Source: Mobula hypostoma
Taxonomy: Eukaryota
Assembly (NCBI RefSeq): GCF_963921235.1
Contig: NC_086107.1
Location: forward strand, 100,070,001-100,134,000
Length of the DNA: 64,000 bases
Reading direction: 5' to 3'
Notes under the pieces: generated by a model
Databases searched by the model: none
What the model saw: the letters and a program-made list of their open reading frames with translations, nothing else
Told to the model about the DNA's origin: nothing
Part shown: one piece after another, positions 1-64,000 of the stretch
Layout: each line of letters starts with the position of its first letter
How positions within the stretch are numbered: position 1 is the first letter of the stretch
Position numbers and translations under genes: made by a program

Positions 1-528
1 AATGACTGTGTTCAGTTCTGGTCACCTCACTACAGGAAGGATGTGGATACTATAGAGACAGTGCAGAGGAGATTTACAAGGATGTTGTCTGGATTGGGGA
101 GCATGCCTTATGAGAAAAGGTTGAGTGAACGGGGCCTTTTCTCCTTGGAGCGACGGAGGGTGAGACGTGACCTGATAGAGGTGTAGAAGATGATGAGAGG
201 CAGTGATCGTGTGGATAGTCAGAGGCTTTTTCCCAGGGCTGAAATGGCTAACACAAGGGTGCATAGTTTTAGGGTGCTTGGAAGTAGGTAAAAGGGGATG
301 TCAGAGGTAGGTTTTTCACACCGAGAATGGTGGGTGTGTGGAGTGCACTGCCAGTGGTGGTGGTGATAGAGGCGATTACAATAGGGTGTTCAGGTACATG
401 GAGCTTAGAAAAATAGAGGGCTGTGCAGTCGGGAAATTCTAGGCAGTTTTTAGAGTAGGTTACATGGTCGGCACAACATTGTGGGCCAGAGGCCCTGTAC
501 TGTGCTGTAGATTTCTATGTTTCTATGT
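1..528 (+). mobile_element. CR1 LINE 3' fragment
   Basis: CR1 RT C-terminal motif ([12 protein letters not shown]...[10 protein letters not shown]) and (TTCTATGT)2 tail at 513-528; near-identical to 57950-58456. Confidence 0.9.
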
Positions 529-585
529 AATGATGGAGCAGACTCGCTGGGCCAAATAGCCTAATTCTGCCCCTATGTCTTATGG

Positions 586-1130
586 AAAACTTCTATAAAT
601 GTACCGTGGCGAGCATCACCATCTGGTATGGGAGATGGGGGAGGGGCGCTACCGCACAGGACTGAAAGAAGCCGCAGAAAGTCGTAAAATTAATCAGCTC
701 CATCATGGGTACTCGCCTCTGTAGTATCCAAGACATCTTCAAGAAGCAGTGTCTCAGGAAGGCGACATCCATTATTAAGGATCCCCATCACCCAGGGCAT
801 GCCCTCTTCTTACTGTTACCATCGGGAAGGAGGTACAGAAGCCTGAAGGCACACACTCAGCGATTCAGGAATAGCTTCTTCCCCTCTGCCATCCGATTCT
901 TACATGGACATTGAATGCATGAACACTACCTCACTTTTTAAAATATATTATTTCTGCGTTTTGTATGATTTTTAATCTATTCAATATACCTATACCGTAA
1001 AAGAATTATTTATTTATTTATTATTATTATTTTTCCTCCTTCTGTATTACGTATTGCATTGAACTGCTGCTGCTAAGTTAACAAATTTCACGACACATAC
1101 CGGTGATAATAAACCTGATTCTGATTCTGA
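586..1130 (+). mobile_element. Rex1/Babar-type LINE 3' fragment
   Basis: ORF 705-914 HPGHALFLLLPSGRRYRSL...RFRNSFFPSAIR; AATAAA followed by (ATTCTG)n tail. Confidence 0.85.
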
Positions 1131-1856
1131 AACAGGCCCTTTGGCCCAACTGGTCCATGCTGAACAAGATGCCCCATTCAAGCGAGAGCCATTCGTCAGC
1201 ATCTGACCCATAACTTTCTGAACCTTTCCTATCTATATACCTGTCCAACTGTCTTAAAAGTTGTTATTGTAGCTGCCCCAACCACTTCCTTGGGAGCACA
1301 TTCCACAAAGATACCATCCTTGGTGTTTAAAAAAAAGATGCCCCTCAAGCTCCTATTAAATCTTTCTCCTTTCACCTTAAACCTGTGCCCTCTATTTCTT
1401 GATTCCCCAACCCTAGAGAAAGACTAAGTGCATTCACTCTATCGATGCCCCTTATGATTTTATACATCTCTACGATATCTCCTCTCAATTTCTTAGGATC
1501 CTTTCCTGGCCAATCTGTCTCTATAACTCAGTCCTTCAAGTTCTGGTAATATCCTTGTAAATCTCTTCTGCGCTCTTTCCAGTCTAATAACATCTTTTGC
1601 AGAGCAGGGTGACCAAAACCTTGCACAGTACTCCAGATGCAGCATTAGCAGTGTACTGTATAACTGCACAGGGCATTGAAGAAAGCCAGAGGCTGCCTTC
1701 ACTATTCTATCTTCCTGTGACTTCACTTTCAGTGAACTATGTACTTGTACTCCAAAGTGCCTCTGTTCTGCAATACTCCCCAGGGCTGTGCTATTCACTG
1801 TGGAGGTTGTGCCTCAATATGACTTTACAAGATGCAACACCTTGTTTTTATCCACA

Positions 1857-3660
1857 TCAGAATCAGGTTTAATATAACTGGCATATGTCGTAACATTTGT
1901 TAACTTTATGGCAGCAATACAATGAAATACAGGATAAATAAGTATTAAAAAAACTAGGTTACATTAAGTATATATACGTCTATTAATTAGTTAAGTTAAA
2001 ATAAGCAGCGCAGAATAACAGAAATAAAAATGTAGTGTGGTAGTGTTCATGGGTTCAATCTTCGTTTAGAAATCAGATGGCAGAGGGGAAGAAGCTGTTC
2101 TTCAATCGCTGAGTGTGTGCCTTCGGGCTTCTGTACCTCCTTCCTGATGGTAACAGTGTGAAGAGGGCACGTCGTGGCTGGTGGTGGACGTCTCCTTCCT
2201 AAGGCACCGCTCCTTGGAGATGTCTTGGATACTGCTGAGGCTGGTACTATGATAAAGCTGACTAATTTTACAAGTTTCTGCAACCTATTTAGATCTCGTG
2301 CAGTACCCTCCCCCCCCCGCCCCCATACCAGACAATGATGCAGTCAGTCAGAATGCTCTTCACAGTACATTTGTAGATATTTTCGAGTGTTTTAGTTGAC
2401 AAACCAAATCTCCTCAAACTTTGAATGCAATATAGCCACTGTCTTGCCTTCTTCGTAACTGCATCGATGTGCTGTGAGCAAGTTAGGTCCCCAGAGATAC
2501 TAGTCATAGTCATAGTGATAGTCATACTTTATTGATCCCGGGGGAAATTGGTTTTCGTTACAGTTGCACCATAAATAATAAATAGTAATAGAACCATAAA
2601 TAGTTAAATAGTAATATGTAAATTATGCCAGTAAATTATGAAATAAGTCCAGGACCAGCCTATTGGCTCAGGGTGTCTGACCCTCCAAGGGAGGAGTTGT
2701 AAAGTTTGATGGCCACAGGCAGGAATGACTTCCTATGACGCTCTGTGCTGCATCTCGGTGGAATGAGTCTCTGGCTGAATGTACTCCTGTGCCCAACCAG
2801 TACATTATGTAGTGGATGGGAGACATTGACCAAGATGGCATGCAACTTAGACAGCATCCTCGTTTCAGACACCACCGTCAGAGAGTCCAGTTCCATCCCC
2901 ACAACATCACTGGCCTTACGAATGAGTTTGTTGATTCTGTTGGTGTCTGCTACCCTCAGCCCGCTGCCCCAGCACACAACAGCAAACATGATAGCACTGG
3001 CCACTACAGACTCGTAGAACATCCTCAACATTGTCTGGCAGATGTTACAGGACCTCAGTCTCCTCAGGAAATAGAGACGGCTCTGACCCTTCTTGTAGTC
3101 AGCCTCAGTGTTCTTTGACCAGTCCAGTTTATTGTCAATTCGTATCCCCAGGTATTTGTCCACACTGGCCCCCTGGATGGAAACAGGGGTCACCGGTACC
3201 TTAGCTCTCCTCAGGTCTACCACCAGCTCCTTAGTTTTTTTCACATTAAGCTGCAGATAATTCTGCTCACACCATGTGACAAAGTTTCCTACCATAGCCC
3301 TGTACTTAGCCTCATCTCCCTTGCTGACGCATCCAACTATGGCAGAGTCATCAGAAAACTTCTGAAGATTTCAAGACTCTGTGCAGTAGTTGAAGTCCGA
3401 GGTGTAAATAGTGAAGAGAAAGGGAGACAAGACAGTCCCCTGTGGAGCCCCAGTGCTGCTGATCACTCTGTCGGACACACAGTGTTGCAAGCACATGTAC
3501 TGTGGTCTGCCAGTCAGGTAATCAAGAATCCAGGAACACCCAGGAACTTGAAATTGCTCACCCTCTCCACTTCTGATCCCTCTATGAGGATTGGTTTGTG
3601 TTCCCACATCTTACTCTTCCTGAAGGCCACAATTAGCTCTTTGGTCTTGCTGACGTCAGT
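1857..3660 (-). mobile_element. Rex1/Babar LINE fragment (1857-2500 and 3533-3660) nested in CR1
   Basis: ORF 2289-2525 KKARQWLYCIQSLRRFG; (ATTCTG)n tail on the minus strand near 1857. Confidence 0.75.
2501..3530 (-). mobile_element. Young Rex1-type LINE, 5'-truncated, nested inside another Rex
   Basis: Uninterrupted 211-aa ORF 2660-3295 (LNVKKTKELVVDLRR...GQSRLYFLRRLRS); GAPQGTVLSPFLF RT motif upstream; AATAAA then (TGACTA)n tail at 2501-2532. Confidence 0.85.
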
Positions 3661-4163
3661 TATTAAACTACAATTGCCATTCCTTGGTTCACTTACTCAG
3701 CTGATAAAGATCCCCCTGTAATTTTTGATAACCTTCTTCATTGTCCACTATACCACCTATTTTCATGTCATCTGCAAGCTTACTAACCATGTCTTGTAGA
3801 TGTAGATGACAAACAGCAATGGGCCCAGGACTGAACCCTGAGGCATCCCACCAGTCACGGGCCTCCAGTCCAAGAAATAGCCTTCCACTATCGCCCTCTG
3901 CTTTTAACCATTAAGCCCATTGTGTATCCAGTTAACCAGCTCTCCCTGGATTCCATGCAATCTAACATTCAAGAATAGTCTATCATGTAGAACCTTATCA
4001 AAGGCCTCACTGAAGTCGATATAAACCATGTATGTCACCCTGCCTTATTCAATGTTCTTGGTCATATCATTAAAGAAACTCAGTAAAGTCCGTAAGACAT
4101 GTTCTCCCATCCATAAAACCATGCTGACTACCCCTGATCAGCCCCTTTCTTTCCAGATGTACA

Positions 4164-4790
4164 CTTGTTGTTGTTGGCATCCATCTATCTCGAAGGGCAA
4201 TGGCTGATGATGATCATCATTATAAGCCTGGGCAGAAGGTATGGAGATCCTGAGATGCCCAGTCATTAAGATTCCCCTCTCGGCCTTACCAGTGAAGTCC
4301 AAAGGAAAGCTTATGAGGCAAAACGTTTGGCACCAGCTTGGCTGCAGGAGCTGCTGGAAGGATGTTCAATGATGTCCGGCCACCTTAGGGGCTCCACTCC
4401 GGATTTGCTGTCTGGGTTTACTTCTGTAGCCCTCATCTCTCCCGACGCTGCCCATAAGGCAGTGAGGCTATTTACCCATCGCTGGGGATCTGGTTCATGA
4501 GCACCAGGGCGTTTCCATGCACCAGTGGGCCTGCGTGCTATGTGTGCAGGGGCCAGACCTCCTCCCCGTCCTCTGTAGTTCCGCCTGAGTCCGAAAGGAG
4601 TTCAGTTTCCATGTGTCGCCGGTGAGGAGGCACTAAATGAGGCTTGCTGTTGGAAGGGCTATTTACTGGCAGAGAGAGACATATTCATTCAGCTCTCCTT
4701 TTCGCAAGACCATTAGCCAATGATGGAGGCTGAACGCAAGACCAACAAGTACTACCCATTACACTACCACACTAGACACACCACAACAAC
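4164..4790. mobile_element. GC-rich non-coding interspersed element, possibly non-autonomous RTE-related, inserted in CR1
   Basis: Sharp compositional break; (TTG)n at the left end and CAACAAC at the right end; host CR1 resumes on both sides; no coding motif recognised. Confidence 0.45.
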
Positions 4791-5079
4791 CATTTTGACA
4801 CTCAAATATATTGTATGTTTATCTTATCCCTCAAAATCCTCTCCAATAGCTTACCTCAGATGTTAGACTTCCTGGTCTATAATTCCTAGGCTTTTCTTTG
4901 TCGTCCTTAAATGAAGACACACCATTCTAAACCCTCCAGTTTACTGGCACCTCACTCATGGCTAACAATGATGCAAAGATCTCAGCCAAGGCCCCTGCAA
5001 TTTCTTTTCTAGCCTCGCACAGTGTTCTTGGATATATATAGTCAGGCCCTGGAGATTTGTCTACCTTCATACCTTTCTA

Positions 5080-6872
5080 AGACAGGGAAGCAATGCAGAG
5101 ACCAAAGCTAAAGTTAGAAAAGAGTAAGAGTGGATAACAAAAAAGCCAAATGCAAAAGACTAAATGCAGGATTACTAGATTCTAAAAGACAATGAGCATA
5201 AGAACACCTTGCTCTGAATGCCTGTAGTATACAAACACGGTCAGTGAACTTGTGGCAAAAACCAGTCCAAAAGGTATAATTTAGTGACCATTACAGAAAC
5301 ATGCTTGCAGGGTGGAGATGATTGGGAATTAAGTAGCATAGAGTATCAGGTAATAGATAACGGGAGGTTCAAAGGTCCAATTTAATGTCAGAGAAATGTA
5401 TACAATATGCATCCTGATATGCTTCTACTTCGCAAACATCCACAAAAACAGAGAAGTGCCCCAAAGAATGAACGACAGTTAAGCATGAGAACCCCAAAGT
5501 CCTCCCCCCACCCCAGCTCCCCTCTCTCCCGCGCGTATGCGATGGGGTAAAACTCAAAATTAAGGATTGATCAGGGTAATAGAGGGAGACAACATAAGAC
5601 CTAAGACATCTGGACATAGATTAGGAACAGCAAAGGGCAATAAAGACACCGGTGGGAGTTGACTGTAGCCACGGAATATTAATATTATAGTAGCACAGTC
5701 AACAAACCAAAAAATATCTGATGCATGTAAGATTGGAACAGCTGTTGTTATGGGGGTTTTAACTTGCATGTAGATTGGGTGAATCAAGTTGGTTGTGGCA
5801 GTCTTGAAGAGGACTTCATAGAATGCCCCCACATTAGTTTTTTGAAGAGCATGTTAGTGAACCTATCACCACAGAGTCACTATCACCACAGAGGTATGGT
5901 AGTGTTGAGCAAACTAGTGGGCCTGAAGGTACATGAGTCTCCTGGTCCTGATGGAACAAATTCCAGGGCACTGAAAGAAATGGCGGATGTTATAGTCATG
6001 GCGTTTGTGATAATTTACCAAAATTCTCTGGATTCTGGGCGGATTCTGGGTAGGTTCTGGCAGATTAGGAGACAGAAACATGTCACACCACTGTTTAAAA
6101 AATGTAGCCAAAAGGCAGGTAACTATAAGCCGGTTAGTTTAATGTCTGTAGTCAGATAAATGCTTGAAGCTATCATTAAGGAAGACATCTGGAAAGAAAT
6201 GATTCCATAGGGCAGACACAGCACAAATTTAGGAAGGGTAGGTCCTGTTGACAAACCAGATCAAATTATCTGAGAATATATCAAGCACAGTGGATCCAGG
6301 GTAGTAGGTGGATGTTGATAACTTGTATGTCCAGAAGGTGTTTGATAAAATGCAGAATAAAAGATGTGCTGGCATTGGAGAAGGTCCAAAGCAGTTTCAC
6401 AAGAATTATTCTGAGAATGAAAGGGTTAACATATGAGGAGTGCTTTATGGCTCTGGGCCTGTACTCACTGGAGTTTAAAAGGATGTGGGGGTGGGGTGGG
6501 GGCAATCTCATAGAAACATCAAATATTGAACAGCCTAGATAGTGTGGATATGGGAAGGATGTTTCCTATAGTAGGTGAGTCTAGGACCAGCAGTCTCAGA
6601 ATAGAGGGACGTCCATTTAGAACGTAGATGAGAAGAAATTTCTTTAGCCAGAGGATAGTGAATCTGTAGAATTTATTGCCACAGGCAGTTGAGGAGGCCC
6701 AAATCACTGAGTATATTTAAAGCGGATGTTGATAGGTTCTTGATTAGTCAGGGTGTCAAAGGTTATGGGGAGAAGGCAGGAGAATGGGATTGAGAGAAAA
6801 AATAAATCAGTCATCTAGGCAGACTCAATGGGCCGAATAGCCTAATTTTGCTCCAAAGACTTATAGTCTTAT
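5080..6872 (+). mobile_element. Internally deleted CR1 LINE (endonuclease, RT and 3'UTR remnants); small minus-strand insertion at about 5366-5545
   Basis: ITETCLQ endonuclease remnant; ORF 5764-6159 SPGPDG...VTPLFKK...GNYKPVSL; ORF 6312-6542 LEKVQSSFTRII; CR1 3' stem GACTCAATGGGCCGAATAGCCT. Confidence 0.85.
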
Positions 6873-6879
6873 GTTCCCC

Positions 6880-7485
6880 TTCATTGCTAGAGGGAATTAA
6901 TTTAAGAGCAGGGAGGTAATGCTGCAACTCTAGAGAGTGGTGTTGAAGCCGCACTAGTTCTGGTTTCCTCACTTGAAGAGTGATATACTGGGTTTGGAGG
7001 TAGTACAGAAGAGGTTTACATTGATACTGGAGATGGTGGTCAGCCTAAGAGGAGAGAATGAGTTGCCTGGGACTATACTTGCTGCAATTCAGAAGAATGA
7101 AAAGGAATCTTATAGAAGAATATAGCATTATGAAAGGGATATAGGTAAGACAGAGGCAAGAAAGTTGTTTCCATTAGTTGGTGAGACTAGAACTAAGGGA
7201 TTTAACCTCAACATTTGGGGAAATATATTTAGCACAGAGATGAGGAGGAGCTGCTTTTCCCAGAGAGTTGTAAATCTGTGGAATTCTTTGCCCAGGGAAG
7301 CCTTTGAGGCCACCTCATTAAGTATATTTAAGACATAATTAGATAGATTTTTGCATTGTAGGGTATTTAAAGGTTATGGTAAAAGGCAGGCAAGTGGAGC
7401 TGACTGCACAGTCAGATCAGCCATAATCTTATTGAATGGTGGGGCAGGTAGGCTTGATGTGTCAGATGACCTACTCCTGCTCCTA
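6880..7485 (+). mobile_element. Decayed CR1 LINE 3' fragment
   Basis: GAGACTAGAACTAAGGG and TTTTCCCAGAGAGTTGTAAATCTGTGGAATTC motifs; 3' end CCTACTCCTGCTCCTA. Confidence 0.8.
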
Positions 7486-7772
7486 CAGCACTGTGCAAAA
7501 GTCTAAGGCTCATGTACATAGCTAGGGTGCCTAAGACCTTTGCACAATACTGTGTTTGTCAACGTGGAGCAGAGAGCAAGAATTTTACTTCTGTTTTATT
7601 TCTCACTGTTAGAATATTATCATTATGCAATGGAATGCACTTACAGGCTTGTTATAAACAAAAGAAGAGTCTATAAATTAATATGAATGATTTCTGATTT
7701 TGTTTCACAAAATTATTAAAGGAAAAGGTCTTTTAAGATTCTGGAAGAGTAAGTTCTTTAGCTCCCAACCTC

Positions 7773-9835
7773 CTAGCCATACAGCCATTAGACATAGGAG
7801 CAGAATTAGGCCATTTGGACCTTCGAGTCTGCTCTGCCAGTCCATCATGGCTGATTTATTATCCCTCTCAAACCCATTCTCCTGCCTTCTCTCCATAAGC
7901 TTTGATGCCCTATCTAAGAACCTTTCAAGCTCCGCTTTAAATATACCCAATGACTTGGCCTCCACAGTCATCCGTGGTAATGAATTCCTCAGATTTACCA
8001 CGCTCTGGCTAAAGAAATTCCTTCTCTTCTCTGTTCTAGAGGGATGTCCTTCTATTCTGAGGCTATGCCCTCTGGTCCTAGACTCCCTCACTCCAGGAAA
8101 CATTCTCTCCATGTCTACTCTATCTAGGTCTCTCAATATTCAATAGTTTTCGATGACATTTCCCCTCATTTTTCTGAACTCCAGTGAATACAAGCCCAGA
8201 GTCATCAAATGCACGTCAAACATAACCTTTTCACTTCTGGAATCATACTTGTGAACCTCCTCTTAACCTCTGCAATGTCAGCACATCCTTTTAGATAAGC
8301 AGCCCAGAACTGCTCACGGCACTCACAGGTGCAGTCTGACCAATGCCTTATAAAATCTTAGCATTACGTTCTTGTTTTTATGTTCTAGTCCTCTTGAAAA
8401 GAATGCTAACATTGCATTTGCCTTCCTTATCACTGACTCAACCTGCAAAATTCAAAAATCAGAAGAATGGGACTTGGGAGCTTTCGTGCGGGATTAACCT
8501 TTAGGGAATCCCGCACGAAAGCTCCCAAGTCCCATTCTTCTGATTTTTGAATTTTCTCCCCATCTAGAAAGTAGTCTACACGTTTATTCCTTCTACCAAA
8601 GTGTATGGCCATACACTTCCCTACACTATATTCTACCTGCCATCATCCCTTCTACTGTCCCTTTCCAACCAAATTTGGTCAGCTCCTCTCTTGTACCTCT
8701 GTAATTCACTTTACTCCACTGTAATACCGATTTCAGCTTCTCCCTCTCAAACTGCAGGGTGAATTAGAAACATAGAAGAAAACCTACAGCATGATACAGG
8801 CGCTTTGGCCCACAAAGCTGTGCCAAACATGTTCCTCTCTGTATCACTTGGTGCTCAAGTACTTCAGATCTTCTATGCCTCACCTAGCCATCCTTCTTTT
8901 ACATAGAGGTAGAATAGTAATGTTTATGGTTATCAAGAGTGATAGTTCTGAAGAAATTATTCTACTCATTGATCATGTGGCTAGTCAGAAGTTTTTTTCC
9001 CAGGGCTGAAGTGGCTAGCACGAGAGGGCACAGTTTTAAGGTGCTTGGAAGTAGGTGCAGAGGAGATGTCAGGGGTAAGTTTTTTTTACATAGAGTGGTG
9101 AGTGCGTGGAATGGGCTGCCGGCGACGGTGGTAGAGGCGGATACGATAGGGTCTTTTAAGAGACTCCTGGATAGGTACATGGAGCTTAGGAAAATGGAGG
9201 GCTATGGGTAACCCTAGGTAATTTCTAAGGTAAGGACATCTATCATGTCATGATCACTGGCACTTAAGGATTCCTTCACCTTAAACTCCCTAATCAAATC
9301 TGTTTCATTACACACCACGCAATCCAGAATTACCTTTTCCCTAGTGAGCTCAAACACAAGCTTCTGTAAAAATCCATCTTGTAGGGATACTACAAATGGC
9401 CTCTCTTGGAATCTAACACCAGTCTTATTTTCCCAATATGCCTATATATTGAAATCCCCCATTGTAACATTGCCCTTTTTACATGCCTTTTCTAACTCCT
9501 GTTATAATTTGTAGCCCATATGCTAGCTACTGTTTAGAGGTCTGTATAACTCCCATCAGGGTCTTTTTAGCCTTGCGGTTTCGTAACTCTGCCCAAAAGG
9601 TTTCTACATCTTCCTCTTCCTAAGGATTTGATTTCACTTTTTACCAACAGCACCACCCTGCCCTCTCTGCCTACCTCTCCTTTCAATACAATGTGTATAC
9701 TTGGATGTTAAGTTCCCAGCTATGATCTTCTTTCAGCCATGACTCAGTGATGCCCACAACTTTATACTTGCCAATCTCTAACTGTGCTACAATATCTACC
9801 TTATTCCATATACTGTGTGCATTCAAATATAAAAT
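7773..9835 (-). mobile_element. Internally deleted CR1 LINE
   Basis: Minus ORF 7705-8136 DRVDMERMFP...RNFFSQSVVNL; HFGRRNKR at 8430-8612; endonuclease remnants 9250-9830. Confidence 0.85.
8765..9239. mobile_element. Young CR1 3' fragment with internal inversion, nested in older CR1
   Basis: 8765-8836 is the reverse complement of the CR1 tail; 8967-9239 is the upstream part in forward orientation; compare the colinear copy at 58143-58456. Confidence 0.85.
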
Positions 9836-10004
9836 AGCCATGGCACTCAACACTAATTTTAACCACTTAACTATCTGATCTCAGAGAAGCCCACCTTTAA
9901 AATTTTCCAGATCAAGCTGCTGAAATATGGTCTTTCTGCTTACCTGATACATAGTACATGTGATTTCTTGATATGCCCTGTTCCTATAATGTTATTGCTA
10001 AGTG

Positions 10005-10530
10005 ACACAAGAGAATGCAAATGTTGGAATCTGGAGGAAAGTATAAACTTCTGGAAGCAATCAGCAAGTCAGGCAGCATCCATGAAGGCAAAAGGATAGC
10101 TGGCATTTTGGTTTGCATCAGGACTGATAGTAGATGGTAGATAGCCAGTAGGTTGATGAAGCAAGGTAGGAGAAAGGGATTGGGGAGTGTTGAGACAGAG
10201 GCTGGTAGGTGATGAATGAGGGCAGCTAAGAGCAGATGAAACTGGTTGGAGGTAGATGATGTCTAGGTAATGGGAGGGGGGGATGAAAAAATGTGTGGAA
10301 GGGATGGAAAAGGTGAACAAAGGGCAAGAAACTCTGGATGGACTGGTAAAAGTGGGAAGTTAAACTATGGGACGTGGTTTTCCTGAAATTGGAAAATTCA
10401 CTCTTCATTCTATGAGCTGTAGGCTACCTAGGCAGAATATTAAATGCTATTCTTCTAATTTGCTCCTGACCTCACTGTGGTGGTCAGTGTTGGAATGGGA
10501 AGTTGGTTTGAAAAGACATGTAATGAGAAC
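10005..10530 (-). mobile_element. Decayed Penelope-derived element
   Basis: pLTR motif GCAAATGTTGGAATCTGGAG...GTCAGGCAGCATC, purine-rich spacer and GIY-YIG C-terminal remnant (SEFSNFR). Confidence 0.65.
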
Positions 10531-11000
10531 TGATTGAAACATGAACTATTTCCCTTTTTAAGGATACCGCCTGACTCATTAACTGTTTTATGTCTTCTGT
10601 TTTTTCTTAATCTTGTCCAGCAAAAGGTTAACAAAGAAGGTAGAGATAATTGAGTATGTATAGGGTTGTACTGGAGGCTAACTAAAGAATTACAGTTTAC
10701 CACAAGTGAAGAAAAGTAAACCTGCCACCAGTGGACTAGGAGGACCATCTAACTACCTTGCTTCTGTCATCATGATGGGCTTAAAAAGAAACAGCTGCAG
10801 AGATGGATGTTGTGTATCAGTGCTGTGTATTTATCTTTCAAACTCCTTTTGTTACCTTAATATCCTCTATTATTCAAAAAAGAAAGCCTCAGTCTGTTCA
10901 ATCATTCCTGATAGTTATTACCTTTATGTTCTAGTATCTTCCTTGTGATTCTTTGTTTTACCTTCTCCAATACCTCTATAACTTCACTAACATTGTCTAT

Positions 11001-11157
11001 GCTGGTGGTGCAGCAGTATCCGCAGCTAGACTTTGGAGCAAGAGGTCCCAGGTTCAAATCTGGCATGAGTTCCATTCGTGCTGGGTTGAGTATTGAGCTA
11101 GCAACTTGACCTTGTAAAACGGACAAACACAAAAGAAACGGCAAGGTTGCCACCCAA
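11001..11157 (+). mobile_element. tRNA-derived SINE
   Basis: A-box-like TGGTGCAGCAGT and B-box GGTTCAAATC; no tRNA acceptor stem or terminator. Confidence 0.55.
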
Positions 11158-12830
11158 CTTTTTCCTAATACTACAGAGACAAGGATGCTGTGCTGGGTAT
11201 ACAAATGTGGTTTAATCATAACTTCTAAAGACAATGTCTGATTTTCTGGTCCTAAGACCCACTGGTACTTTTAATAATTTATGATTTTGTGCTCCTGTTT
11301 TCCTTTGCTTTTCTACCCAATTTATAATCTCATTGCCCTGATGGCCTTTTGATTCTTCTGAAAAATTAAAATGTGCATTTTGTGTAATTATTGTTCCTAT
11401 TCAGTAAAATCTACTGGATTAAATTTGGATTAGGGTTGGTTGCTATTCCTATCAATTTCAAATGCTTGCTACCTTGTTTCAAATTTATTCATGGAATATT
11501 AATGTTGCTGTCAAGGTTCACATTTAATGCGCTGATGTCACTCTTATACTGTAATTTAAAAATAGATTTTTCAAGTGTTCTTTTCCCAACAATGTCACCA
11601 CTACTCCACTTCACCGTAGTGGGGCTTACAGAACGGTCCATTGCCTTTCTAACATGCCCATAACTTAATGCAGTCCATTCCTCATTACTTCTGGACTTCC
11701 CATTGCTCTTTTAAGTTTAAACATACAGATCACAGAGAAGAAGCAATTTGACATTTTCTTTCAATATCCCTTTATACAGTACATCACTTCCATTGCGATT
11801 TTCAAAGCACATTAAAAAAATTTAGCTGCAGTAAATCACTTCAGTTTTCTTGTCTACATCAGCTTATTCAACCAGGAATTTGTGCAGTTGAGAGGGAAGG
11901 AATGCAAGAGGTGAAAGGACACATTACTCTGGCCAGAAGCATTTTGGATGCACTTTGGAATTCACTAAACTATGTGGGAACATACAATCTTTATTAGCTT
12001 TTTAATGCAAACAATCACATAAAAACTCAATATTGCATTCATCTGAATTATGGCAATCCCACCCACATAGTTACATAAACAACATATGAACAGCCTGTAT
12101 AATTACTGTCACAAATCATTTCTTTCATTCCCAGCATTGATGCTCAGATCAGTGAGACCTGGTCCTTTACCTTTCCTCACCTGGACATAGGCGTTTGTGT
12201 AGATGTGTCCTTGATTTATTTACACTGCTTTTAATAAAACATAATCTGGCATCCAATTGTCTGCAATTCAAATGCTCTGGTATATGGCTCATATATATTC
12301 GTGCAAGATGTGAGCTGGGATCCAGTGTACAAATGGGCTGTGCAGACAGAGCTAGAGGGTTGGAGTGAAGTCGGGGCTAGGATCTGGACTGGAGGCCAAG
12401 TGTATGGATATAGTCGGAAGTAGGTTCACAACACCAGATTGTCAGGATCATGGCTAGGTTTGCAGTGAATCCAGTGCTTGTATATTTCCTGCTCACTGGA
12501 AAATTTATTGTACCATGATGTAACATGTTAAAATGTAGTGTATTAACAAAACTATCATCCAGTGGCCCCGGAATTCTGCTAGTCCATCATAACCGAAGTT
12601 CCAAGGGTGCCAGATTATTGAGGTTTTATTGTAACGTGTTCTCTATTATGAGTCACGTCCTCCAGAAATGGAGAGGTGAATGTGCCAACAAAAATATGGA
12701 AGATGAAATAGTCAGGCTAGATGCTGTGGTTGGCCGCTGACTGTTGTAGAATCATGGAGTTATAGTCAGTACTTTCAGACAAAGAAGCAAAATAAGATAG
12801 AAGGCAAAGCCCCAAATTTGAAGTAGTAAC

Positions 12831-13051
12831 ACACTCAAAAAATGCTGGTGAACACAGCAGGCCAGGCAGCATCTCCATGAAGAGGTACAGTCGACGTTTC
12901 GGGCCGGGTCCCTTCATCCTGCCGGAGGGTCCTGGCCCGAAACGTCGACTGTACCTCTTACTGTAGATGCTGCCTGGCCTGCTGCTTTCACCAGCATTTT
13001 TTGTGTGTGTTGCTTGAATTTCCAGCATCTGCAGATTGCCTCGTGTCTGCG
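12831..13051. mobile_element. Palindromic Penelope-derived mini-element
   Basis: About 85-bp inverted arms centred near 12920; 16-bp flanks AATTTGAAGTAGTAAC (12815-12830) and AATTTAAAGTAGTAAC (13052-13067). Confidence 0.85.
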
Positions 13052-14339
13052 AATTTAAAGTAGTAACTTGAATGGTCAGTGAGCAAACCAGGCAAGAATG
13101 TCATGAATCTAATTTCCAATTAGCACTAAGGCAGATTAACAAAAGGTTTCATTGCTCCCCTCAAGAAGTAGAGAAAGCCACTCTGGGTTCACAGTCTTGA
13201 TTATTGTCTGATCTAGGAATGGGTTGTGAATGCTTATATGCACGTGAACACAGGATGAAGGCAAAAGCAGGACTAGATGTCCATTGTATTAAATTAGCCA
13301 AAGCTCTCTCATTTCTGGTTGCTATCCGTGTGACGGAGGAGATGATTAGTAATGCTTAACTATCCAAGTCCAGATTAATAGCGTCAGTAGTGGTTTGGTA
13401 CAAGTCTGAGATGTCACAACGGTCTCTACTTTCTGACTGATGTCCAGAGGCATGTTATGTAATTGATTACAAATTTACCCCAATTCCCATTTGAAGCTCT
13501 AACAATGTGCACCAAATACTGTTCATATAGTTTTGAATCTTGAGGGCATTCTCTGAATGACATTGTACTTTCGAGCTCTTTGTTAGCTTATTTATATATC
13601 TCAGCATTTTCATTATTTTTCAAAATCTACATTAACAGCACACCCAGCACAACTTGGTGCAGGTTCTTTTATGGTGGTGACATCACTATTGCCACAGAAA
13701 TTAAGGATCTCACGAACATAAATATAACCTTTTCTATTGGTATGAAGTGAGTGGCAGCACACCTCCAAATCAGCCTTTCACCTGAACAATAAATTCTTCA
13801 AGGAAGCACTGAACCTTTCCTTTTATGTCTGGGAATGCTTGGGTTTGGTGACAAGTCAACATTACTATTAGGGCAGCCTGTGGTTCCTATGCTGTCTGTA
13901 CCCCAGCAAGAAAGTAAACTTCAGATGTAGGATGGTGAGAGACACACAAGAAAAGTGTTTTTTTTTTAACGTCCAATCCTTTGGGGGAATCAAGTAACTT
14001 AAAAAAGGGAAGTATAGATGGTGCTTTGCAATGGTGAATATAGGCTGTACTTTAGAGAGAATAAGGTCAGTGACACAATTGTCTGCTAGTAGTTTCTGCA
14101 GAGTATTGCTTTATGTTAACCACATCCTCTAAACAGATCCTGTGGTCTGATCCAGCATCAAAGTTAGATTAGAACATGTGTTGCATAGAACTGTAAGGGC
14201 AAAAACAGTTCTTCATTCCTATTGAATGCACAAGCATCTTAGTAAGAAATACCAACTGATTAGAAATGTGTACTTAATAGGAAAAGTACCAGACTTATTT
14301 TCCACATCCCTCCCTGTTTAAAAGATGATATCAAGTACC

Positions 14340-14815
14340 GTATATAGCTAGAGTGCCCCAGGCCTTTGCACAGTACTGTATTTGTCAATGTGGAACGGAG
14401 AGCAAGTTTGTGACTGGCAGGAGCCAAGAGGGTGAGGGCGGAGCACCACCGGAGGGCTGTGGGACAGGTGGCAGGGAAGGAGTGCCAGGAGCGGAGTGGG
14501 GGTGGGGGGGCGCAGACCCACCCAGCCCTGAGACACTGGTCATGGTCATTTGATTTCAAACAATTGGTTGATTGATCATTACAGTAATCTCTCCGGTGCT
14601 TCCCACTCCCTCCCCTTTCCCCATCCATGACTTCCCTCTCCCTGCCCCCTTTCCACTCTGAGTCCACAATACAGACCCATAATGGAATCAGTTTTATCAT
14701 CACTCACATATGTGCCATGATTTTTTTGCAGCAGCAGCAGTGCAGTGCAAAACATAAAATTATATGTGTGTGTGTGTATAATATGTATATATGTGCTAAG
14801 ACATTTGCACAGAAA
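14340..14815 (+). mobile_element. Composite Tc1-like non-autonomous element
   Basis: AGACTTTTGCACAGTACTG-type TIR motifs at both ends; internal region shared with 50760-51150 and 7545-7580. Confidence 0.6.
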
Positions 14816-15382
14816 TTATAGATTATTTGTTCATGTGGAAGTTAGTGGGGGTGGAATGGAGTAATTTCCCTTATCATTATTTGAGTTTCAAATCCATCAG
14901 ATTTAGCAGTCTGCAACGAACTGGTGGAGCAATATGCTGTCATTACTGTGTACTACACAACAGTGAAAAGAAGGAAGAAGCCTCCCTCTTTCACTGACCT
15001 TCAAGCCTCTGACACCTTGTCAATAGCAGTTCTAAAAGGGAGCATCAACCACAGAATATCATTCTGTTGACCCAAATGTACTTAACTACGTATCATTTGG
15101 TAATGCTACCATGTTACTGAGCATTACAGATGAGAAGGCCTCAGATTTAATTACCTATCAGATCTCAGCTGGTTTGGCATTAGGATGAGGACAGCTCACT
15201 TAATGTCCATAGACAAAAGGGTAATTAAATCAGATGGACTTCCAGTGAAGTTCCAATGATACTAGCTAGATATGTGTGTGAATACTGGCATAATTCAGGA
15301 ATAAGGCAGATTTTTAACATTCTTAACCTGCCTGAAAATGTATATATTTTTTCGCTTTTCAGGATTTAAGCGTTACTGAAAA

Positions 15383-15750
15383 AGCCAGCATTTACTGCCC
15401 ATCCTAACTCCCCTTGAGAAGGTGATACTGAGCCTCCTTTGTAAACTGCTACAGTGTTTCTGGTGAATGTGCTCCCTTTGTGCAAGTGGGGCAAAAGTTC
15501 GAGCAGTGACACCCAATGCCGATAAAGAAACTGTACTTCCAAGACATGATGGTGTTCAAGTGGAGGTGTTCCCGTGCACCAGCTGTCCTTGACGATGGGG
15601 CTTGGTGTTTGGTAGGTGATTTCGAGGAAATCTGGGGATGGAAAAAGCTGTGAATTTAGTAGGTGGTGCACACTACAGACACATTGGAGGCAATAAATGT
15701 TTACGGTGGTGATGGGTTACCAATAAACAAGCTGCATCTCCTGGATGGTA
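15383..15750 (-). mobile_element. Old LINE 3' fragment (CR1/L2 superfamily)
   Basis: Minus-strand 3' motif TCTCAAGGGGAGTTAGGATGGGCAGTAAATGCTGGC recalled from fish LINE 3' ends; heavily decayed. Confidence 0.5.
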
Positions 15751-16969
15751 TTTAGACAGGAAAGCAAAGGCATGACTGCAGACATCGGTCGCAAGGTAGA
15801 GATTACTGTGCTGCCCTGTGACATCTCCGGCTTGTACCAAACTACTACGGAAGCTACCAATCTGCTCTTGGATAGTTAAGAATTGCTAACTACCTCCTCT
15901 ACCACATGGATGGCAACCAGAAATGAGAGCTTCGGCTAATTTAATTCGAGTGACCAGCAAGACCTTATCTTGCCCCCATCCAGTGTTCACATGCAGGCAA
16001 GCATTCACATACCATTCCTAGTACGCAGCGTCAGACAACAGTCAGGACTGTGAACCCAGAGTGGCTTTCCCCATTTATTGCAGGAGCAATTAACCCTCCT
16101 GTACAACACTTTTGTTCATCTGGCTCAGTGCTAATTTCAAATTAGACTTGTGACATTCCTGGCCTAATTAACTCACTGACTATTGTACTTTATGTGGGGA
16201 GATGTTCCCTTTAATTTCCTTGCTTGGGGGTGGGGGGCGGTCAAGGTGCACGTTACAATAAGAAATATAAAAACGAATAGTGCAAAAAAAGACCAAAATA
16301 GTGAGATAGTGTTCATGGGTTCAGAAATCTCATGCCAGAGGGGAAGAAGCTGTTCCTAAAACTTTGAGTGTGCAACTTCAAGCTCCTGTATCTTCCCTCT
16401 CTGAAGATAACGACGAGGAGATGGCATGTCCTAGAAGGTGAGGGTCCTTCATGATGGATGCCACTTTTTGAGATCCTGCCTTTTGAAGACGTCCTTGATG
16501 GTGGAGCTACTTGTGCTTTTGCAGTTATGGTCTTCATGGGGCTGGTCAGTTGAATTTCTGATTGAAAGTCACCCCTATAGCCGGGGAAGTGATGACCTTT
16601 TCCTGTTAGATTGTTTGTGGTAACTCATTTTTTATTCTTTCTACTTCTCTTCTAATATTTATATCTGTGCACTTGTAATGCTACTGTGACACTGTAATTT
16701 TCTTTGGGATCAATAAAGTATCTATATATCTATCTTTCTTTATATTATAGAGTACCTGATTCCAACAATTGCATTTTTCCTCCTTACTATTCATTGAGTA
16801 ATTTTAATAGGTTTTCTTCATGCCACACTCAATCTAATGCTCTTCTAGCATCTGGAATTAAATTCTATGGCCACTGTGTAGATGATAATTCAGCAACAAT
16901 GAAAACTGTCTTGAGTGTAAGTGAGACCTAACCTTAGTGGGAGAGGAGAAACAAGAAATGACATCTAAT

Positions 16970-18967
16970 TGAATGTAAGGGCCACTTCAAGGGAGATCTC
17001 CAACTCAACCTCGAACCCTACAGCTACAAGACTGGAGTGGGACTAATATCCTAGCGGGAAGGCTTGTTAATGCTGCACGGTGGGGTTTAAACTAGAGTTG
17101 CAGGGGGATGGGAACCAGGGTGCCAGAAGAGTTATTGGAGCGGTTGTGGAGAGAGCTGTTTGTAAGACCTCAGACAAAGTCAGGAATCAAATGGTTGAGC
17201 GTGGTGCGACCGGTGTCCTGAGCTGGATATATTTCAATGCAAGAAGTATCATAGGAAAGGCAGATGAGCTCAGGGCATGGATCAACATCTGGAATTTTGA
17301 CATTGTAGCCATCAGTGAGACTTGGTTGCAGGAGGGGCAGGACTAGCAGCTCAGTATTCCAGGGTTTCATCATTTTAGACATGACAGAGTGGGAGGGATT
17401 AAATGAGGAGGGATGCATTCCTAGTCAGGGAAAATGTCACAGCAGTGCTCCATCAGGAAAGACTGGAGAAAGACTAATGAGGCATTATGGGTGGAACTGA
17501 GAAATAAGAAAGGTATGACCACAGTAATGGGCCTATATTATAGACCACCCAGCAATCCTAGGGATTTAGAGGAACAAATTTGTAAAGAGATCACAGATTT
17601 TTTTAAGGTTGTTATAGTAGGTGATTTTTACAAAAACAGGTCCATAATTCATTGAAAGTGGTGTCACAGGTATATAGGGTCATAAAGAAATCTTTTGGCA
17701 CATGGCCTTCATAAATCAATGTATGGAGTACAGGAGATGGGATTTTATGTTAGGATGTTATGATGAGGCCTGATTTGGAGTATTATGTGCAGTTTTGGTC
17801 ACCCACCTACAGGAAAGATATAAACAAGGTTGAAAGAGTACAGAGAAAATTTACAAGGATGTTGCCATGTCTGGAGTACCTGAATTATAAGGAAAGATTG
17901 AATAGGTTAGGACTGAATTCTCTAGAAGTAGTAGAGAGGAGATTTGATAGAGGTATACAAAATTATGAGGGGCATAGGTAGGGTAAATGCAACAGGACTT
18001 TTTTCCTCTGCAGTTGGGTGAGACTACAACCAGAGGTCATGGGTTAAGAGTGGAAGGTGAGAAGTTTAAGGAGAGCATGAGGGGAAATTTCTTCACTCAG
18101 AAGGTCATAAGAGTGTGGAATGAGCTGCCAACTCAAAGGAGCTGGTTGTGGACTACAGGAGGAATGGAAACAGGCTAATCCCTATAGACATCAATGGATC
18201 TGGGGTTGAGGGTGAACAGCTTCAAGTTCCTTGGCATACACATCACCGAGGATCGCACATGGATCTCTTTCGCCTCAGATGGTTGAAGAAGTTTGGTATG
18301 GCCCCCCCAAATTCTAAAAACTTTCTATAGGGGCACGATTGAGAGCATCTTGACTGGCTGCATCACTGCCTGGTATGGAAACTGTACTTCGCTCAATCGC
18401 AGGACTCTGCAGAGAGTGGTGCGGACAGCCCAGCACATCTGTAGATGTGAACTTGCCACTATTCAGGACATTTATAAAGATAGGTGTATAAGAAGGTCCC
18501 GAAGGATCATTGGGGGCCCAAGTCACCTCAACTACAAGCTGTTCCAGCTGCTACCATCCGGGAAATGGTACTGTAGCATAAAAACCAGGACCAACAGGCT
18601 CCGGGACAGCTTCTTCCACCAGGCCATCATACTGCTTAATTCATGCTGACACAACCATATTTCTATGTTATGTTGACAAACCTGTTGTACATAATATGTA
18701 TTATAAATTACCATAATTGTACATTTAGACAGAGATGTAATGTAAAGATTTTTACTCATGTATATGAAGGATGTAAGTAATAAGGTCAATTCAATTCACA
18801 AGTGGTACATGCAAGCTTGATTTCAACGCTTAAGAGAAGTTTGGATAGGTACATGGATAGGGGTATGGAGGGCTATGGAGGTAGATAAGAATAGGCAGTT
18901 TAAATGCTTTTGGCATGGACTAGATGGGCTGAAGGGCCTGGTCCTGGGCTGTACTTTTCTATGACTC
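16970..18967 (+). mobile_element. Internally deleted CR1 LINE with nested Rex (18131-18798)
   Basis: Endonuclease motifs YFNARSI...DIVAISETWL and GLYYRPPS; RT C-terminus MRPDLEYYVQFWSP; CR1 resumes after the Rex tail. Confidence 0.9.
18131..18798 (+). mobile_element. Rex1/Babar LINE 3' fragment
   Basis: ORF 18293-18649 FYRGTIESILTGCITAWYG...LPSGK; (ATTCA)n tail. Confidence 0.85.
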
Positions 18968-19169
18968 AAAGGCACTTGTAACATATACCTTGTTCTATTT
19001 TGCTGCCTTGTCTTGTCTTGTCTTGGTGCTAGTGACTGATGATTGGATACTTTGCCCCACCAGCAAGATGCTACATGCTATCTGAAATGGCTGAACAGCC
19101 AACATGCAATCAGGACTGACGATTTAAATTTGCAGGCCCTCTAGCAATGACTTGGATGGTATATCTAGG

Positions 19170-19440
19170 AGAGCTGCTGCCTCAAAGCCCCGGCGCCCTA
19201 GGTTCCATCCTGACCATAAATGCTCTCTATACAGAGCTTACACATTCTTCTTGTGACAGTATGAGTTTCTTCATGGTTTTCTGGTTTCCTCTCACTGCTG
19301 GTAGGATAATTGGCTGTGGTAGATTGTCCACTGCGTAATATAGGTAGGTGGTAGATTTGGAGCTGAGGTCGAAGGGAATGTGTGAAGAATGAAATGGGAT
19401 TAGCGTAGGATAAGTGTAAGAGCGTGTGTGACAGTCATTA
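19170..19440 (+). mobile_element. V-SINE (HE1-like) relic
   Basis: tRNA-like head (GGTTCCATCCTGACC) and V-domain-like GTTTCT...GGTTTCCTC...GGTAGGATAATTGGC; related to 46825-47135 and 57128-57398. Confidence 0.55.
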
Positions 19441-20775
19441 TGGACATTTGAAATGTGGGAAGTGTGGAAAGCAATTTTCGCAGTACTAGCTTCCACATTA
19501 TTAGTCTGGACTAAGTCCTCAGCTCTTCAAAATAGTGCCAAAGGTATCTAGGAATTTGTTAAGCTTTTCTACAGGGAAGTCACTCTGTCAGTTTCTGATG
19601 GGCCAAATGGCGGCTTTCTTTGCCTCCCTAATTTAGGTGGTGTTAATTCCTTTTGTTTTTGGCTTCACACCACAAGTTAATTTTGTCCTTCATTAATCCT
19701 GGCTACTGAGATGAAGGTAACTATTTGACTTAAGCAGATGTTACATTGATAACTGTAAGAGAGAAATTGAACATTATGATACTGGCTTTCATAAAGTAAG
19801 TTTGGGGTCAACAGCTATTGGGACAAATGACTTGTGCTGCAAGCTGTAATAAATGAAATAAGATCTCTGCTTTGGTGATACTGAACCAGGTCCCCAAAGT
19901 TTACCCAGATCATGATATTTCCAGTTGGTTACTAAACAGACAATAAAGCCTTAGCTAGAAGTAGAAGAAGAAGCAGCCAGTTGTGTTTCTCATGTAACTC
20001 AGCTGCCGGGCACTAATACAAATGATTCATGCCTCAATTAGAAATCCTGTGTCAATTGTCTAGTGGATGCACTAAGCAGAGAAGTGTGAACTTGCCGATG
20101 TGTGATTCTGACAGCCGAAGTGTTTTAGTGTTATTTGAGTTAACAATGGGGTTCAGATAGTCGTTCCCTTGCTTCCAAATTTAAAGATGTGTTACCCACG
20201 TAGAGATCCAGTATCTTCTGAAGAAGAGGCAAGTTCTTTCAATTATGTGGTACCTTTTCACCTTTTTCCAAAGGTCCCAAATTGTTTTCAGGAAATTTCT
20301 CTATTTATGAATGTTTAATTTTATGAATTAACATTCTAAAGGCATGGATTCTTTGGATTAAGTGTCTTTCATTTGTGAAACCATTTTTCACCGATAGCAT
20401 GCCACACTCCAGGGACAGGAATTCTGTGATACATTTTGTCCAGCCTTTATAATCTGCAAATTTTTGGTTCATGAAACATTTCCCAGGAATACATCTTTTT
20501 TTCATAAATTGAGGAATAACTTTACTTTTGAAGTGTGGTCACTGCTGTAATGTGGGGAATGCGGAAAGCGACTTGCTTTCTTCTAATTCCCATGATATTG
20601 GCCTGGACATAGAGTTCTCAAGTCTTCTTCAAATAGCGCCCGGGTGTCTAGAAGTTGTTCTGCTTTTCTAAAGGCAATCACTCTGTTTGTATGTGAAGGG
20701 ATAAAGATTGCTCTGTTTGAGTGGCATGTCTCTGGAAGATTCAGAATTAGCTTTACATGCTCATGGGCTTTTGCT

Positions 20776-21480
20776 CAGAATCAGCTTCATTATCACCGAC
20801 TTATGTCATGAAATTTTCTCTTTTGTGACAGAAGTACAGTGTAAAATATAAAAAAATACTATAAATTACGAAACTATATTAAAAAAAGTGCAAAGAGAGA
20901 GGAATATAGTGAAGTAGTATTCATGGGCTCATGGACTGTTCAGAAATCTCTGGAGGGGAAGAAGTTGTTCCTAAAACAGTGAGTGTGCATTCTTAGGCTC
21001 CTGTACCTCCTCTCTGATGGTAATGATAAGTTGGCATGTCCTTTTTGGTGAGGGTCCTGCATGATGCTGCTGTCTTCTTGAATATTGCCTTTTGAAAACA
21101 TCTCCAAGGGTGTGGCAATAGTGCCCATGATGTAGTTGGCTAAGTGTACAACCCTCAGCAGCTTTTCCAATCCTTTGCCTTGGAACCCCCATACCAGACA
21201 GTGATGTAACCAGTCAGAATGCTCGTCATATTACAGTTTGCTAGAGTCTTTTGTGACATACCAAACCCTTCAAATTTCTAATGAAAGATAGCCACTGGCA
21301 TGCCTCCTTCATAATTGTATTGAGGTCCCAAGATAGATCTTCAGAGATGCTGACACCCTTGAATTCGAAGCTGTTCATCCTTTCCACTGCTGACTCCTTG
21401 ATGAGAACTGGTGTGTATTCTCCCGACTTCCCCTTCCTGAAGTCCACAATCAGTTCCTTGGTTTTACTGATGTTGAGCGC
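20776..21480 (-). mobile_element. Rex1/Babar LINE fragment
   Basis: ORFs 21241-21495 LNISKTKELIVDFRK and 20940-21170 PSERRYRSL. Confidence 0.85.
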
Positions 21481-21699
21481 AACTGCATGTACCAAATATT
21501 CTAGTGAATTCTAGGCTGGAGAAGCTGAGCCAGGGTTAAAGAAGCAAAAAGGCAGTGTAGTCCTGGGGTTGTGGAAAGGTGAGATTTGGAGCTGATCAGT
21601 TATCAGCCACAGGTCAGCTAGATTAATATTGGTTCAGCGAAGAGGAGTTAGGTGGTCAATGGCGGAGGATTGTGGGTAGCGTGGATACAATTACTATGA

Positions 21700-22320
21700 T
21701 TTTGTTTATTTCAAAAAATATACCACAGGAAATACATCTATAGTGCCGCTAAATCAGTACATTCCTTTTACAAAGCACCAATGCCAGTCATGTTGCACTG
21801 GACCCAGCACTTCAGTGTCTAATGGTGATAGGACCTTAGGACGTAGAACTTCCTCACAGACTTTGCAGTGGCTGCACCGAGCTTCACTGTTTCCTTCAGC
21901 ACATAATTCTGCACCCTAGAATGTGCCTATAAGCTGTATTCCTTCATAGATATCTATTTGCACTGGAAAACTAAGGTGTATCTTCCTACAGATTATTGGT
22001 TTTTCTATCAGCATTTCATGTTTGCCTTTGAGACCTTGGAAATCCTCAGTTACACAGTTTCTTGGGATAAACTCAACGAGAGTCCTTGCACCCTTTTCTA
22101 AACCTCCTTGGCATAATCCACAGGTGGACAGTTGTCTTGTCTGCATTACAGCTGTCTCAAGGACAGCTTGTGCTAAGAGTGAAACTCCATCTGTGTAGGA
22201 AAGATCTTATGGGGAGAGCCCTTCTCACTAACAGGCCAGTCAGGTCTTGGTGCATGTTGTTGACTTTTGGTGATGACTTCAACAAAGTGCCTTGGTTGGC
22301 AAGGGTAGTTACGGTGGGGG
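21700..22320 (-). mobile_element. Decayed Tx1/L1-like LINE 3' fragment
   Basis: Minus-strand AATAAACAAAA end; degenerate ORF2 C-terminal-like sequence (GLCQGGL...LVEFIP); recognition is weak. Confidence 0.4.
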
Positions 22321-23019
22321 TGGTGAGAGGGGTGTGATTTGAATTTGAGTTCTAGGTTAAGCTTTGTAGTCAGGGATTAGCCTTTATAGTTGGTGTAGAT
22401 AGAATAACTTGTGGGAGATGTACATTGTAGTCAGGCATGGAATCACAAAATGGTGGATAATATCACTGGATTGAGAATAGTATTGGTTATCAGGGGAATG
22501 AGGGTGTTGGATTACTAGTCAGTGGTTAGTGTAAACAGTGGTTGGAACTGGAGTGTTTGGTGATTTAGGGGAGGTTGCTTTGGGAGAGGATTGTAAACCT
22601 GGGTGCTCAGAAGGTTGCACTTAAAGAAGTTTCAAGGGGGTACTACCATGAAGGGGACCAGTCTGTGATGGAATCCCAACATCATCTTGGGACTTGATCA
22701 GAAATGCATTCTTTATGTTCATCTGATGCGTACTTCATAAACCTGATCTAACATGAGTCATCTTTGAATAGTGCAAGCTATGCATGCACATTTAAAAGTT
22801 ATAGAAGTAACATCCAGACATATATTGGAAATGATGAATAAACGCTTCCCTGGCATAAATTGGAAATGTTAGAAGCCGCTGTGCTGGCTTGAGTGCAGGA
22901 TGATACAGTTTTCATAATTTTTTTTTGAAATTAGATCATCCAACACACAAAAGCATGGTGCCAAACAATACAGGTTCTGGTGTGGGATTTTTTAGAACCT
23001 CCTGTGAAAGAAGGCCTAC

Positions 23020-23172
23020 CTTCTACCTTCTAATTTGAAAGGCAACTTCTCTGATAGTGCAACACTCTTTCAACAATGGATTGAAGTTGTAGTGTAGATT
23101 GTTGTGTTCAAGTTTCTGGATTAGGCTTGCACCTATAACCCGACTCTGAATTGGAAGTTCTATTAACTGAGG
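23020..23172 (-). mobile_element. DeuSINE (SacSINE1/AmnSINE1-related) relic
   Basis: Minus strand resembles a tRNA-like head followed by CCAGAAACTTGAACAC...GAGTGTTGCACTATCAGAG; recalled similarity only. Confidence 0.5.
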
Positions 23173-25374
23173 AGCAGCTGAAATGGGAAAGCTAGAGATT
23201 GGACATGTTTGACTTATAAGTTACTACGTAAAGAAAATTGGAAGACAAAGAAATAATTTTAAAATGGTATGGGAATAGAATGTAATAATCTGAATAACTG
23301 ACAGCCTCTGTCTGCTGTCTGTAAACCAAGCCACAAAACAGTTTGCAGATGATTAGGTACATATCTGAGTCATTCAGTGGCATTTAAAACTTACCAGCTC
23401 AATGCAAAATTGTGCTAACTTACAATCAAGATCACTTAGCATTAGTGAGAGTTTTGCTGACAGGAAAGTAGAGTTGGCATTTAGACTAATAATTTATGGT
23501 ACTGCATGAAAGTACAGTAATTGCTTTCTGAAGAAGCTGCTCATCTTACTAAATATTGGCAAGCATCTTGAGTCTGTGCAATGAAACCTGAATAAACTAT
23601 TGCATATAACATGCACGTCTCTTAACCTTTCTTCCTGCTCTTTTGAATGTGCTGATTCATGTTGGATATAGTTCCACAGGACATTTCTAAGCAGACATAC
23701 TTCAAGTACGAGCTTATAAATTTTGAATAGGAATGTTGCCAAGCTATTGGTCCACAGCAAACATCTCAGGCAAGATCTAACCAGCTGATGAAACTTCATA
23801 TGTTGCCACTCTCTGGCAGACATCATAAGACAATGATTAAGTCATAGAAGGTGAGGAAACCAAGCTAACTTTACCTTCATTTCTTTTTAAAGAAATCGAC
23901 GTTAGTTGAGTGATTTTTGCTGCCATACTCTGCTGAGATGTTCAAATCCGCCAAAGGCCCGTGAATCAACCACGTAACTTCCACACTGTATGTTTCAGTA
24001 ACACGGACAATAAATGAACTTTCAGTGGTTCCCTGTGAAAGGGTGTTTTATCATCAATGGGCTTCTTTTTAAATACTAAGTAGAAAAAAATTGCTTCAGT
24101 TTTTATTTTGCATTTCACCTCAACAGTTTAAGAGCAAAATATGTGTTGGGAATTGTGGGGGCGGACTGCTTTGTGATGTGGTTTTGAATCCACTGGGAGT
24201 GGGGGCAGGACCAGGAATGAAAATGTTTAAACATTGTTTTGCTGTACAGAAATACGCAGGCAGCTTGAGTCTTCAAACAGTCTGGAATCCTTCCCGAAGC
24301 CTGAAACAGCAATGCCCTTACAAACCATACCATTCAAATCCCTTCCCCCAGTCATAGCAAATTCTATTGGGATCTAGTGACTAGAAATTAAATATGAATT
24401 AGCAGAAAATCATTGTGTTCTAAATATTAACTTCTTATTTTTATGACATTGTGTCTATCTATAGCTACAGTTTATTTTTGTACTTTTCTTGCCTGTGTCC
24501 AATGAAGCTGGAGACTCTCACTAAAATGCCTTTTTTCGAAGTCTCTTACGATCAAGGAAGACTTGCTTTCACTCTATTTTTAAGGAGTGTTAAGATAACT
24601 GTATGCAAATTTGTTTAGTGAGGGGTGGCCTTTGTGGAACAGCAACCACGTGGCCTTGACAAAGTGAGGTCTTGGTCCAATGGCAAGAATGTCCAAGACT
24701 TTCAAGAGAGCAGGAAGCAACTAGGCTCTCCATTGCACGGACTGTGTACATAACCAAGTCATTGTCATAGAGTTGTATAGCATATAAACAGGTCCATTGG
24801 TCCACCAAGTTCATGCTGACCATTTTGTCTATCTAAAGTGATTCCATTTGCCTGCATTGAGAATGTATCCATCCACACTTTGCTTGTTTGAATGGATGTA
24901 CATTCTCAACCACATTGGATACACTCTGACATCAGTCCCCCAACACAATAGACAGGAGTAGGCTATTCGGCCCTTCAAACCAGCACCGTCATTCACTGTG
25001 ATCAAGGCTGATCATCCACGATCAGTACCCCGTTCCTGCCTTCTCCCCATATCCCTTGACTCAAACATACATGTTTGCATAAATTCATGAACTTCCCCTC
25101 AGTCACCCTCTCTCACTTGGCACATTCATGATCACCTCCCTCCTTCAATCCTTCTACCTTAGTCTCCCTCCCTCCCAGCTTTCCTCTTTCATTCCCTTGC
25201 AATTCTCCTGCTATCTGTGGCCCACCCTAGCCTCTTCAGATTCCAACTGCTCCACAAAATTGAGGCTGCCCAGCGATTGCCATTCCTGAGCCATGACAAG
25301 CCTAATAACCCTGCTATGTGAGTCTCTTGCCACGACCAGTCGCTGTGCTATCGAGCAGTAACTTGCAATGCTAG

Positions 25375-25562
25375 AGAGCAGAAATGCTGGAGGAACTCAG
25401 CAGCCAGGCAGCATCAATGGAAAAGAGTAAACAGTTGCCGTTTAGGGCCAAGGCCCTTTATCAGGACGGTTTATTCAATTCCATAGATGCTGCCTGGTCT
25501 GCTGAGTTGCTCTTCCATTTTGTATGGGTTGCTTTGGATTTCTGGCATCTGCAGATTTTCTC
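25375..25562. mobile_element. Fold-back Penelope-derived mini-element
   Basis: AAATGCTGGAGGAACTCAGCAGCCAGGCAGCATC and its inverted copy GATGCTGCCTGGTCTGCTGAGTT; decayed ribozyme motif on the minus strand at 25432-25468. Confidence 0.75.
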
Positions 25563-26212
25563 AAGTTGGTCAATCACTATGCTCAATAAACAATCTGAAT
25601 CTAAACAAGCAGAATCTGAATGACCACTTAGGGGATCACAGAAAATTGGGCAGGGCTGTAATATTTGGTAAATACTTTGTGATTGGCTAAGTAAGATTGA
25701 GAACAGGTTCGGCAGCAGGCCCATTTGTCTCAGCAATCACTGGGTTTCAGTCACAGAAATTTGCTCCTAGCGGGTGATGTAGTCAATTCTGTTTACATCT
25801 ATTCCTAATTTTAGCTTGCATACATTTTTCCATCAGCAATGACAGTGCAATATTTTGGGAGCTAAAACCCTGGCATTTGTTCACCCAGCCAATAGATACT
25901 ACATAAAAATGTAACACTCCATTCATCAACTAGCCTAGCTGGGATTGGTTAATGTGACACCAATTATAAAAACAGTCTGGGGCTTTCTCTGTTCCGTATC
26001 AGAATTCTGCAAAAGTACCAACATAAACAGTAAGTTGTTGGCCAATTTGAAGAATGTTTAATATTTATTATCTGACTAAGTATCAAATATCTCTCCATCC
26101 TCCATGTGAAGCAAGACTGTCAAATTCCAGCTTCAGATTTCAACGAGTTTACAGTAAACATAATGAACTCATCACCAGTTTTTCCTATCTAATCATTATC
26201 CTGGTAAAATGC

Positions 26213-26510
26213 TGACACAGGTCATTCCCTTTTCTCATTGCTGCCATCAGGAAGGAGGTACAGGAGCCTGAAGGCACACACTCAACAATTCAGGAACAGC
26301 TTCTTCCCCTCTGCCATCTGACTTCTGAAAGAACATTGAACCCATGAGCACAACTTTACAACTTTTTAAAATTCTATTCTTGCACTACTTGTTTAATGTA
26401 ACTATTGAACACACACACACACACACGCACACTTTATTTCACAGTTTTTTTCTCTATTATTATGTATTGCATTATACTGGTGCCACAAAGTCAATAAATT
26501 TCACAACATA
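26213..26510 (+). mobile_element. Rex1/Babar 3' fragment containing a (CA)n microsatellite
   Basis: CCATCAGGAAGGAGGTACAGGAGCCTGAAGGCACACACTC, as at 820-860. Confidence 0.8.
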
Positions 26511-26675
26511 TTGCATTCTGGAGTAATGATGTTTGATCATGGGGATCCCAGAGAGAAAGAGAACACCATAAATGTCAGGATGCTTTTCAGAGATAATCTT
26601 TCAAAAATATTGCTAAGAAATAAGGCATAGTATAAATGTGTTTAATATAAATGAATTACCACTCCTATCTAAGAT

Positions 26676-28120
26676 AAGGCAGCAGGTTCTGATGAATTTG
26701 TAATAGAACAAATTATCGCCCTTGAGGATTATGGAATTGAAAAACTTACTGATTTAATCAGTGACATTTATGAGACTGGAATATTACCAGAAGAGATGAA
26801 AAAAATCAGTATTTATCATTCTTCCTGGAGCAATAGAATGTGAATTACATAGGACCATAAGTTTAATGAGTCATATCACCAAGATACTTCTAAGAATTTT
26901 GATGACAAGAGCTAAAAGTAAGGTACAAGCTGAAATAGGTAAAGAACAATGTGGTTTTGTGAAAGACAAAGGTTCAAGAAATGCAATATTGATGTTAAGG
27001 ATACTATCAGAACGAGCTATTCAAATGCAAATGGTTTGTTTGTTTTATTGACTACACAAAAGCATTTGATAAAGTGAAGCACAATAAGTTATTTGAAATA
27101 TTACAGAAAACTCTAGATCTAGATTCGAAAGACCTCCACCTAATCAGAAATCTGTACTGGGAACAAACTGCTGCTGTAAGAATAAATGGAGAAGTGAGTC
27201 AGTTTACGAAAATCAAGAGAGGCATTAGACAAGGGTGTGTTTTCACCCCTGATTTGTTTAATGTGTACAGTGAAACAATATTACAAAAATAAGAGACATC
27301 TTGGGAATCAAAGTTGGCGGTGAAAACATCAATAATTTAAGATATGCAGATGACACTGTGTTAATTGCAAGTACGGAGGAAGAACTACAAAACTTAATTG
27401 ATATAGTTGTTGAAGAAAGTGCAAAGATGGGTCTACCTATCAATCGCAAAAAGACTGAATGTATGGTGATATCCAAAAAGGAGAATCCTATCTGCAGGCT
27501 GAGAATAAGCGGGGAAGACATAAAACAAGTACAGAACTTTTGCTACTTAGGAAGCTGGATGACATCAGATGGCAGGTGCGACATGGACATCAAAAGAAGA
27601 ATAGGGATGGCAAAAGACACCTGTACGATAATGAAGAGTATACTGACCAATAGTAAACTAGGCATGACAACCCGCTCAGAATACTGAAATGTTACGTTTA
27701 TCCAGTTATGTTATATGGCTCAGAATGTTGGACAATATCTAGGAACATGAGGAAACGAATTGAAGCAGCAGAGATGTGGTTTTTGAGGAGGATGCAAAGA
27801 ATATCATGGACGAAACGAATATCTAATGAAGATGTCATGAACAGAGCAAACACAAAAAGAGAACTAATGTATGAGATCATGAAAAGGCAACGTAACTTCA
27901 TTAGACATGTGATTAGGAAAGATGAGTTAGAATGCATGGTAATTATGGGAAAGATTGAAGGGAAAAAAGCAAGAGGAAGACAAAGACAGATGATGATGGA
28001 GACAGCAGCCAGAGAATTGGAAGTGAATACCAGTGAATTGATCCAGTTGACCCGAAACAGGAGTGTGTGGGCTACGCCAGTCAAAGCTCAAACTGGGCAC
28101 GGCACCTGATGATGATGATG
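26676..28120 (+). mobile_element. RTE-clade LINE, 5'-truncated, lightly decayed RT ORF
   Basis: Consecutive ORFs: RTISLMSHITKIL, QCGF...RNAI, KRGIRQGC, NNLRYADDTVLIA, LYGSECW, GKIEGKKARGR; (GAT)n tail; 9-bp TSD ATCTAAGAT at 26667-26675 and 28121-28129. Confidence 0.92.
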
Positions 28121-28344
28121 ATCTAAGATTTAAACAAAGAAATTTTATATGAACAAGTGAAGCATTATAGATGTAATACTACAATAACAGGTTAATCACA
28201 AGCACAATAATATTTACAAACTTCAGGTCTGACTGGCTAATGGTCTAGAATGTATTAAGATGTGAGATGCATTTATAGTTATGAGGTTCTATCCTTAGGA
28301 TATTGTATAAGTCTGTAATACCTTTGACTGAGAAATCAGGCTAA

Positions 28345-28722
28345 TCTTTCTTCATGTTCATGTCATGACATAGGTAATCATGGTTTTTCCATGACTTTGA
28401 TTGTTGGTTGCAATTATTTCTACAGAGGTGGTTTGCCATTGCCTTCTTGCGGGCAGTGTCCTTACGTGACTGATGACCCCAGCCATTATTAATACTCTTC
28501 AGAGATTGTCTGGGATCAGTGGTCACACAACCAGGACTTGTGATATGCACCAGCCACTCGTACAACCATCTACCACCTGCTCCCAGGGCTTCACATGACT
28601 CTGATTGGGAAGGGGGGGCTAAGCAGGTGCTACATCTTGCGCAAGGCTGACCTGCAGGCTAGTGGAGGGAAGGAGCACCTTATACCCCCTTTGGTAGAGA
28701 TGTATCTCCACCCCGCCACCCA
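28345..28722 (-). mobile_element. SINE with RTE-type 3' tail
   Basis: Minus-strand GAAGGCAATGGCAAACCAC, a motif typical of RTE/BovB-derived 3' ends. Confidence 0.55.
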
Positions 28723-28819
28723 AATCAGGCTATCATTTCTCCAAATAGCTCAAGGTTAAGCTCTGTTATAGTTTTGAATATACAGACCACAACTCCAGTT
28801 TGTTTTGATCTTTTTATTG

Positions 28820-29158
28820 TGGCATCTTCCCCCTTCCTTTTCAGACCTGAAAAAGGGCCTGCTGAGTTCCTCCAGCATTTTGTAGGTGTTGCTTTGGATT
28901 TCCAGCATCTACAGACTTTCTTGTGTTTCTGTTCTGAAGTGGTTAGGGTGTAACAGGAGAAACAGAAATTGGCATAGTATTTCACAATAAGTAAGGGGAA
29001 AACAATATTAGCCATAATTTCAAACAAGAGAAATCTGCAAGTGCTGGAAATCCAAGCAACACATGCAAAATGCTGGAGGAACCCAGCAGGCCAGGCAGCA
29101 TCTATGGAAAAGAATTAACAGTCGACATTTCAGGCCGAGACCCTTCATCAAGACTGGA
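28820..29158. mobile_element. Two Penelope pLTR fragments in opposite orientation (28820-28927 +, 29023-29158 -)
   Basis: GCTGAGTTCCTCCAGCATTTTG versus CAAAATGCTGGAGGAAC; ribozyme-like motif at 29120-29157 with mutated core (UUGAUGA). Confidence 0.75.
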
Positions 29159-29327
29159 ATAAATGTTTTTCCTTATTATTCAAAAACAATCCAATGTGCA
29201 TTCCAAGATACTTCACAGAAGCATTGTCATACAAAAAGAATGCTTTAGGAGAGGTCACCAAAAGCTTACTCATGGAAATGGGTTTTACGGTAAAATCAAA
29301 ATATTGCAGTTGCTAGGAATATTAAAT

Positions 29328-29642
29328 TATATGAGGAGAGGAGCGGAGTTAACGACATTATTGAACATGTCCGATATAAGCTGTTGGTCTAGCCCTGTTT
29401 TGTTTTTTTTCTTGGGGTTTATTTTTCTTTTTTTTCTTTTGGGGTTTTTTTTTGTTTATATATTTTTTTTCTTTTTATTTCTTTTTTAATGTTTAATCTC
29501 ATTATGAGTTTGGAAGTCTTTTATATCTATGTTACTTAAAATTCATTTTATATATGTTGATGAACATTTTTCCAATCTCTTTGTACCAACTTTGTTATTG
29601 AGTTTGTAATTTTGAAAAATTAATAAAAAGATTTAAAAAGAA
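29328..29642 (+). mobile_element. Short retroposed insertion, probably an L1 3'UTR
   Basis: 13-bp TSD AGGAATATTAAAT at 29315-29327 and 29643-29655; T-rich body; AATAAA and A-rich tail; interrupts a Penelope pLTR relic. Confidence 0.7.
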
Positions 29643-32604
29643 AGGAATATTAAATGAAACAGAAATTGCTGAAAATTCTCAGCAAGCCAGAAGGTAGCGG
29701 GGGGAGCGGGAGAGAGAGAGAGAGAGAAAATGAAAATGAAAATGCTTTTTGGCCATTTAACTCTTGCTGTAGGCTTCTTATTAAAAGGTGGTCAATTTGA
29801 AGTGTCATCTTTGGTTTCCTTGTTCCACAGATGTTAATGGAGGAATTTCCAAAGCCTAGGACCAGGCAGCAGATCACCGTTCAGACTGGCATATTTAGAA
29901 GCATCTCCAGGATGAAACTGATTGTTCAAAATTCCCTGTGGATGAAAATGATCTGTTGATACTCCCCATTGACAAGCAGATGCTTCATCGCTCTCTCTCT
30001 GGATGAAGAAGATGCATTGTAACTCCACAAAATTTAATTGTGTTTTAGTTGTCATGATTTAGTTGTTTTCAGTCATCCGTGTTTTCCAGAGGGGATTTCA
30101 GTTTTCAAACTGCAATTCTCTGCAGCCTGCTCTGTTTTTATAGTATGGTGCCAACTTCCCTAAACAACACATAATACGAAAAATACCACATCAAACCACC
30201 TACTCATTGAAGGAGAGAGAAAAATTGGCTGCAAAAAGGTGGAAATCCCAGCTCTGGTGCCTCTTTCAATACTCAGTACTACAGTGTGTAATTTTACTAC
30301 AAGCTCTACTATGATTCTAATATTCTGATAGAAAAACAGAAATGCTGGAATTATTAGCAAGCCAAGCCGAAGCTGTGGAGAAAGAAACATACTTAATGTT
30401 TCAGATTAATGACGTTGCATTAGTGCTAGGATCTTACTTGGTTTCTGTCTCATCAATGACACTCTCTTTGATCTTGCCAACCCTCTCTCCCAGAAACTTA
30501 AAACGTGTTCAGTTTCAAACTTTTTCCAGTAAGGTCATCAATTTAGAAGCCTCCTTAAAGAATGCAGCATTCCCACTGAATCTCTTAGGCTACTCCCTAG
30601 GATGACTTGCTCCTGTCTCGAGACTGAGGTTAATGTGCAAATCCAGACGCTTCAACATATGGGGATAGTCATTTGTGACGTGGCCTGTTCTTTCTGCCAC
30701 CTGAAGCATGATCTGAAAGTTCTCAGTTCCACTATGAATACTCATTCTCCACTTTGAGCAATAATGGACCAGAGATTCCCAGAAGGTAAAGGGTTGTTAT
30801 ATTTCTTCAAGGAGGCTATATAATTCTTTGCATAAGGTTATTTATCATAAATTACCTTTGCTGCACTGAGGCTAAGTCTGTGGCATTGGGCCTGCTCCAG
30901 GCTTTGTGTCTATGGACTCATTTTTGCTCTGAATGCAACTTTGCTTGTTTTTATTGTTGCACAATTTGTTTTTTTCTCTCTCTGCACATTGGGTGTTTGT
31001 TGGATTTTTTTAAATGGGTTCTTTTGGGTTTCTTGTTTTGTGGCTGCCTGTTAGGAGACGAATCTCAAGGTTGTATAATTTATACATACTTTGATAATAA
31101 ATGTACTTTAAGCTTTATTGCTAATAATAAACTCACACTAATGCAGAATGAGTTCTGTTTTGAAGCACAAGAGACTTCAGATGCTGGAATGTGGAGTAAC
31201 AAATAATTTGCTGCAAAAGCTCAGCAAATCAATTTAGACCTGAAATGTAAACAATTCCCTCCCCAACCCCCTGCAGATGTTCCTCCTTCAGATTGTTTAT
31301 ATCTTAAATTCCATTAGATGTCTTTATGCCCATTTAATTAATCCATTGTTGCAGCCAAGAGCTTTTATCTTAACCATACTGCCAACATTTTTAAAATCAC
31401 CAGCAAACTTCTTTAGTTTCCTCATTATTTAAGTCCAAATGTTTTGAGCTCTTTTGCTGGTCTTTTTCATTATTAATTATACAGCTGTTCATGGAATCTT
31501 TTCACATTATCTACTTAATTGTCCAACATCATTCTTGAAGCAGGACTGCAGACGCTGTATTTGAACCAATGTAATCTTACTTAACTGTCTATTACAGGCC
31601 GCTTTCACTATTCAACATATTTGTAGTCCAAAGTGGTAGCTTCTTTTAGTCGACACCTCATTCATAGGTTGTTTCTGGCATGTTCTTCTATATTCTGCAT
31701 TAAATATGGATTGGCAATAACTACAGACCAAAGGATGCCTCTGGCCATGGTAAAATATAATTCTGCTATTAATGACCTCCAGCAGCTGATTAATGCTCCG
31801 TTTTGAGCTGACTCTGCAGACCTGTTTCCACCAAGTTTGAGTAGCCATTTTGGAATTAATCTGCGGAGCTACACACAACTTGATATGACTTAAATGCTGC
31901 ATTTTTTCAAAAAGGAGATTACTGAACATCAATCAGGAATCTGGGTCTTAATTTATTTCCCCCTTTTACCCAAATACTGTGTAGCACTAGAAATGGTGTG
32001 CTTGTGGATAAATAATAGCTACGTCCTTTCACATTTTATGATTATTGTCTGGTTAAGTGACATTCCAATCATTTTTACCAGGATGATAACATTAATTAGG
32101 AACTGTTTATCAACAGCTTGTAAGTAGTTACTTGTTCAAAAGCAGTGAAAGGAATGGATTTTACATCATTGTGTTTGATAGGTTTACACTCATTATGTCA
32201 CAAAATGTATGCCAGAGAATGTAAACATGTCAACAAATGCTGCCATTGTGTTCTATTGGCTGTTTGGTCAATCACAATCTTAAACTGATGCTGTTGTTGC
32301 CAGTATACCTCTATAACAGCTGCTTAGCTAAGAGTTGGTAGACTAGAGTTTAAATGTTCTGTGAATTTTTATGAGCTACATGATTTTAAGCTTAAATTCA
32401 ACAGAGTTGCACAATATGAAATTAAATGCCTGGCTTCACCACATGATGAACCTCTGCATGGGCATGCAATGCCTGTATAATGTCGCTGCTGTGAGATTGG
32501 AATGTGAATATGTGCTGTAGAAATCTTGTTGGTGTCAACAAGAAAAGCTGGTGGTGTGCTGGGGAATTAGAAAACTTCTAACATGGTACCATTGTTTAAA
32601 ATAG

Positions 32605-33310
32605 AATTGGAATTGGTACAATGTAAATCATGTTTTGCATACTGTTCATATGGATCAGATCATTAGATGGTACACTGAGGAAGAACAAGGTAAAACAATA
32701 ACAGAACCCAGAATAAAGAGTAGCAGTTACAGAATAAGTGCAGTGCATGTAGGCAATAAAGTACAAGATCACAATGAAGAAGATTCAGAAGTCCAGAGTA
32801 TGTTTTATCGTACCAGGGAACCATTCAATAGTCCTATAACATTGAGGTAGAAGCTGTCCTTGAGCCTGGTGCTTTCAAGTTTTTGTATTTTCTGTATAAT
32901 AGGAGAGGGAAGAAGAGAGAATTTTGGGATGGGTGTGGTCTTTCATTATGCTGGCTGCTTTACTGAGGCAGTAAGAAATACAGACAGTCAATGGAGGAAG
33001 GGTTGGTTTCCATGATGTGCTGTGCAACACTCTGCAGTTTCTAATGGTCATGAGCAAAGCAGCTACCATTCCAAGCCGCAATGCATCCAGCTTGGACGCT
33101 TTCAATGGTAGAGTGATAAAAAATTATTAAGGGTCAACAGGGACATGCCAAGTTTCTTCAGAGGCTTTGGCGAGCTTTCTTGTCAATGGTGCCAATGTAG
33201 TTGGGCTAGACAATGTTATTGATGATGTTCACTCTTAGGAATTTGAAGCTCCCATCCTTTTCAACCACTGATGAAGACAGGAGCATTTGCTCTACCCCAC
33301 TTCCTGAAGT
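32605..33310 (-). mobile_element. Decayed Rex1/Babar fragment (resumes at about 34838-34895)
   Basis: ORF 32875-33105 CLSKAASIMKDHTHP; FNVSKTEEL remnant after the CR1 insertion. Confidence 0.7.
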
Positions 33311-33311
33311 A

Positions 33312-34830
33312 ATCCGTATCCAGTTTACAGAAGAGGAGGTGTTTGCTGGCCTGGGGTAAATTATGGCCTGACAAGGTTTTCCCTTGAATCTTGTGGGAGG
33401 GTAGCATAGAAATTGCAGGTGCCTTGACAGAGGTATTTAAAATATCATTAACCACAGGTGAGGTGCTGGAACACTGCAGGATAGCTAATGTTGTTTTGTT
33501 GTTCAAGAAAGACTAAGAATTAGCCAGAAAATTATAGATCAGTATGCCTGAAGTCATTAGTGGGTAAATTGTTGGAAGTTATTCTCAGGGACAGGATATA
33601 TACGAATTTGGATAGATAGGACCTGATTAGGGATCATCACCATGGCTTTGTTCATGGTACGTCATGTTTAACCAATCTTATTTTGAGGAAGTTACCAAGA
33701 GAGTTGATGAGGAAAGGCAGTGGCTGTTGTCAACATGGATTTTAGCAAGGCCTTTGACAAAGTCCCTCAGGGAGGCTGGTTCAGAAGGTTTGGTAGGCAT
33801 TCACGATGAAGGAGAAAATTGGATTCAACACTAGCTTAGCAGGGGAAGCCAGAGTGTAGTAGTAGATGGTTGCCTGTCTGACTGGAGACCTGTGACTCGA
33901 GGTATGCCACAGGGGTTGGTGTTTGGTACGTTATTATTTGTCATCTATATTAATGATTTGGATGAAAATGTGGTAAATGGGATCAGGAAATTTTCAGATG
34001 GCACCAAAATTGGTGGCACAGTGGGCAACGAGGAAGGCTATCAAATCTTCCAGTGGGTTCTGGATCACCTGAAAAAAATGGGCTGAAAAATTGTGATGGA
34101 ATTTAATGCAGGTAAGTGTGAGGTTTTGCACTTTGGGAGGTCAAACCAGGGTAGGACATACACAATGAATGGTAAGGCACTGAGAAAGGAATGCTGAAGA
34201 ACAAAGGAATCTGAGAAATAGATCATAATTTCTTCAAAATAGGCCTTAAGTGGACAGGTCAAAAAGAGAACTTTTGGCACACTGGTCTTCATTAATGAAA
34301 GTATTGAATACAGGAGTTGGATGTCATGTTGCAGTTTTATAAGACTTACCTACAGGAAAAATATCAATAAGATTTAAAGAGTATAGAGAAAATTTATAAG
34401 GATGTTGCTCGGAGTTGAGGACCTTAGTTATAGGGAAATAGGTTAGGGCTTTATTCCCTGGAGTATCAGAGAATGGAGCAGATTTGATAGAGGTTTACAA
34501 AATTAGAGGGGTATAGATAGGGTAAATGCAGGCAAGCTTTTTCACTGAGGTTGGGTGAGATAGAATTACAGGTCATAGGTTAAAGATGAAAGGTGGAATA
34601 TTTAAGGGAAACCTCTTCACTCAGGGTGATGCAAGTGTGGAATGAGCAGTCAGTGGAAGTGGTGGATGTGGGTTTGATTGCAACCTTTAAGAGAAGTTTG
34701 GGTAAGTATATGGATGGGTAGGCTATGAAGGGCTATGGTCTAGATGTGAATTGATGGACATAGGCAGAGTAACAGTTCAGCATAACCAGATGGACTGAAG
34801 GGTCTGTTTCTGTGCTGTAGTGCTTTATCA
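33312..34830 (+). mobile_element. Decayed CR1 LINE RT region
   Basis: DFSKAFDKVP remnant; ORF 33892-34086 GMPQGLVFG.LLFVIYINDLD...KFSDGTKIGG; CR1 3' end. Confidence 0.88.
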
Positions 34831-34929
34831 ATAATTCTGAGTCAGTGGCCAACTCTTCTGTTTTGCTGACATTGAAGGAAAGTTTGTTGTTGGCCACTTC
34901 TTCAAGCACCTCTGCTCCACCCACCAAAA

Positions 34930-35487
34930 GCTGAACCTCCTGGTGCCCAGACATTTTAATTCCAACTCCTATTCCTGTTCTGACATGTCGGTCCTTGGCC
35001 TCCTCTAGGGCCATGATGAGGTCACTCTCAGGGTGGCAGGGGGGAGCAACACCTTATATTCCATCTGGGTAGTCTCCTACCTGATGGCATGAGTATGATT
35101 TCTCCTTCCCTCCCTCTTCTCTTCTTCTATTCTCCACTCAGATCTCTTACTTCTTCTCACCTGCCTATCACCCCCCCCATGTTGCTCCTCCTCCCTCCCT
35201 TTCTCCTATGGCCCAATCTCCTAACAGATTCCTTCTTCTCTATCCCTTTACCTTTCCCACCCACCTGGCTTTGCCTATCACCTTCTAGATATCCTCCTTC
35301 CCTTCGTCTCACCCCCCCCACCTTTTTGTTCTGGCGTCTTCCCCCTTCCTTTCCAGTCCTGGGGGAGGGTCTTGGCTACAAGGTCGACTGCTCGTTCACT
35401 TCCGTGAATGCTGCTTGAACCTGCTGAGTTCCTCCTACCTGTTGTGTATATTGCTTTGGATTTCCAGCACCTGCAGAACTTCTTGTA
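34930..35487 (+). mobile_element. Decayed Penelope element 3' part
   Basis: GIY-YIG C-terminal remnant (GAGCAACACCTTATATTCCATCTGGGTAG), pyrimidine-rich spacer, pLTR. Confidence 0.75.
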
Positions 35488-36204
35488 TTACTAATAAGTC
35501 CAGTTCAGGTTGGCGCACTGCGGGAAGAATAGAATCAAAGAATGTGCAGAAGTTGTTTACAAGAATTTTGATTGGGTTGAAGAATTGTCATTGTGAGGAA
35601 CAACTGAGATTGTGGTGGTTTTATTTTGGACAAAGATGTCTGAGTGAAGATTAAATATTGATGTACAAAATCATGAGAAGCCGAAGCAGAGCTAACAGAA
35701 GATTTGTTTTCTTAATGGAAGGATTGAATACCTAGGAGAGTTGGCTTCAAATGGAAGGCTTATTAGGAAATTGAAAATGAGTGGTAGGAGACAGAAACTC
35801 TCAGCTCATTCAAAGCATATCTGGACCAGCACTTAGCTTGCTCGGGTTGAATAGATCTGGGATAAAATGGAAAATGATCGTAAAGGCTTAGGTTATGCTT
35901 AATGCTTAAAGATTATTGTCCTGAAACACTAACTCTTTCTTTATCTGTGAATGTTTTGTCATTTTTAATTTTTTTTTCTCGCATTTAAGCATCTACAATG
36001 TTTTGCTTTGGGATTGAGTTGTGCAGTGAAATGAATTAGTTCAGATTTTGGCTGTCATTGATATGAAGGCATGTGTGTTATATATTAAAAATATCACCCA
36101 ATTTATTGGTAAGTACAAAAGATTCTGTGGAAATCTTGAACAACATATGGAAAATGCTGGAGGAACTCAGTAAGCTAGGCAAAATCTATGGAGGGGAATA
36201 ATCA

Positions 36205-36962
36205 AAAACAACAGGAATTCTGCAGATGCTGGAAATTCAAGCAACATACATCAAAGTTGCTGGTGAACGCAGCAGGCCAAGCAGCATCTCTAGGAAGAGG
36301 TGCAGTCGACGTTTCAGGCCGAGACCCTTCGTCAGGACTAACTGAAGGAAGAGTGAGTAAGGGATTTGAAAGCTGGAGGGGGAGGGGGAGATGCAAAATG
36401 ATAGGAGAAGACAGGAGGGGGAGGGATAGAGCCGAGAGCTGGACAGCTGATAGGCAAAAGGGGATACGAGAGGATCATGGGACAGGAGGTCCGGGAAGAA
36501 AGACAAGGGGGGGGGTGACCCAGAGGATGGGCAAGAGGTATATTCAGAGGGACAGAGGGAGAAAAAGGAGAGTGAGAGAAAGAATGTGTGCATAAAAATG
36601 AGTAACAGATGGGGTACGAGGGGGAGGTGGGGCCTTAGCGGAAGTTAGAGAAGTCAATGTTCATGCCATCAGGTTGAAGGCTACCCAGACGGAATATAAG
36701 GTGTTGTTCCTCCAACCTGAGTGTGGCTTCATCTTTACAGTAGAGGAGGCCGTGGATAGACATGTCAGAATGGGAATGGGATGTGGAATTAAAATGTGTG
36801 GCCACTGGGAGATCCTGCTTTCTCTGGCGGACAGAGCGTAGATGTTCAGCAAAGCGGTCTCCCAGTCTGCGTCGGGTCTCACCAATATATAAAAGGCCAC
36901 ATCGGGAGCACCGGACGCAGTATATCACCCCAGTCGACTCACAGGTGAAGTGATGCCTCACC
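36205..36962 (-). mobile_element. Young 5'-truncated Penelope-like retroelement (GIY-YIG endonuclease C-terminus plus 3' pLTR)
   Basis: ORF 36635-36960: GVIYCVRCSRCGLLYIGETRRRLGDRFAEH...EQHLIFRLGSLQPDGMN. Identical 16-bp flanks TGGAGGGGAATAATCA at 36189-36204 and 36963-36978; CpGs retained. Confidence 0.9.
36304..36339 (-). ncRNA. Minimal type I hammerhead ribozyme motif in a Penelope-like element
   Basis: Minus strand reads AGUC-CUGACGA-A-GGGU(CUCG)GCCU-GAAA-C-GUC-GACU: stem I AGUC/GACU, conserved CUGANGA and GAAA boxes, stem II, palindromic ACGU stem III, GUC cleavage triplet. Confidence 0.75.
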
Positions 36963-37839
36963 TGGAGGGGAATAATCAGTTGACTCACACCTCTTCTCCT
37001 CACCGCCCATCGCCTCACTCAGGTTTCCCTCCTCCTTCCCTGTCTTCATTGGTCCACTGTCCTCTCCTAATAGAATCCTCCTCCTTCATCCCTTTACCCC
37101 TTTCAGCTATCCCCTGCTATTTTCTTACTTCATCCCACCTCCCCCTCACCTGGTCTCACCTATCACCTGCCAGCTTGTACTTCTCCCACCCCCACCTTCT
37201 TATTTTGACTTCTGCCCCCCCTTCTTTTCTGGTCTTGACGAAGGATCTTAGCCCGAAGCATCCACTCTTTATTCCCCTCCACAGATGCTGCCTAACTTGT
37301 AGAGTTCTTCCACCATTTTGTGTGTGTTACTCAATTTACTAATTCTGCTATCATCTTCTTTTGGCTGTTGCATTGCAAAGCTCTAGAATGCTTTACCCAA
37401 ACCGCTTTTTCTTTCCTTCAAAACATAACAAATCTTTTTATCTATCATCTGCCAATAATGTGGCATGCTGCCCTCTATTAATTGACCTGATACCTTCTGT
37501 TATATAGTTTGGTGCCTACAGTTGGCATCTTGGATTTTTTAAAATTACAGATACATTATGAATGGAAATTGTTCAAATCTGAGTAGCTGCAATATTTGCT
37601 GAGTTTCTAACATGCCATCATCGGAAAGCTTCCACGTCATTGTTATACAGCACAGGAACAGGCCCTTCGGCCCACCACGTCCATGCCGGCATTCAAGTAC
37701 CCATCTCTATCATGCTTATGTATTCCTTCATACCGAATAGAAAAGGTAAGTAGCTGATCTTGTCAAGACAACTCTTATCTCTTTTCCGCATGAAGGTGAT
37801 CCTTATTACGACTAAAGCAAGTCAGAAACTGCCTATAGC

Positions 37840-38400
37840 TTCATTTCGCGCAATCCTTCTCCTGCCGGCCAGCATTGGTTGGGCAAGCTGTCGCTCAAAT
37901 CCTGCGCCAAAAGCACTGCGGCACCGGTCGCTATCCGGGGGCCGCATCTGACGGATGCCAGCGAGCGCGGCGGACGTATTCCATTCGTCAGCAGCGCTGT
38001 CGCTCAAGTGGGCCGTCTTCCTACTGGGCAGCGTCCGGGCTGGCGCGGGACGTTGTCGGCAGGGCGGGGTTGGGCCGCTGAGCTGACGGCTGATGCGCGA
38101 GCTCCAGTGTGTGAGCCTGAGCTAGCGCGAGGCGGGCGGTGCGAGGGACGCCGAGCAGCGGAAGGCTTGAATTTTAGTTTTCTTGAAATAAAAATACACG
38201 ATTCATAAGCAAAATTCGCTGTTTTCACACCGCCTAATCCCACAGGGAGAGAGGGCATTGGAAAATCGCGTGGATCGCGGAGGTAAGAGGTAAAAATTAA
38301 TGTTTAAGTTTTCGGTCAGTTGAGGAGTAGTCGGAAAAGGGAGTGAAACCAGGAAAAGAATCAGACACCGGCTGGGCCGGCGCGCTCGCCACAGGCAACT
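37840..38400 (+). promoter_or_regulatory. myh9: CpG island, probable myh9 promoter
   Basis: Only non-repeat CpG-dense segment in the window. GC box GGGCGGGG 38062-38069; inverted CCAAT (ATTGG) 37874-37878; Inr-like TCCAGT 38103-38108; ETS-like CGGAAGT 38436-38442 and AP-1 TGAGTCA 38465-38471 just downstream; no TATA box. Confidence 0.8.
38106..38282 (+). other. myh9: Probable non-coding exon 1 (5'UTR) of myh9; start approximate
   Basis: Strong donor GAG|GTAAGA at 38282/38283; no ATG between 38106 and 38282; vertebrate MYH9 has a non-coding exon 1 and a long first intron. Implied intron 1 is 38283-55729. Confidence 0.65.
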
Positions 38401-40129
38401 TTCTGACTTGTATTTCATCTAAACGTTTCTAAAAGCGGAAGTTTGAACGACAGGCTTCTTCTATTGAGTCATCACCATATTGAGAATTGCATTTTAAAAT
38501 CTGCCAGCTATTCGATTTTATTTTTTTTAAATTTTGAACTCCTGTGTTAAAGTACCCAGTACCAATATCTTTGGGTTATTAACTTGTGAAAGTCAGATGG
38601 TACGACAGGTAGTATGGAAACTACCTTCAGTGTTAGAGTTCGCAGATATGGGCTTGGCTTCCGTCTCCCCGGCTGCACGAGCTTCCTGTCCTTTTTTTTT
38701 CCTTTTTTTTGAATGATTTCATCCATGTCCAAATTCCCTTTCTTTTGGTATGCTTTTCTAAGACTGCAGTCTTCAAGTTTGATTGCATCCTCGGAATGTG
38801 GAGAGCGGCTCAAATGGCAGTCTGCGTTTACTTAATGTAATAAAAAAACATTTAATATCCTTCGTACTTACAAAGCTGAACTAAAATAGTTTTGGTGTCG
38901 TTTTGATTTGGTACAATCGTTTCAATAGAGATTTTTTTTAAAAGGAGGAATTGAAATATCCTTATTCTGCCATTCGGTCGCTATCTTATGCCCCTCCCCC
39001 ACCCCACTCCTCTGTGCCCTTCCCATCATATATTTTTTTAAAAAGGTGTTCAGAATTCTATGAATGGCATATGAGTCTCTTAACCTTGGGCAATGTTAAA
39101 ATCATGAAATAAGTATTTTCTGTTGCAGTTTATAGTAGAACATCTAAAAGCGAATGGACGACGAAAGTACAACTGATAATTTTATATAATTAGGTAAAGG
39201 ACAGAGTTGCCTTATAAAGATCATACTGAAAGCATCCTAGCGTGCTTATTGAATACGGTTGGTAACTTTGTCTGTTCTTCAATACTAGTTCATTTGTAGT
39301 TTGCCCTCCAAATTGATAGGTGATTTGGTGGCGAAGATCGTGTAAATTGTAAAATCTTTTCATTAGAGTTCTACAGGCAGATTTTTTTTATTCTAACTTG
39401 TTAAAATGGCATGTGAACTGTTTGCTGTGCTTTACCCTCTCAAGATTTTTTTTACTGCATGCAATATAGCCCCACCCAGTTTTAAGTAGAAGATAGTGCA
39501 GTACGACGAAGTGTGTGACTCATGGCGAAGTGCACTGATAACTTGCAAAGCTTTCTGTTAGCTGGCTAGTTATATTTTCTAGAATTTTTAAACGTTACCA
39601 CTTGAAACTCTGGTAACAACTTATCTGTCTGGTGAAGCATGTATTTTTTACAAAAACCAAGGATATTGGAGAGCATGCCTGGTATTATGATTCAGGCACT
39701 GTTAGTACAATAAAGAAACACTAAGAGTCAGTTGCCTCATCCTTTCAGATATTAAAAAAATGAATTAAAGCATTCCAAAATTTGGGTATTTATTCTAATT
39801 TGCATAATTCTCACCACTGTGCTTGTCCTTGCTGAACTACATTGGCACTTGTTTTCAAATTCCACTGTGACTTCATCCCTCCTCATTATTTTGACCTATA
39901 TAACCCTTGGATGCCTTTGGTGTTCTCAATGTCTAACCCCTTGTTTGTATGTTTTGTCACCTTTTGTCACTCCGTTGGTTGTGCCTGGGCTTAGGCTCTG
40001 GAATTCCATTGCTATATCTCAACCATCTTTGTTTTAAGGTTTGTCTGAAGTTCTAATTGTATGCCAAACTTTGATCCTGTGATGCTCTGTATGATATTGT
40101 TAGTGTAAAGTGTCACAAGGGCAATGTCA

Positions 40130-40800
40130 GCAGAGGTCCTGATGAAGGGTCTTGGCTCAAAATGTTGACTACTCTTTTTCCATAGATGCTGCCTAGCTTG
40201 CAGAGTCCCTCCAGCATTTTGTGTATGTTGCTTGTCATCAGTATGATGCCTTTGTGGAGAATTGGAGTAGGTGAGCTTGCAACGCCATCCAGAAAGGTTG
40301 CGGTTGATCCTGTATCTCAGACACAGGCATGAGATTCTGCAGATGCTGGAAATCTGGAGTAATATGCACAGAAGACTGGAGGAACTTAGGAGGTCAGGCA
40401 GCATCAGTGGAGGGAAATGAACAGTCAAATATTTTGGGCTGATGGACTGAAAAGGAAGGGAGCCAAAAGCCAGAATAAAAAGGGGGAGGGAGGGGGTGGA
40501 GGGGATGATGAAATGGGGAATGTTGTGAGAAGCTAGGAGGTGATGGGTGAAACAGGCAGAGAGCTGAGGAAGGAATCTGAAAGAGGACAGTAGGCTGGGG
40601 TGGGGGTGAAGGTAAAGAGGTGGGGAACCACCTACCTTTTCTCTCACCTGGACTTGCCTACCAGTTTTTGCTCCTCACCCACCTTTTTATTCTAGCTACA
40701 GCCCCTTTCCTTTCCAGTTCTGATGAAACATCAATTGTTCATTTTCCTCCATAGACTCTGCCTGACCTGCTGAGTTCTTCCAGCATTATTTTTGTGTGTT
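40130..40800. mobile_element. Penelope pLTR fragment (40130-40233) and fold-back element (40321-40800)
   Basis: GTCCTGATGAAGGGTCTTGGCTCAAAATGTTGAC decayed ribozyme; inverted pLTR arms around a purine/pyrimidine spacer. Confidence 0.75.
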
Positions 40801-42889
40801 ATTCCTGTATCTCAAGTTCACTTTCCTACCTGATCCATGTATCTTTTGATTTTTCACATCACACACTGAGAACGAAAGTTGTGATTTGTGTGAAGGAAAT
40901 ATTTGTAATAGCATATGAAATTGACAAGCAACAATATTAATATGTACTGTATGTATGTAGTACATACTCCTTATTCAGTGCTTTGTGTGACTTACAAGTT
41001 CTTGGGGGAATAAGGTGTGGCAGGGTGCTCAGGAATGTAGACCAGTGTTTTGACTTGTTGCTGCCACTGATTCCATATGATATGTGCACTGGCTTGTGTT
41101 GTTTCATTGTGGAAAAGTGCAACACTGGCTGAAATTTTTGATCCTCTAGATTTGTGTTAATGTTATTGATGAATATTGTATTATTTCATAGTATGACAAA
41201 ATATTGTCATATTTGAAATGTCAAAATTATTTAAAAAAAACAAAAGAAGCAAATGAATTCCTCTCTTCACCACGTATAGAAAGCAAGAATTGTTGGTCTG
41301 GTTTTTATTGGTTCCCAGTAGCATTTTTGTGGCTTTCCCAAGTGGTGTGAATCCAATTTCACATAGTTGTATTTTCATGCATCGTATTGGGAGAATCATG
41401 TGCAAAAGGGGTTTCAGGGCTTAAAAACCTTTTAATAAAGAAGAATGCTGGTGGTCTCAGATTTGGCTGAAGTTATTTTGTAATGTTAGATGGATCTGCA
41501 TTTTCTGACTAAAATGGATCATGACTATTTCTTGGATAGGAAAGGCTGCACATGTATCGGTATCAAGGTCCGAATGGTAATGATAACTGGAACTCTTGAT
41601 AAAACTTTAATGTAGTTTGTCTGGTGGAGGCACTGAAAGTGAAGGTACTTTCAAAGGTATGGTTGACCAAAGATCCTTTCAATGAAAGGATTAAATGTAA
41701 TGAATTACAAGCAGAAATAATAGAACTGAAATACCAAAAATTGTCAAAACAATAATATATCTGCGGCAATATACACATCTGAAACATAGTGGAGGAACTC
41801 GTCACAGTGATTATTGGAGAGGTTCAAGATTTACTGAGTACCTAGAAATGACCGTATAAAGATCAGGATTGGCAATTAAGTTTTGCAATTAGCAAGAATG
41901 AAGAGGAATGGATGGCTGCATTAACAAGAAATAACAATGGGAGTTTAAAAATGCAACATTTAAGGTAGAGACAGACTACTTCAAAATATGAAATAAAGAC
42001 TAAATAATTACAGGACAATTTTCTATTAATAAACAGGCAAGATAGAGTGAACAAGAGGCAAGCAGTGGTTATTCCTGCAAGTATAGACAGTGTGCAAAGT
42101 TGAATGCTAATACAACTAATATGGATTGAAGGGCTGCGGCCCAGAATGATGCTGCCTGACCTACAGATTTTTGTCTGTATTGATCCAAATTTCAAACATC
42201 TGCAGTCTCTCTTCTGTCAGGTTACAGGAGGGAGTTTATATCCTGAGATTGTGGAATTTGATATGTGAAGTGATTACTAAAGAGAGAGTTTAAGGAGCGA
42301 TTGATAAGTATTTACGACAGGAATTGATTAACTAGAGGCAGCTTAATGATTTATTGCGGTCCAATGGCAGAATACTGGGTAAATTCTCTAGTATTTGTAA
42401 ATACCAAAAGCTTAAATGTTTATTGGATAATCACATTGAGGCATCCTTATAATGATTGAGGTCAATGGGTGGGGATTGGAGGAAACATACCAAAGAACTA
42501 AATTGTACTGACACACAACATGATTGCAGTCATCAGAAAGGATAGTTTTTGTAATCACTTGATTAAGTCTGCTAGTTTGATATTAGCTAGTTCATAGCCA
42601 TTCCATTGTAAAAAGATCAGGAGTGTGGCCATTTGCTGTTTATTCTAATACCATTTATAACTCTGATTCACTAGCACCCGGATAATAACCAGATACAGGC
42701 TTTGATAAGTAGTTGGTAACATTTATAGAGCTGGTGCCAGATTATCATAATTTCTTGGCTGTCAGTCTCTTGTCTACTGTACAAAAAAAAATCTTGGGGT
42801 AAATAATGGTTTGGTTATCTCAGCTATAAGTTGATAATGAGTAGTGGCTTCATGCGTTGGAGAATGGATATACTTCAGAACTAAAGTTT

Positions 42890-43876
42890 GCAATCATACT
42901 AGTGTTCAAGCAGAGCAGAATGATCTGTCTCAACAACTATTGACTGGTAGCACTCACATCTATCATTATAAAATGCTTGGAGGTTTGGTATGTCTACAAT
43001 TAACTCCTGCCTGAGCAAGAACCTGGACTTCCTGCAATTCACCTCTGTAGCTTTCTCTGCAAGTGGATCCTGTACTTCTTCATATGGAGACCATGTCAGT
43101 ACAGATTGATAACATCTCTTTGTTGACAATCAACACAGGCACATCTCAAGGATGTACACTTAGCCCACTGGTCTGCTCTCTCTACACATGACTGTGATGA
43201 AGCACAGTTTAAGAAGCCATTTATAAATTTGCAGAGTTGAGCATGAACCATTGTTCATATAATGTCAGATGGCAACAAAGAGTGAGATAAATCAGCTAGA
43301 TGAGTGGTGTGAAACAACAACTTTCTACTCAGTGTCAGCAAGACCAAGGGTTTGATTGTGGACTTCAGGAAAGAGAAGTTATAATTTGTTGAGAAATGAG
43401 CGGTGAAAGATGTAAGCATTTTATGTTTCTCATTTCAGGGTATCTGTCCTGAGATATATCTATGTTGATTTGTCAACAAAAAATGTTATTACCAATCTGT
43501 ACTGACTATGGTCTCCTTATGGGGAAGCCCAACACATTGATACAATTATGAAAAGGACATGTCAGCAGATTTAAAGAGTTTGAGAAGATTTGGTATGTCA
43601 CCAAAGAGTCTTGCAAATTTCTGTGGATGTACAGTGGAGAGCATTCTGACTGGTAGCCTCACAGGCTGGTATGAAGATTCCAATGCACAGGATCATATGA
43701 ATCTGCAGAGAGTTGTAGATTTAGTCAGCTTCATCATGGAAGTCTATGAACACTATCTTATTATTCCTTTTGCATTATTTTGTAAAGTGTAGCAATTTTG
43801 TTTTTGCATTGAAGTACTACCACAAAACAACAGATTTCACATCATATAAGACTGATAATAAACTTGATTCTGATTC
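42890..43876 (+). mobile_element. Decayed Rex1/Babar LINE
   Basis: ORF 43559-43792 LRRFGMSPK...VESILTG; (ATTCTG)n tail at 43867-43876. Confidence 0.75.
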
Positions 43877-44075
43877 AAGGCAAAAGTCAGTAGGTTGTGG
43901 AGTCCTCTCAGTCGGTAAGTGCAGTACCACAAATCAGTAATTTCAATAGATCAGAATTGGGCACTTTGTTTGATAAAATAGTATCAGAAATACTCTTGAT
44001 GAACAGTCTCATCCTAAAATCTTAACTGTTTATTCCATGTATAGATGCTGTTCAACTTGCTGAGTTTCTCTAGCG

Positions 44076-44155
44076 CAGGGGTTCCCAACATGGGGCCCAT
44101 GGATACCTTGCTTAATGGTATTGGTCCATGGCATAAAAATGGTTGGGAACCCCTG
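44076..44155. mobile_element. 80-bp hAT (Charlie-like) MITE
   Basis: Perfect TIRs CAGGGGTTCCCAAC / GTTGGGAACCCCTG; left flank CTCTAGCG resembles the NTCTAGAN target. Confidence 0.75.
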
Positions 44156-44300
44156 CAGCATTATGATTATGTTCTAGATTTCCAGCATCTGCAGAATCCC
44201 TTGTATCTATGCTCCATTTTTTCCTACTTTGGTTGTCAAAATGTTCTCAATATTCCAGTTAATTACTTTGCCATTAACACCCACTTTTCTAGTGGAATTA

Positions 44301-44831
44301 CACTCAGTGGTCACCTTATTAGGTACACCTGTACACCTCATTAATGCAAATATCAAATCAGCCATTCATTTGGCAGCAACTCAATGCATAAAAGCATGCA
44401 GACATGATCAAGAGATTCAGACCAACAGAATGGGGAAGAAATGTGATCCCAAGTGACTTTGACCATTGAATGATTGTTGGTGCTAGATGGGGTGGTTTAA
44501 GTATCTCAAACTGTTGATCTCCTGGGATTTTCATGCACAACAGTTTTGAATTTACAAAGAACAGTGCAAAAAAAGAAAACAGTGAGCAGCATTTCTGTGG
44601 GTGAAAATGCTTTGTTAATGAGAGGTCAGAGGAAAATTGCCAGACGGGTTCAAGCTGACAGGATTGTGACAATTCAAAACCATGTGTTACAACTGTGTTA
44701 CGCAGAAGAGCATATCTGAACACAATACTTCAAATCTTGAAGTGCATGGGTTACAGCAGCTGAAGAACATGAATGTATACTCAGTGGCCACTTCAGGTAC
44801 TGGAGATGCCTAATAAATTGAGCACTGAGTA
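44301..44831 (+). mobile_element. Non-autonomous Tc1/mariner element
   Basis: TA followed by CACTCAGTGGTCACCTTATTAGG; right end CCTAATAAATTGAGCACTGAG; remnant of a transposase N-terminus (MGKKCD). Confidence 0.7.
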
Positions 44832-45330
44832 CGTGTCCCTATGGAATACCTATTTGTTCAGGAGACAACTATAAATATTGGAATCTGGAACAGCAAGTAA
44901 TGCACTGGAGGAACTCAGTGGATTGTGCAGCATTTGTGGGATTTTGAACTGAAACATTGACTTTTTCTTTCCTCTCACAGGTGGTGTGTGACCAGCTGAA
45001 CATCTCCAGATCATTGAAATAATTTTTAATGACTAACTTAATCCCAATTCCAATCTATTTTAACCAACTGATCTCTCATCCTTGCAGTAATCTTCACTAC
45101 TGGAACCAACACAGAGTTTGAGGTTATAACTTGGTCATGCTGAACTGAGGGGTCAGATACACTTTGTATCTGACTCTCAATTTCATGTCTGTCATGGCTA
45201 GTGTGTATATATAGCATGATCCACATTCCTTTTTAGCCATCACCCTGTTATTTACATGACCATTTGTTTCATTGTGGCTGACAAATTATCTTGTCAACAG
45301 TTGTTAACTGAATTGGTAGCAGGAATGTTA

Positions 45331-46290
45331 TAGTCAGCCCTCCTTACCCGTGGGGGATTGGTTCCGGGACCCCCCGCCGCGGATACCAAAAAACGCGGAT
45401 GCTCAAGTCCATTATATGATTATGAAGACACGTAGTCCTCTTTTATTGTCATTTAGTAACGCATGCATTAAGAAATGATACATTATTTCCTCTGGTCTGA
45501 TATCACAAAACACAAGACAAACCAAGACTGAAAAAACTGACAAAACCACATAATTATAACATATAGTTACAAACAGTGTAACAAATACCATAACTTGATG
45601 AAGAAGTCCGTGAGCACAGTAAAGTTCAAAGTCTCTCAAATGTCCCACATCTCACGCAGACGGGAGAAGGAAGAAAAACTCTCCCTGCCATGCCGACCAC
45701 AATCCGACTCTGAGTCATCCGAAAACTTCGAGCTCTGATCAGCTCTCCGACACCGAGTACTGAGCACCATCTCTGTCCAAACGATTCGACCTCCTTCTCA
45801 GTCGCCAAAAGCAGGCAAGACCAGGGATTTTGAGGCCTATCCTCCAAAAGATTCCCGACCACATAGTAACGACAGCAGCGAACGGGCGTTTCAGAAATTT
45901 CTCCAGATGTTCCTCTGTGCTTTCACGTCCATTCTCCATCAAATCAGAATTGTCCATGGCCCCTATTTAACAGATATGATATCATTTTTCATCGGAGGGC
46001 TGCGCACACGCAGGCGTGCCGCCATCTTGTCCTCCCACCATAAAATGGTGTAGTACTTGCATATAACCTATGCACATCCTCCCATATACTTTAAATCATC
46101 TCTAGATTACTTATAATCCCTAATACAATGTAAATCCTATGTAACTAATTGTTATACTGTATTGTTTAGGGAATAATGACAAGAAAAAATGCTCAAACAA
46201 CGAGTGCTGGAGAGAGAACTTCTGGGTTTTCCCGATCCGCGGTCGGTTGAATCCGCGCATGTGGAACCCGCGGATAAGGAGGGCCGACTG
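45331..46290 (+). mobile_element. MER2-like TcMar-Tigger MITE interrupted by an insertion
   Basis: 24-bp TIRs with 4 mismatches (TAGTCAGCCCTCCTTACCCGTGGG / CCCGCGGATAAGGAGGGCCGACTG); TA at 45329-45330 and 46291-46292; internal sequence resembles recalled MER2. Confidence 0.85.
45417..46039 (-). mobile_element. Young non-autonomous retroelement nested in the MITE
   Basis: Minus strand starts ...CAAGATGGCGGC (YY1-like) and ends AATAAA...CATAATCATA; CpG-rich; no coding motif; MITE sequence rejoins across it. Confidence 0.65.
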
Positions 46291-46824
46291 TATATACATT
46301 GGGTGTTAATGCTAAGCTGTCATTCATCCCAAGGTTTAGAAGGTAGCTAGACTCCCAGTCACCACCTTTTCAGTGATAACAAAATCTAAATTGGCGCCCA
46401 ACCTAACAACTGAAATTGTTTACTAGATGTATCTAGATACCTTTACCCCTCTCTGCTCTTATTGTGTGCAGCTCATTAACTGACTAAAATTCTCTGTAAT
46501 AAAGGTGCATATGTAGGTGTTTGCTTGGGAGTTGATTGATCTCCACTGATCCCCATATGTTATACTACCTGTCCTATTATCTCTATATAAAGCCATTTGT
46601 ACAAATAATTTTGTTGTTTTTGTTCATTTAAATTTTGCTAGTTTACCTAGGTTATTGTAGTTTTCCTCCCATGTAATTTGCACTACTGTCCAAGTTTAAA
46701 GAGCATAAGCACAAGGGTATTCTAACCAAACATCTGTATATTTAGCAATAATTGCTGCTCTGTTTCCTTGCTCTGTAGATCCCCATTGTTCTACTTTAGT
46801 GTCAAATTTTAGAAAGTTAGAAAT

Positions 46825-47135
46825 TGGTGCAGCAGTTCATTTAATAGCTCTAGCTATCCATGTTCAATCATGATCTACAGTGCTATCTGTGGAGTTTGCG
46901 TGTCCTCTCTGTATCACCACCGAGGTTTCCCTGGGTTTCTGTTTTTTTCCAGATGTGTAGAGTGGTAGGGTAATTGGCTGCTATAAGTGATGTGCAGCTG
47001 AGTGGTAGAACCAGGATGAATTAATCAGATGGGGAAGTGGTGAAACCATGTTTGTGAGAAAATAAGGGAATGAGATTGCTATATGAGCTGGTATTAGACT
47101 TGGTAGATTAAAATAGCCTGCAGTTATGTTGTAAG
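46825..47135 (+). mobile_element. V-SINE (HE1-like) relic
   Basis: GTGGAGTTTGCGTGTCCTC...GGTTTCC...GGTAGGGTAATTGGC. Confidence 0.55.
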
Positions 47136-47169
47136 AAAATAAAGGTAATGATATCCATAGTCTGACAGG

Positions 47170-50100
47170 TAAGGACAGTGATTACAAACACAAAGGCATA
47201 ATTCAAAGCTCTTTAACTGAATGCATATAGCATTTGTAAAAGGTAGATAAATTGATAGTATAAATAGATACATTCAAATAACTTTAACCAAAGTCATGAT
47301 TGCACAGTAACCAAGGTTAAGTATTTAATATTTCTGGATATTTACAGATAAGTAAAATGGAATAGGAGATGGGCTGGCCCTGATAGTAAAGTGTGGAAGA
47401 GATTAGAGTACAGTCTATTTGGGTAAAACAGCAAGGAACAGAAAATGTTGATGGCAGTTGCATAAATGTCCCCCAAATAGTAAGTGAATCAGTATGTGAG
47501 TAAATTAGTTGTGTGTAATGAGGTTAACACAATAATAATGTAGACTGAGCGAATCAAATTAGTTGTAATATGGCGGATGAAGTTGTGAAATTTAAACGGA
47601 ATTCTAGATCGGTATCCAGAGGAATTGATAAAGAGCCAGGCTATTTTAGATCTGTGTAATATGAAAAGGTTAATTGAGGATCTGTAGCTAAAGGGCCTTT
47701 AGGGAACAATGATCATAATATGACTGGACTTTATACAAAGATTGAAAACGATTTAGTTCATTCTGAGTAAAGCAAACTGAAGGCTTGTCTATAGCAAGTT
47801 GTGATGCATTGAAGGTATGACTGTATGAGCAAAGACTATTGTTCAAATAATTAGCATCTCGTAGATTTAAGAAAATATCAGAACTCAGAAGGTCAATACT
47901 TTAATGATAGGGAAAATAAAAATAGGTTTTGGGAAGTATAAAAGGAAATTTTAAGATCTACTATAGTGATATTAAAACAAAAGATTAGCTAAAGTTAATA
48001 TGGGTCCCTTAAGGAATATGAAAAAAAAAATAACTTGTTGCAGGTGAGGAAGTGGTAGGGAAACCAAATAATTTTTTTTTCTGCTTTCCTGGGAGAAGGT
48101 ACAGAAAGCATCTTGGCAAAATATTGGAGAACTACAAGTGTGGAGCAAATGAGCTCAAGGCAATAAGCTTTTAGAGGGGAAAAAAATGGTATTGAAAGGT
48201 GATTTAAAAAGTGGTATTAAAAGGTAAAAAATCCCCACAGTCTATGTCCAAGAAGTTTTGAAGGAGATGGCAGTGGAAATAATGTGTTGTCATCTTTCAA
48301 ATTTCCATAGATTCCGGAAGATAGCAAGTGTAACTCCACATTTTAAGAAAGGTGGCAGATGACTTTTTTAGGTACCTTCAAATACGAAACTATGTTAACC
48401 AGAGTTGTAGATATACAGACCTATCAACAGTAGAATTAGAATTTTTCAAGATTCTGAATTCGGCTTGCAGTTCAATACCTAGTAAATCAGTTTCTCGCCT
48501 ATATAATGCACTCTCCCATGCTAAAAATGTAAATACACTGTATATTAAAGAGGAGGAGAAAGAAGCGGGGTTGGTACTTTCAGAGGAGGCTTGGGGGAAA
48601 ATCTGCAGCTTTCAATGGTCCTCGACTAATTCTTTGACTTGGAGAGAACATTGTTGGAAAAACATTATAAGATACTTCAAGACCCCATATCAGGAAAAAT
48701 ACAAAGATATAAATGTGATGTGTTGGAGAAGGTGCGGCTCCAAGGAGGCGAATCATTTTCATATTTTCTGGGATTGCCCTAAATTAAGTCTATTTTGGGA
48801 AGGTATTCATAGAACATTAGTTAAGGTACTTAGGTCCCAGATACCTCTGAACTTTGAGACGCTCTATTTGGGGCATGTATTGTTCCTTGAACAGAAGGAA
48901 GATATAAAGTTGCTGCAGGCCCTCTTAGCGGCAAGTAAGAAATCAATCACTAGAAAATGGCTAAATCCAATACCACCTACATTAGAAGATTGGTACGAAA
49001 TTATCTTGGAAATATTTAAAATGGAAAAGTTGACTTACTCCCTGAGAACTCAAAAAGAAACATTTTATCAAATCTGGAATAAATGGATTGAATATATAAC
49101 CCCAATGCGAGCAGACTTTAGATGACTCTCCTAATGATTTATATTGCTCTTCTCATCAACACAGTAATATTGCTAACGTAAACACCCCTAGTCTAAATGT
49201 TTGTTTTTTTTTGGAAAATAGAGAATTAACACAAGTAAAGGGAAAGATTTGGGAAAGGGATAAAAAAAAGAAAAAATTAAGTAAATAAGTACATAGGGAT
49301 TGGATAATTATGTCTGCAGGCAGGAACAAGCATGAACAAATTGGGATATAAACACCTACAATGGTTGGTATATAGGCTTGTATGCAACATTTTGGACCAG
49401 TGGAAATGGTCCAGAAGGGTTGTATGGAAACTATTATTACCATTTTTCTTAACAACTAATTTCATTACTTAGCCTAATAGGTTAGATTTACCACAGTACA
49501 TAATTATCTATTTAAATGTTTATTTTCCTTTTATATCATCTCAATGTGTACTTAAGAATGTATAAATAATCGTAGTTTTATACATATAAAAAAATGGAAA
49601 AGGTTATATGTGTGAAAAAAGTACATGATAATTGTGAATTCCTTATCCAAATAAAAATAAAATTTAAAAAAAAGGTGGCAGAAAGACAACAAGACCAGTT
49701 AGCTTGCTATCAGTAGTAGGGAGACAATGCTAGAATCTGTTATTACTGTTAAAAGGTTTAGATGGAAAATAATAACATTAGGCAGAGTGAACATGGCTTT
49801 ATGAATTGGAAATCACATTTGATAAATTTTTTTGGAGAATTTTTTGAGCTTGCAACTAGTGGAATGGGTAAGGTGAGTCAGTTGTCTTATGAGCGAGTCA
49901 GTTCATAAAGTGCCTTATGAAATTTAAACACTGATGTGTACCCTGCGTTGGTGAATGGTTACTGGACAAAAACAATTGGGTAATTTTTCAGTGGGAAGAC
50001 CAATAGAATATGCCGATAGGTTAGTGCTGAGGGCAATGTATATCATTGATTTGGATGAAGGAATCAAGTTTGCTGATGATACTAAGTAGGTGGTAATGTG

Positions 50101-50490
50101 TTTGTGAGGAAGATACAGAGACTGCAGGGGAATACAAGCAGGTTAGCAAGGATATAAACATATGAAACATAATGTGCATTTATTCACTTCTGTAGACAGA
50201 AAGATGAAGCATTTTAAGTGAATTATTTTAAAAATGTTGGTATTCAAATGGGCTAGAATGTTCTTAGAAATTGAAAATTAATGTGCAAATTCAGCAAGAA
50301 ATTAGGAAGGAAATGTTATAAGAGGCAATGAGTACAAGAGTGCAGGTAACTTGTTGAAATTAGGGACTTTGTGAACCAGCACTTGAAATATTGTGCAGAT
50401 TTTTCATATTTTTACCTAAGGAAAGATGTTTATGATAGAGTGAGTGCACCTGATGTTAACTAGGTTGACTCCTGCATTGCTGGGTATATT
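47170..50490 (+). mobile_element. Old, heavily decayed CR1 LINE hosting the L1 insertion
   Basis: ASVTPHFKKGG...RPVSLLSVVG split by the L1; KFADDTK remnant at about 50066. Confidence 0.7.
48360..49670 (+). mobile_element. Young 5'-truncated L1 LINE (ORF2 C-terminus, 3'UTR, A tail)
   Basis: Open frame to 49125 with FFRYLQIR and zinc knuckle CWRRC...H...C (HIFWDCP); TSD AAAGGTGGCAGA at 48348-48359 and 49671-49682; AATAAA before the A tail. Confidence 0.92.
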
Positions 50491-50672
50491 GCATGAGGAG
50501 AGATCAAGTTAAATTGTCAGTCATACATGAATACCAATTAATACAGCCAAGTGAAATAGCATTACTCCAGGGCCAAGGTGCAAAACACAGTACCAACAGT
50601 CATAACAGCACAAGGCACATAAAGCACATACAAGACAGCAGTAAAATAGTGAAAAACATTAAAAAAAAATTG

Positions 50673-51226
50673 CAATACTGCAAAAGTTTTGGACATTTAT
50701 GTGTATGTATGTATATATGTATGTATTTGTAAAAAAAAAAAGCTAGGGTGCCCGAGATGTTTGCACAGTACTATATTTGTCAACGTGGAGCGGAGAGTGA
50801 GTTTGTAAATCGACAGGAACTAAGAATGTTGGGAATAGTGAGGGTGGAATGCCGGAGGAGGGGTGTGGGACAAGTGACAGGAGCAGGACGTGGTACAGGT
50901 GCACGCACATCCAGCCCTGAGACACCAGGCAAGGTTATTTAATTCTAAACAATTGGCATATTGATCATTCTAGAAAGTCTCCCTGGTGCTTGCCGCTCCC
51001 TTCCTCTTTTCCCAACCATAATTCCCCTGTTCCTGCCCTCTTCCAACTCTCAGTCCAAAATGAAGACCGATATCAAAATCAGGTTTATTATCGTCACATG
51101 TTATGAAATTTGTTTTTGCAGCAGCAGTACAATATATAAAATTACTACAGAACTGTGCAAAGTCTTAGACACCCTAGCGCGCGTTCGTTCTCTCTTGCGC
51201 TCTGTCAGACTTTTGCACAATACTGT
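50673..51226 (+). mobile_element. Composite Tc1-like non-autonomous element: two mini-palindromes bracketing a ~380-bp core
   Basis: CAATACTGCAAAAGT...TTTGCACAGTAC at the left and CAGAACTGTGCAAAGTC...GACTTTTGCACAATACTG at the right; core shared with 14375-14760. Confidence 0.65.
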
Positions 51227-51424
51227 ATGTGGAGAGATGAAGCAGACTGAGCTTATGCTCTCTAGAGTTTAGAACATACTCGTTTGACTGGGAAATGGTG
51301 GAATACCTTTTACTGCTGGAATCTTTCTGAAACAGAGGTATCAGTAGCTGTGTCATATGAACATTGGCCAAAATTATCTTTGGCTTATTTCCACTTTTTT
51401 TTTACAATTTAGTCCTGCACGTTA

Positions 51425-52538
51425 CCTCAGGGGTATGTGCTTAGCCCACTGCTCTACTCTCTATATACCCATGGACTGTGTGGCTAGGCATAGCTCAAAT
51501 ACCATCTATAAATTTGCCGACGATACAACCGTTGTTGGTAGAATCTCAGGTGGTGAAGAGAGGGCGTACAGGAGTGAGATATGCCAACTAGTGGAGTGGT
51601 GCCACAGCAACGACCTGGCACTCAATGTCAGTAAGATGAAAAAGCTGATTGTGGACTTCTGGAAGAGTGAGACGTAGGAACACATACCAATCCTCATAGA
51701 GGGATCAGAAGTGGAGAGAGTGAGCTGTTTCAAGTTCCTGGCTGTCAAGATCTCTGAGGATCTAACCTGGTCCCAACGTATTGATGCAGTTATAAAGGAG
51801 GCGAGACAATGGCTATACTTTGGAGTTTGAAGAGATTTGGTATGTCAACAAATACATTCAAAAACTTCTATAGATGTACCATGGAGAGCATTCTGACAGG
51901 CTGCATCACTGTCTGGTTATGGGGGGGTGGGGTGGAGAGCTACTAAACGGGACCGAAAGAAGCTGTAGAGGGTTGTAAATTTAGTCAGCTCCATCTTGGG
52001 TACTAGCTTACAAAGTACCCAGGACATCTTCAAGGAGCAGTGTCTCAGAAAGATAGCGGCCTTTATTAAGGACCTCCAGCACCCAGGGCATGTCCTTTCC
52101 TCACTGTTACCATCAGGTAGGAGGTACAGAAGCCTGAATGCACACACTCAGCGATTCAGGAACAGCTCTTCCTCTCTGTCATCTGATTCATAAATGAACA
52201 TTGAACCCTTGGACATTACCTCACCTTTTATTAATATATAGCATTTCTGTTTTTGCATGATTCAAGATACATATACTGTATAAAGTATACTGAATAAGAT
52301 TTATTATATTTCTTCTTCTATATTATGTATTGCATTGAACCGCTGCTAATAAGTTAACAAATTTCACATCACATGCTGGTGTGCCTACGGGGATCAGGGG
52401 GTATGGATCAGGGGGCGGGGTTCTGAGTTGGATGATCAGCCATGATCATAATAAATGGCGGTGCAGGCTCGAAGGGCCGAATGGCCTACTCCTGCACCTA
52501 TTTTCTATGTTTCTATGATAAACCTGCTTCTGATTCTA
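51425..52538 (+). mobile_element. Rex1/Babar LINE 3' half with a small nested CR1 tail (about 52381-52517)
   Basis: YKFADDTTVVG, LNVSKMKKLIVDF, LPSGRRYRSL; CR1 tail TTCTATGTTTCTATG interrupts GGT|GATAAACC. Confidence 0.88.
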
Positions 52539-52620
52539 CAGTTCTTGATATGCTCATATCATCCAGGTCCTTAAATGTGATGAATGTTCCTCACTCCTCC
52601 AGTCAGTGATGTGCTGCGTA

Positions 52621-54211
52621 AATGCCTATAAAAAGTATTCACCCCTTGAAAGTTTTCATGTTTTATTGTTTTACCACATTGAATCAGTGGATTTAATTTG
52701 GCATTTTTTTGACAGTGATCGACAGAAGTGACTCCGTGTCAAAATGAAAACAAATTTCTACAAATCGGTCTAAATTTATTATAATTAACACAAAATGATT
52801 GATTGCATAATTACTCACCGCTTTAAGTCAGTATTCAGTAGATACACCTTTGGCAACAATTATAGCCTTGCGTCTTTGTGGATAGGTCTCTATCAGCTTT
52901 GCACATCAGGACACTGCAACTTTTCCCTATTCTTCTTTACAAAACTGTTCAAGCTTTGTTAGATTGCATGGGGATTGTGAGTGGATAGCCTTTTTTAAGT
53001 CCAGCCACAAACTGTCAATTGGATTGAATTCTGGACCCTGACTTAACCACTCCAGGACATTAAATTTGTTGTTTTTAAGCCATTCTTGTGAGGCTTGGGG
53101 TCATTGTCTTGCTGGAAAACAAATCATCTCCCAAGTTGCCGTTGTCCTGCAAACTGCATCAGGTTTTCCTCCAGGATTTCCTTGTATTTTGCTGCATTCA
53201 TTTTATCGTCTACCTTCACAAGCCTTCCAGGACCTGCTATAGTGAACCATCCCCACAGGAAATACAGCCACCATAATGCTTCACAACATGGATGGTGTTT
53301 TTGATTATGTGTGGTTGTTTGGCTTATGCCAAACTGTGTTTAGTCTGATGGCCAAAAAGCTCAATTTTGGTTTTATTAGATCATAGAACCTTCTTCCATC
53401 TGACTTCAAAGTTTCCCACATTCCTTCTGGCAAACTTTAGCCAAGATTTCATGAGTTTTTTTTTCAACTGTAGCTTTCTTTTTGCCACTCTCTCATAAAG
53501 CTGTGACTGGTGAAGCACCTAGGCAGCAGTTGTATGCGTAGTCTCTCCCGTTTCAGGCATTGAAGCTTGTAACTCTTCCAGAGTTGTTGTAGGTCCCTTG
53601 GTGGCCTCCCTCACTAGTCCCCTTCTTACATGGTCACTCAGTTTTTGGGGACTGCCTGCTCTAGGCAGATTTACAGTGTGCCATATTCTTTCCATTTCTC
53701 AATGGTTGACTTAATTGTACTTCAAGGGATATTGAGTGACTTGGAAATGTTCTTGTATCCATCTCTTGACTTATGCTTTTCAATATCTTTTTTGTGGAGG
53801 TGCTTGGAGTGTTCTTTTATCTTCATGGTGTAGTTTTTGCCAGGATATTGACTCACCAGCAGTTAGACCTTCCAGATACAGTTTTTTTTAAACTACAATC
53901 AATTGAAACACCTTGACTGCACACAGATGAACTCCATTTAACTGGTTGTCTTCGAAAACTAATTGGCTGCACCAGTGATGATTTGGTGTCATATTAAAGG
54001 GTGTGAATATTTATGCAATCAATTATTTTGTGTTTTGTATTTATAATTAATTAGATCACTTTGTAGAGATCTGTTGTCACTTTGACATGAGTCTTTTTCT
54101 GTTGACCAATGTCCGAAAAAAAGCCAAATTAAATCCACTGTGCTTCAGTGTTGTAAAACAATAAAACATGAAAACTTCCAAAGCGGGGGTGAATACTTCT
54201 TATAGGGACTG
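52621..54211 (-). mobile_element. Tc1-like DNA transposon with long (~200 bp) IR/DR-type TIRs and decayed transposase
   Basis: 52621-52825 is the inverted match of 53995-54211; TA at 52619-52620 and 54212-54213; inner and outer (AG)TATTCACC-like repeats; minus-strand WSDETKIELFG-like and QGPEFNPI-like remnants. Confidence 0.85.
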
Positions 54212-55749
54212 TAGTTCTCCTAAAAAAAACCTTCTGTCATCCTAGTATCAAATATAGACCCTCCTGTTAAAGGAAGCTGTTTGTTCTAGTTTACTTTGTT
54301 CATGGCTCTCATAATGCACTTGATCAATTGTTACTAAGGGAAGTGAACATGGAATAATTCTGATTAAGAATAATATATCAGATTTTAACAATCAGCTCAA
54401 TTGTTAATGCTCATTAGGTGCTTAATACCATTTTTAGCATATAATGTTGATTGTAACTTCAGCATTTCTTGGTCAGGGATGTTAGATTTTGAATGAGACA
54501 TGAAAAAAAGCTGATCTCCAAGTTGTCTGAAGTTCACTGGGGTTGAAAAGGTTGGGGTGGGCATTAATGTCACAAGTAAGTTTTAGAGCAGCTGCTTTAT
54601 AAGATAGATAGATATATACTTTATTGATATATCTATCTATCTTATAAAGATATCTTATAAAATGTAATAATTGTTGTTTGACAAGGAAGTGGTCTTTTCT
54701 TTCCATAAGTCTGTTTATTTCTGAGAACAATGTTTCGGTCTGATTTTGTACTAGTATCAAAATTTCGGACACGCTGTTAAGTTTTCTTCAAGTTCTACAG
54801 CTTAACATTGTTCAGCAGTTTATTGACAGTAAGCCTGACTAAATGTGAATTTGGGACAAAACCATTTCATATTATTCCATTTTCATGAGGCTTCTATTAT
54901 AGTTCTGAATGTGGAAAGTAGAAACCACTTGAGTAACATTTGAATTGTCCATGATACCTAATGTTGCAAATTAGAATGTATATGCAATTATTGTTTTCGA
55001 AGACTGAATTTTTGGCAGGCTAAATTACCTGAAGCATTCTTAAATAGAAGGATTTCACAATGACACAAAAATTCATCTTCCTTTCAATTAATGTTTTAAA
55101 GCACTAGATTTGTACTACATATTTTAACAATTTGTATTGCAAATTGAAGAATTGATAAATAAATATTTTATAAAGTTCTAAATTTGTTCCTAGTCCTGAA
55201 TATTAAAATTTTATTCACGGCTAAGTGGAATTTTTCTGCTTTCTACTCATTTGCATTCATTTTCCTTTTCCCTTGAATTTATGTAGGTTAAGTTTGAGCC
55301 CAAGGCAATTATCTATATATAGCACTGCTGTGCATTGGACAATGTTTGGTTATATTTATGGGTTACACACTGGTGCACAGCAAGCTTATATTGGGGTTGG
55401 AGGGCTGAGAGGAAGTTGGAATAGTATGGTTTAAACTCACTAGCCCAGCATCTGAAATGCTGTGCCGCCCATCATAATGAACAAAGGATATGATGATGCA
55501 TTACTTTTCTGTATATCAGTTACAAACTAAGAACAGCGTACACATCAATTTCAATTATATTTCATGTTTATGTGATTCTCTGTGCAGCGTCACACTTTTG
55601 CAAAGATGCATTTCATTGTTTGAATAAGCAGTTAAAATTTACCTTTTCCTTTTCTGTAAAATTTTGGTTATTTCTAAAAGTGTAGTTTCAACATCTGAGT
55701 CACCTGGATATCTTTTTTTTTAATTGCAGGCTTCCAATAAGAGGACAAA

Positions 55750-56082
55750 ATGGCTCAACGGGATGCAGACCGGTATCTCTATGTGGACAAAAATATTATC
55801 AATAATCCATTGGCACAAGCTGACTGGGCAGCAAAAAAATTAGTGTGGGTGCCCTCAGAACGCAATGGCTTTGAGGCTGCCAGTCTCAAGGAGGAGATTG
55901 GTGAAGAGGCACTCGTTGAATTGGTGGAGAATGGCAAGAAAGTTAAATTTAACAAGGATGACATCCAGAAGATGAACCCACCCAAATTCTCCAAAGTTGA
56001 AGATATGGCAGAACTGACTTGTCTGAATGAAGCTTCTGTACTCCATAATTTGAAAGAGCGTTACTACTCAGGACTAATCTAT
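55750..56082 (+). CDS. myh9: Non-muscle myosin heavy chain IIA, first coding exon (aa 1-111; N-terminal SH3-like region and start of motor domain). Exon spans 55730-56082 including 20 nt of 5'UTR
   Basis: Translation [36 protein letters not shown]...[38 protein letters not shown] matches the MYH9 N-terminus as recalled (MYH10 and MYH11 begin differently). Polypyrimidine tract plus TGCAG acceptor ends at 55729; ATG in AAAATGG context; phase-0 donor GTAAGC at 56083. Confidence 0.95.
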
Positions 56083-57127
56083 GTAAGCCTTTTCTGTGTC
56101 ATTGTTAATACTTTGTTTTTGCTATTTGTTGTGATTGCCTGAATATTTTCAATCCAAAATACAAAAATCTGCTTTGAATAATCAAAAAAGCGGGAAAATC
56201 TACTGATCCAACAACTGTCAAAGTCGTGTTTACATAAGGGGATGTATATGCATATGATCAAACCTATTCTGGTCACTTGGCATTTAAAGTATGCTTTTCC
56301 CCCTGCAATTTAAATTCTAATTGCTGAAGACATTAGTAACTTCATGCTGATCAACATTACTAGTTTCAGCTAATCAACTTTCTTATAGAATGTAAGATGT
56401 CATTCACTGTCCATAACTTCTCAAGTTGCTGTTTGTAAGGGAACACATCCACACTTTTCATAAGTGCTGACAGTTGAACCCAGTTGAGATTTAACTCTTC
56501 TTAAAAACCTTTTCTAGCAGTTAACTCATTGTATTTTTATAACTCGAATTGTTGAGACAATCCTTCTCTATGTATCTAATGAAAATAAGATAAACACTTG
56601 GGTAGAATCTAATCTTATTAATTTTAAAGAAATTGGTCATGTTCCTTGCTTAGTTTTTCTGATGAGAAAACTGCTAGTATCAGTGACTTTCACACCACAG
56701 ATGGATAATGTAGCTGTTAGTTTCTGTGTCTTTGTTTTCTGCCACAAGAAGGCAGTAATAATAAAAGGTATTTTACATCTGAATGAATTAAAAACTTTGT
56801 ATCTGTAGCCAGTAGTCTCTTTCACCAGTTTTCATTGACCATTTAGTTGTCCACTTAATCTTGAGAATTTAAAACGTGTTTGAAAAATATAAATTCTTGC
56901 AGTTTACAAAGGAGCAGACCTTTCAGCACTTAAATTTGTTCTTACATAGAGTAAAATTGTACTTCATCATTATCCCTACTCCAGCCACCTAATTTAGTTT
57001 TATATCCCTCAGTAATCCTGACTGACAAAAGTCTTTGTTTTTAAAATTGTCAACTAAGCTATCATCATTGCATGGTAGTGAACTCTAAATGTTTGGCACT
57101 GTAGTGGGAAAAATTGATTTGCTGTCC

Positions 57128-58512
57128 AGTAGCACAGCTAGGAGAACCACTGCTTTACAGCTTCAGTGACTTGGGTTTAGTCATGACTTTTGGTCTGTGA
57201 TTGTGACTTTGCAGGTTGCTCTTATTGCCTTGTGGGTTTCCTCTAGGTGCTCTGGTTTCCTCGCATGTTGCAAAGGCTTGTAGGTTGTTGGGTTAATTTG
57301 GCACCAAATAGCACATTGTGTATATGTGAGTGATTGAATCTGGGGAGTTGATGGGAACAGAGAGGAAAGATTAAAATGGGATTGTGTAGGATTAATGTCT
57401 AAGCGGACATTGCTTCGTGGATCCAGAACTGGCTTGCCCGCAGAAGGTAAAGAGTGGCTGTAGATGGGTCATATTCTGCATGGAGGTCGGTCACCAGTGG
57501 TGTGCCTCAGGGACCCCTACTCTTCGTGATTTTTGTAAATGACCTGGATGAAGAAGTGGAGGGATGGGTTAGTAAATTTGCTGATGACACAAAGATTGGA
57601 GGTGTTGTGGATAGTGTGGAGGGCTATCAGAGGTTACAGTGGGACATGGATAGGATGCAAAACTGGGCTGAGAAGTGGCAGATGGAGTTCAACCCAGATA
57701 AGTGTGAGGTGGTTCATTTTGGTAGGTCAAATATGATGGCAGAACATAGTATTAATGGTAAGACTCTTGGCAGTGTGGGGGATCAGAGGGGTCTTGGAGT
57801 CCAAGTCCATAGGACACTCAAAGCTGCTGCGCAGGTTGACTCTGTGGTTATGAAAGCATACGATGCATTGGCCTTCATCAATCGTGGGATTGAGTTTAGG
57901 AGCTGAGAGGTAATATTGCAGCTATATAGGATCCTGGTCAGACCTCACTTGGAGTACTGTGCTCAGTTCTGGTCGCCTCACTACAGGAAGGATGTGGAGA
58001 ACATAGAAAAGGTGCAGAGGAGATTTACAAGGATGTTGCCTGGATTGGGGAGCCTGAATAGGTTGAGTGAACTTGGCCTTTTCTCCTTGGAGTGACGGAG
58101 GATGAGAGGTGATCTGATAGAGTTGTATAAGATGATGAGAGGCATTGATCGTGTGGATAGTCAGAGGCTTTTTCCTAGGGCTGAAATGGCTAGCACGAGA
58201 AGGCATAGTTTTAAGGAGATGTCAGGGGTAAGTTTTTTACATAGGGAGTAGTGAGTGCGTGGAATGGGCTGCGAGTGACAGTGGTGGAGGCGGATACGAT
58301 GGGGTCTTTTAAGAGACTCCTGGACAGGTACATGGAGCTCAGAAAAGTAGAGGGCTATGGGTAACTCTAGGTAATTTCTAAGGTAAGGACATGTTCGGCA
58401 CAGCTTTGTGGGCCAAAGGGCCTGTATTGTGCTGTAGGTTTTCTATGTTTTGTTTCTAATGTGAATGCATGGTGGGCTAAGGGCCTGTTTCTGAACTGTT
58501 TGATTCTATGTA
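57128..58512 (+). mobile_element. V-SINE (57128-57398 and 58463-58512) interrupted by a CR1
   Basis: GTGGGTTTCCTCTAGGTGCTCTGGTTTCCTC V-domain-like motif; CR1-type tail GGGCTAAGGGCCTGTTTCTG resumes after the insertion. Confidence 0.6.
57399..58456 (+). mobile_element. Young 5'-truncated CR1 LINE
   Basis: ORF 57454-57906 SGVPQG...SKFADDTKIGG...FNPDKCEVVHFG; TTCTATGT tail; possible TSD TAATGT at 57393-57398 and 58457-58462. Confidence 0.92.
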
Positions 58513-59704
58513 ACTCCTCAACTGGATAATCATTCTCTTGCAGATTATATTTTCTGGTAGATTTCATGAGCAGAAAATTTCGTTTATCCACCTGAACTGT
58601 TCTCACTTTTTTGTCCAGATTTTCTCCTCCTGTTTCTGTAAACATTGATTCCTGTTTAGGCATTATTATACTGCTGTTGGTAGCAAGTTCTTGTTGGAAT
58701 AACAATTTTCACATGTGGTTGCAGAGCTATGTTGTTCTCAATACTCTTCTCTATTGAAGCCCAAGTAATTCTGGACTCTTGTAACATTGGCTATGCGGGG
58801 AAGTCCATGGTACTTCCGTACTTGACATTGCTCTCCTGAAATGGACTCCTCTTCTTGTGCCAGAGCTCAGAATACAATTACTGGGTAACTTAGAAGGAAA
58901 AGATTCAAGGATCTACCCAAGCTCTCTGAGAAATGCAATGCCCACAAGACATCAGCTGGTAAATTCTAAAAATAGAAATGGAGCATGAGGGAAAATGAGC
59001 TCCTGAAGCATGGATCAATATCCCTGCTTGAGTGGTAGAAGGAACAGACTGTTCACTTAACTGCCTTATGTGCTGTCACCTCCATCTTTGGAAGAATATG
59101 CATCAGCAACTCATTTCCACAGGACCAGAGTGTTAGTCATTCTTAGTCTTCAGTATCTGAGGAGGAGAAGAGTTTCCATTGTATTGATATTTGGGTTCAT
59201 TCCAATTGCTTAAGGAATTTTACTTATTCAAGCATAGATTCTCATCTGAAAGTGCCAAATTTTTATATCCAGTATTGCCCATTGAAGATGTCGACCATGA
59301 TGTATTACAGTTTCACTCTGCTTAGAATGGAACTGGAACAAATGGAAAAGTGGTGGGGGGGGGGGTGGCAGAAGTAAAACTATTTCATCAAGATCCAGCA
59401 GACAACATGAGGCTGCTAGTATTAAGTGGAACCACAGTGACGCTCTGGGACTGTGTACAATACTCCCAGATATACCTCTTTAGAGTTACTCTCACTGCAG
59501 CATGTAATTTTCTTTTAAGTAATGTACTTTTAAATTGACTTAATGAACTACAGATTTCACGATATTGTGAAGGGCTTGGCAGACTTAACTCTCAAGCAAG
59601 CAGGTATGGCACCTTTAAGTGGGTGAAGGTTCATCACCATGGCCAGAAGTGAGGCAGGAGAGGGGGACTCCAAGCCAGAGGAATGAGACCCCTCTACTCA
59701 GCAT

Positions 59705-61467
59705 CTTTTTAGCAAATAACAGGGCTTCACTTCCAGATGAGCTCAATGCCTCCTATGCTCACTTTGACTGTCAAAACATGGAGGAATCATCACAAACTCC
59801 TACAGCCTCCAATGGTCCCGTGATTTCAGTCTCTGGAGCTGATGTGAGTAGCCTTCGGGAGGTTGAACCCACGACAAACATCTGATCTAGATAGGGTACC
59901 TGGTTGAGTACTGAAGACCTATGATCAACTGGCTGTAGTGTTCACTGATATCTTTAACATCTCATTTTGACAGTCTGAGTACCCACCTGCTTCAATCAGG
60001 CTTCAATTATACCAGTGCCTAAGAAGAACGTGGTAACCTGCCTCAGTAACTATCATCCAGTAGCACTTGCATCCACAGTGATGAAGTGTTTTGAGAGGTT
60101 GCTGATGAAACATATCAACTCCTATCTGAGAAGCAACTTTGGATTCGTGCCAATTTGCCTACCGGTGTAACAGATCCACAGCAGATGCCATCTCATTGGC
60201 TCTTCACTTAACCTTGGAACATCTGGACAGCAAAGATACAAACAAAGGGATGCTTTTTATTGATTATAACTCGCCATTTAATACCATCATCCCCTCAAAC
60301 TAATAAATAAGCTTCAAAACCTTGTCTTTGATACCTCCCTGTGCAATGGGATCCTCGATTTCCTCACTTGCAGACCCCAGTCAGTTCAGATTGGCAACAA
60401 CATCTACCCAAACTCCATCAGCATAGGTGCACCACAAGCTTGTGTGCTTAGCCCCCTGCTCTACTCAGTTTGTACTTGTGTCTGTGAGGCTAAGCACAGC
60501 TCCAGTGCCATATTCAGGTTGCTGATGACATCACTTGTTGGCAGAATCAGAGGTGGTGATGAATCAGCATATAGGAGGGAGATTGAAAATCTGGCTGAGT
60601 GGTACCACAACAACAATCTCTCACTTGATGTCAACAAGATCAAGGAGCTGATTACTCAGTTCATGAGGTCCAGGAGCCAGTCCTCATTTGAGGTGGGGCG
60701 AGGGGTCAGCAACTTTAAATTCCGCGGTATTATCATTTCAGAGAACCTGTCCTGACCCAGCATGTAAGTACAGTTATGAAGAAAGCATGGCAGAGCTTCT
60801 GTTTCCTTGGGTATTTGTGAAAATTCAGCATGATATCTAAAACTTTGGCGAACTTCTGTAGATGTGGAGAGTATGTTGACTGGCTGCATCATAACCTGAT
60901 ATAGAAATGCCAAAGCCTTTGAATGGAAAGTCCTACGAAAAGCAGTGGATACAGCCAAGTCCATCACAGGTAAAACCCTCCCATCATTGAGCACATCTAC
61001 ATGGAGCATTGCTGCAGGAAAACAGCATCTATCATCAGGGACCTCCCACCACCCAGGTCATGCTCTCTTCTCACTGCTGCCATCAGGAAGAAGGTATAGG
61101 AGCCTCAGGACTTTCACCACCAAGTTCAGGAACAGTTATTACCCCTCAATCATCAGGCTGTTGAACCAAAGGGGATAACTTAACTCAACTTCACTTGCCC
61201 CATCGCTGAAATGTTCCCATAACCTATGGACTCGCGTTCAAGGATTCTTCATCTCATGTTCTCAGTATTTATTGCTTATTATTATTTTTTGTATTTGTAC
61301 AGCTTGTCTTTTGCACACTGGATGATTGCCCAAGATGGTAGTCTTTCATTGATTCTATTGTTGTTATTCTATTATGGATTTATTGAGTATGCTTGCAAGA
61401 AAATTAATCTCAAGGTTGTATATGGTGACATATATGTACTTTAATAGTAAATTTACTTTGAACTTTG
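59705..61467 (+). mobile_element. Decayed Rex1/Babar LINE covering most of the RT region
   Basis: ASLPDELNASYAHF; PVPKK...YHPVAL...MKCFERL; LSPLLYS; LPSGRRYRSL; (ACTTTG)n tail. Confidence 0.88.
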
Positions 61468-62304
61468 CTAAATGAAGATTATAAATCAATGTGCAATAAT
61501 GTCTAATAGCAGGAAACCAAGGAAATTGTAAATACTGCTTACATTGCTCAAGATGTGTTTTTGGATTAAATTTGGCGACTATATATCCTTAATTATTCTT
61601 TTAGACCTCATTGGTATATTATAATCTAGTGAGTCCGGTAGATTAAATCACCTCCAGTTTCTTTGCGATGAGAAGCCCTATAATTATATTCCCAAACATT
61701 TCTGATAATTCAGACACTTAGTTATGTATCAGTGTGCTTGGTGAGCGTTAAGTGTATAAATTTGGAAGGTAGTGGTAGGATAAAGTGTAATTGTCCTAAT
61801 TCTTAACTACCCCCATGTCCCATTGTAAAGGTTGGGCTTTATTCATTTTCTCTTCTACTACAGTATTAACCTTGACCTGCTAGTTGTATTTGGAAAATTG
61901 CATGTATTGCAATACATTTTACCATTTTAACTGGGTGTTGAAGAAGATGGAGAGTCTTCAGGGAGATTATAGTCTCAGTAAATAGATGCAGAATTAACAT
62001 TTTCCCTTGTTATGTTTTGTAACTCCAATACATAAAATTAATTAAAAGCAGCAGAACACAAAACTGGGAATGTGAGTCTAACTACATGTTTACTTTCAGT
62101 GAGGCATGCACGTATCACGTGGTAGTGTCGTGACATAGGCAGTTCACTTTATACTTACAACCCATAATAAATTATTTAAACAATGCTTAAATCAACAACA
62201 TATTTACAAGATTACACAAATATTACAAACACAACAATCCTGACTAGTGTTCCTAGAACTAGGCTGTAAGTGGAGGGTTTGAGATTGAGACAAGGTATCT
62301 ATAA

Positions 62305-62383
62305 CAGGGTTTACCAAAGTTTTTTATGGCATGGAGCCTTGCCATTAACCAAAAGGTCCATGGACCCCAGGTTGGAAACCCTG
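62305..62383. mobile_element. hAT MITE, second copy of the 44076 family in opposite orientation
   Basis: CAGGGTTTACCAA / TTGGAAACCCTG TIRs; 8-bp flanks ATCTATAA and ATCTGTCA (6/8 match). Confidence 0.65.
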
Positions 62384-63394
62384 ATCTGTCAGAACAAGGA
62401 CTGGTTAGGTTGGGTAACAACTTCACCCCACCCCCACCCCACCCTTGGCTCTGAGAATTCTGACACACTGCCACCACCCAGTACATTATTTATGTAGCAC
62501 CGATAATACTGTTGTATATTAACTATGTGCAGTTTATGTCAACTTGCACATAATATCAGAAAAGGTAATTTTAAAAGGTTTTCTGTTTATCACATAGAGC
62601 ACATTATTTAATGTGCTATATGTGATCTATGTACTGCATACTTCACTTGGCCCCTGAGGAATGTTGTTTCGTTTAGCTGTATACATGTATATAGTTGAAT
62701 GACAATAAACTTGAACTTTTTACCTAATTGGTAAATTGAAATTCCTAACCCAGGAGGGTCATGAAGACTCAGCCTCTGAATATATTCAAAACAAGATCGA
62801 TTCTCTTTTGGATATAGGATAGGGAATACAGGTTTAATGCAGGAAAGTGCTGTTTGAGGTAAAAAGTCAGTTAATCTTTTTGAATAGTGGAGAAGCACAA
62901 TGGCCCAAACGCTTACCTTTTCTGTTTCTTGCGGTCCAGAAGTCTCATTGAAAACAGCTGATTTGGAATTTGGGGTAATTGTTTTGGTGATAAAACTGTC
63001 ACTTTGGAATATATTGGGGTAGAAAGCTACCTGAATTTGAGTTTGTTTGGATTTCAGGGCTACACTGTGATGCTCGTGGTTAACATTGTAATGGAAGCAT
63101 TTAACCCTGTTTTGATACTTAGAATTCTAAGCTTAATTGTCAAACGAGGTAGAGCTGTTGTAAGTGAACTAGCTGTAAGAATTTGCACTAACAAGCAGGA
63201 AGAAACGTGAATTTGTATAATTCTTTAACCCCCCCCCCTCCGGATAGCTCAACGTAATTAAATACTCTTTTGGAGTATGTTTGTATGGTAGAGGAACAAA
63301 TCTGATTCCGCTAGCTTTGCAGTAGAATCTTAAACACAGCATGATTTATATCCCGATCTATTCAAAGAGCACAAAGCTGCAGTATTGGTGCTAA

Positions 63395-64000
63395 CGGGAT
63401 TTCCCCTCCTCCATTATTGATGCTGCCCTCACCTGTATCTCCTCCATTTCCTGAACATCCGTGCTCACTCCTTCTTCCCGCCTCATTAACAGTGACAAAG
63501 TCCTTGCCTACCACGCCACAAGCCTCTGCATCCAACACATCATCCTCCCAACTCCGTCATTTCCAAAGGAATCCTACCAATTTCTGCAAGGATTGCTCTT
63601 TCTGTGATTCCCTTGTCCATTTGTCCCTCCTGGCACTTGCCCTTGCAAGTGGCTTAAGTGCTACACTTGCCCATTCACCAACTGACTCGCCTCTATTCAG
63701 GGCCCCGAACAGTCTTTACCGGTGAGGCAACACTTCACCTGCGAATCTGCTGGGGTCCTCTATTGTGTCCACATCTACATTGGTGAGACCTGACATAAAT
63801 TGGAGGGCAGTTTCGTTGAGTACCTCCATTCCATCTACCAAAAGTGGAACTTCCCAGTGGCCAAACATTTTAATTCCAGTTCCAACATGTGGGTCTATGT
63901 CTCTTGTGCCAAGATGGGGCCCCCCCTCAGGGTGGAGAAGCAACAACCCTATATTCCTTCTGGATAGCCTCCAACCTGATGGCATAAATATAGATTTCTC
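63395..64000 (+). mobile_element. Decayed Penelope element, GIY-YIG region; runs off the window
   Basis: GTGAGGCAACACTTCACCTGCGAATCTGC...TACATTGGTGAGACC...CTCCAACCTGATGGCAT, homologous to the reverse complement of 36635-36960. Confidence 0.85.

Follow-up and report, generated by a model that had tools for sequence, protein, structure and literature searches.

The window that we analyzed, a stretch of 64,000 nucleotides from the ray Mobula hypostoma, contains a young copy of a Penelope-like retroelement, on the minus strand and upstream of myh9, that carries a minimal hammerhead motif. The best explanation, to which we give a probability of about 0.88, is a recent and neutral retrotransposition that was dead on arrival: the copy lies by the myh9 CpG island by chance, and its hammerhead is unlikely to cut at a meaningful rate. 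We consider the copy to be dead on arrival because it is truncated at its 5' end, lacks a reverse transcriptase (RT), and has no start codon before its nuclease motif. Its inactivity and its neutrality are what we infer from the evidence below.

Structure and origin of the insertion

The insertion and its immediate surroundings have the following parts:

36189..36204: left copy of the TSD, 16 bp; its letters are those of an older Penelope terminal-repeat remnant
36963..36978: right copy of the TSD, 16 bp
36205..36962, minus strand: young 5'-truncated Penelope-like element, 758 bp (end of the endonuclease [EN] gene, 3' UTR, hammerhead, and tail)
36635..36962, minus strand: C-terminal GIY-YIG endonuclease fragment, 109 codons, open to the stop
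36340..36634, minus strand: pyrimidine-rich 3' UTR of the young element, 295 nt
36205..36303, minus strand: tail of the young element 3' of the hammerhead; its 3' end is 103 nt past the predicted cut
36128..36984, minus strand: older Penelope terminal-repeat arm, interrupted by the young element
36985..37340, plus strand: older decayed Penelope 3' end, head to head with the interrupted arm

The initial annotation had described an exact 16-bp TSD, and we found it at 36189-36204 and 36963-36978. The two 16-mers are identical, cannot be extended on either side, and occur nowhere else in the window; exact 16-mer repeats arose in none of 500 shuffles of the 3-kb region. TSDs of variable length are a feature of EN+ Penelope-like elements, and a 16-bp TSD is in keeping with this. 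The TSD's final two or three bases may represent microhomology to sequence of the element itself.

The young element was inserted inside an older Penelope remnant. The older arm runs from 36984 to 36963 and resumes at 36188-36128, and both pieces are collinear with 37261-37319. The two halves overlap in the 16-mer alone, with the 5' part of the arm in the right flank and the 3' part in the left flank. Insertion into or beside older copies is described for Penelope elements in the sections of PMC6765202 that we used. The young copy has the 3' repeat alone and not the two pseudo-LTRs of EN+ Penelope-like elements; a single terminal repeat is usual for truncated copies, according to excerpts of PMC4209133 and bioRxiv 10.1101/2021.04.23.441226.

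The open GIY-YIG frame that had been noted matches the Pfam model PF01541 at 24.6 bits (cut-off, 22.6; E = 3.2e-5). This minus-strand frame (37018-36635) is 127 amino acids long, and the element contributes only its last 109 codons. The translation has CxxC between VIY and YIG and two histidines downstream, as expected for a C-terminal GIY-YIG nuclease of the CCHH type. The first methionine of the 127-residue frame is residue 86, and there is none ahead of the nuclease motif. Since the 758-bp copy also starts inside the nuclease gene, it encodes nothing usable.

Predicted proteins also point to a Penelope-like identity, as originally proposed. The endonuclease fragment is 94% identical (103 of 109 residues) to the M. 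hypostoma predicted protein P0001, which has a YIDD motif, and another relative, P0006, matches RVT_1 below the cut-off. A CxxxxCxxC linker lies upstream of the nuclease in P0001 to P0003 and in P0006, in a region that the 758-bp copy does not retain. In the portions of bioRxiv 10.1101/2021.04.23.441226 that we considered, a Zn-finger-like CX2-5CxxC linker between RT and EN characterizes the Neptune and Nematis clades. Judging from its sequence, the young copy is the 3' end of an EN+ Penelope-like retroelement. The source element was probably of the Zn-finger-linker type (Neptune/Nematis), a clade assignment that comes from the relatives alone and not from an RT tree. An RT upstream of EN in the same ORF is absent from the 758-bp copy, due to the 5' truncation; this counts against an autonomous element, not against descent from one. 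Three of the predicted proteins that contain the element's nuclease are annotated as protein kinase domain 1C (P0003), mucin-2 (P0005), and receptor-transporting protein 3-like (P0008), and these are probably gene models contaminated by the repeat.

The anatomy of the copy and the published TPRT model suggest how it would have formed. The source, a Penelope-like element that was full-length and of the Zn-finger-linker type, would have nicked the older Penelope remnant with a 16-nt stagger. Reverse transcription would have begun about 100 nt downstream of the hammerhead and halted after 758 nt, inside the endonuclease gene, so that the hammerhead would have been carried along as part of the terminal repeat.

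Other parts of the window also contain Penelope sequences. Terminal repeats form head-to-head inverted pairs at 12825-13041 and 25382-25561, joined within or beside the hammerhead, and the pair at 12.9 kb has the same tail subtype as the young element. At the head-to-head junction, the interrupted arm starts within about 3 bases of the point where its own hammerhead is predicted to cut (GTC followed by AACT, minus strand, 36984-36978). The inverted junctions at 12917 and 25470 are not at a hammerhead cut, and the coincidence at 36978-36990 may be due to chance. Older GIY-YIG fragments are found at 34927-35104 and 63721-64000. Among the remaining features, the roughly 120 bases at 8441-8561 form a nearly perfect hairpin. 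It is probably an inverted repeat of the MITE-like kind, and its matches to Rfam miRNA families are far below the gathering scores. The open frames at 2660-3370, 26999-28109, 48334-49125, and 57451-57906 (263 codons or less) look, by eye, like fragments of LINE-type elements.

Abundance of the family and age of the copy

We aligned contigs from four public runs to positions 35600-38600 of the window. The four runs yielded 234,253 (run X1), 120,647, 57,253, and 11,240 matching records, which are not copy numbers. The summed depth in X1 was 3.8-9.8 million over the element and 17-19 in the unique flanks, or 2-6 x 10^5 times as high, and this ratio is not a copy number either. Thus, the family is very abundant. 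Within the 64-kb window, we counted at least 14 Penelope tail remnants, after leaving out 3 of 17 rows as unrelated (21917, 25893, and 38618).

Family copies end at 36205/36206, with 379 loose ends in X1 and 357 in X5, and this end coincides with the edge of the TSD. Several observations support the claim that the insertion is young. In X1, 48,410 of the 234,253 records are at least 99% alike. Run X5 is from a relative that is about 1-2% diverged (5 differences in 581 flank bases and 14 in 952). One of its contigs, X5 record 21, has a single-copy depth of 8.25, and aligns to 36963-37156 with 3 differences in 194 positions, whereas its 37 letters to the left of the TSD do not align. The alignment would have continued if the site were filled, so this break fits an empty site in the relative. 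A contig from another run (X15 record 13), with 80 unaligned letters to the left of 37005, is compatible with an empty site as well and is less sharp. The observed/expected ratio for CpG is 0.47 in the young element, while three older copies have ratios of 0.08-0.27. Nevertheless, the young copy has acquired changes: at 36247, 36280, 36393, 36447, and 36677, at least, it disagrees with no less than three quarters of the X1 family depth.

In a family as enormous as this one, some such copies should come to lie close to promoters by chance. If the density is one intact-core copy per 64 kb, a value that comes from one copy in one window, then about 1.6% of promoters, or about 300 of an assumed 20,000, would have such a copy within 2 kb on this strand. 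Chance is the most likely reason for the placement near myh9.

The hammerhead motif and its predicted activity

The motif is organized as follows (all on the minus strand):

36304..36339: minimal type I hammerhead motif, with the predicted cut at 36308/36307
36339-36336 with 36307-36304: stem I (AGUC/GACU)
36335-36329: core box CUGACGA
36328: extra A
36327-36316: stem II, with a G-U closing pair
36315-36312: box GAAA
36312-36309: palindrome ACGU

From 36339 down to 36304, the minus strand reads as the initial annotation had it. CUGACGA, GAAA, and GUC agree with the consensus for the core (CUGAnGA, GAAA, and UH at the cut), and the motif also has the extra nucleotide that separates position 9 from 10.1, a palindrome at 15.2-16.2, and a short stem I. 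Counting copies with at least 22 of 36 matching bases, there are eight in the window, and this is indeed the only one with both catalytic boxes (CUGAnGA and GAAA). A strict-core scan of the window gave eight rows, of which the other seven show neither stem I nor the family context.

The motif had been called intact, and this holds for the two core boxes but not for stem II, where the conserved G10.1-C11.1 pair is G-U. The G-U closing pair, which had been pointed out, has a pair probability of 0.94 when the 36-mer is folded in isolation. We also considered an A-U register for stem II and rejected it (probability of 0.02 in the isolated 36-mer, versus 0.94 for G-U). Position 11.1 is C in five of the seven other copies in the window, or in four of six if the inverted pair at 12.9 kb, which accounts for two of the five, is counted once. 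As this C is part of a CpG, the G10.1-U11.1 pair probably arose by deamination. Among 40 of the 156 differences between family contigs and the element, position 36316 does not occur. Predicted proteins that translate this stretch gave no reading of the family's base at 11.1, since none of six candidates scored.

A search with hammerhead models had been suggested as a check, and it did not recover the motif: no hammerhead was among the nine Rfam matches with E up to 1. We take this to mean that a stem III is required by these models. Scans with hammerhead patterns gave no matches in metagenome contigs, prokaryote genomes, or viral contigs.

The initial annotation had proposed that divergent transcription from the island could give an RNA that is cut in this motif, and our analysis does not support this. 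Cleavage of the motif at 36308/36307 at a meaningful rate seems unlikely here, because it is a lone minimal motif, has no intact partner in cis, has G-U in place of the conserved pair, and is predicted to have its core buried in a hairpin. In the parts of PMC4209133 that bear on this, single minimal hammerheads (min-HHRs) showed no detectable cleavage, dimers and trimers cut at a low level, and the G10.1-C11.1 pair is highly conserved. Portions of PMC11167929 report that the hammerhead of an anole element failed to cut when the element's protein was absent, and that RNA-seq ends were not found at the cut site. Within the 64-kb window, there is no intact partner motif on the same strand; the next one, at 29155, is 7.2 kb away and has mutations in C3 and in the palindrome.

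Fold predictions suggest that the stem II hairpin is less stable with U11.1 (-2.3 kcal/mol, down from -3.9); our search of the literature did not find a measured cleavage rate for G10.1-U11.1. With 20 or more native flanking bases, the predicted pair probabilities of stems I and II are 0.004 or less. In the fold model, they collapse because an upstream pyrimidine tract (minus strand, 36340-36355, the last ~15 bases of the UTR) pairs with the core, taking up the CUGA box together with stem II's 5' strand. This upstream hairpin would cost 8.5 kcal/mol, and 8 of 200 shuffled flanks reached or exceeded this value. Similar pairing was predicted for one of the three older copies that we folded, and not clearly for the other two. 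The family may have this upstream trap built in as an off state, or the trap may be accidental. Dimers do not look favorable either: the palindrome duplex is predicted at just -1.7 to -3.1 kcal/mol, and the active dimer fold scores -9.5 versus -28.3 for the best dimer fold. If our main explanation is correct, both core boxes would have survived because the copy is young and not because they were selected.

Position near myh9 and relation to known systems

Two features connect the element to myh9:

37701..38400, plus strand: CpG island, putative promoter of myh9 with a non-coding first exon; GTAAGA at 38283 is donor-like
55750..56085 (end approximate), plus strand: first coding exon of myh9; ATG at 55750

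The element had been placed just upstream of the myh9 promoter. The downstream gene is myh9, as the exon at 55750 matches Myosin-9 best (213.5 bits, versus 190 for Myosin-11 and 187 for Myosin-10). The promoter itself is a reasonable inference from the island, which is the only large one in the window, and from the donor-like site. A scan for an upstream host gene, using a thioredoxin-type motif, identified no convincing exon. The distance of about 0.9 kb that had been given fits the edge of the element, which is 0.7-0.9 kb upstream of the island, but not the cut site, which is 1.4-1.8 kb away (1.4-1.5 kb when measured to the edge of the island, about 1.8 kb when measured to its middle).

The minus strand of the young element is in the right orientation for divergent transcription from the island, and some minus-strand transcription across the element is plausible. 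One run that may be RNA (X9) has no coverage on the island, which carries no information about expression. There is just one minus-strand AATAAA between the island and the motif (37273-37268), and it is supplied by the older plus-strand remnant, which also has a dead hammerhead at 37231-37266. On the minus strand from the island to the motif, we found five U1-like sites (GGTRAG) in 1.5 kb, or 3.3 per kb, versus 0.48 per kb in the window; several of these are in the same remnant. U1 suppresses early polyadenylation. The dense GGTRAG sites, along with the single AATAAA, would favor read-through into the element, and in this respect they weigh against our main explanation. The element's 5' junction (minus strand, 36962) creates a donor-like CAG/GTGAGG, and a spliced antisense transcript could lose the element as an intron.

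We considered whether a divergent transcript from the myh9 island might be cut at a low level, by dimerizing in trans with transcripts of the family or with help from the element's protein, and leave myh9 unaffected. The orientation is correct, the motif keeps both core boxes as well as an intact ACGU palindrome, U1-like sites are enriched along the path, and trans partners could be plentiful; also, passages of PMC11167929 report that protein assists cleavage in the anole element. However, the weak palindrome duplex (-1.7 to -3.1 kcal/mol), the poor score of the active dimer (-9.5 versus -28.3), and the 8.5 kcal/mol cost of the upstream hairpin all argue against it, and the AATAAA at 37273 would be reached before the motif. 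Low-level cutting is improbable, although it is the best of the alternatives. More speculatively, the insertion could have put a cleavable hammerhead on the divergent path of myh9 in this lineage: U1-like sites of the older inverted remnant would let the transcript reach the hammerhead, and cleavage, aided in trans or by protein, would end the antisense RNA and alter the output of myh9. We think that this is very improbable. That the ribozyme has a host function, by terminating or trimming the upstream antisense RNA and so tuning myh9 in this lineage, is even less probable. Only its position and orientation speak for such a function: the flanks are single-copy, and the CpG island beside them is the one large island in the window. 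The insertion is apparently absent from the relative that is 1-2% diverged, so there is no conservation; stem II has already decayed; monomer inactivity, the lack of a cis partner, and the buried core apply here as well; and hundreds of such cases are expected by chance.

Another alternative concerns the insertion itself and has a similarly slim chance of being correct: instead of a TSD, the 16-bp repeat might be a family motif that occurs twice, independently, in a partial tandem. The 16-mer does resemble family sequence just past the hammerhead cut (it has at least 12 bases in common with 37269-37281), and partial tandems are known to be formed by Penelope elements (bioRxiv 10.1101/2021.04.23.441226, in part). 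However, the flanks are the 5' and 3' parts of one old repeat and overlap in the 16-mer only, the family's 3' end is at 36205/36206, and X5 record 21 breaks at 36963. We retain a recent, neutral, and dead-on-arrival retrotransposition as the best explanation for this locus.

The copy has much in common with the min-HHRs described in the consulted parts of PMC4209133. Like them, its motif is of type I, with a 4-bp stem I, no stem III loop, a palindrome at 15.2-16.2, and an extra base between positions 9 and 10.1, and it is solitary and in the terminal repeat of a truncated element. According to the same parts, min-HHRs are known from Xena, Poseidon, and Neptune elements of fish, with thousands of solitary copies in coelacanth and in Xenopus, and the hosts that they name do not include a cartilaginous fish. 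The ray motif differs from them by having G10.1-U11.1 instead of the highly conserved G-C, its stem II is 3-4 bp versus 7-8 in the Schistosoma families, and the ray family seems to be far more abundant. As compared to the EN+ elements of the Neptune and Nematis clades, in the relevant portions of bioRxiv 10.1101/2021.04.23.441226, the RT and the linker have been lost here.

In PAc (Poseidon from Anolis carolinensis), the hammerhead is also near the 3' end, as described in portions of PMC11167929. [quoted passage not shown] PAc was studied biochemically, whereas the ray element is known here from sequence. A non-LTR retrozyme is defined by tandem units that hold two or more complete hammerheads (bioRxiv 10.64898/2026.07.22.740005, in the part we drew on); the ray element has a single motif, with no second complete hammerhead or tandem unit. 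By its sequence, the locus is an ordinary truncated copy of an EN+ Penelope-like element with a minimal hammerhead motif and is not a retrozyme. The literature that we searched, which excludes most subscription journals, held nothing on this locus or on this Penelope family in rays.

As it stands, the locus carries little weight, as it is one young copy among very many. It could serve as a test case: its flanks are unique, a host promoter may drive the element, and there is an apparent empty site in a close relative. If both cleavage and an effect on myh9 were true, they would give the Penelope class of hammerheads a host-regulatory role. This would be regulation at the level of a promoter by a Penelope ribozyme in vivo, for which the filled and empty alleles in sister species would be a natural control.

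What the first reader, a model, noticed from the sequence alone, without database searches (positions are those of the whole stretch)
45329..46292. MER2-like Tigger MITE in a probable cartilaginous fish: horizontal-transfer candidate
Seen: TA-flanked MITE with 24-bp TIRs, about 340 bp once the nested insert is removed, and many intact CpGs in a CpG-depleted background, so it looks recent. From memory, long tracts (GGGGGATTGGTTCC.GGACCCCCC, GGATGCTCAAGTCC, TACTTTAAATCATCTCTAGATTACTTATAAT, GTTATACTGTATTGTTTAGGGAATAATGACAAGAAAAAA) nearly match the mammalian MER2 consensus. Inference: such similarity in non-coding sequence is implausible under vertical descent since the shark-mammal split.
Basis: partly seen in the sequence, partly recalled or inferred. 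Interest (0 to 1): 0.7.

Follow-up and report, generated by a model that had tools for sequence, protein, structure and literature searches.

The report
Mammal-like mini-transposon in a ray
A dead 336-base jumping element in an intron of a ray's myosin-9 gene closely resembles a repeat of the mammalian MER2 type, which points to an old transfer of this transposon lineage between distant animals, a kind of event already reported for its family.

Summary
The element is real: TA-flanked, 24-bp terminal inverted repeats (20/24; none in 20 shuffles), 336 bp once a 622-bp antisense retro-type insert with a 2-bp duplication is set aside. It lies upstream of the first coding exon of MYH9; that exon's best hits are rays. 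No MER2 consensus was obtainable, so identity to MER2 was not computed. Indirect support came from 7 mis-predicted database peptides that read through relatives of the element. One spans both halves in register without the insert, about 345 nt, the length of MER2. One ends in a 9-mer recurrent in human protein isoforms. The ray matches these copies better than they match each other (71% vs 59%, 56% vs 50% of residues; biased by the search). A middle block of about 30 bp is not shared, so it is a sister of MER2, not MER2 itself. 'Recent' is overstated: all CpGs sit at the ends and the two TIRs differ by four transitions. Four of 19 sequencing-run holders were examined; all share the host's LINE families. 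Horizontal transfer is likely, its route unknown. Tigger transfers between placental mammals and sharks are already published for other families.

The parts
45329..45330 (.). Left TA target-site duplication
   Evidence: Sequence
45331..45354 (+). Left 24-bp TIR; first base T instead of C, two CpG-type transitions relative to the right TIR
45331..45417 (+). Left half of the MITE (87 bp) with CpG-rich subterminal CGCGG-type units
   Evidence: matches P0128 residues 17-39, two-frame score 83 against a maximum of 60 in 1,466 control windows
45418..46039 (-). 622-bp nested insert, read as a non-autonomous non-LTR retro-element in antisense: CpG-rich head at the 46039 end, AATAAA and a short-repeat tail at the 45418 end, 2-bp AT duplication. 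Family not identified.
   Evidence: absent from the uninterrupted relative P0128; no Pfam hit in 7 of 7 open frames of 55 aa or more over it; the class is inferred
46042..46189 (+). AT-rich core of the MITE, no CpG, shared with the database relatives
46190..46216 (+). Middle block not shared with the database relatives in any of three frames; the ray element is about 9 nt shorter here
   Evidence: 1 of 63 residue pairs identical; local scores 5-17 in all frames, spacing 29 codons against 32 in 4 of 7 copies
46217..46290 (+). Right subterminal region with repeated CGCG-type units, shared with the database relatives
46267..46290 (-). Right 24-bp TIR beginning CAGTC on the minus strand
   Evidence: CAGTC/CAGTC ends with TA duplications are listed for Tigger elements in PMC9219625 Table S1 and PMC7386202 Table S1
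46291..46292 (.). Right TA target-site duplication
55750..56082 (+). First coding exon of host MYH9 (context). Acceptor ends at 55729; a CpG island at about 37.7-38.6 kb with a donor at 38283 is the likely first exon, which puts the MITE in intron 1 (inferred).

Best explanation
A dead non-autonomous Tigger (pogo superfamily) element. A Tigger transposase supplied in trans recognised its 24-bp TIRs, cut it out elsewhere and pasted it into a TA in MYH9 intron 1, duplicating the TA (mechanism from established Tigger/pogo biology; anatomy shown). It then decayed and was hit by a 622-bp retro-element in antisense (order shown by nesting; class inferred). It is a sister of the mammalian MER2-type MITE: both ends and the core are shared, a middle block of about 30 bp is not, as expected if the two MITEs are separate internal-deletion products of one Tigger lineage (inferred). 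That lineage most likely entered rays and placental mammals by horizontal transfer, probably in separate events and possibly through third hosts; direction and route are not known. No host function is indicated.
For: TIR/TSD anatomy beyond chance. TA duplication and short TIRs define Tigger (PMC9219625). Length 336 bp against 345 bp for MER2 (PMC1914374 supplement). 7 of 9 phmmer hits to a 49-aa open frame of the right half are frames through relatives. P0128 is collinear over both halves with no insert: 47/86 residues on the right half, of which 19/34 in a part that was not in the query, and a left-half score above all 1,466 controls. Ray-copy identity exceeds copy-copy identity (72/102 vs 174/297; 97/173 vs 258/513) and the ray has the plurality residue at 12/12 and 15/20 columns. 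By simulation this puts the ray roughly 4-10% from the family consensus in the shared blocks (rough). P0127 ends in a 9-mer that recurs in unrelated human protein isoforms. [quoted passage not shown] Tigger transfers between Eutheria and Chondrichthyes are reported.
Against: The MER2 consensus was never aligned; the name rests on length, on recall and on one primate-type marker in 1 of 7 copies. The hits were selected for likeness to the ray frame, which inflates ray-copy over copy-copy identity. All 4 holders laid share the host's LINE families, so no distant non-mammalian holder was shown. Shark mutation rates are very low (7e-10 per generation), which weakens both the 'young' and the 'too similar' arguments on the ray side. 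No autonomous partner was found: 0 of 356 open frames in the window hit DDE_1, HTH_Tnp_Tc5 or CENP-B_N. None of the 5 chondrichthyan Tiggers of PMC9219625 Table S1 has this TIR.
Confidence: 0.65

Rival explanations
1. The MITE itself, not just its autonomous parent, moved between the mammal and ray lineages, and the middle block was replaced afterwards in one of them.
For: Near-equal length (336 vs about 345 nt) and collinearity over about 300 nt, including an in-register junction.
Against: The middle block is unrelated in all three frames, which two independent deletions of one parent explain simply. Transfer selects for working transposase (PMC7070016 abstract), so a MITE could only ride along with its parent.
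Confidence: 0.15
2. The database look-alikes are mostly not mammalian or not MER2; the element is a ray Tigger MITE with relatives in unnamed animals and the MER2 label is a recalled resemblance.
Against: P0127 joins the look-alike to a 9-mer recurrent in human isoforms. P0128 spans about 345 nt, the MER2 length. Pairs of copies share the same middle block (scores 59, 50, 28), so they look like one family.
Confidence: 0.09
3. Vertical descent: a Tigger lineage persisted from the jawed-vertebrate ancestor in both lines, with likeness kept by slow chondrichthyan rates and by constraint on transposase-binding ends.
For: Low shark mutation rate. Tigger occurs in nearly all vertebrate classes. Constraint could explain the ends.
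Against: Likeness covers the AT-rich core, not only the ends. MER2 activity is placed near the divergence of placental orders.
Confidence: 0.08
4. Assembly chimera or human contamination.
For: No second copy in the window; no run held all 19 words (best 0.53).
Against: Clean TA duplication and a nested insert; CpG-rich ends unlike human MER2 copies (median 18.5% diverged); a middle block unlike the primate-type copy; two unique pieces 0.65 and 1.6 kb downstream are matched without a difference by run X1, which also holds 47% of the right half's words.
Confidence: 0.03

Closest known systems
MER2 / MER2B (human non-autonomous Mariner/Tc1-class, Tigger-type elements of Repbase; PMC5753468, PMC1914374)
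   Same: Short non-coding TA-flanked TIR element; 336 bp against 345 bp; collinear with a database copy of about 345 nt; shares ends and core with a family of which one copy has a primate-type tail. That the family is MER2 is inferred from length and from recall.
   Different: Middle block of about 30 bp not shared and about 9 nt shorter; host is a ray; ends keep their CpGs whereas human copies are a median 18.5% diverged; this copy is split by a retro-insert.
Tigger family of the pogo superfamily (Gao et al. 2020, PMC7386202; Diaby et al. 2022, PMC9219625)
   Same: TA duplication, TIRs within the reported 8-33 bp, CAGTC-type end as listed for some Tiggers; reported transfers between Eutheria and Carcharodon and Scyliorhinus.
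   Different: No transposase here. The TIR differs from all 5 chondrichthyan entries of Diaby Table S1 and from the 1 of Gao Table S1. Those surveys used transposase queries and kept long hits, so MITEs were outside their scope.
MER6/MER6A (PMC6887750)
   Same: Mammalian Tigger-type MITE with links to non-mammalian vertebrates; a retro-element nested in a MITE; transfer from a fish lineage discussed.
   Different: In MER6 the composite of MITE and SINE spread as a unit; here the insert is seen in one copy only and is not shown to have spread.

Membership tests
Tigger-type MITE (pogo superfamily) | TA target-site duplication | tested here: met
   TA on both sides
Tigger-type MITE (pogo superfamily) | Short TIRs (8-33 bp) of CAG-type | tested here: met
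   24 bp, 20/24; right end begins CAGTC, left has T at base 1; range and ends
Tigger-type MITE (pogo superfamily) | Short and non-coding | tested here: met
   336 bp; no Pfam hit in the 11 frames of 55 aa or more overlapping 45329-46292
Tigger-type MITE (pogo superfamily) | Many interspersed copies in the host genome | tested here: inconclusive
Tigger-type MITE (pogo superfamily) | Autonomous partner with CENP-B_N / HTH_Tnp_Tc5 and DD29-36D transposase sharing the TIRs | not testable with these tools
   None in the window; rest of the genome not available
MER2 (Repbase/Dfam) | High nucleotide identity to the MER2 consensus over its length | not testable with these tools
   No tool gave the consensus; only a peptide-level proxy
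MER2 (Repbase/Dfam) | Length about 345 bp | tested here: met
   336 bp against 345; the 9-nt difference maps to the middle block
MER2 (Repbase/Dfam) | Same internal sequence throughout as the MER2-type copies | tested here: not met
   Middle block 46190-46216 unrelated to the 7 database copies; those copies are only presumed to be MER2
Horizontally transferred element (three criteria as listed in PMC9219625) | Element more alike between hosts than non-mobile DNA | tested here: inconclusive
   Proxy estimate of 4-10% from the family consensus, biased; no host-gene nucleotide control available
Horizontally transferred element (three criteria as listed in PMC9219625) | Patchy taxonomic distribution | tested here: inconclusive
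   4 of 19 holders laid on the flank, all kin of the host; names coded; only the top 20 rows are given
Horizontally transferred element (three criteria as listed in PMC9219625) | Element tree at odds with host tree | not testable with these tools
   No named nucleotide copies obtainable

The most novel reading that the evidence does not exclude
Rays carry a little-decayed sister of mammalian MER2 together with a still recognisable autonomous Tigger that is the parent of both MITEs. One transposon lineage would then have invaded placental mammals, rays and (by unchecked earlier notes of this scan) an arthropod within one broad wave, and the slow-evolving ray genome would preserve a near-original copy that dates the wave and names the transposase that spread MER2.
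Probability: 0.3. Interest if true: 0.58.

Novelty: new member of a known kind. Interest (0 to 1): 0.36.

Why it matters
Transfers of transposons that involve mammals are rare (under 3% of 975 events involve mammals or birds, PMC7070016), and transposase-based surveys miss MITE families. A ray sister of MER2 would add a mammal-linked case, would make the origin of a human repeat with over 8,000 fragments testable, and would point to ray genomes as the place to look for its parent. It changes no mechanism: transfer of Tigger elements between these groups is already reported.

Tried and rejected
Whole-genome copy count: no genome held. Looking for named copies: exact motif in viral contigs and metagenome contigs gave 0; a shorter motif gave 6, 4 and 1 loci, 11 of 11 without extension beyond chance; blastn of the right half against plasmids and phages gave 0; the motif is in no held paper. 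Rfam, ARAGORN and TRF found nothing on the element. Word-indexed protein searches with the 49-aa open frame found no candidate. P0121 and P0122 (2 of the 9 phmmer hits) were dropped before all counts: no tblastn match to the window. Pfam gave no family for 8 of 8 look-alike peptides. The ESM Atlas gave only low or unnamed hits. The sigma-70 scan is irrelevant to a eukaryote and at chance level. No consensus splice donor and no sense-strand AATAAA in the element, so no sign of exonisation. Runs X2 and X4 show little or no cover on the unique flank 46400-48235; lack of cover is not used as evidence. Word shares convert to 2-4% divergence for a single best copy, but many copies and 19 words make this weak. 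Smit and Riggs 1996 is not held. PMC10162687 has none of six terms.

Full report
1. Observation. The stretch is bounded by TA at 45329-30 and 46291-92, with inverted repeats just inside. The repeats match at 20 of 24 positions and no further. Such TA-bounded pairs never arose in 20 dinucleotide shuffles of the window; the real window has 17, of which the other 16 fall in longer inverted repeat copies or were not followed up. The four differences are all transitions, two at CpG positions, and one changes the first base of the left TIR. CpG observed/expected is 0.98 in both halves and 0.85 in the insert, against 0.08 and 0.15 in the flanks. Outside the CpG island at about 37.7-38.6 kb, the three highest of 375 windows of 340 bp lie on this locus. 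All 17 CpGs of the MITE are in its ends, many in repeated subterminal units; the 149-bp core has none. So the copy is younger than its surroundings but has decayed, and 'recent' is relative: a shark mutation rate of 7e-10 per generation has been measured (PMC10587355, passages).

2. Insert and host. The insert runs 45418-46039. On the minus strand it has a CpG-rich head, an AATAAA near its end and a short-repeat tail. I read it as a non-autonomous non-LTR retro-element; this is inference and its family was not identified. It has no other copy in the window. A 2-bp AT duplication gives a MITE of 336 bp. The window's only host coding exon found is the first coding exon of MYH9 at 55750-56082. 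Its best hits among the 120 listed are Hypanus sabinus (96%), Pristis pectinata and Rhinoraja longicauda (95%), ahead of bichirs, Heterodontus and birds (92-94%). The host is therefore most likely a ray; an earlier unchecked note of this scan calls it a devil ray. A CpG island with a splice donor at 38283 and an acceptor ending at 55729 place the element in intron 1 (inferred). None of 356 open frames of 55 aa or more hit a pogo/Tigger transposase domain.

3. Is it native and repeated? No genome is held. Of 20 runs listed, 19 in 9 studies hold 26-53% of the 19 sampled words of the right half; none holds all. I laid 4 of the 19 on the downstream flank 46400-52500, not on the element. X1 has two pieces identical to unique flank DNA (234 and 215 bases), so it is the same or a very close species. 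All four runs cover the flank's LINE-type repeats; the longest X2 and X4 pieces on the 48.4-48.9 kb repeat differ at 80 and 36 letters. All four are thus kin of the host at some distance. This argues against contamination and fits a family spread among rays, but it shows no distant holder and does not count copies.

4. Is it MER2-like? No tool supplied a MER2 sequence: motif scans, blastn and a full-text motif search were empty or chance. From papers: MER2 is a Mariner/Tc1-class element (PMC5753468, passages), 345 bp long, with 8,377 human fragments at a median 18.5% divergence, active near the divergence of the placental species compared (PMC1914374, passages and supplement rows). An indirect test worked. 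A naturally open 49-aa frame of the right half, searched against 1.84 billion proteins, gave 9 hits. Two do not map back to the window and were dropped; 7 are mis-predicted frames through relatives of the element. None has an organism name. P0128 runs over the whole element: 47 of 86 residues match the right half, 19 of 34 in a part that was not in the query; residues 17-39 match the left half better than any of 1,466 control windows (83 against at most 60); the codon spacing across the junction equals that of the 336-bp form; its best score against the insert is 40 in one of six frames; and it spans about 114 codons, about 345 nt. This shows that an uninterrupted relative exists and fixes the insert's boundaries. 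P0127 ends in a run of phenylalanines and a 9-mer that recurs in unrelated human protein isoforms (PMC12839037, passages). That this 9-mer is the antisense Alu frame is my recall; the paper does not mention Alu. So at least 1 of 7 copies looks primate-derived.

5. How close? Over the first 15 residues of the frame the ray matches the copies at 72 of 102 pairs, the copies each other at 174 of 297; over the last 25 the counts are 97 of 173 and 258 of 513. The ray has the plurality residue in 12 of 12 and 15 of 20 columns. Simulated neutral divergence maps these to about 15% vs 22% and 24% vs 27% at DNA level, which puts the ray about 4-10% from the family consensus. The hits were selected for likeness to the ray and for open frames, so this is biased low and rough. 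The nine residues between the blocks match at 1 of 63 pairs, and no frame of the ray's middle scores above 17 against any copy, while three pairs of copies score 59, 50 and 28 (other pairs 10-21, as expected if they lie in different frames). The ray is about three codons shorter there. The element is thus a sister of the MER2-type family, not a plain copy of it.

6. Mechanism. Insertion by a Tigger transposase in trans at TA follows from the anatomy and from the family description (PMC9219625, parts 1-4 of 7 read; PMC7386202, passages). Decay and later retro-insertion are shown by the sequence. Shared ends and core with different middles suggest two deletion products of one Tigger lineage (inferred). 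About 90% identity leaves room for only 0.1 substitutions per site, some 45 million years at the mammalian rate quoted in PMC6887750 (Discussion part 1 of 2), against a ray-mammal split of over 400 million years (recalled). DNA transposons evolve neutrally between transfers (PMC7070016, passages). Horizontal transfer is therefore the likeliest source of the likeness. It need not be direct: four unchecked notes of this scan report MER2-like relics in invertebrate or arthropod DNA, in at least one other genome; these are leads only.

7. What is known. Diaby et al. 2022 report Tigger transfers between Eutheria and two chondrichthyans. The five chondrichthyan elements in their Table S1 and the one in Gao et al. 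have other TIRs (supplement rows and part 5 of 137; long cells are cut at 400 characters, so inner sequence was not seen). TcMar elements are expanded in skates and rays (PMC12361510, passages), and a ZB-like Tc1 is listed for one chondrichthyan (PMC9777934, passages). I found no paper on a MER2-like element in cartilaginous fishes in searches; the library lacks most subscription papers, and Repbase and Dfam were not searchable, so an entry may exist. PMC11195612 (passages) and PMC10162687 (term search) added nothing.

8. Verdict. Observation confirmed with small corrections; interpretation partly supported. A new member of a known kind: a ray sister of the MER2-type Tigger MITE, probably linked to it by horizontal transfer of the parent lineage. 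Interest 0.36; 0.58 if the parent element and a shared invasion wave can be shown.

Noticed in passing
window 52625-54206: Tc1-like remnant: about 200-bp inverted repeats at 81% identity with weak DDE_3 (E 0.003) and HTH_Tnp_Tc3_2 (E 0.008) hits on the minus strand between them; also in MYH9 intron 1.
   Followed up: partly
window 36178-37292: GIY-YIG open frame (36638-37018, minus strand, E 3e-5) between inverted copies of a common repeat, just upstream of the CpG island; Penelope-like (label recalled).
   Followed up: no
window 44076-44155: 80-bp element with perfect terminal inverted repeats (15 nt with one flanking base) of hAT type (label recalled); the flanking 8-mers do not match.
   Followed up: partly
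window 48334-49125: 263-aa open frame without a Pfam hit, resembling the end of an L1/Tx1-type ORF2 (recalled); covered by contigs of all four runs laid.
   Followed up: no
window 26999-28106, 2663-3610, 57451-57903: Reverse-transcriptase fragments of several LINE families (RVT_1 hits); the window is dense in such remnants.
   Followed up: no
window 45418-46039: The nested insert is itself CpG-rich (0.85) and non-coding, with a head and a tail but no reverse transcriptase; its family and copy number are unknown.
   Followed up: partly
P0127 residues 201-209; PMC12839037: The 9-mer that this paper proposes as a cytoplasmic retention signal sits here behind a poly-phenylalanine run in a spurious frame; by recall it is the antisense Alu reading frame, which the paper does not mention.
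   Followed up: no
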